Part shown: positions 1 to 56,398 of the stretch, one piece after another
Position numbering within the stretch: the first letter of the stretch is position 1
Layout: each line of letters opens with the position of its first letter
Source: Armatimonadota bacterium
Lineage (GTDB): Bacteria; Armatimonadota; Zipacnadia; Zipacnadales; UBA5352
DNA: 56,398 bases
NCBI GenBank assembly: GCA_034722055.1
Contig: JAYENL010000154.1
Span: forward strand, 24,444 to 80,841
Direction: 5' to 3'
The notes under the pieces: model-generated
Seen by the model: the letters and a program-made list of their open reading frames with translations, nothing else
Database searches by the model: none
What the model was told of the DNA's origin: nothing
Program-made: the position numbers and the translations under genes

Positions 1-323
1 GCGGTACTGATCAGGCCGATGGCGCGCGCCAGCCATCCGCTGCTGGCCCATGAGCGGCTGGCCTCGATGGAAGCGTAGACCCCGGCTACCGCGCCGATCA
101 GCAGTCCCGAGCCCAGGCCCATGCCGGGCGCGAACGGGGCGCGGGAGGGGATGGTGGCGACCACGCCGGCGATCACCAGCGCCGCGTACCACAGCACCAG
201 CGAGAGAGGCGGTCCGGGTCCCTCGTCGTGTCCCTGGCGCCTCTCCACCAGCGCCTGAACGTTCGAGTACACCAGTCCCAGGGCCGCCACAACCAGGGAC
301 ACAGCGGCGAGTATCGTAGCCAC
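1..323 (-). CDS. partial hydrophobic (membrane) protein; N-terminal part only, the gene runs off the left edge
   Basis: Reverse-strand reading frame is open from a GTG at 321-323 (preceded by GGAGGG) to position 1. The translation is rich in A/L/V/G with helix-like runs. No family recognised. Confidence 0.3.
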   Translation of the reverse strand, partial: MATILAAVSLVVAALGLVYSNVQALVERRQGHDEGPGPPLSLVLWYAALVIAGVVATIPSRAPFAPGMGLGSGLLIGAVAGVYASIEASRSWASSGWLARAIGLIST

Positions 324-533
324 GCGGATCCCTCCCCCGTCACGTGCCCGTCATGCTGTCTACTACTTCTGACAGCAACGAAGCCCTATCGGTTCCCTGC
401 GGCGCTTCTGTCCAATGCTCAGGGAGGCTCACCGGTCGGTCACGGGGAACCCGACTCCCGCTCGGCCGCCAGCGTCTGCTGTATTATGCATGCGTTGCGT
501 GGCACATCGGTGGCAGCCCCGGAGTGATGTCGA

Positions 534-3500
534 ATGCGAACCGCTCGGAGCCTGCTGCTGGCGGCGGTCGTCGCGGCCGCTGTGCCAGCCCTGCGCACAG
601 AGGCGCAGGAGATGAACACCAACTCGGAGAGCGTCATCGTGACCCCGCAGATGCGCGCCAACGCCATCGCCAACTGCCGGCGCTTCGACTGGGCGCGCAG
701 CTACCGCGACCGCCTCATCGCCCAGGTCGAGCCGTGGATGGACATGTCGGATGAACAGCTGTGGCGCCTGCTGCCCAGCCAACAGATGCCCCGGGACTCG
801 GGCGTCAACCGCGGCGACGGCTGCCCCAACTGCGGCCAGGAGCACTACAAGGCCCCCTACTCCCCCTCCCGCTGGCGCGTGGACTTCTTCGAGCATCCCT
901 GGAAGGTCCGCTGCGCCAACTGCGACCAGTGGTTCCCCGCCAACGACTTCGCCGCCTACTATCGCAGCGCTCTGGACGAGCAGGGCAAGTTCCGCCTGGG
1001 CGCCGGCGATCCGCGGTACCTGCAGCCCGCGGAGGGCCTGCCGGCGGAGTGGGTGGATGACGGCACCGGGGTCGAGATCGACGGCAAGAAGTGGTTCTTC
1101 GCCGCCAACTACGCCTTCAGGCTGTGGCAGAAGATGCTGGATGTCACGGAGAAGATGGCGGTGGTCTATACCCTCACCGAGGACCCGGTATATGCCCACA
1201 AGGCCGGTGTGCTGCTCGACCGCATGGCCGATCTGTACCCGGAGATGGACTACATGCCTCACTACAGGCTGGGCATGGAGGCCTCCACAGGCGGCTCCGG
1301 CCGGGGGCGCATCCAGGGCAAGATCTGGGAGACCTGGACGGCCCAGAAGCTCAGCCTGGCCTACGATCATATCCATGACGCTCTGATGAAGGACCAGGCG
1401 CTGGTGGAGTTCTCATCGCGCATGGCCGCCGCCCACGGCACTGGCGACAAGTCCTCTCCGGAGGCCATCGAGGCGCACATTGAGGACCACCTGCTGCGGG
1501 AGTTCATCGCCGGCGTGCTGGACGGGCGCATCCGCGGCAATCCCGGCATGCACCAGTACGCCATGGCCTGCGCCGCCATCGCGCTGGACGAGCCCCAGGA
1601 GACCGAGGACGCGCTGGACTGGCTCTTCGATGCCCGTGGCGGCGCCCTCCCCTATGTGCTGCAGGAGCGCCTCGGCCGCGAGGGGTTCAGCAACGAGGCG
1701 GCCCTGGGCTACTCCCGCATCCCCGCCCGGACGCTCTACCGGAGCGCGGAGCTGCTCAACCGCTACGCACGCTACCGCAAGCACGATCTGATCCGGGACT
1801 ACCCCAAGTTCCGCAACTGCTACACCATGTGCGCCAAGGTCCGGATGATCGACACCTACACTCCCAACTGGGGCGACGGCGACAAGTGCATGAACTTCGG
1901 CACCACGGGCATGACCATCCCCGTGGAGATGGCGCTGCAGGGCTACCGCATCTTCGGGACGCCGGAGATCGGCCGCGAGCTGTGGTTCGCCAACGGCAAG
2001 GGCCTCGACAACGTCTTCGCCATCAGGCCCTCGCGGGGCAACGTCGCCGAGCACGTGCACTTCCACCTCTACGAGGAGAGCCCCGAGGAGATCCTGGCGG
2101 ACCTGCGGGAGGACCTGGCGGAGCCGCCCGGGCCGCTGGCCAGCTACAACTCCGGCGGCTACGGGCAGGCCGTGCTGCAGGCGCCGTGGCGGGAGGAGCC
2201 GCGGGCGCTCGGCCTCTACTACGGCCGCATGGGCGGCCACGGCCACCATGACCGGCTCAACTACCTGCTGGTGGCGCACAACGTCGTCAACACGCCCGAC
2301 ATGGGCTACCCGCTCTACTGCACCTCCTCGTGGAAGAAGCGGTTCGCCTGGACCGACCACGTCATCAGCCACAACACATGCATGGTCAACGAGACCACCC
2401 CGGATGACGAGTCCTACTCCGGCAAGACCCGGCTGTTCGACGAGGCCGGCCCCGTCCGCGTGGCCGACATCGACGGCGGCGAGGTCTACGAGGGCGTCTC
2501 CACCTTCCGCCGCTGCATGGTGATGGTGGACGCAGATGAGGCGCGCTCCTACGTCCTGGATCTGTTCTGGGTGCGTGGCGGCACGAACCACCGCCTGATC
2601 CAGAACGGGGGCGGCCCGGAGGTCACCCACTCCGGGCTGGAGCTGATCGACCAGCCCACGGGGACCTACGCCGGCCCGGACGTGGAGTTCGGCGAGGAGT
2701 ACGATGGCCAGCACACCTCGCAGTACGCCGGCACCGGCTTCTCCTACCTCAGGGACGTGCAGCGGGCGCAGCCTGAGGGCGACTTCTGGGTGGACTGGCG
2801 CCTCGTCGAGCCCAGGCGGGAGATGCCCGAGGGCTGGGAGGCGCATCTGCGGGTGCACAGCCTCTCGCCGGTCGATGAGGTGGCGCTGTGCACTGGCGTT
2901 CCGCCGCGCTTCAAGGGGAATCCCGAGAGCCTCCGCTACCTGCTCCGCTCCCGCTTCGGCGAGGGCCTCAGCACCCAGTTCATCTCTATCCTGGAGCCAT
3001 ATGCGCACGAGCCTTTCATCACCGGCGCCCGCGTGCTGCGCGATGATGAGACTCCGGAGGGCTTCGTGGCTGCAGTGGAGGTGGAGCTGACCAGCGGGGC
3101 GCGCGACGTCCTCCTGGTGGCTGAACGCGAGGCCCAGATGGCCGCCGGCGGGGCCACCATGCACGGCCGCGTGGGGCTGTGCCGCTTCCGCGACGGGGAG
3201 CCGGAGACCCTCGCGCTCATCCAGGGGACTCGCCTCGCCGCGGGCGGCGAGGCGCTGACACTGCCCTCGCCGGCCATCCGCGGGAGGCTGGCCGGCTGGG
3301 ATGACTCCGACCCGGCCCGCGTCCTGCTTCACCTCGATCCGGATGCGGAGCTGCCGGATGAGGTGGTCGGGAAGTACATCATCATCGACAACGAGGAGCG
3401 CTCCGATGCCAGCTTCCGCATCGAGGAGGTCCTGGACGCCGACACCATCAGCATCGGCCAGAACTCCCTGGTGGAGCGCTTCGTTGACCGCACCGACTAC

Positions 3501-3593
3501 AGCAAGGGGCTGATCTACCTGGTGCAGGAGGGCAATGCGATCCTGGTGCCGCTCTCAGCGTTCGCCGCAGACGATGGGGGTGCGCGCGGATGA
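534..3593 (+). CDS. large secreted protein, possibly a polysaccharide-lyase/heparinase II/III-like fold, carrying a CxxC...CxxC zinc-ribbon-like insert
   Basis: 1019-aa ORF whose N-terminus looks like a signal peptide (MRTARSLLLAAVVAAAVPALRTEAQE). It contains CPNCGQEHY...CANCDQWFP (two CxxC pairs). Its stop overlaps the next start (ATGA at 3590-3593). The family assignment is from memory and weak. Confidence 0.55.
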   Translation: MRTARSLLLAAVVAAAVPALRTEAQEMNTNSESVIVTPQMRANAIANCRRFDWARSYRDRLIAQVEPWMDMSDEQLWRLLPSQQMPRDSGVNRGDGCPNCGQEHYKAPYSPSRWRVDFFEHPWKVRCANCDQWFPANDFAAYYRSALDEQGKFRLGAGDPRYLQPAEGLPAEWVDDGTGVEIDGKKWFFAANYAFRLWQKMLDVTEKMAVVYTLTEDPVYAHKAGVLLDRMADLYPEMDYMPHYRLGMEASTGGSGRGRIQGKIWETWTAQKLSLAYDHIHDALMKDQALVEFSSRMAAAHGTGDKSSPEAIEAHIEDHLLREFIAGVLDGRIRGNPGMHQYAMACAAIALDEPQETEDALDWLFDARGGALPYVLQERLGREGFSNEAALGYSRIPARTLYRSAELLNRYARYRKHDLIRDYPKFRNCYTMCAKVRMIDTYTPNWGDGDKCMNFGTTGMTIPVEMALQGYRIFGTPEIGRELWFANGKGLDNVFAIRPSRGNVAEHVHFHLYEESPEEILADLREDLAEPPGPLASYNSGGYGQAVLQAPWREEPRALGLYYGRMGGHGHHDRLNYLLVAHNVVNTPDMGYPLYCTSSWKKRFAWTDHVISHNTCMVNETTPDDESYSGKTRLFDEAGPVRVADIDGGEVYEGVSTFRRCMVMVDADEARSYVLDLFWVRGGTNHRLIQNGGGPEVTHSGLELIDQPTGTYAGPDVEFGEEYDGQHTSQYAGTGFSYLRDVQRAQPEGDFWVDWRLVEPRREMPEGWEAHLRVHSLSPVDEVALCTGVPPRFKGNPESLRYLLRSRFGEGLSTQFISILEPYAHEPFITGARVLRDDETPEGFVAAVEVELTSGARDVLLVAEREAQMAAGGATMHGRVGLCRFRDGEPETLALIQGTRLAAGGEALTLPSPAIRGRLAGWDDSDPARVLLHLDPDAELPDEVVGKYIIIDNEERSDASFRIEEVLDADTISIGQNSLVERFVDRTDYSKGLIYLVQEGNAILVPLSAFAADDGGARG

Positions 3594-5788
3594 CCCTCAT
3601 CGGCTCGCGCACGAGCATCGCCGCCGCCTGGCTCCTGGCCCTGCTGCTGAGCGTGGGGCAGGCCGGCTGCCAGCAGCCTGTGGACCACGCCTCCATCGAC
3701 GCCGGCGCCACCATCAGCGGACCCCGCAACGCCTCCGGCAGCGCCGACCAGCCGAGGTGCGCCATCGACGGCGAGATCGCCGACGTGGGTCCCTCCCGCG
3801 GCTACTCCTGGGCGTGGCTCGATACCCCCACCGTGGTCACCTTCGCCGAGCCGGCGGTCATTGACACCGTGGAGGTGGTCCTGTCCGAGAGCTACGGACA
3901 GGCCTACAGCTACCGGCTGAGCGTCTCCGCGGACGGTGCCGACTGGCAGGTCGTCGCCGACCTCTCCGATACCCCGGTGCGCGGGCTGCAGATGCACCAG
4001 TTTCAGCCGGTGGAGGCAGAGCGTCTGCGCCTGGAGTTCACCGACACCACGCTGCACGTGCGCAGCTATCACATCGTGGAGATCGCCGCCTGGCACCTGG
4101 GGGAGGAGGTCGCCGTCGGGCCTCTTGGTCGCCGCTTCGCCGATGTCCGGCGGAGGCGCACCATGGAGGCCGTGGGGCTGCTCGGCGCCCAGCCGGCGCA
4201 GGAGGCCCTCAGCGATGACGACCTGCAGCAACGCATGCACCGCATGGAGGACGGGCAGACCTTCCCGCATCAGCTCGCCGATGGGACGAGGGCGCTGATC
4301 GCCCGCGACGGCCATAATACCATCATCGTCATCGACGATGACGGAGACATGGCCGAGGACGCCACCAGCGCCGACTGGGACAGCGACTGCCTGGCGGTGG
4401 ACACCGACGGCGACGGCCTGCTGGAGCGGACCATCGACTACGATGACCTCGACGGCGACGCCGTCGCCGACCGCATGGTCCAGACCTACACCCAGCGCCA
4501 CACCTGGGGGCGAGACCCGTTCATGGTCCTCATACGCGACTTCGACCACGGACCGCTGAGCCTCTGGGCGCTGCACGATTACGGCTACATCCAGGGCCTG
4601 TGCCAGTGGGACTGCGACTTTGCCGGCGACGGGTACTTCGTCATGTTCCGCCGCTCCCGCGAGGGCGATCGCTGGATCGCTGCACTGGAGGCGCCCTTCT
4701 GCTTCTACGATCCCGACGACGATGGCCTTCCCGAGGAGACCATCCGCATCACCGCCACCGACACTCATTTGCGCTCGCTGCGCTACGGCATCAACGCCGA
4801 CAACGATAGCACCGAGGGCCAGCTCTACGACTACGATCTGTCCGTCACCTGCCTCGGTTCGCCAGAGCTGCCGGGTGACGCGGCTGAGACCTTCGTGCAT
4901 CGCAGCGGCGACAGCGCCGGGCCCTTCCTCGCCTGGGAGACGGGCCGGGAGACCGCCCGCGGGCTCGACTGGGAGCGCGCCCTGCTCATCTGGGACGAGA
5001 ACGACCACAACGTCGCCGCCCGGAGGGCCGACCGCGAGCGCTGGGAGGGCATTATCAACGCCCGCTACCGCGACTTCCCGCAGGTGGGCGGCCCGCCCAC
5101 GATGCGCCAGAACAAGCGCTTCGAGCTGGACGCAGACTTCTCGGGCCACATGCACCTCTACTTCTGGCCTGCCGACGGGCGGCTGCACCTGCATGGGGCC
5201 GAGGTCGGCACGCTCCAGGCCGACTACGATTACAACGGGCGTCCGGAGCTGGTCATCGAGTACGCGGATACCGACGAGGACGGCTACTTCGACCAACGCA
5301 CCTTCTCGTACCCAGGGACCGGTCTCCCCGACCGGCGCATGAAGGGCCCGCGCAGCTACGGGCTGGCCGGCGATGACTCCGCGACGTACCCCTATGCCTG
5401 GGAGGCCATCTGCGGCTTCTGGCCGGAGGAGCTGCAGCGCTGGGCCGATGACTGCGCGGATCTCCTGGACGCACTTGACGGGGCGGCGGAGGCTCTCGGC
5501 GTCGAGCCCTTCACCGGGCCCATGGACTTCTACCTGGGCGCCACGGAGCGCGACTTCAAGCACATCGAGCGCCTCCGCGCCAGCCGCGAGTCCCGCCGCT
5601 ACTACCAGGACCTGGCGGTGGAGCTGGGCCTGGCGCACCTGTGCCACGACGCCGAGCAGGCGGGCGCCGGAACGGCTCAGCGCGAGCGAATCTCGTGGGC
5701 CATCCGGCAGTGGCACACCGGGATGCCGGCCACAGCCGCCAGTACGCTGCGGAGCATCGCGGAGATGTCGCAAGCCGGCGGGCCGTAG
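3590..5788 (+). CDS. secreted F5/8 type C (discoidin) domain protein with Asp-rich Ca-binding-like repeats
   Basis: N-terminal signal or lipobox-like segment (LLSVGQAGC). Discoidin-like pattern (AIDGEIADVG...YSWAWLD...YRLSVSADGADWQVVADL). D-rich DxDxDG-type stretches (DTDGDGLLERTIDYDDLDGDAVAD). ATGA start/stop overlap with the upstream gene. Confidence 0.65.
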   Translation: MTLIGSRTSIAAAWLLALLLSVGQAGCQQPVDHASIDAGATISGPRNASGSADQPRCAIDGEIADVGPSRGYSWAWLDTPTVVTFAEPAVIDTVEVVLSESYGQAYSYRLSVSADGADWQVVADLSDTPVRGLQMHQFQPVEAERLRLEFTDTTLHVRSYHIVEIAAWHLGEEVAVGPLGRRFADVRRRRTMEAVGLLGAQPAQEALSDDDLQQRMHRMEDGQTFPHQLADGTRALIARDGHNTIIVIDDDGDMAEDATSADWDSDCLAVDTDGDGLLERTIDYDDLDGDAVADRMVQTYTQRHTWGRDPFMVLIRDFDHGPLSLWALHDYGYIQGLCQWDCDFAGDGYFVMFRRSREGDRWIAALEAPFCFYDPDDDGLPEETIRITATDTHLRSLRYGINADNDSTEGQLYDYDLSVTCLGSPELPGDAAETFVHRSGDSAGPFLAWETGRETARGLDWERALLIWDENDHNVAARRADRERWEGIINARYRDFPQVGGPPTMRQNKRFELDADFSGHMHLYFWPADGRLHLHGAEVGTLQADYDYNGRPELVIEYADTDEDGYFDQRTFSYPGTGLPDRRMKGPRSYGLAGDDSATYPYAWEAICGFWPEELQRWADDCADLLDALDGAAEALGVEPFTGPMDFYLGATERDFKHIERLRASRESRRYYQDLAVELGLAHLCHDAEQAGAGTAQRERISWAIRQWHTGMPATAASTLRSIAEMSQAGGP

Positions 5789-5830
5789 ACGCTCTCGCTC
5801 CGAACACCTGACGCACACGGGGGCTTCGCT

Positions 5831-8800
5831 ATGAGGCGCGTCACGGTTGCACTCATGCTCCTGCTGCTCCCGACGATGGCGGTCGCACAGGAGCCGCGAC
5901 TGCTGTTCTACCTCTCGCTCGACGAGACCGCTCGAGCGGCGTGGGCCGCCGGCGAGACTCCCGTCGGCGGCGCCTCAGCCGCCGATGTCATCCTCTATGA
6001 GCTGGCCGGGCGCTTCGAGGACGGCCGCGTCGGACGGGGCCGGCTGTTTGAGAGGGGTGGGGTGGAGTATCTCGCCGAGGGCAACCTCAACCGCGAGCGA
6101 GGCACGCTCGCATTGTGGGCGAAGATCGGCTGGGACGGCACCCGTGAGGACCTTTACTGCACGTTCTTTGGCATGGACGAGTGGGGGCTGCTCTACAAGT
6201 ACACCGACCAGACCCTCCTCACCTTCGGCTGGATCAAGTCCGACGGGCAGTTCGACTACGGCTGCACCGCCGACATCGCCCGCTGGCGCGCCGGGCAGTG
6301 GCACCACATCGCCATCACCTGGGACGCGCCGGCCGGCGTGCGCCACATCTACCTCGACGGCGCGCTCGCCGCGGAAGGCGGTATCCCCTCGATGGGCGAG
6401 GGCGATCCCCGCATGTCCGTGGGCATCAGCTACACCAACAGCCACCCCGCCCGCTCAGTGATCGATGAGCTCTACATCTGGGACCGGCCGCTGACGGCGG
6501 AGCAGATCGCGCAGGTGCGAGCCGCCGGCCTGGCCGGTGAGCGGGCGTGGGAGCTGCCTCCCGGCGCCGGAGCCGCCGAGGATCAGTTGCAGCCGCCCGC
6601 CGGCGAGAGGCCGCCGCTGCCGGGGCAGGTGGACTGGAGCCTCGATGACGCCGAGCGCCTCTCGAGCGTCACCCGCCTGCGCGTCTGCCTCAACGGCCTC
6701 TGGCGCTTCCACCCGGATGCTGACAGCGATGACGGCTGGTGCCTGCTGCGCGTTCCCGGCGTGTGGACTTCGCCAAGCTACGTGGTGCGCGATGCCGACT
6801 TCCAGCCCGTCAGCCGCTGGGGCGGCAAGCCTCTCCGCGAGTGGCATCGCGCCTGGTACGAGCGCACCTTCGAGCTCCCGGATGACTGGCCCGACGGCCG
6901 GCAGTACGTGCTGGGGCTGGACTCGGTGCGCAGCGTTGGCGAGGTCTTCCTCAACGGCCGGCGCATCGGCCGCGCGCGGGAGTACGAGCGCGCTCGGTTC
7001 GACGTCAGCGAGATGCTCGAGCCCGATGGTGAGAACCTGCTGCAGGTCCACGTGCTGGGGCTGGGCGGAGGCTGGAGCGCCATGCGCGGCATCGACGCCG
7101 ACGTCTGGCTGGAGGCGCGCCCGCCCGGCGGTGTGCCGAAGCTCTCACACGTCGCCCTCCGCCCGCGCGTGAGCCAGGGCCTGCTGGAGGCGGGAGCCTA
7201 CTTCGACCGTGGCGCCGGGCGGGCGGCGGTCCAGGTCGAGATCGCCGACGCTGGCGGCGAGGTCGTCCGATCGCTGACCGGCCCGGTGCAGCCGGTGGCA
7301 GGGGACTCCATCATCCTGGCGATCGAGTGGCCCGATGCGCACCTGTGGACGCCGGCCGACCCCTACCTGTACTCGGCGACGGTCCGCCTGGTCGATGGCG
7401 ATGGCCGTGTCCTGGATGAGCTGCCCCCGGAACGCTTCGGCATGAGGGAGCTCACGATTCGCGACGGGGACTTCTACCTCAACGGTGTGAAGATCCACCT
7501 CGTCGGCCAGGCCTCCCCACCCTTCGGCCAGATCAGCTTCTGCGCGGCGGAGGAGTACATCCGGGAGTGGTATCGGCGCCTCAGAGCGGTGGGCTGCTTT
7601 GCGGTCCGTGAGTACACCGGCGCCTGGCGGGCCGGCTACCGGTGCGTGTGGCGCGAGCTCTACTACGATATCGCCGACGAGATGGGCATGATCATCTTCT
7701 CGCACGTGCCGGGCGCGGGCAACCTCTGGCAGCAGATCGATGATGAGCGCGTGCGCGAGGGCCTGCACCGCCGCATCGCCGACTACGTGGCGCGATACGG
7801 CAACCACGCCTGCTGCGCCATGTGGTTCCAGCACTTCAACACTGGCGCCTACACCGGGGACATCCGCCCGGACTGGATGGATGGCTCTCATCCGCCGGAC
7901 GAGCATCCGGAGATGCGCCATGCCCTTTTCGCCCGCCATGCCGCCATGCGATGGTGCGAGGAGCAGCTTCGGGAGATCGACCGCGACGCGAGGCCCATCT
8001 TTCACCACGCCGCCGGCGACTTCGGCGAGGTCTACACCTGCAACGCCTACCTCAACTTCGACATCCCGCTGCAGGAGCGCGAGGAGTGGCCGTCAGCCTG
8101 GGCGCAGGTGCGCCACAAGCCGCTGATGCCCGTCGAGACCGGCTTCCCCTGCATCCTGAGCTGGTACCAGGAGCGCCACGGTTCGCTCGCCGACGTCTAC
8201 GCCTCGGAGCCGCTGTTCGAGGAGTACGCGGCGGCGACGCTCGGCGACCGCCCGTATGAGGCGCTGCCCGACGACGCAATGGATATCATCAAGCCCGGCG
8301 AGTGGCACTGCAACCTGGATCGGCTGAAGTACGGGCTGCCCAGCTACCAGCAGCTCAAGGAGGTGTGGGGCGAGCGGACGGTGCGCTCCTGGCGCACCTG
8401 GGGGATCTCGCACTGCCAGCACGTGGAGTACCGCGACTGCTGGGAGTACGAGCGGGTGCCGGTGGAACTGTCCCTGCCCGGGCCGAAGCAGTTCGGCCTG
8501 TCCTTCGACGCCGATGAGCCGACGATCCAGCGCGCCACCAGACTCACGCCGCTGGGCGAGGCCATGCAGCGGGCGAACATGCCGGTGCTGGCCTACATCG
8601 CCGGGCCCCCGGACAACTGGCCGGCCAAGGACCACGCCTTCTTCGCCGGCGAGCGCTTCGAGCGGACGCTGGTGGCCATCAATGACCGCTTCGAGCCGCT
8701 GCCCTGCAGGCTGCACTGGGCGCTGCGCGACGCGGACGGGGCGCGGCTGGACGGCGGCTCCCTCCACCTCACGCTGCAGCCAGGGGAGATCAGCCGCACG

Positions 8801-10216
8801 CCTATCTCACTGGTCGCGCCGGAGGTGGCGAGGCGGACAGAGCTGACGATGACCCTGGACCTCAGAGCAAACGGGCGTAGGCTTTCCGAGGACGAGCTGC
8901 CAGTGCAGGTGTGGCCGAGGCCGCCGCGGCCGGAGGTCGCGGAGGCGCGCGTGGGACTTATCGACGCCGGCCACGGCACCGCCGGGGCGCTGCGGGAGGC
9001 GGGCGTGGCGGCCGAGCCGGTCGGGCCCGCGACCGACCTGCAGCGGCTGGACGTGCTGATCGTGGGCGCGAGGTCCTTCGACGCGCACCTGCTCGGCGAG
9101 CTGCACGCTCAGGAGGCAATGCAGGGCGGCCTGCGCGTGATCGTCTTCGAACAGACACAGCCCTACGGCGGGCTGCTGCTGGATGACCCCAACGCCCGGC
9201 ACGTCTTCATCCGCGCGCCCGAGCACCCCCTGCTGGCCGGCCTGACCGACGCCGATCTGGCCGACTGGCGCGGCCAGAGCACGCTGACCGAGCCCTACCC
9301 TGTGGCCGAGGACCTGGAGGGGCGCTACCCCGAGGAGTTCTGGCGGTGGAGCAACAACGGCACCGTGGCCAGCTTCGCCTTCGAAAAGCCCCAGCGGGGC
9401 GGGTTCGAGGTGCTGGCCGATTGCAGCTTCGACAGCATGTACACCCCGCTGCTGGCGTGGCGCATCGGCCGCGGCCGGGCGCTGCTCTGCCAGCTTGATG
9501 TCACCAGCCGCTACGGGCGCGACCCCGTCGCCACACTGCTCGTGCATCGGATGCTGGAGTGGGCCGCTGGCGCCGGCCTGGCGCCCGAGCCGGGAGGCGT
9601 GGCCTACCTGGGCGGCGAGCAGGGCCGCGCGCTGCTGTGGGAGCTGGGCTGCGAGGTGGAGCGTGTACCGTCCTCGGCCGGGGCGGCGAATGCGGCGCTG
9701 TTGGTCATCGGCGAGGTCGAGGACGCGACAACGCTCTCCACCGCGCCCCGGCCGCCAGCCCTGATGCTGCTCCCCCAGGCCCTGCCGGACGTCGCCGAGG
9801 CGCTGGGGCTGGCGACTGAGCCGGCGCACTTCTTCCGCCTGCAGCGGCCCCCGACGCCGAATCCTGCCTTCCGCGGGCTCTGTGCGGCGGACCTGTATCT
9901 GAAGCAGTGGGTGGAGGCGCCGGCGCTGGTCGGCGAGGACTTGGCCGTGACTGCACCGGCGGTCGCGGGCCGAACCACGGTCGGCGGCTCGACGGTCTAC
10001 ATCTGCGGCATCGACCCCGGCGTGATCCAGGGCCAGCGCCAGCGCGCCAAGGCCCTCCGGCTGGTCGCCACGATCCTCAGCAACGCCGCCGCCGAGGCCA
10101 ACGTATCGCTGCCAGCACTGGATATCGCCGCCGGTTCCGTGGAGGTCGCCTCGGAGGGCTCGCCGTACGCTCTGGAGGCCCTCACCTACAATCCCTACGA
10201 GTACCGCCGGTGGTAG
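5831..10216 (+). CDS. giant secreted LamG/ConA-like + glycoside hydrolase family 2-like multi-domain protein
   Basis: 1461 aa, signal peptide MRRVTVALMLLLLPTMAVAQE. N-terminal LamG-like jelly-roll (WHHIAITWDAPAGVRHIYLDGAL...DELYIWDRPLTAEQI). Followed by GH2-like sugar-binding and TIM-barrel segments (LNGLWRFHP..., FLNGRRIGRAREYERARFDVSEML, GMIIFSHVPG...). Assignment is from motif memory only. Confidence 0.7.
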   Translation: MRRVTVALMLLLLPTMAVAQEPRLLFYLSLDETARAAWAAGETPVGGASAADVILYELAGRFEDGRVGRGRLFERGGVEYLAEGNLNRERGTLALWAKIGWDGTREDLYCTFFGMDEWGLLYKYTDQTLLTFGWIKSDGQFDYGCTADIARWRAGQWHHIAITWDAPAGVRHIYLDGALAAEGGIPSMGEGDPRMSVGISYTNSHPARSVIDELYIWDRPLTAEQIAQVRAAGLAGERAWELPPGAGAAEDQLQPPAGERPPLPGQVDWSLDDAERLSSVTRLRVCLNGLWRFHPDADSDDGWCLLRVPGVWTSPSYVVRDADFQPVSRWGGKPLREWHRAWYERTFELPDDWPDGRQYVLGLDSVRSVGEVFLNGRRIGRAREYERARFDVSEMLEPDGENLLQVHVLGLGGGWSAMRGIDADVWLEARPPGGVPKLSHVALRPRVSQGLLEAGAYFDRGAGRAAVQVEIADAGGEVVRSLTGPVQPVAGDSIILAIEWPDAHLWTPADPYLYSATVRLVDGDGRVLDELPPERFGMRELTIRDGDFYLNGVKIHLVGQASPPFGQISFCAAEEYIREWYRRLRAVGCFAVREYTGAWRAGYRCVWRELYYDIADEMGMIIFSHVPGAGNLWQQIDDERVREGLHRRIADYVARYGNHACCAMWFQHFNTGAYTGDIRPDWMDGSHPPDEHPEMRHALFARHAAMRWCEEQLREIDRDARPIFHHAAGDFGEVYTCNAYLNFDIPLQEREEWPSAWAQVRHKPLMPVETGFPCILSWYQERHGSLADVYASEPLFEEYAAATLGDRPYEALPDDAMDIIKPGEWHCNLDRLKYGLPSYQQLKEVWGERTVRSWRTWGISHCQHVEYRDCWEYERVPVELSLPGPKQFGLSFDADEPTIQRATRLTPLGEAMQRANMPVLAYIAGPPDNWPAKDHAFFAGERFERTLVAINDRFEPLPCRLHWALRDADGARLDGGSLHLTLQPGEISRTPISLVAPEVARRTELTMTLDLRANGRRLSEDELPVQVWPRPPRPEVAEARVGLIDAGHGTAGALREAGVAAEPVGPATDLQRLDVLIVGARSFDAHLLGELHAQEAMQGGLRVIVFEQTQPYGGLLLDDPNARHVFIRAPEHPLLAGLTDADLADWRGQSTLTEPYPVAEDLEGRYPEEFWRWSNNGTVASFAFEKPQRGGFEVLADCSFDSMYTPLLAWRIGRGRALLCQLDVTSRYGRDPVATLLVHRMLEWAAGAGLAPEPGGVAYLGGEQGRALLWELGCEVERVPSSAGAANAALLVIGEVEDATTLSTAPRPPALMLLPQALPDVAEALGLATEPAHFFRLQRPPTPNPAFRGLCAADLYLKQWVEAPALVGEDLAVTAPAVAGRTTVGGSTVYICGIDPGVIQGQRQRAKALRLVATILSNAAAEANVSLPALDIAAGSVEVASEGSPYALEALTYNPYEYRRW

Positions 10217-10229
10217 GGAGCCCCGATAG

Positions 10230-10900
10230 CCTTGGGAGGCGGGCGCCCCCGCCCGTTTCTCCTGGCGACAACATTCGCGTAGGCCGGGCTTCCAGCCCGG
10301 ACAGACGGCGCACGCACAGGAGTGTGCGTGCCACGGAACGACACGGCATCCGCCAGCCGTTGACCGTTCGCCGTCGAGCGTCACGCACGCAAGGGGCCTT
10401 TCGGTGGGACGGACACTCCTGTCCGTCCGCCGTCCTGCGCAGGCCCGAAAGCCACCCGAAGAAGCGCACGCGCCCGCCCGCTTCTCTCGCACATCCTCCG
10501 CGTAGGCCGGGCTTCCAGCCCGCCAGCGACAGAAGAAGCACCCCAGCGGAGGGGCCGCCTGAGGGCGATTGCGCCGCAATCGCGCAAAGTCGGCCCGGCG
10601 GGTGATTGCCAGGCCTGGGCCGGCTTCGTCGGGCCTGACGGCCCTCCTCAGGACGGCCCCTCCGACGGCCTCTCGTCGTGCCATCCAAGCCGATGACCCA
10701 CCCCGACGCGCGCGACGGGCGGAGCCGGTGCAAGGCTCACCTCTCCGCTCGCTTCTCCTCGCACATCCTCCGCGTAGGCCGGGCTTCCAGCCCGGCAGCG
10801 ACAGACGAGGCATGGATAGAGACTAGATGTCTCCGGTACGCGTGCCACGCAATGACGCCTTGGGGCGCCTGCGCAAAGAAGGTAACCGCGCGCCGCAGCC
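10230..10900. repeat. cluster of at least 4 copies (both orientations) of a ~90-130 nt structured intergenic repeat; core CGCGTAGGCCGGGCTTCCAGCCCG + variable hairpin + GTGCCACGNAAYGRCG
   Basis: Forward cores start at ~10276, ~10500 and ~10773. A partial inverted copy lies at ~10375-10470. Each contains hairpin 1 (CCGGGC TTCCA GCCCGG). Hairpin 2 varies compensatorily between copies (GCACGCACA-GGAG-TGTGCGTGC versus GGACGGACA-CTCC-TGTCCGTCC versus GAGAC-TAGAT-GTCTC). The same family occurs at 33328 and 33533. Confidence 0.7.
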
Positions 10901-10962
10901 GAATACCTCACCAGCGCAGACACGGACGGCGGGAGCCGATCCCGCAGGAGTTGAGACACACA

Positions 10963-12264
10963 ATGGCTGAGACACTCGCGATCAAGGGCGGACCAAAGGC
11001 GGTTCAGACCGACACGGGCGATATCTTCTCATGGCCGATCATCACCGAGGAGGACGAGCAGGCCGTCCTGGAGGTCCTGCGGCGGGGAGGCATGTCGGGC
11101 ACGGACGTCACCACCAAGTTCGAGCGGGAGTACGCCGAGTGGCATGACATGGAGTACGCCCTCGGCTGCAGCAGCGGCACGGCCACGCTGCAGTCGGCGA
11201 TGTGGGCCTGCGGAGTGCGGGCGGGCGACGAGATCATCGCCCCCAGCCTCACCTACTGGGCGACCTGCCTGCCGGTCTTCAGCCTCCAGGGGACCATCGT
11301 CTTCGCCGAGGTCGATCCCGACTCCATGTGCCTGGACCCGGACGACATCGAGCATCGCATCACCGACCGCACCAAGGCCATCATCCCCGTGCACTACTGC
11401 GGGCACCCGGCCGACATGGACCCCATCATGGAGATCGCCGAAAGGCACGACCTCTACGTGATCGAAGATGTCTCCCATGCTCATGGCGGGCTCTACAAGG
11501 GCCGGCTGGTGGGCACCATCGGCCACGTGGGCTGCTTCTCGGTGATGAGCGGGAAGTCGCTGGCCGTCGGCGAGGGTGGCATGATCGTCACCAACCACCG
11601 CGACATCTGGGAGCGGTGCATCGCCTGGGGCCACTACGGCCGCACGAGAGGCACGCAGTGGACCGGCGACGTGGAGGTGGAGAACATCACGCTGGACGAG
11701 CTGAAGCCCTTCGTGGGGCTGCCCTGGGGTGGCTACAAGTACCGCATGCACCAGCTCTCCTCCGCGTGCGGCCGGGTGCAGCTCAAACACTACCGGGAGC
11801 GGATGGAGGAGATCCAGAAGGCCATGAACTACTTCTGGGACCTGCTGGAGGACGTTCCCGGGGTGAAGGCCCACCGCCCGCCCAAGGGCTCCGGCTCCAC
11901 CATGGGCGGCTGGTACGCCGCACATGGGCTCTACGTCGAGGAGGAGCTGGACGGGCTGCCCATCGAGACCTTCTGCGAGGCGGTGCGGGAGGAGGGCGTC
12001 TCCACCAGCCCTGGCGCCAACTTCCCGCTGCACCTGCACCCGCTGCTGAACGAGGCGGACATCTACGGCCACGGGGAGCCGACGCGCATCGCCAACTCCG
12101 ACCGCGACCTGCGCCAGCTCGAGGGGAGTCTCCCGGTCACGGAGAGCATGCCCCGGCGCTGTTACAGTATCCCGTGGTTCAAGCACTACCGCCCGGAGAT
12201 CATCGAGGAGCACGCCCTGGGGTTCCGCAAGGTCGCCGAGAACGCCGACCAGCTCATGGAATGA
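10963..12264 (+). CDS. DegT/DnrJ/EryC1/StrS-family PLP-dependent sugar aminotransferase
   Basis: Family-typical layout: substrate-sugar N-terminus, ...IIPVHYCGHPADMD..., DLYVIEDVSHAHGG, SVMSGKSLAVGEGG (candidate PLP-lysine). ATG at 10963 is in frame with a long upstream extension that was rejected. Confidence 0.85.
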   Translation: MAETLAIKGGPKAVQTDTGDIFSWPIITEEDEQAVLEVLRRGGMSGTDVTTKFEREYAEWHDMEYALGCSSGTATLQSAMWACGVRAGDEIIAPSLTYWATCLPVFSLQGTIVFAEVDPDSMCLDPDDIEHRITDRTKAIIPVHYCGHPADMDPIMEIAERHDLYVIEDVSHAHGGLYKGRLVGTIGHVGCFSVMSGKSLAVGEGGMIVTNHRDIWERCIAWGHYGRTRGTQWTGDVEVENITLDELKPFVGLPWGGYKYRMHQLSSACGRVQLKHYRERMEEIQKAMNYFWDLLEDVPGVKAHRPPKGSGSTMGGWYAAHGLYVEEELDGLPIETFCEAVREEGVSTSPGANFPLHLHPLLNEADIYGHGEPTRIANSDRDLRQLEGSLPVTESMPRRCYSIPWFKHYRPEIIEEHALGFRKVAENADQLME

Positions 12265-12371
12265 GGGGAGGCCCTCAGACAGCCGACGACAGCTCGCTCA
12301 GGCAGGGGTATCGAATGCCGGCGCATTGCCCGGCGGTCGCGGCCCCGTGCCGAGCCATTGCCGCGCCGTAT

Positions 12372-12400
12372 GGAGGGGCCGGACCACCGTCCGGCCCGCC
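12372..12400. repeat. REP-like palindromic hairpin GGAGGGGCCGGACCACCGTCCGGCCCGCC (9-bp stem, 4-nt loop) in a convergent intergenic region
   Basis: The same 29-mer (C/T variable in the loop) recurs at ~33226, ~33431 and 44334. This copy is flanked by the shared context TTGCCGCGCCGT. Confidence 0.6.
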
Positions 12401-12411
12401 GTTTCTTGGCA

Positions 12412-14331
12412 TTACCCGATGTCGATGTGCAGCTTGCGGTAGAGCTCGCCGGGCAGCAGCGCGCCGAAGGCGCCCCACAGCAGGCCCGCCACGAACAGGT
12501 GCCCGAAGGCGATGCCCAGAAACAGCGGCACCAGCCGCCGGTAGGTCCCGGCCCCGCCCAGCTTCACCACCAGTGACTTCACCACCCACACGGCCAGGAA
12601 CGGCCCCCACAGCAGGTAGCCGTAGCTGGTGGCCAGTGCGTACCCCAGCGGGTGCACGGGCAGCCGCAGGAACTGATGCCGCAGCGCGGAGAGGGCGGTC
12701 ACCACCGCCGCCCCACCTGCCGCGAAGCCCGTCGCCAGCCGCTGCGGCGGCGCCGGGCTGTCGTACATCCCCGACAGCAGGTCGAACTCCTGCCGAGCCA
12801 GCGTCGTCCGGTATCCCCCGGCGATCGTCCCGCCCTCCAGCACGTTGGCACCGTACTGGTAGAACGCCTGCAGGTGCATGGCGTAGGCCAGCGGGAGGCC
12901 CACCACGAAGGCGATCACCAGCGCGGCCACGATCTCCCGGCGGCGGGCCCGCATCCTATCGCCCAGCTCCAGGCTCTCCACCTGGAAGGCCATCAGCCCC
13001 GGGAAGTAGCCGCGGCAGAGGAAGTTCATGATGGACATGATGGTCAGCGACTGAAAGCCGCCACGCGCCCATGGCGCCGAGCCGGTGGCCTCCAGAATGA
13101 GCTTCTTGGCCTCGCCAAAGGGAAACGCCCAGTTCGTGGGCACGCCGGTCTCCGCCCGCACGCGGGTGAAGGTGATGGCGACAGCCAGCATCACGCCGAA
13201 GAACAGCGCCGCCAGGCCAAGGTGCATGCCCGCCGCTCGCGCCCACACGAGCATCCCCGCCAGCCCGGCCGCCCCAAGGACGTATGCCCAGCCACGACGC
13301 GCGTCGCCCGCCTCCGCGCGCCCCATCAGCCCCTGCAGCGCCTCCCCCAGCGAGCGCCGCGCCGACCACACCAGCAAAACGGCCATCGCCACGTAGGCGC
13401 CGACGCTCTGCCGCATGGTGAACGGGAAGCCCGGCGGCTCGTAGCCCACCGCCGTTCCGCCCACCGACAGCAGTTGCACCAGCAGAAAGAAGGCCCACGT
13501 CGATCCCAGGATCTCCAGCGGCACAAGGTAGCCGAAGCCCAGGAACTCCGGGCGGTGGTAGAAGCGAACGGCACCCATTGCGCTCCAGGGGCGCTCGGTG
13601 AAGAGGCTCCCGACCGGGTAGGTCAGACCCAGCGCCGGGAGTGCGGGGTTGAGCGCCTGCGCGATGTTGGTGCCGTCGAAGAGCGCCGCCAGGCCGAAGC
13701 CGATCCACATCAGCGGGTCCCGAAGCATCGGCAGGCGCGAGACGGCGCCCTCCCGGCCTACAAGCTCCACCGCGAATGTGGCCACCGGGTAGGTCAGCCG
13801 GTCGTGCTCCGTCCACGGCCGGCGCAGCAGCACCGCCACCGCCAGCAGCAGCGCGAAGAAACAGCCCAGCAGCAGCGCCCAGGAGGCCAGCGGCTGCAGC
13901 CAGGCGTCCCAGGGCACGCGCTCGTTCGCGGCCCCCTCGAAGTAGGCCTGGATCGCGGCGTCATCGCTCGGCGCCACCCAGCCAGGCACCAGCTTGGCAA
14001 GCTCCGCGTAGTTGTTGGGCGGCTCCGCGAAGTAGGGCAGGGCCGTCAGCGACGGCAGCAGCGGCCGGACGATCCCGAGGCTCGTCAGCGGGATGCCCAC
14101 CAAGACGATGATGTAGGCCACCGCGATCTCCGATGCCGCCAGCACGCGCCGACGCCGCAGCCACGCCAGCAGCCGGTCCAGGGCAATCAGCGCCAGCAGC
14201 GCCGCCAGGGCTGGCCCGGAGGGCACGCTGTTGTCGATGTTCGCCCCGAAGGTGATCAGCGAGGCGTAGCGAATCCACGCCACGCCGACCACCAGCAGCG
14301 CGACCCCCAGTGTCGTGGCGCGCAGACTCAT
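12412..14331 (-). CDS. large polytopic integral membrane protein of unknown family (paralog of 35300..37282)
   Basis: ~640 aa from MSLRATTLGVALLVVG, with many hydrophobic helices. Segments align with the second paralog: YFEGAANERVPWDAWLQPLASWAL vs FYEGLRSGAAMPWRPWLQALAAWLP; RRPWTEHDRLTYPVATFAVELV vs RRQWVDNEKLSFPLTVLPVELA; RDPLMWIGFGLAA vs ADPIMWIGFAIPT. Confidence 0.7.
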   Translation of the reverse strand: MSLRATTLGVALLVVGVAWIRYASLITFGANIDNSVPSGPALAALLALIALDRLLAWLRRRRVLAASEIAVAYIIVLVGIPLTSLGIVRPLLPSLTALPYFAEPPNNYAELAKLVPGWVAPSDDAAIQAYFEGAANERVPWDAWLQPLASWALLLGCFFALLLAVAVLLRRPWTEHDRLTYPVATFAVELVGREGAVSRLPMLRDPLMWIGFGLAALFDGTNIAQALNPALPALGLTYPVGSLFTERPWSAMGAVRFYHRPEFLGFGYLVPLEILGSTWAFFLLVQLLSVGGTAVGYEPPGFPFTMRQSVGAYVAMAVLLVWSARRSLGEALQGLMGRAEAGDARRGWAYVLGAAGLAGMLVWARAAGMHLGLAALFFGVMLAVAITFTRVRAETGVPTNWAFPFGEAKKLILEATGSAPWARGGFQSLTIMSIMNFLCRGYFPGLMAFQVESLELGDRMRARRREIVAALVIAFVVGLPLAYAMHLQAFYQYGANVLEGGTIAGGYRTTLARQEFDLLSGMYDSPAPPQRLATGFAAGGAAVVTALSALRHQFLRLPVHPLGYALATSYGYLLWGPFLAVWVVKSLVVKLGGAGTYRRLVPLFLGIAFGHLFVAGLLWGAFGALLPGELYRKLHIDIG

Positions 14332-14500
14332 GGTGCGGGTGATCGTCTCCCTGCCGCCGACGCCCGCAGGCGCCGGAAGTTCGGAGGCATGAGGGCATTT
14401 CAGGCGCCTCCCACGTCCACCTCTCATTCGACAGGCCGGGCCGCGTTCCTCCGCCCACGCACCACCCGCAGCATCAGACTCGGCGGCACAGCGCGGGCGC

Positions 14501-15739
14501 CTACTCCTCCGGCACGTCGATCACGTAGACGCTCCGGCGGTCCGGGATGTACTCCCCATCCTCTGTGCGACGCCCGTAGTCGATGCGGTAGAGGATCACG
14601 TAGAGGCGGCCGTCCTCATCCTGACGGACCTCGAAGTTCGAGAGCTGCACGATCTCGCTGTCGATCTCCGGGTTGCGAGTGTCAATGACCGTCACCGTGT
14701 CGCGGATCAGCCCCAGCGTCTCCTCGTCGATCTCCCCGATGACGAGGGGATAGCGCGGATGGTTGCCGCCCGGGTTCTCATCGCAGGTGTTCCCGAGCCA
14801 GTAAAGCCGCTCGTTGGCGAGTGAGCGCACCAGTACCGAGTGGGCCGACGGCGAGTAAAGTGGGGTGCCGTCCGAGTAGGTCCACGCCTGGGGCTGGGTC
14901 CAGGTGCGGCACCAGTCGCGCGAGGTGCAGATCCACTTGCGCCCGGGCAGCTCCGGGCGCTTGTCGTTGGAGCCGCGGCTGATCATCAGGAACTCGCCGG
15001 GACGCGTCGTCTCGATGATCGAGGGCTCGTCCAGGCCGCGGGTTGAGAGCTCGTGGTCAATGCGCACCACCTCGCCGAGTTCCCAGATGACGTCCGTGGC
15101 GTCATCCACCCACTGCCCGATGAGCACTGCAGCGTCGGAGAACGTGAACGCCCCCGCCGGGTTGTAGTACTCCCCGTTCTCGTCCAGCGGCGGGATCATG
15201 ATGGGCAGCATGATCTCGCCGTTGCTGGCCTCGATCATGAGCATGCCCGACGAGATCATGGCGCAGTTCTTGCCCACGCGAACCGGCTCCAGCGGGTGCA
15301 TGAGGTCGTACTGGTCGCCCTGCTGGATGAGGGGCTTGACGGGCCCGAAGCTCCGCCCATCGTCGGCTGAGACCTGGTAGGCGAGCTTGTAGCGCAGGTA
15401 GGCCTCCAGGTTGTCCGTGCCATGCCGGGTGAGCATGAGCACTCGCAGCACCGAGTCGCCACCCGTCTGCCGCACCACGCGCTGCGAGCAGACGTCGTAG
15501 GGATCGTCGGGGTATCCCGCCGAGACCTGCCTGGGAGCGGCCTCGATGCCGGCGCCGGGTGGCGGCGGCAGCTCCGGCAGTTCCACGTCAGGGATCTCGC
15601 CCTGCGGGTCGAAGTAGTTCACGTAGCGGCCCACCACACGCAGCCCCTCGCCCCCGCCCCCGTCATCCGCGGTCACCGAATGGGCCACCATCAGCAGAGC
15701 GGCAACGGCCATCGAGAGCATCAGTGCTCGTGCCATCGG
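14501..15739 (-). CDS. secreted BNR-repeat / sialidase-like (GH33-like) glycosyl hydrolase
   Basis: Signal peptide MARALMLSMAVAALLMVAHSVTA. BNR-like SxDxGxS/TW motifs (SADDGRSFGP; TSRDWCRTW). Start chosen at the Met heading the signal peptide rather than the upstream extension. Confidence 0.6.
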   Translation of the reverse strand, partial: PMARALMLSMAVAALLMVAHSVTADDGGGGEGLRVVGRYVNYFDPQGEIPDVELPELPPPPGAGIEAAPRQVSAGYPDDPYDVCSQRVVRQTGGDSVLRVLMLTRHGTDNLEAYLRYKLAYQVSADDGRSFGPVKPLIQQGDQYDLMHPLEPVRVGKNCAMISSGMLMIEASNGEIMLPIMIPPLDENGEYYNPAGAFTFSDAAVLIGQWVDDATDVIWELGEVVRIDHELSTRGLDEPSIIETTRPGEFLMISRGSNDKRPELPGRKWICTSRDWCRTWTQPQAWTYSDGTPLYSPSAHSVLVRSLANERLYWLGNTCDENPGGNHPRYPLVIGEIDEETLGLIRDTVTVIDTRNPEIDSEIVQLSNFEVRQDEDGRLYVILYRIDYGRRTEDGEYIPDRRSVYVIDVPEE

Positions 15740-15940
15740 AGTCTCCTGTTCGCGCGTATGATCCACAGGATACCGGCGCCGCGCGCCGGGACGGGATGAC
15801 GGCAACGGCGGCAATCTGCATTGCCGTCCCTGTCCTTACCGTTGGCGTGAGTCGTTCTCCTGAATATCTTGTCCATCCTGTTCCCCCGTCGTTGCCCGAG
15901 CAGGTCGCCACGTTGCTCCCATACACCGCGCAACGCGATG

Positions 15941-15970
15941 TTGCGGGGGGCTGGCTTGGCGTGGTATACT
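15941..15970 (+). promoter_or_regulatory. sigma70-like promoter candidate for rel (TTGCGG -N18- TATACT)
   Basis: Hexamers read directly ~50 bp upstream of the rel ATG. Consensus-like -10 in an otherwise GC-rich region. Confidence 0.3.
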
Positions 15971-16016
15971 TCCCCCACACAGCAGCTTAAGCCTTCAGGG
16001 ATGTGTTGAGCTGAGC

Positions 16017-18209
16017 ATGGCGAACACCCATCCCGACAATCTGCAGGGCATCCTCAGCCGCGTGGAGGGCTACTGGTCCGAGGAGGACATGGCGCGGCTG
16101 GAATCCGCGTGCCGGTTTGCCAGGGAGGCCCACGCCGACAGCCCGCCCCGCAAGACGGGCCATCCCTTCATCACACACCCTCTGGCGGTGGCCGAGATCC
16201 TCAGCGAGATCGAGGCCGATCCCACCACCGTCATTGCCGGCCTGCTGCACGACACCGTGGAGGACACCCACACCGACCTCGAGGAGATCGAGGCTCAGTT
16301 CGGCGAGACCATCAGCAAGCTCGTGGACGGGGTGACCAAGCTGACGCGCCTGGACTTCCACACCCGCCAGGAGCAACAGGCCGAGAACCTGCGCAAGATG
16401 TTCCTGGCCATGGCCCAGGACATCCGCGTGATCCTCATCAAGTTCGCCGATCGTCTCCACAACATGCGCACGCTCTTCGCCCTCCCCCAGGAGAAGCAGC
16501 GGGGCACCGCCACCGAGACGCTGCACATCTTCGCGCCCCTGGCCCACCGCCTGGGGATCTGGCGATTCAAGTGGGAGCTGGAGGACCTGTCGTTCCGCTA
16601 CGTGGAGCCGGAGGTCTACTACGAGGTGGCGCAGCTCCTCGGCCAGGGCCGCGCGGAGCGGGAGCAGAAGATCGAGGCCGTGCGCACCGCGGTGCAGGGC
16701 CGACTGCAGGCGGAGGGCGTCACCGCCACGGTCCACGGCCGCGCCAAGCACATCTACTCCATCGCCCAGAAGATGCAGAGCCAGGACGTCAGCTTCGACC
16801 AGATCGCCGATCTCGCCGCCATCCGCATCATTACGGGCAGCGTCGCGGACTGCTACGCCGCCCTGGGCCTCGTTCACGAGCTGTGGATGCCCATACAAGG
16901 CATGTTCACCGACTACATCGCCAAGCCCAAGGCGAACAAGTACCAGTCCCTGCACACCAAGGTCATCGGCCCCGATAAGCAGCCACTGGAGGTGCAGATC
17001 CGAACCTGGGAGATGCACCGCGTCGCTGAGTACGGCGTGGCCGCGCACTGGCGCTACAAGGAGGGCAGGAGGGGCACGCCCTCCGACGACCAGATCTCCC
17101 TGCTGCGCCAGGTCCTGGAGCTGGAGACCGATCTGACGGAGAGTCACGAGTTCCTGGAGCTGCTGCAGACCGACCTGTTCAACGATCAGGTCTTCGTCTT
17201 CACCCCCGATGGCGACGTCATCGACCTCCCGGCCGGCGCGGGGCCCATCGACTTCGCCTACCGCATCCACACCGAGATCGGGCACCATTGCGTCGGCGCC
17301 CGCGTCAACGGCCGCCAGGTGTCGCTCAGCTACCAGTTCCGCAACGGCGACATCGCCGAGATCCTCACCTCCGCCTCCGCCGAGCCCAGCCGGGACTGGC
17401 TGGAGCTGATCAAGTCCTCCAGGGCCAAGGCCAAGGTGCGCCGCCACCTCCGGGCCAAGGTGCACGCTGAGAACGTGGAGGCCGGCACGAACGCCCTTCG
17501 GGAGGCGCTGTCGGAGTACCCCCGGGCCGTGCAGGAGGCCGTGGACCTCGAGGACCTCAGCGACGTGCTGGGAAACTTCGGCTTCAAGGACACCGACGAT
17601 CTCCTGGCGGCCGTCGGGTACGGCGACGTGGAGGCGGACACGGTAATCCGCGACCTGGTGGCCGACGAGGTGCGGCCGGAGAGCCTTGCAGAGGAGGTGG
17701 AGCAGGTCCTGGCCGAGAGCGGCTCGGGCGGACCGTCCCCGCGCGGCGAGGCCCCGGCCGTCTCGGTTGACGGCATGGACGGCTTCCAGTGCCGTCTCAG
17801 CAAGTGCTGCTCCCCGCTGCCGGGCGACGACATCACCGGCTACATCACCCGCGGGAAGGGCCTCACCATCCACCGCAGCGACTGCAAGAACCTCCGCTAC
17901 CACGCCGAGAATGAGCCCGACCGCGTGGTCCCCCTGAACTGGTCGCGCAACGGCGACGGCGCGATCTTCCAGCACGAGATCGAGATCGTGGCCGTGGACC
18001 GGGTGGGCCTGTTCTCGCACATCGCGGCCGTCATTGCCGAGTGCGGCATCAACATCGCCAGCGCCAACGCCAACACCACCGACTCCGGCGTGGCGCGGCT
18101 GCACCTCAGCCTTGACATCCGGCGCCGCCAGGACCTCGACCACGTCCTGGAGCGCCTCCGCTCCCTCATCGACGTCATCAGCGTGCGGCACATGTCGCTG
18201 AGCAGGTAA
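16017..18209 (+). CDS. rel: bifunctional (p)ppGpp synthetase/hydrolase, RelA/SpoT family
   Basis: HD hydrolase motif (GHPFITHPLAVAEIL...LLHDTVEDT). Synthetase region (HGRAKHIYSIAQKM...YQSLHTKV). TGS segment and C-terminal ACT-like domain. 730 aa, typical length. Confidence 0.92.
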   Translation: MANTHPDNLQGILSRVEGYWSEEDMARLESACRFAREAHADSPPRKTGHPFITHPLAVAEILSEIEADPTTVIAGLLHDTVEDTHTDLEEIEAQFGETISKLVDGVTKLTRLDFHTRQEQQAENLRKMFLAMAQDIRVILIKFADRLHNMRTLFALPQEKQRGTATETLHIFAPLAHRLGIWRFKWELEDLSFRYVEPEVYYEVAQLLGQGRAEREQKIEAVRTAVQGRLQAEGVTATVHGRAKHIYSIAQKMQSQDVSFDQIADLAAIRIITGSVADCYAALGLVHELWMPIQGMFTDYIAKPKANKYQSLHTKVIGPDKQPLEVQIRTWEMHRVAEYGVAAHWRYKEGRRGTPSDDQISLLRQVLELETDLTESHEFLELLQTDLFNDQVFVFTPDGDVIDLPAGAGPIDFAYRIHTEIGHHCVGARVNGRQVSLSYQFRNGDIAEILTSASAEPSRDWLELIKSSRAKAKVRRHLRAKVHAENVEAGTNALREALSEYPRAVQEAVDLEDLSDVLGNFGFKDTDDLLAAVGYGDVEADTVIRDLVADEVRPESLAEEVEQVLAESGSGGPSPRGEAPAVSVDGMDGFQCRLSKCCSPLPGDDITGYITRGKGLTIHRSDCKNLRYHAENEPDRVVPLNWSRNGDGAIFQHEIEIVAVDRVGLFSHIAAVIAECGINIASANANTTDSGVARLHLSLDIRRRQDLDHVLERLRSLIDVISVRHMSLSR

Positions 18210-18287
18210 TCGCCTCCCCCCGGCTGCAACCTTTGCCCGCCTCCCCCCTCTAACATTCAGAGCAGCCGGCGCGGCCTGCGCCGTGAG

Positions 18288-19409
18288 ATGACGCGAGGTA
18301 TGCCATCAGTGGAAATCCCCCTGGTTGATCTCCAGACCCAGTACCAGCACATCCGCGAGGAGGTCCTGGAGGCGTTCGACGAGGCCCTCACCGGCATGCA
18401 GCTCGTCCTGGGTCCCAATGTGCAGGCGTTCGAGAGGGAGTGGGCCGAGTTCTGCGATGTCGAGCACGCCGTCGGCGTGGGCAGCGGCACGGAGGCGCTG
18501 CACCTGCTGCTCCGTGCCGCCGGAGTCGGTCCCGGCGATGAGGTCATCACAGTCTCCTTCACATTCATCGGCACCATCGAGGCCATTCTGCACGTGGACG
18601 CCACGCCCGTGCTGGTGGACATCGACCCCGAGACGTTCTGCATCGATCCCGAGCAGGTGGCCCGGCGGATCACGCCCAACACCCGCGCCGTCATCCCCGT
18701 GCACCTCTACGGCCATCCCGCGGACATGGACGGGCTGCGCGAGGCCGTGGGCGATCGCGACGTGATGCTGCTGGAGGATGCCGCCCAGGCCCATGGGGCC
18801 CAGTACCGGGGCCGCCGGGTGGGCGGGATCGGTCGCGGGGCCATCTTCAGCTTCTACCTCAGCAAGAACCTGGCCGCGTACGGCGAGGCCGGCGCCGTCA
18901 CCACCGACGGCGCCGACCTGGAGGACCGCGTCCGCTACCTGCGGGTGCATGGCAGTCGGGAGAAGTACGTCCACCGCTACGTGGGCTACAACAGCCGCAT
19001 GGACGAGCTGCAGGCGGCGGTGCTGCGCATCAAGCTCCGGCGCCTGGCGGACTGGAATGAGGCCCGCCGCCGCCACGCCACGCGCTACAACCAGAACCTG
19101 GCCGACCTCGACGTGCAGCTCCCGGTCGAGAGGCCCTGGGCGCGGCACGTCTATCACGTCTACACCATCCGCACCCCGCGCCGGGACGAGCTGGCGGCTG
19201 CCCTGAAGGAGGCGGGCATCGGCCACGCCATCCACTACCGCGTCCCCTCTCACCTGCAGGAGGCCATGGCGCACCTCGGCTACGGCCCCGGCTCCCTCCC
19301 GGAGACGGAGCGCGCCGCCGACCAGGTACTCTCCCTCCCCATGTACCCCGAGCTCACCAACGAGCAGATCGACCGCGTCTGCGAGGTCGTCCACGGCGTG
19401 CTGGGCTGA
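18288..19409 (+). CDS. DegT/DnrJ/EryC1/StrS-family sugar aminotransferase (second copy)
   Basis: LVDLQTQYQHIREEVLEAFDEAL, GSGTEALHL, VIPVHLYGHPADMD, LLEDAAQAHGA, FSFYLSKNLAAYGEAG: canonical DegT/PseC/ArnB-type motifs. The exact start (18288 vs 18300) is uncertain. Confidence 0.85.
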   Translation: MTRGMPSVEIPLVDLQTQYQHIREEVLEAFDEALTGMQLVLGPNVQAFEREWAEFCDVEHAVGVGSGTEALHLLLRAAGVGPGDEVITVSFTFIGTIEAILHVDATPVLVDIDPETFCIDPEQVARRITPNTRAVIPVHLYGHPADMDGLREAVGDRDVMLLEDAAQAHGAQYRGRRVGGIGRGAIFSFYLSKNLAAYGEAGAVTTDGADLEDRVRYLRVHGSREKYVHRYVGYNSRMDELQAAVLRIKLRRLADWNEARRRHATRYNQNLADLDVQLPVERPWARHVYHVYTIRTPRRDELAAALKEAGIGHAIHYRVPSHLQEAMAHLGYGPGSLPETERAADQVLSLPMYPELTNEQIDRVCEVVHGVLG

Positions 19410-19813
19410 TCGTACTCACACCCCATATCGAGCCGAGGACCATGCGCTGCTCCAGTTCGCTGTGCATTACCCGCATCTTGCGCACTTGAGGAGGTCCGAT
19501 GCCCGCAGTGCCGGGGGGAAGTGATATCCGGTCATGGAGGGGCCGCTCCGAGCGCCGCCGCCGGCGCGAGGAGTGAGGCCCGCCAGGGCCGAAGGTTCCA
19601 CCCCGGCCCATGTCGTTCTGCGAACGCCAAGACGGCCGGGCCGGGATGGAACCTGGCGCCTGCGCTCCACGATCGCGCAGGCGCCACCCTCGCTCCGCTC
19701 GGGCGGCCCCTCCACGAGACAACAAGACACGGCCCCGCCCTTGCCTCAACTCCATCGCAGCCCTCCCGTAAGATGTGGGTAATGTACAGCCACGGCCCAG
19801 ACAAATGCCTTTC

Positions 19814-20266
19814 CTACAGCTCGTAGACCTCCTGCCCGGGGATGACCGTGATTCCGGCCTCCTCGAGCAGCCCAAGTGTCGTGTCCAGCACCGAATCAGC
19901 CACCTTGAACAGCACCACCGCATCGCCCGCGATGGTGATGAAGAAGGCGTACATGTACTCCACGTTGATCTCCTCGGCCTGCAGATGCTCCAGCACCTCG
20001 CCCAGCCCGCCGGGACGGTCCGGGATGCGCAGCGCCAGCACCCCGGTGCTGCCCACCGAGAAGCCCTCGCTCTGCAGCACGTCCACGGCCGCGTCCGGGT
20101 CATCCACGATCAGCCGCAGGATGCCGAAGTCCGAGGTGTCGGCAATGCACAGCGCCCGGATGTTGATGTCATGCGCCCCCAGCGTCTGACACACCTCCGC
20201 GAGCCTGCCCGACTTGTTCTCGAGAAAGACCGAGACCTGCTTGGCCAGGATGTCGCCGCTGGTCAT
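19814..20266 (-). CDS. ACT-domain protein (the small regulatory partner that usually follows phenylacetate-CoA ligase genes)
   Basis: 150 aa with two ACT-like beta-alpha-beta-beta-alpha-beta halves (VFLENKSGRLAEVCQTLGAHDINI...; ...LRIPDRPGGLGEVLEHLQAEEINV). Lies 3 bp downstream of PaaK. Confidence 0.75.
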   Translation of the reverse strand: MTSGDILAKQVSVFLENKSGRLAEVCQTLGAHDINIRALCIADTSDFGILRLIVDDPDAAVDVLQSEGFSVGSTGVLALRIPDRPGGLGEVLEHLQAEEINVEYMYAFFITIAGDAVVLFKVADSVLDTTLGLLEEAGITVIPGQEVYEL

Positions 20267-20269
20267 CGC

Positions 20270-21571
20270 TCACGCCTCCTCACGCTTGTCAACGACTCGC
20301 TTGGCCTTGCCGGCGAAGCGCTCGATCGTCTTCGGCTCGACAAGCTTCACGTCCATCCGGATACCGATCGCCGAGCTCAGCCGCTCCCGGATCTTCTCCT
20401 CGATGGCCTCCAGCTTGCGCACCTCGTCCGAGAACATGCTCGGGGAGACCTCCACCTGCACCTCCAGGTTGTCCAGCCGCCCCTCCCGGGTGAGCACAAG
20501 CTGGTAGTGCGGCTCCACCTCCTCGATCTTCAGCAGGACCTCCTCGATCTGCGACGGGAAGACGTTCATGCCGCGGATGATGAGCATGTCATCGGTGCGC
20601 CCGGTGATGCGCTCCATCCGCGGCTGGGTGCGCCCGCACTCGCAGAGCTCGTAGTCCAGGCGGGAGATGTCCCTGGTGCGGAAGCGGATGAGGGGGAAGG
20701 CCCGCTTGGTGATGCAGGTGAAGACCAGCTCGCCCCTCTCTCCGGGCGGGAGCTGCTGGCCGGTGTCGGGGTCGATGATCTCGGGGATGAAGTGGTCGTC
20801 GAAGACGTGCAGGCCTCCCTTGGCCTCACACTCGGCCGAGACGCCGGGGCCGATGATCTCCGTCAGCCCGTAGATGTCGTGGGCCGACAGCCCCAGGCGC
20901 TCCTCGATGCTCTCCCGCGCGCCCTCGCTCCACGGCTCGGCGCCGAAGAGCCCGGACTTGAGGTCGATCCGGCTCAGATCGAAGCCCATCTCCTCCGCCT
21001 GGTCCACGATGGTGAGGGCGTAGGAGGGCGTGCAACAGAGGATGGAGCTGCCCAGGTCCTCCATGAGCATGAGCTGGCGCTCGGTGTTGCCGCCGGAGAC
21101 GGGCACCACCAGGCAGCCCATCCGCTCGCCGCCGTAGTGCAGCCCCAGGCCGCCGGTGAACAGCCCGTAGCCGTAGGCGTTGTGCAGCACGTCGTGGCTG
21201 GTGCCGCCGCCGCAGGCGATGGTGCGGGCGATGGTCTCCGCCCAGATGCTGATATCCTCCGGCGTGTACCCCGCGATCACCGGCTTGCCCGTGGTGCCCG
21301 AGGAGGCGTGGATGCGCACGCACTCCTCCGGCGGCACCGCGAACAGGCCGAAGGGGTAGGTGTCGCGCAGATCGTCCTTGGTGGTGAAGGGCAGGTGCTG
21401 CAGGTCATCCAGGGACCGGATGTCCTCCGGCGCGATGCCCTTCTCCGCGAACCTGTCGCGGTACCATGGGACGTTAACGTTGAGCCGAGCCACTGTCTCC
21501 CGAAGCCGCCGTACCTGCAGCTCGGCGCGCTGCTCGGGATCCATGCACTCATAGAACGGGTCCCAGATCAT
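20270..21571 (-). CDS. paaK: phenylacetate-CoA ligase (PaaK-family adenylate-forming enzyme), copy 1
   Basis: [14 protein letters not shown]... [10 protein letters not shown] (AMP-binding P-loop), YGLTE, and C-terminal [21 protein letters not shown] Shine-Dalgarno before the ATG at 21571. The listed 658-aa ORF is a read-through artefact across iorB. Confidence 0.88.
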
Positions 21572-21651
21572 CTCCGACGCCTCCTTGTGACTGAGTGACG
21601 GCCCGTCGTCGAATGGCCATCGACCGCCCACCGCGCACCTGCCCGGCGCGG

Positions 21652-22242
21652 TCAGTCGGACTTCATCAGCTCCTGCCCCGCCCTGAAGGCCTCGAGGTTT
21701 ACGTCTACCGCTTCGGGTTTGAGCACCAGCCGCAGCGCCCGCTCCCACGCATCCCCCGGAAGCTCCACCAGCGTCGAGAGCGCCCCCAGCATGATGGTGT
21801 TGGCCGCCCGCGGCTCGCCCAGCTCCGTCGCCGCCTGTGCGGCCGCGATAACCGTCACCTCCCGGCCGCTGCCCAGCACACGCTCCAGGACGTCCTCGGG
21901 GTAGCTGAAGCCCTCCAGGTTCACGGTGACCGGCACGATGCGGCGCTCCTCGATCAGCACTGTGGCGTCCGGCGCGGTCTGCCCTATCTGCCGCAGACCC
22001 TCCAGCGGCTCGAAGGCCAGCATGATGCCGGCCGCCCCCTCGGGGATCAGCGGGGAGGCCACCTGCCCGTCGGGGCTGAACCGCACGTAGCTGTTGACGC
22101 TCCCCCCGCGCTGGCTCATGCCGTGGACCTCGCTCTTCTTGACCTCCCAGCCGGCCAGCCGGCAGGCCTGCGAGAGCACCGTGCTGGCGGTGATGATGCC
22201 CTGCCCCCCGACCCCGGTCAGAAGCACATTCGTTACCATCAC
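21652..22242 (-). CDS. iorB: indolepyruvate:ferredoxin oxidoreductase beta subunit (IorB)
   Basis: ~196 aa, N-terminal [14 protein letters not shown] Rossmann-like motif of the POR-gamma/IorB family. 4-nt overlap with iorA (ATGA on the minus strand). Confidence 0.85.
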
Positions 22243-24026
22243 GCATTGCCCTCCCCGGAGCCCTCAGGCGCCTTCAGGGCATCCACTGGACACACCTGCG
22301 CGCACATCAGGCAGCCGGTGCACAGCGCCGGGTCGATCTGCGGCAGCGGCCTCTCGCCACCATCGTCCACGCCTGACAGCGCCGGACAGCCGATGCGGAT
22401 GCACTGCCCGCAGCGGATGCACGTCTCCACGTCCAGCTCCGGCACCGGAGCCCGCTCCCGCACCGTGAGCACGCACTCACGCCTGGCGATCACCACCGAG
22501 GGCTCAGGGGAGGCCATCGCCTCCCGCAGCGCCCCCTCGGTGGCGGCCATGTCGTAGGGATCGACCACCCGCACATCCTCGATGCCGATGGCCCGCGCCA
22601 GCCTCGCGAAGTCCAGCTCCCGGCCTGGCATTCCCGAGAGCGTCTCACCAACTCCGGGATGCACCTGCCCGCCGGTCATGGCCGTGGTGCGGTTGTCCAG
22701 GATCACCGCCGTGCTCACGCCGGCGTTGTAGGCGATGTTCACCAGCCCGGTGATCCCCGAATGCGTGAAGGTGGAGTCCCCGATGACCGCCACCACCGGC
22801 GCCTCGTGGCCGCGGATCTTCTGGATGCCGTGGGCCTCCCCGATCCCGGCGCCCATGCACAGGCAGGTGTGCACCGCCTCCAGCGGCGGGAGCGTCCCCA
22901 GCGTGTAGCAGCCGATGTCGCCGGTCACGTATGCCCCCAGCTTCCGCAGCGCCACGAAGACGCTCCGGTGCGGGCAGCCGGGGCACAGCGTCGGCGGCCG
23001 CGGCGGCAGGTCCTCATCCGGCTCCCCCTCCGGCGGCCGCTCCCCCGTGATCATCTCCCGCACTCTGCCGGGGGTCAGCTCACCGATGCGGAAGCGATCA
23101 TCGACCGGCTCCACCTCCACGCCCAGCGCCATGACCTGCTCGGTGAGGTAGGGGTCAAGCTCCTCCACCACGCAGAGCCGCTCCAGCTCCTCGGCGAAGG
23201 CCCGAATGCGGTCGGCCGGCAGCGGCCACACCAGCCCCAGCTTCAGGAATGACGCCGTCGGGAAGGCCTCCTTGGCGTACTGATGGGCCACGCCGGCGGC
23301 GATGATGCCCAGCGAGCTGTCGCCCATCTCCTCCCGGTTCAGCTCTGTCTCCTCGGCGAAGGCCAGCAGCTTCCGCGTCCGCTCCGCCATCGCCACGCGT
23401 CGCCGCCGGGCGTGCGCGGGGATCATGACGTACTTCTCGGGGCACGGCTCCAGCTCGCCGGCCGGCTCCACGTCCTGCCGCTCGCCGACCTCCACGAGGC
23501 CGTCGGAGTGCGAGATGCGCGTCACGGGCCGCACCAGCACGGGGACGTCGAATCGCTCGCTGAGCTCGAAGGCCTGCATCGTCAGGTCCCGCGCCTCCTG
23601 GCTGTCGGCGGGCTGGAGCATGGGGACCTTCGCCGCGCGGGCGTAGTTGCGATTGTCCTGCTCGTTCTGCGAGCTGTGCATGGACGGGTCGTCGGCGGTG
23701 ACGATCACCAGCCCGCCCCCCACGCCGGTATACGAGAGCGTGAACAGCGGGTCGGCCGCCACGTTCAGCCCCACGTGCTTCATGGTCACCAGCGCGCGGG
23801 CGCCGGCGATGGAGGCCCCGGCCGCCACCTCCAGCGCTACCTTCTCGTTCACCGACCACTCCACGTAAACCCCGCCCAGCTCCTTCAGCGCCGGCAGAAT
23901 CTCCGACGACGGCGTCCCCGGATAGCCGCTGCCCAGACGGACCCCAGCCTCCCAGGCCCCGCGGGCGATGGCCTCGTTCCCCGACAGCAACAGGACGTCA
24001 GAGGCGCGCTTCGCGGTCTCTGCCAT
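22239..24026 (-). CDS. iorA: indolepyruvate:ferredoxin oxidoreductase alpha subunit (IorA), TPP and 2x[4Fe-4S]
   Basis: 595 aa. TPP-binding region (GDIGCYTLG...). C-terminal [13 protein letters not shown]...[12 protein letters not shown] double-ferredoxin motif. Confidence 0.88.
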
Positions 24027-25330
24027 CAGATCTGGGTCTCCTGCTCTCGTCTGTCGATGACGCGCACGGCCTTCCCGTCGGTGACCGGCAGCTCCCCCGG
24101 CTCGTGCAGCTCAACCTCCACGCTGATGTCCAGCTCCGAGTGCAGCCTCCGCGCGATGCGATCCCGCAGCGCGTTGAGCTGCCGCATCTGGTCCGTGAAG
24201 GCCTCCTGGGCCAGCTCCACGGCCACCGTCATGCGGTCCAGGTCCTCCGGGCGGTCGATGGTGATGACGTAGTTGTCGCCCACTTGCTCGACGCCCAGCA
24301 GCGCCCGCTCCACCTGCATGGGATACACGTTCACGCCCTTGACCACCAGCATGTCGTCGGTGCGCCCCTCGATCCGCGAGATACGCCCGTGCCGGCTGCC
24401 GCAGGGGCACTCGCCGGGGATCAGGTGCACGATGTCCCGGGTGCGGTAGCGGATCAGCGGCATGGCCTCCCGCCGCAGCGTGGTCAGCACCAGCTCCCCC
24501 GGCTGGCCCGGCTCCACCGGCTGGAGCGTCTCGGGGTCGAGCACCTCCGCGACGTAGTGGTCCTCGCACACGTGCAGCCCGCTCTGCTGGGCGCACTCCA
24601 TGGCGACGCCCGGCCCGCACATCTCCGAGAGCCCGTAGCAGTTGTAGACCCTGGCTCCGAAGCCCTCCTCGATGCGCCGGCGGAGCTGCTCGGAGTGCGG
24701 CTCGCCGCCCACGAAGATGACTCGCACCGAGAGGTCCTCCCGCGGGTCGATCCCCTGCTCACGACACATGTGCAGCACCCGCAGGGCGTAGCTGGGGATG
24801 ATGTGCAGCACCGTGGAGGCGAAGCTCTCCATCAGGTGGATCTGCCGCTCGGTGTTTCCGGAGCTGGCCGGGATGGTCATGCAGCCGATCAGCTCCCCGG
24901 CGTAGTGGAAGCCCAGCCCGCCGGTGAACAGCCCGTAGCCCATCATGTTCTGGAAGACGTCCTCGTCGGTGACGCCCGCCGCCAGCATCCCCCGAGCCAC
25001 GCACTCCGACCAGCGATCCACGTCGTCCCTGGTGTGGTAGACGGCGGTGGCCAGGCCCGTGGTGCCGGAGGAGTAGTGCATGCGGATGACCTCGCGCGGC
25101 TCCACGGCCAGGAAGCCGTGCGGCATGCCATCACGAAGCTGCTCCTTGGTGGTCAGCGGCAGCTTTCGCACGTCTTCGGGGCTGGCGATCTCCTCGCCGG
25201 CGATGCCCTCCAGCCGCTCGGCGTAGGCCGGCGTCGTCCGGGCGCGCTCCACCGTCTCGCGCAGCAGGCGCACCTGCATGCGCTCGATCTCGTCGCCGCT
25301 GAGGCCCACGGCATCGTCACGGTAGGGCAT
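24026..25330 (-). CDS. paaK: phenylacetate-CoA ligase (PaaK family), copy 2
   Basis: MPYRDDAVGLSGDEIERMQVRLL... HYSSGTTGLATAV... GRTDDMLVVKGVNVYP, paralogous to copy 1. Its TGA stop overlaps the iorA ATG (TGATG). Confidence 0.85.
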   Translation of the reverse strand: MPYRDDAVGLSGDEIERMQVRLLRETVERARTTPAYAERLEGIAGEEIASPEDVRKLPLTTKEQLRDGMPHGFLAVEPREVIRMHYSSGTTGLATAVYHTRDDVDRWSECVARGMLAAGVTDEDVFQNMMGYGLFTGGLGFHYAGELIGCMTIPASSGNTERQIHLMESFASTVLHIIPSYALRVLHMCREQGIDPREDLSVRVIFVGGEPHSEQLRRRIEEGFGARVYNCYGLSEMCGPGVAMECAQQSGLHVCEDHYVAEVLDPETLQPVEPGQPGELVLTTLRREAMPLIRYRTRDIVHLIPGECPCGSRHGRISRIEGRTDDMLVVKGVNVYPMQVERALLGVEQVGDNYVITIDRPEDLDRMTVAVELAQEAFTDQMRQLNALRDRIARRLHSELDISVEVELHEPGELPVTDGKAVRVIDRREQETQI

Positions 25331-25575
25331 CGTACGCGCGCCTTCCGTCGGGGATGTGCGCGTCCATCCGCTGGTCGCTTCGACTCGCTGCAGCGTGCGC
25401 CCTCGCCGTGTAGGTGACTGAGCGACGGCAGTGTTCCCGAAGCAGCCGGAGGTTGGCACTTCGCCCTCCGCACCTCCGCCACCTTCCCCACGATGCATGT
25501 GAGGAGGGAGGTGCGCCGCCAGATGCCTGGAAATGCCAATCAGGGCGATAGAGCGGCGTCCGGGAGGGGGTCGGC

Positions 25576-26775
25576 ATGACACACCGGCAGCGGATCCTCG
25601 GCGCCATCCGCGGCGAGCCGGTGGACCGCGTGCCCTGGGTGCCCCGGCTCGACCTGTGGTACAAGGCCAACCGGACGCGCGGCACGCTGCCGGCCGAGTG
25701 GCGGGACCTGTCCCTGCCGGAGATCGCGGCCGATCTCGGCGTCGGCCGCCACGAGGTCATCCCGGACTTCCTCGACGTCGAGGAGCCCGATCAGATCGCC
25801 GACCAGTCGCTCGGCCTCGTTCACGTCCGCAATCAGCCCTACCGCCTGCGCTTCCGCCGCACCGAGCGCATCGTCGAGCGCGACACCTCCCCCGACGGCG
25901 ATACCTACCGGGTCACCTACCGCACGCCGGTCGGGTCGGTGACCACCATCCTCCACTACACCCGGCAGATGCGCCGCGACGGCGTCACGCTCCTGCACAC
26001 GTCCAAGCGGGCCATAGAGTCGCTGGAGGACTACGAGGTCATCGCCTTCCTGTTCGAGGACCTTGAGGTGGACCCGGGCGGGAGGTACGATGCCTTTCGC
26101 GAGGAGGTGGGCGATGAGGGCGTGGCGGTGGCCTTCGCCAACGTCGCCGGCTCGCCGATGCATCACCTCCTCAAGGAGTTGGTGCCCTACGATCAGTTCT
26201 ACTACGACCTGCATGACCATCCGGACCTGATGGCGGAGACCGCCGTCCGCATGCAGGGGCTGCTCCGGGATGTGGTGGAGGCCTGCGCGGCCAGCAGCGC
26301 GGAGGTCGTGATGCTGGGGGCCAATTACGACGTGATGCTCACGCCCCCGCCGCTGTTCGCCGAGCACGTCGCGCCCTTCCTGACCGAGGCCACGGCGCGC
26401 CTGCACGAGGCGGGGAAGCTGGTGGCAACACACACCGATGGCGAGAACCAGGGCCTCCTGGAGTTGTATGTACAGTGTGGGGTGGATGTGGCGGACTCGG
26501 TCTGCCCCGCGCCGATGACGAGGCTGCCGCTGGCCGAGTACCGGCGCGTCTTCGGGACCCGTCCGGCCATCTGGGGCGGGATATGCTCGGCCAGCGTGTT
26601 GCCCGACAGCTTCACCGACGAGGAGTTCGAGGCGCATGTGGATGCGGCCGTCGAGGCCGGCGGTGACATGCGGGGCATCATCTACTCCATCGCCGACACC
26701 ACCCCTCCGGATGCCTCGCTCGATCGCATTCGGCGAATCGGCGACCGGCTGGCGGCGGTGCCATGCACGGGGTGA
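25576..26775 (+). CDS. uroporphyrinogen-decarboxylase (URO-D)-like family protein (MtaA/O-demethylase-methyltransferase-like)
   Basis: 399 aa, divergent from the ior operon, with a strong GGGAGGGGG Shine-Dalgarno. Family call rests on overall URO-D-like pattern (N-terminal ILGAIRGEPVDRVPWVP; C-terminal TPP...). Function not specified. Confidence 0.55.
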   Translation: MTHRQRILGAIRGEPVDRVPWVPRLDLWYKANRTRGTLPAEWRDLSLPEIAADLGVGRHEVIPDFLDVEEPDQIADQSLGLVHVRNQPYRLRFRRTERIVERDTSPDGDTYRVTYRTPVGSVTTILHYTRQMRRDGVTLLHTSKRAIESLEDYEVIAFLFEDLEVDPGGRYDAFREEVGDEGVAVAFANVAGSPMHHLLKELVPYDQFYYDLHDHPDLMAETAVRMQGLLRDVVEACAASSAEVVMLGANYDVMLTPPPLFAEHVAPFLTEATARLHEAGKLVATHTDGENQGLLELYVQCGVDVADSVCPAPMTRLPLAEYRRVFGTRPAIWGGICSASVLPDSFTDEEFEAHVDAAVEAGGDMRGIIYSIADTTPPDASLDRIRRIGDRLAAVPCTG

Positions 26776-26850
26776 AGCGGATTTCGTTTGGCCCTCCGCC
26801 CCGGGGGTATATTACTCATAGGGGACGAATAAGAGGGTGTACAGGAGAAT

Positions 26851-27438
26851 ATGGGCATAATCAGTTGGCTGCGGCGCATTGTGGCTGACTTTTTTTGTGT
26901 CGGCGAGGACACGACTCGCGAGGCGGAGCAGGTGCGCGCCGAGCTCGAGGAGCTGCGAACCCTCGTGCTCCTCGCCGTCGCCCAGGCCCGCCGCACCGAG
27001 CTTGACCTCAGGGAGCTGCTGGATGAGGCTGAGCCCGACGTGCGGAAGCTGACCCTCGCCATGTCTCGGCTGGAGGTGGAGCGGGGCCGCGCGCGGGAGC
27101 TGGTGGACCGCTTCCGCCGCCGGGAGAGGGAGGCGGCGGACCGCCTCGCCAGGCTGGGCGACGTGCGTATGGCCGAGGAGATCAACCAGCGGCGAGATGA
27201 GCTGCGCAGGTCCATCGGGGAGACCGGGGAAGCTCTCGACAGGCAGGAGCTCACCCGCCTGGAGGACGAGGCGCGCGCCGAGGCGTATCGGCTGGATGTG
27301 CTGGAGCGGCTGGAGGCCGACAGCGAGACACCGGAGGCTGCGCCGTATACACCGCCGCCGAGTGAGGAGAATGTCATCTCCCGAGCGCGGGCGCTGCTGG
27401 AGGAGCCGAACATCGAGGAGCCCCTGTCCGAGGACTGA
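26851..27438 (+). CDS. coiled-coil protein, tentatively PspA/IM30-like
   Basis: 195 aa starting MGIISWLRRIV (compare PspA MGIFSRF...). Almost entirely heptad-like charged coiled-coil. Sits immediately upstream of the NfeD-like/flotillin pair. Confidence 0.45.
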   Translation: MGIISWLRRIVADFFCVGEDTTREAEQVRAELEELRTLVLLAVAQARRTELDLRELLDEAEPDVRKLTLAMSRLEVERGRARELVDRFRRREREAADRLARLGDVRMAEEINQRRDELRRSIGETGEALDRQELTRLEDEARAEAYRLDVLERLEADSETPEAAPYTPPPSEENVISRARALLEEPNIEEPLSED

Positions 27439-27486
27439 GTGCCCGGCTCGGGCCTGCAGTGGCGAGGTTGAGAGGAGGTTAGACCG

Positions 27487-28515
27487 ATGGCGTTGCTCGA
27501 ATGGTACAACTTGATCTTCGTGGCTCCCGTTGGTCTGGCCGGCGTCTACCTGGTCCTGAGCGCCACGAGCATTGGCGACCTGACCGGGGAGACGGATGTG
27601 GACACTGACGTGGATGCCGACCTCGACCACGACGTGGACCTGGGAATGGACCATGATGTGGACACGGACATGGACCATGACCTGGACCTGGACATGGATC
27701 ATGACGTCGATCTGGACATGGATCACGACGTTGATCTCGACATGGACCATGATGTCGATGTGGACATGGACCATGATGTTGATGTGGGGATGGACCACGA
27801 CCTCGACGTCGATCATGACATCGACATGGATCACGATGTGGATGTCGATCACGACGTTGAGCTCGGCCACGACGTAGACATGGACCATGACGTAGACATG
27901 GACCATGACGTGGACATGGACCACGATGTGGACGTCGGCCACGACGCCGATGTCGGTCACGACGCGGACCTCGGTCACGACGTGGAGGCCGAGCACGATC
28001 TGGAGGCCCACCACGAGGCGACCGTGCACGCCCATGAGCCGTCCCTCTTCCTCCGAGCCCTGTCGGTGCTTGGGTTCGGGAAGGTCCCGCTATCGATCCT
28101 GGGCACCTGTCTGATGGTGCTGTTCGGCGCCACGGGTCTGATCGCCAACGGGCTGTTCGAGCACGTGCTGCCCTGGGAGTGGGCGCCCACGGTCTACGTG
28201 TGGCCGTCACTGGCGCTTGCCGTCTTCGCGTCCCTGACGCTCACCGGCTCCATGGCCCGGGGGCTGCATCGGATTATGCCCACCCGCGAGACCTACGCGG
28301 TGGGCCCCGAGGACCTGGTGGGCCGGGTCGGCGTCCCCATCTACGGCATCAGCGCCGGGCGGCGGGGCGTGGTCCACGTCAAAGATGAGGGTGGCACTCT
28401 GCACCAGGTGATGGGCCGGTCGCTTGAGGGGGACCTCGCCAAGGGCGCAGAGGTCATCCTGGTACGCTACCATCCGAAGGGGGATTACTATGACCTCACA
28501 GCCTCGCCCCTGTAG
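27487..28515 (+). CDS. NfeD-like (YuaF-type) membrane protein with an inserted Asp/His-rich (DHDVDM)n repeat region
   Basis: N-terminal TM helix, then ~23 tandem hexapeptides, then 2-3 TM helices, then a C-terminal OB-fold-like segment (GRVGVPIYGISAGRRGVVHV...GAEVILVRYHP) typical of short NfeD proteins that pair with flotillins. Confidence 0.7.
   Translation: MALLEWYNLIFVAPVGLAGVYLVLSATSIGDLTGETDVDTDVDADLDHDVDLGMDHDVDTDMDHDLDLDMDHDVDLDMDHDVDLDMDHDVDVDMDHDVDVGMDHDLDVDHDIDMDHDVDVDHDVELGHDVDMDHDVDMDHDVDMDHDVDVGHDADVGHDADLGHDVEAEHDLEAHHEATVHAHEPSLFLRALSVLGFGKVPLSILGTCLMVLFGATGLIANGLFEHVLPWEWAPTVYVWPSLALAVFASLTLTGSMARGLHRIMPTRETYAVGPEDLVGRVGVPIYGISAGRRGVVHVKDEGGTLHQVMGRSLEGDLAKGAEVILVRYHPKGDYYDLTASPL
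27592..28012 (+). repeat. in-frame tandem 18-bp repeat (consensus gaccatgacgtggacatg) encoding (M)DHDVD hexapeptides, ~23 units
   Basis: Directly visible in the sequence. Units vary by point substitutions (D/G, V/L/I, M/L/V), giving an Asp/His-rich acidic stretch. Confidence 0.9.
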
Positions 28516-28675
28516 GGGCCGCGGGGGAGGATGGCTGTCAGCGCCGGTAACGCCCCTGGCCCTGAAGATGTCCCGGCGGCCGGGAACCGCGAACGTACAT
28601 CCTCCGCCCCGGACAGCGGGCGTTTGCGACCAGCCGCGAACGTACGCAAACACAGACTGATGGAGGGGAACACTG

Positions 28676-30682
28676 ATGGCCCTACCGATAGGAATGGTGT
28701 TGCTGGGCATGGCGCTGGTGATCGGGCCGTGGACGGTCGAGGGCCTGAACCCGATAACACAGATGATCCTCACGGTCATCGGCGCCGGGGTGCTCGTGGC
28801 CTCGGCGGTGCTGATCATCATCGCCAAGCTCTACCAGCGAACCGCCGCCAACGAGGCCTTCGTGCGCACGGGCATGGGGGGACGCTCCGTGGTGCTGGAC
28901 GGCGGCGCCATCGTCATCCCGGTGATGCACAAGACCGTCCCGGTCGTGCTGGAGAGCATGAAGCTGGAGGTGGAGCGCGGGGGCGAGGACGCGCTGATCA
29001 CCCGCGACAACCTCCGCTGCGACATCCGCGCCGAGTTCTACATCAAGGTCCAGGCTGTGAAGGACGACATCCTCAACGCGTCCCGATCGCTCGGCGACCG
29101 GTCCATCAACGCCGCGGCGGTCAGGGACCTGGTCTTCGAGAAGCTGGTCTCCGCCCTGCGCTCAGTCGCGGCCACCCGCGAGCTGGCACAGCTTCACGCC
29201 GAGCGCGACGACTTCGCCACCGCAGTGTCCGAGCTGGTGCGCGAGGACCTCAAGTCCAACGGCCTGACGCTGGAGTCAGTGACCATCTCGCGGCTGGACC
29301 AGACCGACACCTCGCGGCTGAACGAGCAGAACGTGTTCGACGCCCAAGGCCTGCGCAAGATCGCCGAGATCACCCAGCAGGCGCGCGTGGAGCGGAACAT
29401 GTACGAGCGCGACGCCGAGCGCCAGATCACGCAGAAGAACGTGGACACCCGCAAGGAAGTGCTGGACCTGGAGAAGGAGCAGGCTGAGGCCGAGGCCACT
29501 CAGCAGGCGGACGTGGCCATGATCCGCTCCGAGCGGCGCCAGCAGGCCGAGACCTACGACATCGAGCAGCGCCGCATCGTCGAGACCAAGGATATCGACA
29601 AGGAGCGGCAGGTCCAGGAGGCTGGCGTGCAGCGCGACCTGATGGTGAACATCGCCAAGGTCCAGGCGGAGAAGGACCTCATCGCCAAGCAGCAGGAGCA
29701 GCAGACCGCGGACATCCTGCGCAACCAGGCCATCCAGACCGCCGACGTGGAGCGCGAGCGCGCCGTTGAGGTCACGCAGCGCGAGCGGCAGATCGCGGTG
29801 GCCGAGGCCGAGCAGCGCCGCGCCACTGCCGAGCAGGAGCAACTGCTGGCCGAGGCCCAGCGCGAGCAGGCCGAGCAGGAGGTCATCACCGTTGAGGAGG
29901 TCGCCACTGCCGACCGTCAGAAGCAGGTGCAGGTGATCGCCGCCGAGCAGTCGGCCGAGCAGGAGAAGATCAAGGAGCAGATGGAGGCCGACATCGTCGC
30001 CTACAAGAACGCCAAGGTCGCCGAGGGCGAGCAGGAGGCGGCCACCCGCCTCGCCGAGGCCATCCGCACCAAGGCCGAGGCCGAGCGCGACGCCGCCAGA
30101 CTCGCCGCCGAGGGCGAAGAGGCCAAGCAGATGGTGCCTGTCAACGTCAACCGTCAGCAGGTGGCCGTGGACGCCCAGCGCGTGCACGACGTCGATGCCG
30201 CCAGCGTTGAGGTGCTGCGCAGCGAGCTGGCCGCCAAGGCCGAGTACGAGCAGATCTCGGTCGAGCTCGAGAAGGTCCTGGCCGACATCGCGGCCCGCAA
30301 GGACGTCGGGGTCGCCTTCGCCCACTCCGTTGGCGAGGCCCTCAGCCACGCCGACATGAACCTCTACGGAGAGCCCGCGATGCTGGGCACGGCCCTGGAG
30401 TCCTTTGCCAAGGCCGCAGGTGTCAGCGCCTGGGCCGATGGGCTCGTCAGCACACTGCCTGAGGGCACCATCGAGACCGCGGCGTCAACCCTCTCTGGCG
30501 CCTTCCCCCAGCTCCGCGAGGTGCTCGACAACGTCATCGCCGACCACCGCGCGCGCGGTGGCGACGTCGAGAAGGCCGCAGAGGCCTACGCCGAGGCCGA
30601 CGGCGGCTGGGAGGCCGAGGAGCCGGTGAAGGAGAATCCCGGTTCCGCCGAGAAGGGTAACGCGCCCGAGGACCCGAGTTGA
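28676..30682 (+). CDS. floT: flotillin-family (SPFH/band-7) protein with a long EA-rich coiled-coil
   Basis: N-terminal TM + SPFH domain (RTGMGGRSVVLDGGAIVIPVMHKTVPVVLESMKLEV...ITRDNLRCDIRAEFYIKV). Followed by ~350 aa of A/E/Q/R-rich heptads. Confidence 0.85.
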   Translation: MALPIGMVLLGMALVIGPWTVEGLNPITQMILTVIGAGVLVASAVLIIIAKLYQRTAANEAFVRTGMGGRSVVLDGGAIVIPVMHKTVPVVLESMKLEVERGGEDALITRDNLRCDIRAEFYIKVQAVKDDILNASRSLGDRSINAAAVRDLVFEKLVSALRSVAATRELAQLHAERDDFATAVSELVREDLKSNGLTLESVTISRLDQTDTSRLNEQNVFDAQGLRKIAEITQQARVERNMYERDAERQITQKNVDTRKEVLDLEKEQAEAEATQQADVAMIRSERRQQAETYDIEQRRIVETKDIDKERQVQEAGVQRDLMVNIAKVQAEKDLIAKQQEQQTADILRNQAIQTADVERERAVEVTQRERQIAVAEAEQRRATAEQEQLLAEAQREQAEQEVITVEEVATADRQKQVQVIAAEQSAEQEKIKEQMEADIVAYKNAKVAEGEQEAATRLAEAIRTKAEAERDAARLAAEGEEAKQMVPVNVNRQQVAVDAQRVHDVDAASVEVLRSELAAKAEYEQISVELEKVLADIAARKDVGVAFAHSVGEALSHADMNLYGEPAMLGTALESFAKAAGVSAWADGLVSTLPEGTIETAASTLSGAFPQLREVLDNVIADHRARGGDVEKAAEAYAEADGGWEAEEPVKENPGSAEKGNAPEDPS

Positions 30683-30711
30683 CGGTTCGGTCATGACGTC
30701 AGGCGCATCAC

Positions 30712-30739
30712 GGGGGACGCGGCGTGTCCCGCGTCCCCC
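30712..30739 (+). terminator. strong GC hairpin (GGGGGACGCGG-CGTGT-CCGCGTCCCCC) followed by GTTGGT; likely terminator after the flotillin gene
   Basis: 11-bp perfect stem seen in the sequence 30 bp after the flotillin stop. The U-tract is weak. Confidence 0.4.
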
Positions 30740-30783
30740 GTTGGTACCATACAGGCCTTACAGGCGTGCCGGAGTGCGCTATC

Positions 30784-31398
30784 ATGCTCATGCAGTGGCT
30801 CATAATGGCAGCGACCGTCGGGGCCTTCGCTGCCTGCCTGTACATGTGGTCATCCGCCGAGCAGCTTCCCGAGCGGTGGCACCGGCTCTTCCGCCTGGGA
30901 TCGTGGGGAGCCATTCTCGGCGCCCCCGTTGGCGCCTCCGCTCAGTGGCTGCTGCAGCACGACGGCCGCTGGTGGGAGCTCTCTACGCTCTCCGATCCCT
31001 CGCAGCGCATTGGTTTGATCCTGGGGGCGATGGCCGGATCGACGCTCGCCTGCCGGCTGGCGAAGCTCGACATCCGCGAGGCTTTCCAGATGGCAGCCAC
31101 GGCTCTCTCGCCCTACCTGCTGGGGCTCGCCGCGGGAGCCGGCCTGGCCGGCCACCTCTACGCCTTCTTCATGATCGACGCCTGGGAGGCCCCGATAGCC
31201 TACCGGCAGCACGTCATGCACACCCTCGCCGGCGCATACATCATCCTCTCGCTCGCCGCCGCCACGCTCTTCAGCCTCGGCTTCACCGGCCGCGTCTGGC
31301 GCATCTGGGGGGCCGCGGTCCCCGAGGATGTCGAGCTGCTGGCCCTCCAGCCTCTGGACCTCGAGGCCGAGCCCGAGGAGACTGAGGCCCAGGCCTGA
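30784..31398 (+). CDS. small integral membrane protein (4-5 TM), unknown function
   Basis: Hydrophobic segments (MLMQWLIMAATVGAFAACLYMW..., ILGAMAGSTLAC..., AGAGLAGHLYAFFMI...). Start moved downstream of the terminator hairpin. Confidence 0.45.
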   Translation: MLMQWLIMAATVGAFAACLYMWSSAEQLPERWHRLFRLGSWGAILGAPVGASAQWLLQHDGRWWELSTLSDPSQRIGLILGAMAGSTLACRLAKLDIREAFQMAATALSPYLLGLAAGAGLAGHLYAFFMIDAWEAPIAYRQHVMHTLAGAYIILSLAAATLFSLGFTGRVWRIWGAAVPEDVELLALQPLDLEAEPEETEAQA

Positions 31399-31656
31399 CC
31401 TGCCTTCCCCTCAGCGTGCAGGCTCCCGCCCTCGCGTGGCGAAACGCCTCCTGTGAGTGCGCAGATGCTGCACGTGAGGGAGCGAGGTCAGCATGATCGA
31501 GCGGTTCACCATCAGCCGCGACGACTCCATCTACGAGTGCTTCCGCGCCGTCCCCCTCACCCTGTCCATCCCGTTCCGGAGCCGTCGGCGTTCAGCCGTG
31601 GTCGTATCTCGTTGATCGCCGCCGTTCGCCTATCTGCCGTTGAGGAGGAGCCACAC

Positions 31657-33165
31657 ATGCCGCGCTTCCATTCGGACCCCAGCAATATCGACCGGACGCT
31701 CCACGTCCTCTGCCGCGACATCGGCAACCGCCTCGCCGCGACCGAGAACGAGCACCGTGCGGCCGAGTACGTCGCTGACCAGATGCGACAGATCGGCCTC
31801 TCGGACGTCACTCTGGAGCGCTTCCCGTTCCGCGTCTGGGGCTATGAGACGGCCGAGGTCCGCGTGCTGGGCGATGGCGCGCGGACCATCGAGGCCATCC
31901 CGGTCGCGAACTCCCCGGCCACGCCCGAGGCAGGCATCGAGGCCGAGGTCGTCTACGTGGACAACGCCACGCCCGCGGACCTGGCGATGCACGATGTCGA
32001 GGGCAAGGTCCTGCTCATCTGGGGACTCTACGGCGACAAGCGCGAGAAGCTGCAGATGCTCCAGCGCTCCGATGCCGTGGGCGTGCTGTGGGTCGATGAC
32101 CGCCTCCCCTTCGACTGGCCGGTGTCGGCGGGCACGCCCTACGACTGGCGCGACACCCTCCAGCTCCCGCAGCTCACGCTCCCCTACTTCGACGCCCTGG
32201 AGCTGGCGCAGCAGCCCGGCGCTCGCGTGCGGATGATCAGCCGCACCTGGTCGGAGCCGGCCGAGTCCGTCAACGTCCTCGGCGATCTGCCCGGCCCCGG
32301 CGAGGAGCTCGTCCACGTCGGCGCGCACATCGACAGCGTCATCGTGGGGGTCGGCGCGGAGGATGACGGCTCCGGCGTGGCCGCGATGCTGGAGGCCGCG
32401 CGCATGCTGGTGGAGCTGGGCGAGCGGCCTGAGCGCACCGTCCGCTTCTGCGCCTTCGGCGCCGAGGAGCAGCTCTCGGAGGGCGCGCGGCAGTATGTCG
32501 AGGCGCATCCGGAGGAGGTGGATCGCACGCGGCTGATGGTGCAGCTCGACTCCGTGGCGGCCATCACCGGCCGCAACCAGCTTCGCGTGGTGGGGCCGCC
32601 GGAGCTGACCGACATGGTCCGCGCGCTCATCGAGCCCGGCCACGAGCCGCTGTCGGAGGCGGCGGGCACGCCGGCGGAGGGCGAGGATCGCGGCTCCTAC
32701 ACCCGTGGCGGTGATGTGCACCGCCCCGAGGAGGCGGGGCCGGGCGCCAAGCACGGGCCATCGCCGGGCACGCCCGCGCGGGATCGGGCCTCCGTGGCGC
32801 GCGGGGCGGAGATGTCTCGACCGAGTCAGGCCGGGCCGTCGCCGGAGGTCCAGCCGCGGGGCGTGCCGGTGATCTCGGGGGAGGTGCTGGAGGAGGTCTC
32901 GCCCTACTCGGACATGTTCCCGTTCAACGCCCGCGGGGCGCCGTCGGTGTGGCTGCATCGGATGAACCAGGCGGGGACGCGCTACTTCCACCACTCGCAC
33001 CTGGACGACCTGCAGTCGATCTCATCCGAGGTCATCGCCATGCACGCGAATGCCACCGCGCACTTGACGCACACCGCGGCCTTCACCGACCCCACCTGGC
33101 AGCGGACCATCCCCCAGGGCCAGATGACCGAGATCGAGGAGATGGCCAAGCGCTTCTTCCCGTAG
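31657..33165 (+). CDS. M28-family Zn aminopeptidase with a ~75-aa low-complexity insertion
   Basis: GAGGAGG Shine-Dalgarno + ATG at 31657. M28 core (HVGAHIDSV, AEDDGSGVAAMLEAARML, AFGAEEQ, C-terminal HHSHLDDL). Insertion is GTPAEGEDRG...PSPEVQPRG. Confidence 0.8.
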   Translation: MPRFHSDPSNIDRTLHVLCRDIGNRLAATENEHRAAEYVADQMRQIGLSDVTLERFPFRVWGYETAEVRVLGDGARTIEAIPVANSPATPEAGIEAEVVYVDNATPADLAMHDVEGKVLLIWGLYGDKREKLQMLQRSDAVGVLWVDDRLPFDWPVSAGTPYDWRDTLQLPQLTLPYFDALELAQQPGARVRMISRTWSEPAESVNVLGDLPGPGEELVHVGAHIDSVIVGVGAEDDGSGVAAMLEAARMLVELGERPERTVRFCAFGAEEQLSEGARQYVEAHPEEVDRTRLMVQLDSVAAITGRNQLRVVGPPELTDMVRALIEPGHEPLSEAAGTPAEGEDRGSYTRGGDVHRPEEAGPGAKHGPSPGTPARDRASVARGAEMSRPSQAGPSPEVQPRGVPVISGEVLEEVSPYSDMFPFNARGAPSVWLHRMNQAGTRYFHHSHLDDLQSISSEVIAMHANATAHLTHTAAFTDPTWQRTIPQGQMTEIEEMAKRFFP

Positions 33166-33213
33166 CGCCCTGACTCGTCTCTCGTACGGAGGGGCGGCCT
33201 GCCCAGGCCGCCC

Positions 33214-33600
33214 GCCGTGCCGTCTGGAGGGGCCGGACCACTGTCCGGCCCGCCGTGCCGTTTGCCGCGCCGTTTGGAGGGGCGCGACTACGTTCGCGCC
33301 CGGCCGTCGCCGCCCGCTCTATCTCACGCGCAGGTCGGGCTTCCAGCCCGACAACGCAAACGACGCACGGACCGAGACCAAAGGTCTCCAGTGTCCGTGC
33401 CACGGAACGGCGGCCTTTGCCGTGCCGTCTGGAGGGGCCGGACCACTGTCCGGCCCGCCGTGCCGTTTGCCGCGCCGTTTGGCGGGGCGCGCCTCCGCTC
33501 GCGCCCGGCCGTTGCCGCCCGGTCTATCTCACGCGTAGGTCGGGCTTCCAGCCCGACAACCCAAACGACCGGCGGGTCTGAAGACGCCGCCGCTCCTATA
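33214..33600. repeat. two tandem copies (period 205 bp) of a composite repeat: REP hairpin + GC hairpin + CGCGYAGGTCGGGCTTCCAGCCCG structured core
   Basis: 33214-33418 and 33419-~33600 are near-identical (GCCGTGCCGTCTGGAGGGGCCGGACCACTGTCCGGCCCGCCGTGCCGTTTGCCGCGCCGTTTGG...). They sit directly upstream of the candidate restriction endonuclease gene. The long ORF 33217..34377 through them is an artefact. Confidence 0.85.
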
Positions 33601-33696
33601 TGTCTTCAGCGTACGCATGCTGCCCCAAAGCCAGTCAGCTTGAAGGGCTGCCCAGCGATCGGTGCGAATGGGGTAGTAAAGCCCCGCGGAGTGTGG

Positions 33697-34377
33697 ATGG
33701 CTCCACGCGAGAGGGATGACATTGTGAACGATGACAGAGATTACAAGACGGCGGCTCTGAAGAACATGGTTGCAAATCGGTTCCAACTGAACTTCAAGCG
33801 CAACGTCGGACCCACCTCACAGTCCATCAGGGAGTGCCAGCCCCGCTCGAGAGATGGGTGGGCAGATTACTACTACGCGAGCGTCCGGCCCCCCAAGCAC
33901 ATCGACGGACTCGGGAGGATCATGTACCAGAAGATCCACGAGGAGATCATTCCTGCACTCCAGAGCATCACGGTCGAGGAGTGCATCGCATACATGCACG
34001 AGCTGGTCATCGACAAGACGTACGATGGATACTGCGCCGAGATTGCTGCAGTGAAGCAGTTCGTCGAGGAGGAGTTGGAAGGCTACGAGGTCCTGCCCGC
34101 GCCTGACGAGGTGGACAGGACACTGGCGGTGGACTACTACATACCCGTCGGCGAGAACTGGGTTGGGTTGCAGATCAAACCTGTCACAGTTGAGCAGATT
34201 CCCAATCTACATGAATGGCAGGAAAGGTGGCGTGAGGGCCATGAGGAGTTCCGACGCCGGTACGGCGGAGGGGTCTTCACGCTGGTGAGTGTCCGCGAGG
34301 GGCGCGACCAGAAGGCACTCCACAATCCCGAGGTCATTCAGGACATCAAGGCTGAGATACAGCGGCTTGAGCAGTGA
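33697..34377 (+). CDS. candidate Type II restriction endonuclease (PD-(D/E)xK-like), partner of the adjacent methyltransferase
   Basis: 226-aa ORF with GC content visibly lower than its neighbours. Convergent with, and overlapping by ~32 bp, the DNA methyltransferase gene. Possible catalytic pattern ...VDYYIPVGENWVGLQIK. No recognised family; the call is by context. Confidence 0.45.
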   Translation: MAPRERDDIVNDDRDYKTAALKNMVANRFQLNFKRNVGPTSQSIRECQPRSRDGWADYYYASVRPPKHIDGLGRIMYQKIHEEIIPALQSITVEECIAYMHELVIDKTYDGYCAEIAAVKQFVEEELEGYEVLPAPDEVDRTLAVDYYIPVGENWVGLQIKPVTVEQIPNLHEWQERWREGHEEFRRRYGGGVFTLVSVREGRDQKALHNPEVIQDIKAEIQRLEQ

Positions 34378-35275
34378 CGTCGCCATCCCGCGGCGCCTCG
34401 CGGGTCTCAAACGTGAGGTCTACCTCGCCGGCATCGAACAGGCTTGCGTCCCCGACGCCGAACTTGTCGCGGATGACCTCCCGGAAGGCCTCGTTGATCT
34501 CGTAGCCCACCGATGAGCGGCCCTCTTCGTGAGCCGCGAGGGCCGTCGTTCCACTCCCCATGAACGGGTCCAGGACCGTGTCTGCCCAGAAGGTGTACAT
34601 TTTGATCAGCCGCCGCGGGATCTCCAGCGGGAACATCGCGACGTGGTCCTCCTGTCGAGCCGGCGGAATGTCATCCCAAACGCCCCTGAACCACCTGGAC
34701 CGCTGCTCTTTGGTGAGCCTGCTCTTCTCCTTTGCCTCGTCGGAGGCAGGGCCGGGCCAATCGCCGCGCTTGCGCAGCAGCAGGATATACTCGTGCTCGT
34801 AGGTGACGTGGCCGTCGCGGGGGTAGTACATGGACCCCATGAGCGTGCAGCCGCCCGTGGTGTTGGTGGTGGACACCTTGCGCCAAATGATGTTGCCCAT
34901 GAAGTCGAAGCCGACCTGGCGGCCGATCACGCTGAGGTCGGCGGGGATGGGCTGGACCCGATACCGCCCGTGCTCGGAGGCGCGCAGGTACTGGTCTCCG
35001 ATGTTAATGGCCATTCGGCATCCGGGGTGCAGGACGCGGTGGCACTCCGCGATGACGCGCTCCATCGACGCCAGATACTCATCGTAGGCTTGGCGGTGAC
35101 CGATCTGGCCGGGATGCTCGTAGTCCTTGATGCACCAGTAGGGAGGGGACGTCACCACCAGATGAACGGACGCGTCTGCCAACTCGCTCATATACTGACT
35201 GTCGCCGAAGATGATGCGATGCTTCTGCGCAGAGTCTGACACAGCGGCCACCTCGTTAGCAGCGGGTCCTGTCAC
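34346..35275 (-). CDS. beta-class DNA amino-methyltransferase (N4-cytosine or N6-adenine); motif IV SPPY precedes motif I FxGSG
   Basis: LVVTSPPYW (motif IV) near the N-terminus, DPFMGSGTT (motif I) near the C-terminus. This is the permuted beta-class order seen in M.PvuII/M.RsrI-type enzymes. Confidence 0.85.
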   Translation of the reverse strand: MTGPAANEVAAVSDSAQKHRIIFGDSQYMSELADASVHLVVTSPPYWCIKDYEHPGQIGHRQAYDEYLASMERVIAECHRVLHPGCRMAINIGDQYLRASEHGRYRVQPIPADLSVIGRQVGFDFMGNIIWRKVSTTNTTGGCTLMGSMYYPRDGHVTYEHEYILLLRKRGDWPGPASDEAKEKSRLTKEQRSRWFRGVWDDIPPARQEDHVAMFPLEIPRRLIKMYTFWADTVLDPFMGSGTTALAAHEEGRSSVGYEINEAFREVIRDKFGVGDASLFDAGEVDLTFETREAPRDGDVTAQAAVSQP

Positions 35276-35299
35276 TCACATCGTCATTATACCATCAGC

Positions 35300-37282
35300 T
35301 CACGGCCACGGAAAGAACGGCGCTGGCGTTCTCCAGATGCCGGAGATGGTGGCCCAGAGCACGGCCTGGGAGAACTCGCCCAGGATGAGGCCGAAGAAGA
35401 ACGGCCGCAGCCGCAAGTACACGCTCATGCCCCCGTAGCGGATCACCCCGCCCTTGATCAGCCACGCCACCAGCATCGGGAACCAGAACACGATCATGCT
35501 CCACGAGCCCGAGAGCGCGAAGCCCAGCGGCGAGAGCGGCCACCACACATACTGCATGCGCAGGACGCTGAGCACCAGCGTCACCACCACCCCCGAGCCG
35601 AAGAAGGCCAGCAGCCGGGGGTCATACTCATCCCCCGCCTGCAGGATCGGCGCGAAGTAGCGCACCCCCAGCAGGGGATTGCCGCGGTAGACGTAGCCGT
35701 ACATGCCGATGGCCCCGTGCTCGTAGGGCAGCCGCAGGTGCAGCCAGCCCCCGAAGCCCAGCGCCACCGCCAGCGCCACGCCCAGCGCCCCGAACAGGTG
35801 CCGACGATCCAGGCCGGTCGCGTCGGACATCTTCAGCGAGTCCAGCAGCGTGGAGAGCAGGTTGCCGCGCAGATCGCGGGTGAAGACCGCATCGGCGAAG
35901 GCCAGGGAGGTGAGGGTGCTCGGCCGCAGGGACTTCATGGGCGTGCCCAGGCGCACCAGGTCCACGGGGCGGAAGCTGGTCTCGGTCATCAGCAGCCCCG
36001 CCTCGGCCACGCTGCGGGCCATCACCACGCAGACCACGCCCAGGAAGACGATGGTCTCCAGCGCGGCCATCCACCAGCTCATCCCCAGCATCGCGAACCA
36101 CCCCGTGGCGACGATCACCGCCGCGGCCAGGCCGATGAGCTCAACGCGCGGCGGCAGCGCCGGCCGGGCCTCGGCCTCATGGTCCGCGGCGTGCTCGCCG
36201 CCGCCCATCGCGGCCCGCCACAGGGCGGACAGATGCGGGCGCGCGGAGCGGATGAGGTAGCCGGTGAGCACCAGGTATGCGCCGGCCACCTGGTAGCCGT
36301 TCCACAGTGAGGTGGGGTAGAGGGGCATGGGCTCGAAGGTTGCTCCGAAGGCCGAGAAGGCGATGTTCTGGATGCGGATGATGACGTAGAAGGCCCACAG
36401 GGAGAAGAGGACCTGGGCGGGGAGGAAGTACCCAAAGCCCACGGCGGCCATGGAGGTGTAGGCGGTGGTGTAGCCCAGGTCCCGCCACGGCCGGCCCATG
36501 GCGTTGAAGACGAGCTGGTTGAGGCGGTATTGGACGGGGATCTGGGGCACGGACGGCCGCAGGCCGTGGATGCCGTTGACGGTGAAGACGATGGTGGGGA
36601 TGGCGAAGCCGATCCACATGATGGGGTCGGCGAAGACCGAGCGCGCCCACCGGGAGTGCTCGGCCAGCTCCACCGGCAGGACGGTGAGGGGGAAGGAGAG
36701 CTTCTCGTTATCCACCCACTGCCGGCGGATGATCGACGCCAGGCAGAAGTAGGCCACGAAGAGGGCCAGCACGGGGGGCAGCCAGGCCGCCAGGGCCTGC
36801 AGCCACGGCCGCCAGGGCATGGCTGCGCCGGAGCGGAGGCCCTCGTAGAACGCGGAGGCGATCCACTGCCCGGACTCGCCCTCCACGTCGAAGGGCACCG
36901 CCCACTGGGGGATGTGCTCGAAGAAGAGCTGGGCCCAGTCGTTGGCGGGGTTGGCGTAGTAGTTGACGCAGATGAGCGCCGGGATCCACCGCTCCAGCAG
37001 CCCGCGGCTCATGGTCAGCGCGCCCACCAGGGTCATGGTGTAGACCACGATGACCTCGTGCGCGCGCAGGGCGAGGCGAGGCACGAGGGCCCCGATGGCG
37101 AGATTCGCCATGACCACCGCCAGCAGGATGCCGATGGCGGTGGGGGCGAACTGGCAGATGGCGATCTGGATGCTGCCCACCGTCATCTCGGCCCAGGAGA
37201 CCATCCAGCAGGCGGCCGCCGCGCAGGCGGCGCCGATGACGACGGCCCGGACGGACAGCGGGCGGCGCGGGATCGCGATCAC
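35300..37282 (-). CDS. large polytopic integral membrane protein of unknown family (paralog of 12412..14331)
   Basis: 660 aa with many TM helices. Shares several colinear motifs with the first paralog (see 12412..14331). Ends 25 bp upstream of the methyltransferase start on the same strand. Confidence 0.7.
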   Translation of the reverse strand: MIAIPRRPLSVRAVVIGAACAAAACWMVSWAEMTVGSIQIAICQFAPTAIGILLAVVMANLAIGALVPRLALRAHEVIVVYTMTLVGALTMSRGLLERWIPALICVNYYANPANDWAQLFFEHIPQWAVPFDVEGESGQWIASAFYEGLRSGAAMPWRPWLQALAAWLPPVLALFVAYFCLASIIRRQWVDNEKLSFPLTVLPVELAEHSRWARSVFADPIMWIGFAIPTIVFTVNGIHGLRPSVPQIPVQYRLNQLVFNAMGRPWRDLGYTTAYTSMAAVGFGYFLPAQVLFSLWAFYVIIRIQNIAFSAFGATFEPMPLYPTSLWNGYQVAGAYLVLTGYLIRSARPHLSALWRAAMGGGEHAADHEAEARPALPPRVELIGLAAAVIVATGWFAMLGMSWWMAALETIVFLGVVCVVMARSVAEAGLLMTETSFRPVDLVRLGTPMKSLRPSTLTSLAFADAVFTRDLRGNLLSTLLDSLKMSDATGLDRRHLFGALGVALAVALGFGGWLHLRLPYEHGAIGMYGYVYRGNPLLGVRYFAPILQAGDEYDPRLLAFFGSGVVVTLVLSVLRMQYVWWPLSPLGFALSGSWSMIVFWFPMLVAWLIKGGVIRYGGMSVYLRLRPFFFGLILGEFSQAVLWATISGIWRTPAPFFPWP

Positions 37283-37423
37283 TCCGCGGCCGGGGGATGG
37301 AGGACCTCGCCGCCGATTCCACTGCCAGGCCGCGAAGTCCTCCCGTCGCGCGCTGGAAGGTGGCCTCCGAGGCTGTGACGAAGCTGTGCCCGCCCCAGGA
37401 ATCCCCTTGGAGGTGAGCCGCAG

Positions 37424-39052
37424 ATGGCCGCAGCCGTACCGACGTCAGCCGATCGCCGGACGTTGGCTGTCTCCGTCGCCCTGGCGCTGGGTCTGACGGC
37501 GGCGATCGCGGCCCGGTGCGTGATGGCGACAGGCGGCACGTTGGTCTACGCTCTCGATGACCCCTACATCCATCTGGCGATGGGCCGAACGCTGGCTCAA
37601 AGCGGTGTATGGGGCGTCAATGAGGCCACGCCCGGTGCGGCCTCCTCCAGTCCGCTGTGGACATTCCTGCTCGCCGGCCTGACGCTGCTGATGGGCGATG
37701 CGCCGGTGTGGCTGCCCCTGATGCTCAATGTGATCGCTGTGGCGGCGCTGGTCGTGGTGGCTGACGCCTGGCTCAGAGAGCTGCGGGTAACAGCACGAGC
37801 GCGGGTGGGGGTGATCCTGGCGATGCTTCTCGTCGGGCCCGTAGTGCCGCTGGCAATGACCGGCATGGAGCATGTGGCACACGCGGCGGCGGTGCTGGCG
37901 CTGGCGATGGTGGTGCTGCGGCCCAAGCCGGCATCAGCGGCGGCCATCGCAGGGGTCGCGGCAGTCGCCACGGGGCTGCGATATGAGAGCGCCTTCGTGG
38001 CGCTGGCGCTGGCCGTGGTTCTCGCTGTCCGAACCCGATGGACGAAGGCGATGGCCGCGGTAGTGGGCTCTGCCGCCGTTGTGGGAGCGATCGGGTTGTG
38101 GCAGATCTCACTTGGCGAGGGCTTCCTGCCGAACTCGGTCAACGTCAAGGCAGTGAGCTTCAGCCTCGCCTCCGCGTCACAGTGGCTGCGGTGGAAGGGT
38201 TTCAGCGCCCTCCAGGATGCCAGCGTGGCACCGATGGTCGTCCTGCCGGTGCTCGCGCTGGCCGGCGCACTCCAGACGGCTCTGCTGGATCGCGGTGACG
38301 CCACCGGCACTTCGAGGGCGCTCGCGGAGATGGCCGGAGCCCTCGCGCTGGCGACGCTGGTGCATATCACCCTCTCCCGCACAGGCTGGTACTTTCGTTA
38401 CGAGGCCTATCTGGTAGTCTGGGGCGCCCTTGGAGCCGGAGCGGCGCTGGTGCACGGATGGCGACTAACGGTTGACGCGTGCAGAAAGGCAGACATCCCG
38501 CAGGCACTCCGGCCGGCCATGTGGACTGCGGGCGTGGCGGTTGGCGCACTGGTTGTGCTCTCGACGGGCCTGCGGATCAACGCGTACGACACCGTGCACG
38601 AGTACTGCCGGGACATCCACCTGCAGCACCACCAGGTCGCCCGGTTCCTTCATGCCCACTACGATGATGCCGGTGTTGTGCTTCACGACATCGGCTACGT
38701 CGGCTATCTCTGCGACTGCCGGCTGGTGGACATGGCGGGACTTGCCACCCGGGCCGTGGTGATGGCGAAGAAACGGCGGGCGGTCGCGCCGGAGCTGGCA
38801 CGTCGGCTGGCGCTGCAGAACGGGGCGCGCATCGCGGTGAGCTATGATACTGCGTGGCTGCCGGAGGAGTGGCTCCGCGTGGCATCGTGGCGCAACCCCG
38901 CCAACCGCGCGGCGGGGTCGGATACGGTGTACTTCCTGGCAGTCGAGCCTCAGGCCGCCGGACCGCTGCTCAGGCGTCTGCGTGACTTCGAGCAACGCCT
39001 GCCCCCGGGCCTGGAGGTGACGTATCTGTCGAACACCGCGGCGAGCGGCTGA
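37424..39052 (+). CDS. polytopic membrane protein, unknown function (possibly glycosyltransferase-C-like)
   Basis: 542 aa. GGAGGTG Shine-Dalgarno. Hydrophobic N-terminal two-thirds with a conserved-looking DDPYIHLAMGRTLAQSG loop motif, then a soluble C-terminal third. Divergent from the membrane-protein paralog gene. Confidence 0.55.
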   Translation: MAAAVPTSADRRTLAVSVALALGLTAAIAARCVMATGGTLVYALDDPYIHLAMGRTLAQSGVWGVNEATPGAASSSPLWTFLLAGLTLLMGDAPVWLPLMLNVIAVAALVVVADAWLRELRVTARARVGVILAMLLVGPVVPLAMTGMEHVAHAAAVLALAMVVLRPKPASAAAIAGVAAVATGLRYESAFVALALAVVLAVRTRWTKAMAAVVGSAAVVGAIGLWQISLGEGFLPNSVNVKAVSFSLASASQWLRWKGFSALQDASVAPMVVLPVLALAGALQTALLDRGDATGTSRALAEMAGALALATLVHITLSRTGWYFRYEAYLVVWGALGAGAALVHGWRLTVDACRKADIPQALRPAMWTAGVAVGALVVLSTGLRINAYDTVHEYCRDIHLQHHQVARFLHAHYDDAGVVLHDIGYVGYLCDCRLVDMAGLATRAVVMAKKRRAVAPELARRLALQNGARIAVSYDTAWLPEEWLRVASWRNPANRAAGSDTVYFLAVEPQAAGPLLRRLRDFEQRLPPGLEVTYLSNTAASG

Positions 39053-39087
39053 GCCGCCGCAGATCGACCCCTCGCGTTCCGGCCTGC

Positions 39088-39486
39088 CTATTCCACCGGG
39101 GCAAGGGCGTGCTCGATGGCCTGCAGGAGCGGGGTAAGGTCGGAGCTCTTCTGGATGTAGGCGTCGGCGGCCCAGGACAGGAAGTTGTCGGCGAAGGACG
39201 GGTAGGCGGTGTTGATGATGACCGGCAGGGTCGGCTCGATCTCCAGCAGCTCCTGCAGGGCGCTGAGCCCATCGCGGCCCGGCATGGCGATGTCGAGCAC
39301 CACCACCTGGGGCGTCTCGGCGCGGACCTGTGCCGTGGCGTTGTCGGCGCTGTCGGCCAGTCGGACCCGGTAGCCCTCGCGCTCCAGCTTGCGCCGGTAC
39401 AGCTCGCGCTGGCTCTCCTGGTCGTCCACCACCAGCACCTCCGCCGGCCCCTCGGCCAGCACCTGGCTCGGCGTGACCGTGCTCAT
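39088..39486 (-). CDS. single-domain CheY-like response-regulator receiver
   Basis: VLVVDDQESQRELYRRKLEREGYRV...VVLDIAMPGRDGLSALQEL...VIINTAY contains the D-D...D...T...K receiver hallmarks. No output domain. ATG with GGAGGTG Shine-Dalgarno. Confidence 0.8.
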   Translation of the reverse strand: MSTVTPSQVLAEGPAEVLVVDDQESQRELYRRKLEREGYRVRLADSADNATAQVRAETPQVVVLDIAMPGRDGLSALQELLEIEPTLPVIINTAYPSFADNFLSWAADAYIQKSSDLTPLLQAIEHALAPVE

Positions 39487-39597
39487 GGCAACCACCTCCG
39501 AATGTGCTGCGGCGTTGATCGTTCTCAGGTGCTCTGAGATCGCACGCGGAGCAGACCTTCGAGGGGTCTATCGGCGGAGGATGGCCGGACTTGAGTC

Positions 39598-40452
39598 TCA
39601 CTCGGCGCTCCCGTCGCGCAGCAGCGGAGGCGGCAGCAGGCCCTCGGGCAGGTGATCCGCGACGGTCTCGCCGGCCGCCAGGCTCTCAAGAAGGGCGTTC
39701 AGCTCGCTGCGAGAGCACTCATCCACCTCGGCGAGGGCCACACGGTGGTCCGGAGGTGCGGGCGTGTTGCGCATCAGCAGCAGGCAGGTCCGAGCGGTGG
39801 TGGCGTGGGCGCGGAAGGTGGCCCGGGGCAGGGCCACGACGGCGTGGACGGTCAGCACGCCCAGGAGCCACTGCCGAACGTAGCGCCAGCGGGTGTTGGC
39901 CAGCAGGCCCTCCGGCAGCACGACGGCGATCCAGCCGCCCGGCCTGCACAGGGTTACGAACCGCTCCAGGAACAGCAGCTCGGTGGGGAATCGGCGCAGG
40001 CGGTCGATCTCCGCCGCGGAGGGCTCACGGGGCGTACGAGGCCCCCGTGCCCCGAGGTGAAGATGATGCTCGGCGGCGATGCAGCGCAGGCCCTCATCGG
40101 ACGCCCGCAGCTCAGCCCCGAAGGGCGGGTTGCCGACCACCAGATCGAAGCGCCCACATCTGGCGCCCGCCAGCAGCGCGTCGGTGACGAGCAGGCGGCA
40201 GGGAGGAGCCGCTGCCAGCCCTGAGTCGCGCCACACAGCGGCCATGGCCGGGTCGCAGTCCATGCCCACGACCTCGGTCGCGCCCCGTTCCAGCGCCGCC
40301 TGCAGCCACTCGCCCGGCCCGCAGGCGGGGTCGATCACCCTCGCGCTCTCGATCTCCGCCCCAAAGGCGGCCAGGGCGTCCAGCGCGAACTCCACTACCC
40401 CGCGGGGGGTGAAGAACTGCCCCAGGCGCGCCTCGTCAGACACGCCGGTCAC
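39598..40452 (-). CDS. gamma-class N6-adenine methyltransferase-like protein (N6_Mtase family) lacking a target-recognition domain
   Basis: GQFFTP (motif X), VIDPACGPGEWL (motif I), VGNPPFG (motif IV), then FLERFVTLCRPGGWIAVVLPEGLL. Only 284 aa. GTG start overlaps the sulfatase TGA stop (GTGA). Confidence 0.7.
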   Translation of the reverse strand: MTGVSDEARLGQFFTPRGVVEFALDALAAFGAEIESARVIDPACGPGEWLQAALERGATEVVGMDCDPAMAAVWRDSGLAAAPPCRLLVTDALLAGARCGRFDLVVGNPPFGAELRASDEGLRCIAAEHHLHLGARGPRTPREPSAAEIDRLRRFPTELLFLERFVTLCRPGGWIAVVLPEGLLANTRWRYVRQWLLGVLTVHAVVALPRATFRAHATTARTCLLLMRNTPAPPDHRVALAEVDECSRSELNALLESLAAGETVADHLPEGLLPPPLLRDGSAE

Positions 40453-41855
40453 CGGTCCCGCAGCTCGAGGAAGTCGCCGGTGTCGCGCATCCAGTCCGCT
40501 AGGGCCGACCGCATCTCTTCACGGGCCCCCGCGTAGGCCGGATCGCGTGCCAGGTTGTTCATCTCGTCGGCGTCGAGCACACAGTCGAAGAGCTGGTCGC
40601 GGTCCGGGTCCTCGTGGTGGTAGACGTACTTGAAGCGCTCGGAGACGGCGGCCCGGAAGTGGTGCCCGCCGCGGATGTGGCCATTGAACTCGATGAAGGT
40701 GTGCTCCGGCCCGGGCGCGTCCGGCTCCCGGACTATCGGCGCCAGGCTCCGGCCCTGGACTGCGGGCAGCGGCTCGAGGCCGAGCAGCTCCACCAGCGTC
40801 GGCGCCAGGTCCACGTGAGAGCCAAGCTGGGTGCGCCAGCCCGGCGGGATGCCGGGCCCGCGCATCATGCACGCCAGCCGGCAGGCCCGGTCGTAGGGCA
40901 CTCCCTTCTGGTAGATCCCCAGCGCCCCAAGCATCTCCCCGTGGTCGCCGGTCATGATCACCAGGGTCTCCTCCGCGCGGCCGGACTCCTCCAGGGCGTC
41001 GAGGATCACCCCGTGGCAGGCGTCGGCGAAGGATACGAAGCCCAGGTAGGCGGCGATCCCGCGCGCCCATTCGTCCCATCCCCAATGGCTGGTGGCCTGC
41101 CGGCCGGCGGCCTCCCGGATGTCCTCCGGCATGTCGCCCAGGCCCGCATCAAAGCCCGGCGGTCGGTCGATCTCCGCGGGGTCGAACATGCTCAGGTAGG
41201 GCTCGGGCACCAGGAGAGGCGGGTGCGGCGCCGCCAGCGAGCACCAGGCCGCGAAGGGTCGATCCGCGGGAGTCTCGAGGATGAAGTCCGCGATGGCGCG
41301 GGCGCGGCGCATGTCGGGGTGCTCCTCGATCGGCCGCGTCCACTCCGCCGGCAGCGGGATGCTGAAGCCCCACTCCTCCCAGCCCTCATCCGTCCGCGTG
41401 CGGACCTCCCCCCGCTGATCGCCCGGCGTCATGCCCTGCTCGGCCATCATCTCCTCGTGCTCCCCATAGGGGAAGCCGCCGGGGTTGAAGTGCGCGTACT
41501 CGTCGGAGCGGTCGTCCGCCTTCTGGCGGTTGATGTGCCAGATGCCCTCATAGCCCACCCGGTAGCCCGCGTCATGGAGGCGGTCGATAAGCAGCTCCTC
41601 GCCCCGGTTGATGGTGTCGTAGCCCTCGCCGAAGGCGATGGACCCGTGGGCGTGGGGCCACCGGCCGGTCATCATCGACGGCCGCGTGGGCACGCACAGC
41701 GGCGTGGCGCAGTAGAAGCGGTCAAAGACCGCGCTCTCACCCGCCAGGCGGCTGTAGGTGATGGTGCGCGCCCAGCCTGCGTAGGCCTCCAGCGCGTCTC
41801 GTTGAAGTTGATCGCATAATAGTACGAGGAGATTCGGCGAGTTCGGAGAATTCAT
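40449..41855 (-). CDS. formylglycine-dependent sulfatase (arylsulfatase family), apparently cytoplasmic (no signal peptide)
   Basis: LLVLLCDQLQ...CATPLCVPTRPSMMTGRWPHAHG (C-x-P-x-R formylglycine motif). C-terminal sulfatase core GDHGEMLG. Confidence 0.85.
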   Translation of the reverse strand: MNSPNSPNLLVLLCDQLQRDALEAYAGWARTITYSRLAGESAVFDRFYCATPLCVPTRPSMMTGRWPHAHGSIAFGEGYDTINRGEELLIDRLHDAGYRVGYEGIWHINRQKADDRSDEYAHFNPGGFPYGEHEEMMAEQGMTPGDQRGEVRTRTDEGWEEWGFSIPLPAEWTRPIEEHPDMRRARAIADFILETPADRPFAAWCSLAAPHPPLLVPEPYLSMFDPAEIDRPPGFDAGLGDMPEDIREAAGRQATSHWGWDEWARGIAAYLGFVSFADACHGVILDALEESGRAEETLVIMTGDHGEMLGALGIYQKGVPYDRACRLACMMRGPGIPPGWRTQLGSHVDLAPTLVELLGLEPLPAVQGRSLAPIVREPDAPGPEHTFIEFNGHIRGGHHFRAAVSERFKYVYHHEDPDRDQLFDCVLDADEMNNLARDPAYAGAREEMRSALADWMRDTGDFLELRDR

Positions 41856-42053
41856 GGTTTGGCTCCGGTCCACACACGTCGCAATGAGCGCAGTGATCGT
41901 CAGTGCGTCGCGGGCCGATGACCCCTTCGTCATCGCGGGGGCCGGTCCCTTCGCATCAGACAGCGCCGGAGCAAGACGCCGGGCCTGGCTCTCGCATCGG
42001 GTGTGTTCGGGGCGAGGCGGAGGCCCGTATCATCGGACAGACGCGAGGAGGAG

Positions 42054-44150
42054 TGCCCAGTGCCCATCCTGGACTCTACGACTTTAGAGCCACGCCGCAC
42101 CTACTCCGTCGAGGAGCTGGAGGACGCCGCCCAGGAGATGCGAGCCTGGGTCATGATCGGACTGCAGGCCGCCGGCTCCGGTCACACCGGCGGGACCATG
42201 TCGATCGCCGAGGTCGCAGCCGCACTGTACCTGCACCACATCCGCCATGACCCGGCCGACCCCAAGTGGGAGGGCCGAGACCGAGTCTTCTGGTCCGCCG
42301 GCCACAAGGCCCCCATGATCTACGTCGCCCTGGGGATGGCCGGCTACTTCGATGACATGCCCGTGGCCTACCACGGGGAGCCGCTGGAGCAGTTCGCCGA
42401 CGTGCCCGGCATCCAGAAGACGGTCCTGCTCCGCAAGCTCGGATCGCCCTTTGAGGGACATCCCAACTCCCGCAAGCTGCCCGGCATCGAGGTCTGCTCC
42501 GGCTCGCTGGGTCAGGGCCTCGGGATCGCCAACGGCTCCGCGCTCAACGCCAAGATCTACAATCAGGACTATCGCGTCTACTGCATCATGGGTGACGGCG
42601 AGCAGCAGGAGGGCTCCATCTGGGAGGCGGTGATGTTCGCCGCACACCACGCCCTCGATAACCTGGTCGGCATCATTGACGATAACGGTCTGCAGATCGA
42701 CGGGCCCACCGCCGAGGTCTGCAACGTGCAGTCCCTGGAGGAGAAGTACCGCGCCTTCGGCTGGGAGGTCTTCCACGTTGACGGCCACGACATGGAGGAC
42801 ATCCTGGGCGGGCTGGAGCGCGCCGACTCCGTGAAGGGCCGCCCGGCGCTGATCATCGCCGACACCATCAAGGGCAAGTGCGTGGACTTCGCCGAGGATG
42901 TGGTGGGCTATCACGGCGTGCCCCCGAAGGACGGTCGGACGGGCGAGGAGTCGCTGGACCGGGCGCTGGAGTCCATCGGCGTCACCGACAAGTTCCCGCC
43001 CGAGCGCGTGGATGAGATCCTGGCGTTCGCCGACGCCTACGGGGAGATCGCACAGCAGCGGGCTGACGAGGAGGTGCCGAAGTTCGGCAGGGACTGGTGG
43101 TGGAACGAGACCGGCGACATGCAGGTGGAGATGGACGCGACCCGCAACGGCTTCGGCGACGGCATCGCCGAGGTGGGCGCCGATCCGAACGTGGTCGCCC
43201 ACGGCGCCGACATCACCGGCTCCATTCGCATGTCGCGCTTCTACGAGCCCGACGGTGAACACGAGGACCCCGAGCGCAAGAAGCGCTTCGTCAGTTGCGG
43301 CATCGCCGAGGCCAACATGGCCGAGGTCGCGGCCGGCTTCGCCATCGAGGGCAGGACGCCATTCATCGGCTCCTACGGCGTTTTCGCGACCGGCCGCAAC
43401 TGGGACCAGCTCCGCACCACAGTCGGCTACAGCGGCCTCCCAGTCAAGATCGCCGACGCGCACGGCGGCGTCTCCGTCGGACCGGACGGCGCTACCCACC
43501 AGGCGCTGGAGGAGATCTTCCTGGTCACCGCCATCCCGGGCTACGTCATGTACGTCCCATGTGACGCGGTCGAGACCGCCAAGGCCACCAAGGCCGCGGC
43601 GACCAACGGCGCGCCCACCGCGGTGCGCTTCGCCCGCGAGGCCACGCCGATCGTCACCACCGAGGAGACGCCCTTCGAGCCCGGCGTCGCGAACATCATC
43701 CGCTACCGCGGCAGCGCACCCAACTTCGTGGACGCCTTCGAGACCGTGCTCTCCACCGACTACACCTCCGAGGGCGAGGACCTGGCGCTCATCGCCTGCG
43801 GGCCCATGGTGCCCGAGTCCATGCGTGCGGCGGTCATCCTCAAGGAGGAGTACGACCTCGAGACCCGCGTCGTGAACCTGCACACCGTCAAGCCCATCGA
43901 CAGGGACGCGATCGCCGCCGCCCGGGACACGGGCGTGGTGGTCACCGCCGAGGAGCATCAGGTGGGCGGGATGGGCAACCGCGTGGCGGCAGTCATGTGC
44001 GAGGCCGGCCTCGACGGGGCCGTACGCTTCGGCATGATCGGCGTGCAGGACCGCTTCGGCGAGTCCGGCGAGCCCTGGCAGCTCGTGAAGGTCTTCGGCG
44101 TGACCGGCGAGCACATCGCCCGCAAGGCCCTCGACCTCATGGACATGTAG
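42054..44150 (+). CDS. tkt: transketolase (single-chain, N- and C-terminal halves fused)
   Basis: GHTGGTMSIAEVAAALY...RDRVFWSAGHKAPMIYVAL (TPP-binding N-domain), GDGEQQEGSIWEA, pyrimidine-binding and C-terminal domains. GTG start after GAGGAGGAG. Confidence 0.85.
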   Translation, partial: CPVPILDSTTLEPRRTYSVEELEDAAQEMRAWVMIGLQAAGSGHTGGTMSIAEVAAALYLHHIRHDPADPKWEGRDRVFWSAGHKAPMIYVALGMAGYFDDMPVAYHGEPLEQFADVPGIQKTVLLRKLGSPFEGHPNSRKLPGIEVCSGSLGQGLGIANGSALNAKIYNQDYRVYCIMGDGEQQEGSIWEAVMFAAHHALDNLVGIIDDNGLQIDGPTAEVCNVQSLEEKYRAFGWEVFHVDGHDMEDILGGLERADSVKGRPALIIADTIKGKCVDFAEDVVGYHGVPPKDGRTGEESLDRALESIGVTDKFPPERVDEILAFADAYGEIAQQRADEEVPKFGRDWWWNETGDMQVEMDATRNGFGDGIAEVGADPNVVAHGADITGSIRMSRFYEPDGEHEDPERKKRFVSCGIAEANMAEVAAGFAIEGRTPFIGSYGVFATGRNWDQLRTTVGYSGLPVKIADAHGGVSVGPDGATHQALEEIFLVTAIPGYVMYVPCDAVETAKATKAAATNGAPTAVRFAREATPIVTTEETPFEPGVANIIRYRGSAPNFVDAFETVLSTDYTSEGEDLALIACGPMVPESMRAAVILKEEYDLETRVVNLHTVKPIDRDAIAAARDTGVVVTAEEHQVGGMGNRVAAVMCEAGLDGAVRFGMIGVQDRFGESGEPWQLVKVFGVTGEHIARKALDLMDM

Positions 44151-44333
44151 CCGCTCACGTCCGACCGCAACGGGCCTGCCGCATCCGGCGGCAGGCCCGT
44201 TCTCGTGCCGCCTGCACTCTCGGCTGGCCCGCTGAGAGCGTGGTTGCGCCCCTCCCAGCGGCAGAATGGCCGACCGCGCCCCTGAACCGCTGCGCTGCGC
44301 ACCGATTGCCGTCACGCGAGCGCAAGCTCGCGT

Positions 44334-44362
44334 GGAGGGGCCGGACCACCGTCCGGCCCGCC
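44334..44362. repeat. REP-like hairpin GGAGGGGCCGGACCACCGTCCGGCCCGCC (fourth copy), preceded by a second hairpin CGCGAGC-GCAA-GCTCGCG
   Basis: Identical to the 12372 copy. Lies in the tkt-to-oxidoreductase intergenic region. Confidence 0.6.
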
Positions 44363-44473
44363 GTCGTTCTGGCCTGCACCACGCGTTGCTGTGCATGAAG
44401 GCAGGAAACCATCGCGACACGCGGAAGAGGGCCTCTGATGCGGCGCCGACCTGCTCTGCAGAGGAGGACACCG

Positions 44474-45511
44474 ATGAGCTTCACGCTGGGCGTCTACATC
44501 CACGACAATCCCCACACCGATGGGCACATGCGCGACGTGGAGGCCCTTGCAGCCGTCGATCGCGTCCTGATGGCCGGGTCGGAGCGGGCAGCCCAGATCG
44601 CCGCGCAGATGTACAAGGCCGACTTCGTCGGCGGCTGGGATGACCTGATGGCCGAGGACGACGTCCAGGCCGTCATGGTCCTCACCAACAACCGCGACGC
44701 CGGCCGCATGACGCTGGAGGCCATCGAGGCCGGCAGGAGCGTCTACGGCGAGAAGCCCGGCGCCCGCACCGTGGCGGACATGGAGGCCATCGTCGAGGCT
44801 GCCGAGCGGACGGGCGCGCACTTCACCCCCTGCTATGTGCGCCGCACCTTCGCGGAGACTCGGGAGCTGCGGCGGCTGCTGAGCGAGGGCGCCGTCGGCG
44901 AGCTGTGGTCCTTCCAGGCCAACTGGATCACCTCCCAGGCCCAGATCCGCGGAGTCGAGCACTGGCTCTTCGACCGCGAGGTGGCCGGCGGCGGCATCCT
45001 CTACTGGCTGGGCTGCCACTGGCTCGACACGCTGCGCTTCGTGACCGATCAGCGCGTCGTCGCCGTGTGTGCCATGACTGCCACGCAGGATGATCGCATC
45101 GGCGTGGAGGACGTGGCCTGCCTCTCGGTGCGACTCGAGGGCGGCGCCCTGGGCACCATCCGCTGCGGCTACCTGCTCAACCCCTGGGATGACTACGATG
45201 ACTACCAGCTCATGACCGCCTGGGAGGGCTCGCTGGGGAGCCTCTCGCACTTCCCGAAGGGCCCTGTGACGCTGCGGCTGCGCACCCGCGCCGGGCATGA
45301 TGCGCCGGGCGGAGAGCTCTGGGAGACGCGCATCGATGATCGCAGGCCGGCCGGTTACGCCTACTACCTGCTGGCAGACGTGGTGGAGGCTGCCTCGGAG
45401 GGCCGAGAGCCGATGGTCACCGAGCGCGATGCGCTGTATGTGATGCGCGTTATCGAGGCCGCCTATGAGGCCGCCCGCACCGGCGCTGAGCAGACTGTCG
45501 AATGGGATTGA
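44474..45511 (+). CDS. Gfo/Idh/MocA-family NAD(P)-dependent oxidoreductase
   Basis: N-terminal Rossmann-like segment and the family's EKP motif (VYGEKPGARTVADMEAIVEAAERTG). GAGGAGG Shine-Dalgarno before the ATG. Confidence 0.75.
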   Translation: MSFTLGVYIHDNPHTDGHMRDVEALAAVDRVLMAGSERAAQIAAQMYKADFVGGWDDLMAEDDVQAVMVLTNNRDAGRMTLEAIEAGRSVYGEKPGARTVADMEAIVEAAERTGAHFTPCYVRRTFAETRELRRLLSEGAVGELWSFQANWITSQAQIRGVEHWLFDREVAGGGILYWLGCHWLDTLRFVTDQRVVAVCAMTATQDDRIGVEDVACLSVRLEGGALGTIRCGYLLNPWDDYDDYQLMTAWEGSLGSLSHFPKGPVTLRLRTRAGHDAPGGELWETRIDDRRPAGYAYYLLADVVEAASEGREPMVTERDALYVMRVIEAAYEAARTGAEQTVEWD

Positions 45512-45575
45512 CTCTCCGCGCCGATGCGCTACAATGCCCAGGGAGCATTACAACTGAGGGGGAGGTCGAAGCGCA

Positions 45576-47198
45576 ATGGGCCGCCTCGCGCTCTACTCGT
45601 TGGGGACGCTGGCAGTGCTGTTCGGGCTGCTGTTCGCTATCCTGACCGCGGTCATCTTCTGGCTGGAGGCGCCGCTGTGGCTGGCGCTGATCGCGGCCGT
45701 GGTCTTCTCCGGGATCCAGTACGCCATCGCGCCCTACATCATCCAGTGGATCCACAAGATCGACTGGATGCCGGTGGAGAGGATCGATCCGGAGATCGCC
45801 TCGCTGGTGCGCTCCGTGGCGCACAAGCACGGCATTCGGGAGCCCCGCTTCGGCGTCATTGCCGACGGGAATCCGAACGCCTTCACCTTCGGCCACCATC
45901 CCGGCAACGCCCGCGTGGTGGTGACCACGGGCCTGCTCGAGGTCTGTGACACCGCGCAGCGCCGGGCGGTGGTCGCCCACGAGCTGGGCCACATCATCCA
46001 CTGGGACTTCGTGGTCATGACCGTGGCCGCCACCGTGCCCCTGGTCCTGTACTACATCTACGTCTTCACCATGCGGGGGCGCAGTCGCAGGGACGGCGGC
46101 ATCGTGTTCCTGGTCGGCGTCGGCGCCCTGCTGGCCCACATCATCTCCCGCTACATCGTGCTGGGCCTCTCGCGCGTGCGGGAGTACTACGCCGATGAGT
46201 TCTCCGCACGGGCCACGCACGATCCCAACGCCCTCGCGGAGGGCCTCGTGAAGATCGCCTACGGCCTGGCGCGCTCCAGGCCGCCGGCGGAGAAGGAGGA
46301 GCAGCCGGTGGCCGCCAGCGCGGGCATGAAGCCCTTCGGCATCTTCGACGCCACCTTCGGCAAGTCCATGGCCGTGGCCACCGCGGGGGCCTACGGGCTC
46401 ACCGACGGCGAGGTCTCCAACGCCACCGCCGTCGAGGCCATGAAGTGGGACCTGTGGAACCCCTGGGGAGCGCTTCTGGAGCTTCGCTCCACCCATCCGC
46501 TGCCCGCCAAGCGCATCCGGGCGCTGGGCCGCATCGCTGAGCTCATGGGGCAGCCGAAGGCCTTTGAGGTCCCTGGGCGTGCGCCGCAGAGCTACTGGGA
46601 CGAGTTCGCAACCGACCTGCTGGTGAGCATGCTGCCGGTGGCGGGCCTGGTGGTGGGCGCGGTTGTGGGCCTCGTGGTCGGCTGGCTGCAGGGTATGCCG
46701 GGCACGGGTATTGCCATCCTCGTAGCCGGCCTGGGGCTGGGCATGATAGCGAAGCTGGCCTTCACCCATCCGCGCAACCGCTTCCGCGATGGGCGTGTCG
46801 CGGCGCTGGTCGGCGAGGTCAGGGTCTCCGCCATTCGCCCCATCCCCGTCCGACTCCGCGGCGAGGTCATCGGCCGGGGCATCCCCGGGCTCTACTGGGG
46901 CGAGGACCTGGTGCTGCAGGATGAGAGCGGCTTCATCCTGCTCGACTACCGCCAGCCGGTGCGCATCTTCGAGTTCCTCTTCGGCCTGTTCCGCGCCGAC
47001 AGCTTCATCGGCCAGAGGGTCATCGCGGAGGGCTGGTATCGCCGCGCGCCGGCCCCCTTCGTGGAGCTGTGGAAGGTGCGCCTGCCCGGTGGCGATGTGC
47101 ACACCAGCCACAACTGGGGCCTGAGCTTCGCACTGGCGCTGCTGCTGGCCGGCGGCGGGATCATCACAGCGCTGCTGACCATGCTGGCGGGGCTGTGA
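45576..47198 (+). CDS. htpX: M48-family Zn metalloprotease (HtpX-like) with a ~250-aa C-terminal membrane/β-rich extension
   Basis: Two N-terminal TM helices, VVAHELGHIIHWD (HExxH) and EYYADEFSAR (downstream Glu ligand region), then extra TM helices and a soluble tail. Confidence 0.75.
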   Translation: MGRLALYSLGTLAVLFGLLFAILTAVIFWLEAPLWLALIAAVVFSGIQYAIAPYIIQWIHKIDWMPVERIDPEIASLVRSVAHKHGIREPRFGVIADGNPNAFTFGHHPGNARVVVTTGLLEVCDTAQRRAVVAHELGHIIHWDFVVMTVAATVPLVLYYIYVFTMRGRSRRDGGIVFLVGVGALLAHIISRYIVLGLSRVREYYADEFSARATHDPNALAEGLVKIAYGLARSRPPAEKEEQPVAASAGMKPFGIFDATFGKSMAVATAGAYGLTDGEVSNATAVEAMKWDLWNPWGALLELRSTHPLPAKRIRALGRIAELMGQPKAFEVPGRAPQSYWDEFATDLLVSMLPVAGLVVGAVVGLVVGWLQGMPGTGIAILVAGLGLGMIAKLAFTHPRNRFRDGRVAALVGEVRVSAIRPIPVRLRGEVIGRGIPGLYWGEDLVLQDESGFILLDYRQPVRIFEFLFGLFRADSFIGQRVIAEGWYRRAPAPFVELWKVRLPGGDVHTSHNWGLSFALALLLAGGGIITALLTMLAGL

Positions 47199-47252
47199 TG
47201 GCCCCTCGCCCCAATCCGTCGCTCGGAGCCCTCGCCCTCCGGGAGTGAGAAC

Positions 47253-50200
47253 GTGCCGCCACGTCGCGAAGCTGCTGGCCGAACCGCACGTCCTCTGGGT
47301 GTCGCACTCGCGCTGGTCGCTCTCCTGCTATCGGGCCTCGCACCCTGTCCCGCTCAGCCGGAGGGCCTGGTGGCGCATTGGCCTCTCGATGAGTTCGAGG
47401 ATGGTGTAACCCCCGACACCTCCGGGCACGGCAATGACGCTCTGGTCCGCCAGGGAATGCGCGTGAAGGGCGTCACCGGCGCCGCCCTGCAGCTCGGCGA
47501 CGCGACCCACGCCCGCTGCACCCACTCCCCGGAGCTGACGCCCACTGAGGCGCTGACCATGGAGGCCTGGGTGCGCCTGGACGCCCCTGCCATGTCCGGC
47601 TACCCCACGGTCATCCGCAAGGAGGGCTGCTACGCCCTCCGCTTCAATGCCACCGCCGACCGCCGCCTCGGCGTGCTGCTGTGGGTGCAGGGTGAGCCGG
47701 TGCGGCTGACCTCGACATGGCGCGAGTGGGAGATTGGCCGCTGGTACCACCTCGTGGGCACCTGGGACGGCGCCGCCATGCGCCTGTTCATCGACGGCGC
47801 CGAGGATGCCGGCTCCCCGATGCAGCAGTCCGGGCCCATCGACACCACCATGGCCGACGTGATGCTGGGGCCCGGAGGCGGCCATGGCCGCTTCGAGGGC
47901 AGCATCGACGAGGTGCGCATCTACGACCGCGCGCTGACCGCGGAGGAGATCGCGGAGCGCCACCGATTCGGGCGCGAGAGCATCGCGCGACGGGCGGATG
48001 AGACCATAGAGCCGACACCGGTGGGCGAGCGCCGCCCCACGCTGCGTCCGCCCACGAGGGAGATCCGCATGGTCGAGGATGGCTTCATCTGGATCGAGAC
48101 GGAGGACTTCGATGACTACGGTGACTGGCGGTTCGACAACGAGTTCGTGCACCTCATGGGCTCGCCCTACCTCATCGCCGCCGGCATCGGCACGCCAGTC
48201 GAGGACGCCACCGTCACCGTGGAGGTGCCCGAGGCGGGGCGCTGGCGGCTGTGGGCTCGCGCCCGCGACTGGCTGCCGGAGTTCTCGCCCGGGACCTTTC
48301 AGGTGCTGATGGACGGCGAGGCGGTGGGGCCGGTCCTGGGGCAGGATCCGTCCGGCCAGTGGCGCTGGCAGTCGCTGGGCGAGGTCGAGCTGAGCGTCGG
48401 CGAGCACACTCTGTCGCTGCATGACCTCACGGGCTACTACGGCCGCTGCGATGCTCTGCTGCTGACCACGGACATGGGCTACACGCCGCCGGAGGAGCTC
48501 GATGCGCTGGAGGTCGAGCGTGCCCGCCTGACGGGCCGCTCGCTGGAGGCGGAGGTGGTCGGCGAGTTCGATGTCATCGTGGTCGGTGCGGGCGTCGCCG
48601 GCTCCTGCGCGGCTCTGGCCGCCGCGCGGCACGGCGCCAGGACCGCCCTCATCGACGACCGGCCCGTCCCCGGCGGGAACGCCAGCCGGGAGCTGGGCGT
48701 GCCCATCAGCGGCGCCTCCTGCTGCCACCCCTATGCCAGGGAGAGCGGGATCGTGGAGGAGTTGCTGGGCCTGCAGGCCAGGTGGGGCTACCCGCGGATG
48801 AGCGGCCCCATCCACCGCGCCGTTGACGCCGAGCCGAACCTGCAGCTCTTCCTGAACCAGCGCGTGGTCGATGTCGAGATGGCCGATGACGACACCATCG
48901 CCGCCGCGAAGGCGGTCCACACGGTCACCGGCGAGTACTCCCTCTACCGCGGCCGCATCTTCATCGACTGCACCGGTGACGGCTGGGTGGGCTTCTACGC
49001 CGGGGCGGAGTACCGCTTCGGCCGGGAGGCCCGCTCGGAGTTCGACGAGAGCCTGGCCCCGGAGATGCCCGACGAGGTCACCATGAGCGGCTGCATCATG
49101 GGCCAGTGCGTCGGCTACCGCGCGGAGGACGCCGGCGAGCCGGTGCAGTACACGCCGCCGCCCTGGGCGCCTCGGTTCGACTCCGCCGAGCGCTTCGGCC
49201 GCAGCCCCCGCAGCTTCGCCAGCGGCCAGTGGTGGCTGGAGCACCCGGGCACCATCGATGACATCGAGCACGCCGAGGAGGCCAGGGACGAGCTCATCCG
49301 CATCACCTTCGGCTACTGGGACTACATCAAGAACGTGTGGCCGGAGCGGGAGAGGGCCCGCAACTACCGCCTGGCCTTCGTGCCCATCCACGACGCCAAG
49401 CGCGAGTCCCGGCGGCTGGTCGGCGACTACATCCTCACCCAGAACGATGTCCAGAGCGCGCGGCTGTTCCCGGACCGCATCTCCTACGGCGGCTGGCCGC
49501 TGGACGTGCATCATCCCGAGGGCATCTACTCCGGCCCCGAGGGCCCCTTCGACTTCAACCCGCACGTGCCCATCTACTCCATTCCCTACCGCACCCTCTA
49601 CTCGCGCACCATCGACAATCTGCTGATGGCCGGCCGCGACGTCAGCGTCACCCACGCGGCGCTGGGCAGCGTGCGGGTGCAGGGCACGCTCGGGCCACTG
49701 GGCCAGGCGGCCGGGACCGGCGCGGCCATGTGCATCCAGCACGACACCACGCCGCGAGGCATCTACGAGCAGCACATTGCCACTCTGCAGCAGACGCTGC
49801 TGCGCGATGACATGTACATCCCGGAGATCCGCAACGAGGACCGCGATGACCTGGCCCGGCTCGCCGCCGTCACCGCCTCCAGCTCCATGACGGATCGGCG
49901 CTTCGGCAGGGCCCACGTGCAGCCCGGCGAGGGCCACGAGCTGTTCACCTCGCGGGCCATGATGCTGCCGCGGGGCCTCGGCGAGAGTGTGGGGGCGGTC
50001 GAGGCGCTGCTGCGCTCGGAGCGGGATGGGCCCGTGGAGCTGACCATGCACCTGCGCCAGGCGGGGGAGTTCGCCGACTTCTCGGCCACCGATGACCTGG
50101 CGACGGCCACGGCCTCGGTGCCGCCCAGACAGTCCTGGGTGCGTTTCGAGTTCGGCGTCAGCGTGGAGGAGCCCTACCTGTGGTTCTGGCTGCCGCAGAC

Positions 50201-50741
50201 CGAGGGCGTCTTCTGGCTGCTGATGGAGAGCGCCCCCATCGGCTCCTGCCGGGCCTACGGCGGCGGCGCAGACGACCAGTGGACCGTGCGCGAGGGCCAG
50301 TACTACGCGGCCTGCACCGATCCGCCCACGAGGGTCGCCGCCGACTACCGGCCCGAGCAGGTCCTCAGCGGCGTCACCCGCCAGGTGGGCGATGATCCGA
50401 ACCTGTGGGCCTCGGACCCCGACGAGCCGCTGCCGCAGTGGCTGGAGCTGGACTTCGACCGCCCGGTGGAGCTCGACATGGTTGAGCTGACCTTCGACAC
50501 CAACCTCAACCCGCGGCGGCGGCCGTCGCCCACGGCCCCCGAGTGCGTCCGCGACTACGAGCTGACCTGCCTGGTCGATGGTCAGTGGCGGACGCTCGCG
50601 GAGGTGGAGGGCAACTTCCAGCGAAAGCGCGTGCACCGCTTCGATCCGGTGACGACACGGACGCTGCGCCTGACGGTGCACGCCACCAACGGCGCACCGT
50701 CCGCCAGGGCCTTTGAGATCCGCGTGTACGGAAGCGACTGA
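47253..50741 (+). CDS. secreted multi-domain protein: LamG/ConA-like + FAD-dependent oxidoreductase (FAD_oxidored-type) + C-terminal F5/8 type C discoidin domain
   Basis: GTG start. LamG-like segment (LTMEAWVRLD...WYHLVGTWDGAAMRLFIDGA...DEVRIYDRALTAEEI). Dinucleotide fold (FDVIVVGAGVAGSCAALAAARHGARTALIDDRPVPGGN). Discoidin-like C-terminus (PQWLELDFDRPVELDMVELTFD...FEIRVYG). Confidence 0.75.
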   Translation: MPPRREAAGRTARPLGVALALVALLLSGLAPCPAQPEGLVAHWPLDEFEDGVTPDTSGHGNDALVRQGMRVKGVTGAALQLGDATHARCTHSPELTPTEALTMEAWVRLDAPAMSGYPTVIRKEGCYALRFNATADRRLGVLLWVQGEPVRLTSTWREWEIGRWYHLVGTWDGAAMRLFIDGAEDAGSPMQQSGPIDTTMADVMLGPGGGHGRFEGSIDEVRIYDRALTAEEIAERHRFGRESIARRADETIEPTPVGERRPTLRPPTREIRMVEDGFIWIETEDFDDYGDWRFDNEFVHLMGSPYLIAAGIGTPVEDATVTVEVPEAGRWRLWARARDWLPEFSPGTFQVLMDGEAVGPVLGQDPSGQWRWQSLGEVELSVGEHTLSLHDLTGYYGRCDALLLTTDMGYTPPEELDALEVERARLTGRSLEAEVVGEFDVIVVGAGVAGSCAALAAARHGARTALIDDRPVPGGNASRELGVPISGASCCHPYARESGIVEELLGLQARWGYPRMSGPIHRAVDAEPNLQLFLNQRVVDVEMADDDTIAAAKAVHTVTGEYSLYRGRIFIDCTGDGWVGFYAGAEYRFGREARSEFDESLAPEMPDEVTMSGCIMGQCVGYRAEDAGEPVQYTPPPWAPRFDSAERFGRSPRSFASGQWWLEHPGTIDDIEHAEEARDELIRITFGYWDYIKNVWPERERARNYRLAFVPIHDAKRESRRLVGDYILTQNDVQSARLFPDRISYGGWPLDVHHPEGIYSGPEGPFDFNPHVPIYSIPYRTLYSRTIDNLLMAGRDVSVTHAALGSVRVQGTLGPLGQAAGTGAAMCIQHDTTPRGIYEQHIATLQQTLLRDDMYIPEIRNEDRDDLARLAAVTASSSMTDRRFGRAHVQPGEGHELFTSRAMMLPRGLGESVGAVEALLRSERDGPVELTMHLRQAGEFADFSATDDLATATASVPPRQSWVRFEFGVSVEEPYLWFWLPQTEGVFWLLMESAPIGSCRAYGGGADDQWTVREGQYYAACTDPPTRVAADYRPEQVLSGVTRQVGDDPNLWASDPDEPLPQWLELDFDRPVELDMVELTFDTNLNPRRRPSPTAPECVRDYELTCLVDGQWRTLAEVEGNFQRKRVHRFDPVTTRTLRLTVHATNGAPSARAFEIRVYGSD

Positions 50742-50761
50742 GCCAGACACGGAGGGACGCC

Positions 50762-52027
50762 ATGGACAGCGCTACATCGACCGCATGGGCCGACGCACGC
50801 AATCAGCTCGTCGAGGAGATCGACCGCTGGATCGCGGGGGCGATCAGGCGACAGAGGGACCTGCCGTTCGCGGGCGGCCACGACGAGTGCAACTACACCG
50901 CCTCCTGGCCGCGGTTCTCGCTCATCACCGGCGACCCGGAGCCGATGCAGTTCTGTAAGAGGCTGCGGAACCAGCTCCTCGACTGGCCGGAGTTCTACCA
51001 CGGCTTCTACCCCGACGCCAACTGGGACATCGAGCACTCGGTCGAGAACTGGACGATCTTCATGCGGGCGCTGGCGGAGGCCGATCCCGGCGACGAGGTG
51101 ACCCTCGACGGCATCGAGGACGTGGTGCACCACCTCGGCAACTGGGCGGACGGCGTCCCCGACTGGTTCGACTGGGAGAGGCGCCGCTTCGTCAGCGAGC
51201 ACGTGGGCACGCGACAGGTTCGCGATGAGCCGCCCTGGGACTTCTCCACCTACTGGGACGCCAGGGCCTCGGAGCTGGCGTTGGCCTATCACGATCTGCG
51301 CGGTGAGGAGCGCTACCTGCAGTTCGCCGTGGCCTTCGCCGGCGGCTGGGCGGATCACATCCTGGCTCAGGAGGACCTGGGCTACTGGCTGATGCTGGAC
51401 GCCGACCTCGATGACCGGGAGGGCTTCCGGGAGGCCTACGGGGAGTACCCGGAGGACTTCCACGCCCGCAACATCGGCTGGGTGCACGAGATCATGCGCC
51501 ACATGCTGCACGTCTACTCCCGGGTGGGCGGTGAGGAGCTGCAGGAGGCGTCGCTGAAGATCATCGAGCTGGGGCCGGCGGCCATCGAGAGCTTCAGGGG
51601 CTCGCGGCCTGACGCCTCGGGCTGGAAGCGCATCTACCAGGAGCGCACCGGCGACCTGCGCTTCGCCGACGAGGTGGCGGCCGCCGACGACGGCCTGGTC
51701 GAGGCCGCGCGGGAGGCCGCGCAGCAGCCGCTTCCCGAGGTGCTGCTGCTGGAGGGCACGGGGCCGTATCCGAGGCGCGCCTACGCCTGGCGGGATGAGG
51801 ATGGAGCGCTGCACGACCTGAAGGGTCCGCAGCCTGCGGAGATGATGCGGGCCTGCGAGCTCAGCGGTGACGAGGCGCTGGGGGTGCGAGCCATGGAGCT
51901 GGCGGCCCGGCAGCTCAAGCTGGCCACCAGCACGCTACGCGACGGCCGCGAGCACGGCTGCAACGCGCGCTTCATCCATGGGGCCGGCAACGGGGCGGTG
52001 AAGGTGCTGGAGATGGTGATGGCGTAG
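50762..52027 (+). CDS. hypothetical protein (Trp/Asp-rich; possibly an alpha/alpha-barrel glycosidase-like fold), likely co-transcribed with 47253..50741
   Basis: GGAGGG Shine-Dalgarno 20 bp after the upstream stop. No signal peptide. No family recognised. Confidence 0.5.
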   Translation: MDSATSTAWADARNQLVEEIDRWIAGAIRRQRDLPFAGGHDECNYTASWPRFSLITGDPEPMQFCKRLRNQLLDWPEFYHGFYPDANWDIEHSVENWTIFMRALAEADPGDEVTLDGIEDVVHHLGNWADGVPDWFDWERRRFVSEHVGTRQVRDEPPWDFSTYWDARASELALAYHDLRGEERYLQFAVAFAGGWADHILAQEDLGYWLMLDADLDDREGFREAYGEYPEDFHARNIGWVHEIMRHMLHVYSRVGGEELQEASLKIIELGPAAIESFRGSRPDASGWKRIYQERTGDLRFADEVAAADDGLVEAAREAAQQPLPEVLLLEGTGPYPRRAYAWRDEDGALHDLKGPQPAEMMRACELSGDEALGVRAMELAARQLKLATSTLRDGREHGCNARFIHGAGNGAVKVLEMVMA

Positions 52028-52058
52028 ACTGCGCCATCAGCGGTCGAGCCGCTGGCGG

Positions 52059-53886
52059 CTACGCCTCCCGCTCCCGCCGACGGCGTCGGAGCCGCCAGAC
52101 GATTCCCCCCAGTCCCAGGATCACCAGCGTGGTGGTGGCGGGCTCGGGCACGTACTCATCGGAGTAGCCGATCGCCGCGAAGCCATCGAGCATCCCGTAG
52201 CCGAAGTAGGGATCGTAGCCGGAATCGCCCAGGTCCTGGGCGGTCTCCTGGAGGATGGCGCGCAGGTCATCGTTGGTGAGGAAGGGATAGCGCGACTTGA
52301 GCAGCCCGGCGAAGCCCGACACGATCGGTGCGGAGAAGGATGTGCCCATGGCGTCCACGCTGTAGAGGTTCTCACCCAGCGGGAGGAAGTCTGGCCCCCA
52401 GAGCGGGCCGGCGAGCTGGTCGGTCCACCAGTCATTGGCGCTGAAGACGGAGCAGGTCCACATCCCCAGCGTATTGACGCTCTCGCCGGGGGCCATCACA
52501 TCCAGGTACTCACCCAGCAGCGGGTCGGCGTAGCTGGAGAAGTCGGACTTGGTGTGATCCTCGTTCGTGGAGCCGACCGAGATGGTCTCGGGCAGGTTGG
52601 CCGGGAAGTCAAGCCCACCGGCGTGGCTCTCCTCGTCACCGAAGTACTCGTGGTCGTCGTAGTCGGGGATGAACATGTGGTTATCGGAGTTGCCGGCCGA
52701 TGCCACGATCATCACGCCCTGGGCGTGGGCCCACTCGATGGCCTCCCTGACCAGCGCGCCCTCACCCCCCTCCTCGAACTCGGCCGGATCGATCATGTAC
52801 ATCGGACCGAAGCCCCAACTGAAGTTGAGGACGTCGGCGCCGTTGTTCACCGCGTGGTAGATGGCGTCGGCGGCGTCGATGCCGAAGCCCCAGCCCTCGG
52901 CATTGATCACACGCAGGGGCATGAGGCTGGGCTCCCAGGCCATGCCGGCCATGCCCTTGCTGTTGTTCGTGACGGCGCCGGCCATGCTGGCAGCGATGGT
53001 CCCATGCGCCACCCCGGCGTCCACGGAGTTGTAGGGATACGGGTAGTCGATGCCCGGGTCATTATCCACCGTATCACCGATGGCGGGGTCGTAGTTGGCA
53101 GCCCACCACGCGGCTCGCTCGCTGTCCTCGCTGAACTCGTCGAAGTCGGGGTATCCGTGGTCCTCCGGCTGACCCCAGGCAGGATCCCAGACGGTGGGGT
53201 TGGCGTCCTCGCTGGTGGGGTTGTCCTCAGACTCCGCGGGCGGGGCCTCCGTCCACCAGCCCACGTTGTCGCCCACGAAGTCATAGCCCGTCACGATCTT
53301 GGCGGCCAGGTCCTCGTGGTAGACGCTGATGCCGCTGTCGATGATGGCGATGACCGTGTCGGCGGAGCCCTTCTCCAGATCCCACGCCTGCGGGGCGTTG
53401 ACCTCGAACAGATAGAACTGGTTGTCCATCAGATCGGGGTCCATGTCCGGGTCGCCGAAGTCCTTGAAGAAAGGGTCATTGGGGGTGGCATGCGCGTGCA
53501 TGATCAGGTGCGGCCGCACGCGCTCCACGTCGGGCAAGGCGCTCAGGACCGTGATCGGCTCCGCAGCCTGCGGGGCCTGGTACGTCGTCGAAGGCAGATG
53601 CACCGAGGCGTAGTCCTCGAACCGGCGGTAGAACTCGGGCCTGACCCCGAACTGCCGCTCCACCTCCGAGGCGAACTTCTCCCGGTCGGCGCCGGGCTGG
53701 AGGCGGACCAGAAGGTGATTCTCGGCGTAGCTCGACTTCGGCTGAGCGGGACGAATCGGCCTGGCCCGCAGCATCCCCGGTGTGGTGATGAGGTCCGCCC
53801 CGGCATGGGAAAGCGCGCACAGCAACAGGAGCATGACAAGCGCGGACACGATGCCGACCCGAGCGCGCTGCCCAAGGCAGCCCAAC
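52059..53886 (-). CDS. S8 (subtilisin-family) serine peptidase with C-terminal PEP-CTERM sorting signal
   Basis: Catalytic triad contexts AIIDSGISVYHEDL (Asp), HGTIAASMAGA (His), GTSFSAPIVSGFAGLL (Ser). C-terminus VPEPATTTLVILGLGGIVWRLRRRRRE = PEP motif + TM + Arg cluster. Start (TTG ~53886, or GTG/ATG ~53850/53836) is uncertain. Confidence 0.8.
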
Positions 53887-54303
53887 GTCGGTGCCGCCGT
53901 GCAATCGCGCGCTTGCTTTGTGGGGGGGAGAACCGACCGTCGCACCCTCGCCAGCCAGGCGCCGGGGGTTATCGATGGATGATTGCAGACTCCGCTGGCG
54001 CCGTCGGGCGTGCGCCACCTGCCTGCCACGGGGGCATCACCTCTCTGCACACACACCCTGTCACCGCATCTCAGCTATGCGGCGACGTTCCCCGCGGTTG
54101 GAATCTTCTTATACCCTTTTTTCGCGTCGCAGTATGCACCGCACAGCGATCGTGAGCAAATCGTGAGGAAACTGGCCGGGAACCTCCGCATCCCATTGTC
54201 ACTGCCGGCGGGAAACTCAGGCGACAGAGAAACGGCCAGTCGCGGCCACCCTGGGGTGGAAGGTCGAGCCGACGCCGCAGGTAAGCTGACACACCTCGGG
54301 GCG

Positions 54304-55413
54304 CTACGGCGTGCCTGGGCCGGTCTCCTCCGGCCCCGCGGCACTGCGCGCCACGGGGGTACGCCGGAGCTCAGCGAGCTCCACGCCCTCGGGGATCTCC
54401 ACCACCTCGGAGCGGTCGTCCTCCGGCAGCCCCAGTGTCTCGTTGGCGATGGCCACGCTGGCGAGTGCGTCCTCCAGCCGCTGCCTGATCTCCGCCTCGT
54501 GCTCGGACACATGGGCCTTCAGCGCGGGGTCGTCGATCGCCAGCAGGCCCTCCGTGAAGCACGCCATGATGCGCCAGGAGTTGCGCTCATTCGGCAGCGG
54601 CAGCAGCAGCCGCGGATCCTCGCTGACCTCTTGGCGGTGGAACCACTCCATGTGCGCCGCCTCGTGCACCGCCACCGCCGCCATCTCCCACGCTGCCTTG
54701 CGCTGGAAGTCGATGTACTTGGCCGGAAGCAGGATCAGCGTCCGGGTTACCGGCTCGGAGGACCCGCACACATTGAGCGGGCAGACCGGAGACCAGTCCG
54801 GGAGGTCCACCGTGAGGTAGATGCTGCGAGCAGTGTCCCGGACGAAGTCGGCAAAGGTGCGCGTGCCATCGGGCTCCACCGTTACGGCCTCGAGCAGCTC
54901 CCAGAACCGCGCTGGAACATCGGTGGGCGGCTCCGGAAGCTGCTGAAGGCTGGGATCGGTGGCGATGGTCGGGGGCCCGGAGCCGTCCTGCCCGGTGAGG
55001 TCGGCCTCCTCGAGGATCGCCGCCGGTGAGAGCATCGTGGCGTGGGCCAGGCCCGCCAGGTCCCACATGATGCGCAGCGGCTCCGGATCCTCTGTGGGTC
55101 CCGCCTCCAGCACCGCGGCGGCCTGAGCATACAGCTTCAGCAGTTCGGCTCGCGCCGCTTCGAACTGCTCCCCCTCGGCCTCTCTGTCTCGCCAGGCCTC
55201 CAGGTACTGCTTCACGGTCTCCCGCCGCTGCTCATGCGCGCACAGCGTCGGGTAGTCATCGGAGGTGGGGCCGGGCTCGGCCGTGGCCGGCGGTGGCGGC
55301 GGTTCGCCCGCGCCGGGCTCCATGGGGGTCGGACACCCGGCCACCATGGCGGCCACCAAGAGCATGGGCCCGGCCAGCAGCGGCCGGGCCCATTTCGAGG
55401 CGATGCGTGTCAT
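54304..55413 (-). CDS. lipoprotein with HExxH motif (putative Zn metallopeptidase-like), unknown family
   Basis: Signal + lipobox (LLVAAMVAGC), Pro-rich linker, VAVHEAAHMEWFH. Confidence 0.55.
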   Translation of the reverse strand: MTRIASKWARPLLAGPMLLVAAMVAGCPTPMEPGAGEPPPPPATAEPGPTSDDYPTLCAHEQRRETVKQYLEAWRDREAEGEQFEAARAELLKLYAQAAAVLEAGPTEDPEPLRIMWDLAGLAHATMLSPAAILEEADLTGQDGSGPPTIATDPSLQQLPEPPTDVPARFWELLEAVTVEPDGTRTFADFVRDTARSIYLTVDLPDWSPVCPLNVCGSSEPVTRTLILLPAKYIDFQRKAAWEMAAVAVHEAAHMEWFHRQEVSEDPRLLLPLPNERNSWRIMACFTEGLLAIDDPALKAHVSEHEAEIRQRLEDALASVAIANETLGLPEDDRSEVVEIPEGVELAELRRTPVARSAAGPEETGPGTP

Positions 55414-55504
55414 GTCGCGCACGGTACATCGGTGCCCGGCGCCATCCTGCGCTGGCGGCGCCGCGCCGCCCGTCAGCTTCGCCATGATGGCTCGTCTTCT
55501 CAGA

Positions 55505-56095
55505 CTACTTCAGGTCCCAGTAGTAGTTGGTCTTCCAGATGGACGCGCTCTCCTTCCACCACTTCGCGTGCCCATCGCAGAAGGCGAAGTTGGCGCCCTC
55601 GTTGTGCCGGTAGTCGATGTTGTCGTCGCCGGGCGAATGACTGCACAGGGGGGAGGTATCGGACACGCCACAACACCTCGGTGCCCGAATGTAGCCCCGG
55701 GTGGCATCGGCGTAGAGGATGGTCTCGGCGGGCGACTTGACGTCAGCTATGAGTCTGGGACTGCGGCCCGCCACGTACGCCAAGTTGTTCCCGTACGCGT
55801 TGTCCCGTCGCCCCGGCTCCGCGTAGTCACTGTCGCTGGGACACTGGAATATCTGGATATTCTTGGTGTACGGGTAGAGCTTCGCCGCGTAGCAGGTCTC
55901 ACCGCGTCCGGTGAAGTCCCATGGTTCATTCCATGCACACCCGTGGCCCGGGAACCTCTCGTCGTAGTCCTGGAGGTACATCATGGCAGCCGTGCCGATC
56001 TGCTTGAGGTTGCTCAAGCAGCTCGCCTGCCGGGCCTTCTCCCGGGCCCGCGCGAACACCGGGAATAGGATGGCAGCCAGGATCGCGATGATCTG
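55505..56095 (-). pseudogene. DUF1559 (H-X9-DG) prepilin-like pseudopilin-family gene, 5'-truncated: lacks the Met and the N-terminal half of the prepilin methylation/TM helix
   Basis: C-terminal YRHNEGANFAFCDGHAKW (H-X9-DG). In-frame upstream sequence reads ...QIIAILAAILFPVFARARE (the second half of the conserved pilin N-terminus). It then hits a TAA 22 codons upstream with no start codon, at the boundary with the IS-like sequence. Confidence 0.55.
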
Positions 56096-56096
56096 A

Positions 56097-56398
56097 CTGC
56101 TGAAAAAGTGGGGTTGACCGCGGCAGGATTAGAGGTTTTCGAAGCGGAGGTGCAGAACAGGTATGTAGAGAGTTAGGGTATGTTGTTGGACAAAGGTGAT
56201 TCACGATGCAGCACCGACCGCAGCCGGAGCAGAACTCCATCTACGACGACTACTTCGTGCGCCAGATAGTCCCCCAGGACCATGAGCTTTTGGAGATCGA
56301 CCGGGAGGTCGATTTCTCGTTTGTACGGGAGGAGGTCGCGGACTGTTACAGCCACGACACGGGCCGGGAGGCCATCGATCCCGAGCTTCTGCTGCGGC
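56097..56398 (+). mobile_element. left end of an IS5/IS1182-family-like insertion sequence (runs off the window edge)
   Basis: Begins where DUF1559 homology breaks. Contains the start of a transposase ORF (see next feature). Confidence 0.5.
56206..56398 (+). CDS. IS5/IS1182-family transposase, N-terminal fragment (InsH-N/DUF772-like), truncated by the window end
   Basis: MQHRPQPEQNSIYDDYFVRQIVPQDHELLEIDREVDFSFVREEVADCYSHDTGREAIDPELLLR matches the conserved N-terminus of IS5/IS1182 transposases (...L..ID..VDFSF.R.E....Y...GRPAIDPE.LLR). Confidence 0.7.
   Translation, partial: MQHRPQPEQNSIYDDYFVRQIVPQDHELLEIDREVDFSFVREEVADCYSHDTGREAIDPELLLR

Follow-up and report, generated by a model that had tools for sequence, protein, structure and literature searches.

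An IS1182-family IS has very probably transposed into a DUF1559/H-X9-DG pseudopilin gene at one end of the window (the whole stretch of DNA that was analyzed, 56,398 nucleotides), inactivating that gene, and it appears to have done so as a member of a target-specific clade for which an expanded gene family offers a safe harbor. We further regard it as probable, with less assurance, that a deep clade of IS1182-family elements and MITEs, found in Armatimonadota and WS1, is near-absolutely specific for one 19-bp palindrome and acts as a gene-family-specific transposon eroding DUF1559 pseudopilins, with an anomalous G in the 5'-half copy of the duplication that may reflect carry-over from the donor flank. 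The novelty lies in a target that is defined, coding and specific to one gene family and that is used with near-absolute fidelity; the transposase family and the targeting of palindromes are of kinds already known. In the literature we found no IS or MITE homing to pilin or DUF1559 genes and no IS1182 elements described in Armatimonadota, and an existing ISfinder or TnPedia entry is possible in either case.

The disrupted pseudopilin gene

As an earlier note on this DNA had proposed, an IS1182-family element interrupts the 5' end of a DUF1559/H-X9-DG gene (Table 1). The exact breakpoint is 56091|56092, and an independent Logan assembly, L001 (SRR26901928), contains the same genes and the same junction. 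That assembly stops 22 nt into the IS, as is expected of a de Bruijn assembler because a repeat boundary lies there. The contig of the window, from a MAG labeled Armatimonadota by NCBI, itself ends inside the IS, of which the left 307 nt are visible.

Table 1. Features at the junction between the DUF1559 gene and the IS in the window
Feature	Position	Strand	Basis
DUF1559 / H-X9-DG pseudopilin-like gene, 3' portion	55505..56091	minus	translation, profile matches, ortholog comparison
Largest ORF left in the remnant (NCBI P0124), GTG start, 184 aa	55505..56059	minus	
Retained palindrome arm GATCGCGAT (56081-56089) plus one copy of the 3-bp duplication	56081..56091	.	
Left terminal inverted repeat of the IS, TCTGACTGCTGAAAAAG	56092..56108	plus	22-nt identity to the L043/L121 tip
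IS leader, 114 nt, from the tip to the transposase start	56092..56205	plus	
IS1182-family transposase, first 64 codons, cut by the contig end	56206..56398	plus	NF033551, E=7e-11

The minus strand of the gene remnant translates as IIAILAAILFPVFARAREKARQ...HNEGANFAFCDGH...WDLK*, its C-terminal part reading ...HNEGANFAFCDGHAKWWKESASIWKTNYYWDLK*, and begins at the helix's second Ile (..IIAILAAILFPVF..), ending with a stop codon at 55505-55507. The reading frame is uninterrupted for 195 codons, including the H-X9-DG motif (HNEGANFAFCDG), and it scores 50.6 bits against Pfam PF07596 (DUF1559; cutoff, 23.3) and 30.2 bits against TIGR04294 (H-X9-DG; cutoff, 19). Both profiles uphold the earlier statement that the C-terminal domain has been kept; the second half of the helix, which had been described as retained in the form QIIAIL, needs a correction, in that its Q is encoded by the IS tip.

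In translation and profile searches, the window gene proved to lack both its prepilin leader and the initial half of the N-terminal helix (GFTLIELLVVIA). The intact ortholog P0125 and almost every listed homolog have the PF07963 prepilin cleavage/methylation motif (G|FTLIELLVV). This motif is missing in the window copy, which is broken after it, and on these grounds we classify the window gene as a disrupted member of the DUF1559 family. The in-frame sequence upstream of the remnant is the unrelated SCRGQPHFFSSQ. It was correctly said to reach a stop without a start codon: the stop lies at 56129-56131, inside the IS leader, and no ATG, GTG or TTG occurs in the pilin frame between it and the helix. 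The sole start in the remnant is the GTG at 56059, which NCBI uses for the 184-aa "DUF1559 domain-containing protein" P0124, and because this GTG falls after the hydrophobic helix, the product would be without a signal or anchor. Truncated annotations of this kind, P0124 among them, are generated by these insertions.

The window gene is inactivated, its remnant having neither a start codon before the helix nor a signal. This conclusion follows from the lack of such a start, the stop 12 codons inside the IS, the failure to find a promoter-like site at the window's end of the IS, and the lack of an outward ORF conserved across lineages. Insertional inactivation and the replacement of a promoter or start had both been offered as readings of this locus; the former holds, and the latter is not supported, given the same three absences of start, promoter-like site and conserved outward ORF. 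On the plus strand the single copy of the duplication retained in the window, at 56089-56091, reads TGA (TCA on the gene strand). The 56-kb window contained no further pilin motif or target-like site and no second copy of the IS.

The element and its relatives

The plus-strand transposase start that had been recognized from 64 residues was borne out. The ORF begins with the ATG at 56206, 114 nt past the IS tip at 56092, and stays open to the end of the window; the best family match of the 64-codon fragment is the IS1182 model NF033551 (41.6 bits, E=7e-11, a score that for a fragment necessarily lies below the full-length cutoff of 270 bits). The fragment matches at 100% identity an NCBI partial protein, P0001, which lies on an 80,841-nt contig and is annotated [quoted passage not shown] Its 64 residues are 84-88% identical to P0002, to P0003 and to the full-length transposases of two metagenome contigs, L010 and L011, that were retrieved with this peptide as query. 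The window element very probably belongs to the IS1182 family. Another candidate relative, L012, was dropped, as it offered a 38% N-terminal match on an AT-rich contig with no full transposase ORF at the match, and a peptide-pattern scan of the genome contigs of species representatives, a set that does not include the window's MAG, found no relative.

In L010 the IS occupies positions 249-2060 (1,812 bp) and in L011 positions 41-1847 (1,807 bp). Their transposases, of 507-508 aa, score 334-340 bits on the IS1182 equivalog NF033551 (cutoff, 270) and contain DUF772, DDE_Tnp_1 and DDE_Tnp_1_6 in a single ORF. Complete relatives overall measure about 1.81 kb and have terminal inverted repeats of 12-17 nt. 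The full IS, inverted repeats and DDE domain that extension to the right of the window was to recover are seen in relatives, the window contig ending inside the IS. The left tip of these relatives reads TCTGACTG[C/T]TGAA... and the right tip ...TTCA[A/G]CAGTCAGA. All 22 nt of the window tip (56092-56113) recur at the left end of L043/L121, a complete element of 1,811 bp from an Armatimonadetes MAG; the right end of that element is a perfect 17-nt inverted copy of its left tip. A 13-nt tip is common to the window IS and all close lineages. No collected copy exceeded 85% DNA identity to the 307 nt of IS in the window, and for this reason we treat the window copy as a lineage of its own.

A tip-plus-flank pattern, biased by construction toward the pilin flank, was scanned against 185,579 species-representative genomes and matched 65 loci, 16 of which are AT-rich chance matches in unrelated taxa. 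The remaining 49 are all pilin flanked and come from Armatimonadota MAGs, from two "candidate division WS1" MAGs, and from one 2.8-kb contig binned as Chloroflexota. Pilin-flanked tips lie on 10 contigs of the WS1 MAG T3Sed10_264 and, among Armatimonadota MAGs, on 12 contigs of SBF912SR3HQ0005, 12 of binchicken_co77_180 and 7 of SRP098346_co1_170, as well as in a Zipacnadia MAG and others. Planctomycetota, the phylum in which the earlier note had framed the gene family, contributed none of the scan loci in the 185,579 genomes. That framing was mistaken: the contig is labeled Armatimonadota by NCBI, and the real relatives found belong to Armatimonadota or WS1. Verrucomicrobiota and Lentisphaerota, like Planctomycetota, are also rich in DUF1559 genes. 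Most of the scan matches sit at contig ends, from which we conclude that the elements fragment assemblies, and Armatimonadota MAGs are broken by them exactly at pilin-like genes. When a 20-nt tip pattern was searched on viral contigs, it gave only chance coding matches (DLTxEEV).

Eight loci carry MITEs of 108-142 bp that have the same tips and unrelated interiors and that occupy the same site with the same duplication. All eight give ..VVIA[I/M][I/M]*, because the MITE tip supplies an in-frame TGA.

Insertion-site specificity

Loci were fetched by transposase protein alone, yielding lineages whose transposases are 100, 84, 79, 58, 58, 54, 45 and 40% identical to that of L010. When only distinct, classifiable junctions with at least 16 nt of flank are counted (n=67), 66 fall at one position of the pilin-like N-terminal helix, the center of GATCGCGAT-N-ATCGCGATC. 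These comprise 35 that adjoin 3' halves (..IAILAAILFPVF..) and 31 that adjoin 5' halves (M..RRGFTLIELLVVIAI). The sole exception is the right end of L010, which lies outside any pilin gene. Wobble variation in the palindrome arms (GCA, GCC, ATT, ATA) is tolerated at occupied sites. Judged from these sequences, the insertion site is not random, and the site fidelity of the clade is near-absolute across transposases down to 40% identity.

Insertions are found in both orientations, including among copies whose transposases are identical (P0007, P0088). Antisense junctions outnumber sense junctions by about 2:1 (47 versus 21, counts that are not independent of one another), and the window copy, with its transposase gene divergent from the gene remnant, has the commoner, antisense orientation. 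Nine identical copies of the 45% lineage lie inside contigs of 68-578 kb from one metagenome, and their flanks are properly paired. On many short metagenome contigs, the two flanks derive from different genes.

Removal of the IS and one copy of the duplication restores ..IELLVVIAIIAIL.., as seen in the long contigs. The duplication is a 3-bp T-N-A whose center base follows the local Ile codon, as in TGA/TGA (L043), TAA/TAA (L053) and TTA/TTA (L049). Because the IS tips mirror the target, duplication sizes of 1, 3 and 5 bp cannot be strictly separated; 3 bp was chosen because lineages of the form TGTGACC...GGTCACA then acquire canonical TG...CA termini. A target duplication and a displaced 5' gene fragment (M..RRGFTLIELLVVIAI) had been expected on the far side of the element. 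Relatives have both there, and the window shows one TGA copy. The inactivation that the earlier note read from this locus was correct but ordinary, and the main point, a nonrandom site of insertion, was missed.

The palindromic target and the empty site

Written in GC-rich codons, V-I-A-I-I-A-I-L is GTG ATC GCG ATC ATC GCG ATC CTG. The helix codons contain a perfect 19-bp palindrome, GATCGCGAT-C-ATCGCGATC, which encodes the I-A-I-I-A-I of the helix FTLIELLVVIAIIAILAAILFPVF and which owes its existence to the invariance of this core and to the GC-rich codons used for it. Folded as single-stranded DNA, the target forms a hairpin with a stem of 8 bp, and its 3-nt loop, TCA, is the duplicated triplet.

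An uninterrupted allele, which had been suggested as a comparison, was found at L126, a syntenic ortholog locus in another Armatimonadota MAG (GCA_049975765.1), where the empty site reads GTGATCGCGATCATCGCGATCCTG. The ortholog, P0125, is intact (211 aa) and 82% identical to the window remnant, and its neighbor is a gene 80% identical to that at 54304-55485 in the window, followed by an S8 peptidase. The DNA of the gene remnant is collinear with this empty site from GATCATCGCGATCCTGGC onward, and the collinearity of the window with the locus reaches the center of the palindrome. The loci fetched by protein also contained 22 unoccupied paralogs, almost all with an identical 24-residue helix, FTLIELLVVIAIIAILAAILFPVF, and six intact paralogs lie on a single 5.3-kb contig, L089.

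A model for targeting

The insertion patterns by themselves suggest a transposase that would recognize the two-fold symmetric DNA encoding the invariant I-A-I-I-A-I. A symmetric transpososome could read both arms of the palindrome, in duplex form or extruded into a hairpin or cruciform, and would cut with a putative 3-nt stagger around the center, duplicating T-N-A. Because the target is palindromic, the element can insert in either orientation. The IS tip would give the 5' fragment an immediate in-frame TGA (..VVIAII*), and the 3' remnant would be left without a start codon or signal. With many near-identical paralogs in the host, each insertion would be cheap and targets would be plentiful, a rationale that would make the gene family a safe harbor. 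For the window copy, the model predicts that the missing right side reads ..TTCAGCAGTCAGA, followed by TGATCGCGATCAC.. and the antisense M..RRGFTLIELLVV leader, with TGA as the first three bases of the flank.

Elements of this kind are of interest for several reasons. Sequence-specific DDE transposons are rare, and they matter for the mechanism of transposition and as starting points for targeted-insertion tools. The present case indicates that conservation of a protein motif is enough to produce a "REP-like" DNA target throughout a genome, and the element is a force that pseudogenizes and reshuffles the DUF1559 pseudopilin family.

Alternative explanations

A transposase without target specificity could also account for the pattern if homologous recombination or gene conversion between paralogs had spread one ancestral insertion through the approximately 40 nt of helix DNA on each side. 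Conservation of the flanks is indeed extreme (22 intact paralogs share 24 identical residues), many contigs combine halves from different genes, and the odd central G of some 5' halves could be the trace of a conversion tract running out of the IS. We nevertheless consider such spread very improbable. Both orientations occur within single lineages with identical transposases (P0007, P0088), where conversion would have preserved one, and the wobble bases vary as far as the junction itself (GCAATGA, GCGATGA, GCCATCA, GCTATGA), with a duplicated base that tracks the local Ile codon (TAA/TAA, TTA/TTA). The site, moreover, is common to transposases that are 40% identical, to elements with different tips (TCTGACTG versus TGTGACC), to unrelated MITEs and to different MAG lineages.

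An equally slight chance attaches to the proposal that the insertion is functional for the host, either as a reversible switch or by supplying a new start or promoter, such that an altered DUF1559 remnant is still expressed. In its favor, the remnant ORF stays open for 195 codons and retains the H-X9-DG motif, gene callers extend several remnants into the IS, and in some right ends an in-frame TTG lies five codons ahead of the junction. Yet the window has an in-frame stop 12 codons inside the IS, no start before the helix, and no promoter-like site that we could find at its IS end; outward reading frames differ among lineages, most of them without a start, and any product would have lost half of the helix together with the G|F cleavage site. 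Least credible of all is an artifact, whether an assembly chimera at the junction or pilin-like arms that are really the element's own extended inverted repeats. The contig does end in a repeat, and an inserted copy has inverted repeats that its flanking arms lengthen to about 22 nt, but an independent assembly reproduces the junction, and contigs of 68-578 kb contain this architecture in their interior. Outside the helix, the flanks resolve into 35 different full DUF1559 3' parts and 31 different leaders, and the syntenic ortholog has an uninterrupted gene at the same locus. Transposition by a target-specific element remains our preferred reading of the window junction and its relatives.

The central base of the target

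In the 3'-half flanks, read inward to the IS tip, the center base is G in 31 cases, A in 2, T in 2 and C in none, as expected from the codon. In the 5'-half flanks of the protein-fetched set, read the same way, it is C in 20, T in 3, A in 2 and G in 6 (n=31). G replaces the C, T or A of the codon in about one-fifth to two-fifths of 5' halves, with further cases in the genome scan. Two insertions that are well assembled have duplication copies that differ from each other, namely, L057 (TGA..TCA) and L059 (TGA..TTA). A plain model of cutting, fill-in and ligation does not predict the central G. The reciprocal state, an in-frame ATG before IAILAAILFPVF, was never seen among the flanks read. Carry-over of a nucleotide from the donor flank, or conversion between IS ends combined with selection against that ATG, are possible sources of the G. 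Quasi-palindrome correction, artifacts of read error correction, inversion between copies, and carry-over from a donor flap or circle spacer were also weighed. Correction against the other arm of the same element is ruled out by L059, in which G stands opposite A, and the rare-N pairs TAA/TAA and TTA/TTA argue against carry-over as a universal source.

Comparison with known target-specific elements

The closest known systems are IS1272 and TnSha1, IS1182-family elements of staphylococci that insert into hairpins, and a review cited in the same sources is given there for the statement that some IS1182 members target palindromes (PMC4923244, PMC5678879). Insertion of IS1272/TnSha1 was reported to show no primary-sequence specificity, to proceed without duplicating the target and to remove part of the hairpin (PMC4923244, PMC5678879). 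The pilin-homing clade resembles them in its transposase family (NF033551, DUF772 plus DDE_Tnp_1/_1_6), in its single ORF, in its length of 1.8 kb and in its palindromic or hairpin targets. It differs from them in using one defined sequence, at its exact center, with a 3-bp duplication and nothing deleted, and in having its target inside coding sequence, where that of IS1272/TnSha1 is a terminator. The "IR-replacing" feature, meaning no duplication and partial deletion of the hairpin, is not found in the new clade, which duplicates 3 bp and whose removal, along with one duplication copy, restores the gene exactly.

ISs that target REP or BIME sequences, such as IS1397, ISKpn1 and ISPpu9/10, provide a second comparison. 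REP-targeting ISs exploit abundant, harmless palindromic sites (Tobes and Pareja 2006, PMC1525189). Both they, often at its loop or center, and the pilin-homing clade home to a short palindrome that is highly repeated in the host, and so have many landing sites; a defined position within a repeated palindrome is common to both. REP/BIME targets, however, lie outside genes, and the ISs that use them are of other families (IS3, IS110), whereas here the target is coding and each insertion destroys a gene. Unlike REP/BIME, the repeated palindrome here exists only through a protein motif conserved across paralogs.

Target duplications in the IS1182 family range from 0 to 60 bp. The IS1031 group of the IS5 family makes a 3-bp TNA duplication, and IS30 has a palindromic hot-spot consensus; the clade described here is like them in its 3-bp T-N-A duplication and in a symmetric target suited to a symmetric transpososome. 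The preferences of the IS1031 group and IS30 are, however, a loose consensus scattered over the genome and are not tied to one position in a gene family. A conceptual analogue is provided by the animal R1 and R2 retrotransposons, which occupy one exact site in multicopy rDNA and are tolerated as other copies stay intact, although their mechanism, target-primed reverse transcription, and their hosts are entirely different. A more distant IS1182 relative, on a Priestia plasmid (35% identity), has a related tip, GGAGACCTCCGAAAAAA, lies in non-pilin DNA and possibly carries a 3-bp CTT duplication.

Short elements at the pilin-helix site

The site in the pilin-like N-terminal helix that receives the IS1182-family insertion sequence (IS) is also occupied by miniature inverted-repeat transposable elements (MITEs) of 108 to 142 bp, which carry the terminal repeats of the IS around interiors unrelated to it. 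These MITEs lie at the same point of the helix, with an identical pattern of 3-bp duplication, and their interiors are of at least three different kinds.

Coordinates of the MITEs and of features in the window
Feature	Sequence	Positions	Strand	Remark
MITE	L062	5474-5581
MITE	L073	1437-1544
MITE	L087	633-740
MITE	L092	1802-1911
MITE	L095	329-438
MITE	L113	1529-1641
MITE	L116	2817-2958
MITE	L123	320-429
Hairpin repeat	window	12354-12402, 33208-33256, 33413-33461, 44316-44364		family ..GGCCGGACCACCGTCCGGCC..
Hairpin repeat	window	10268-10300, 10491-10523, 10763-10795, 33319-33351, 33524-33556		family ..GGCCGGGCTTCCAGCCCGG..
Tandem pair	window	33214-33569		205 nt
S8 peptidase	window	52059-54056	-	C-terminal PEP-CTERM-like tail (..VPEPATTTLVILGLGGIVWRLRRRRR)

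Target density and the duplicated triplet

Local target density is illustrated by locus L089 (CAZAHB010000303.1), in which six intact tandem DUF1559 paralogs occupy 5.3 kb and a seventh, where the contig ends, is split by the IS. The Logan contig sharing the window junction (L001) ends exactly one k-mer (31 nt) past window position 56083 (window 56083-56113, L001 1-31). This end point suggests that other IS copies in the sample share the flank ..CGCGATGA and the tip, which would mean that one community holds several pilin-targeted copies.

In the copy of the T-N-A duplication beside the 5' half of the gene, the central base is often G (ATC or ATT to ATG), irrespective of the target codon, as seen at the junctions of L057, L059, L002, L016, L017, L023, L061, L074, L088, L089, L107, L113, L116, and L123. 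The two duplication copies of L057 and L059 are unequal because the 5'-half copy has this G center. A reciprocal change on 3' halves was found in 0 of 35 distinct flanks of the set fetched by transposase protein alone.

Atypical copies and a plasmid relative

At the right end of the complete copy L010, a lipoprotein-like open reading frame (MYVAFAVIAAMLVLVGTGCE.., 2061-2299) stands where the pilin 5' half is expected, and there is no duplication; the copy is otherwise typical. Either the DNA was rearranged at the IS, or the assembly is chimeric here. In L003, Nextera adapter sequence (CTGTCTCTTATACACATCT, ~470-540) begins shortly past the transposase N terminus, and the 3' part of this contig and the C-terminal residues of the related transposase P0003 are therefore artefactual.

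An IS1182-family element with a 35% identical transposase adjoins a reverse-transcriptase gene on Priestia megaterium plasmid pNCT2_2 (L129, 621-2373). Its perfect 17-nt inverted repeats, GGAGACCTCCGAAAAAA, are recognizably like the tips of the pilin-targeting IS, and it may be flanked by a CTT duplication.

Other features of the window

Short hairpin repeats of high GC content, REP-like in appearance and falling into two families, are dispersed across the window. A long repeat of 12-nt period (GAC ATG GAC CAT GAC.., 27570-27983) encodes units of the (D/H)(M/V/L)D type, giving a His/Asp-rich, low-complexity protein segment. The position of the S8 peptidase beside the DUF1559 gene is conserved at the syntenic locus of another Armatimonadota genome (L126), where Pfam weakly flags a PEP_exosort_dom in the peptidase.
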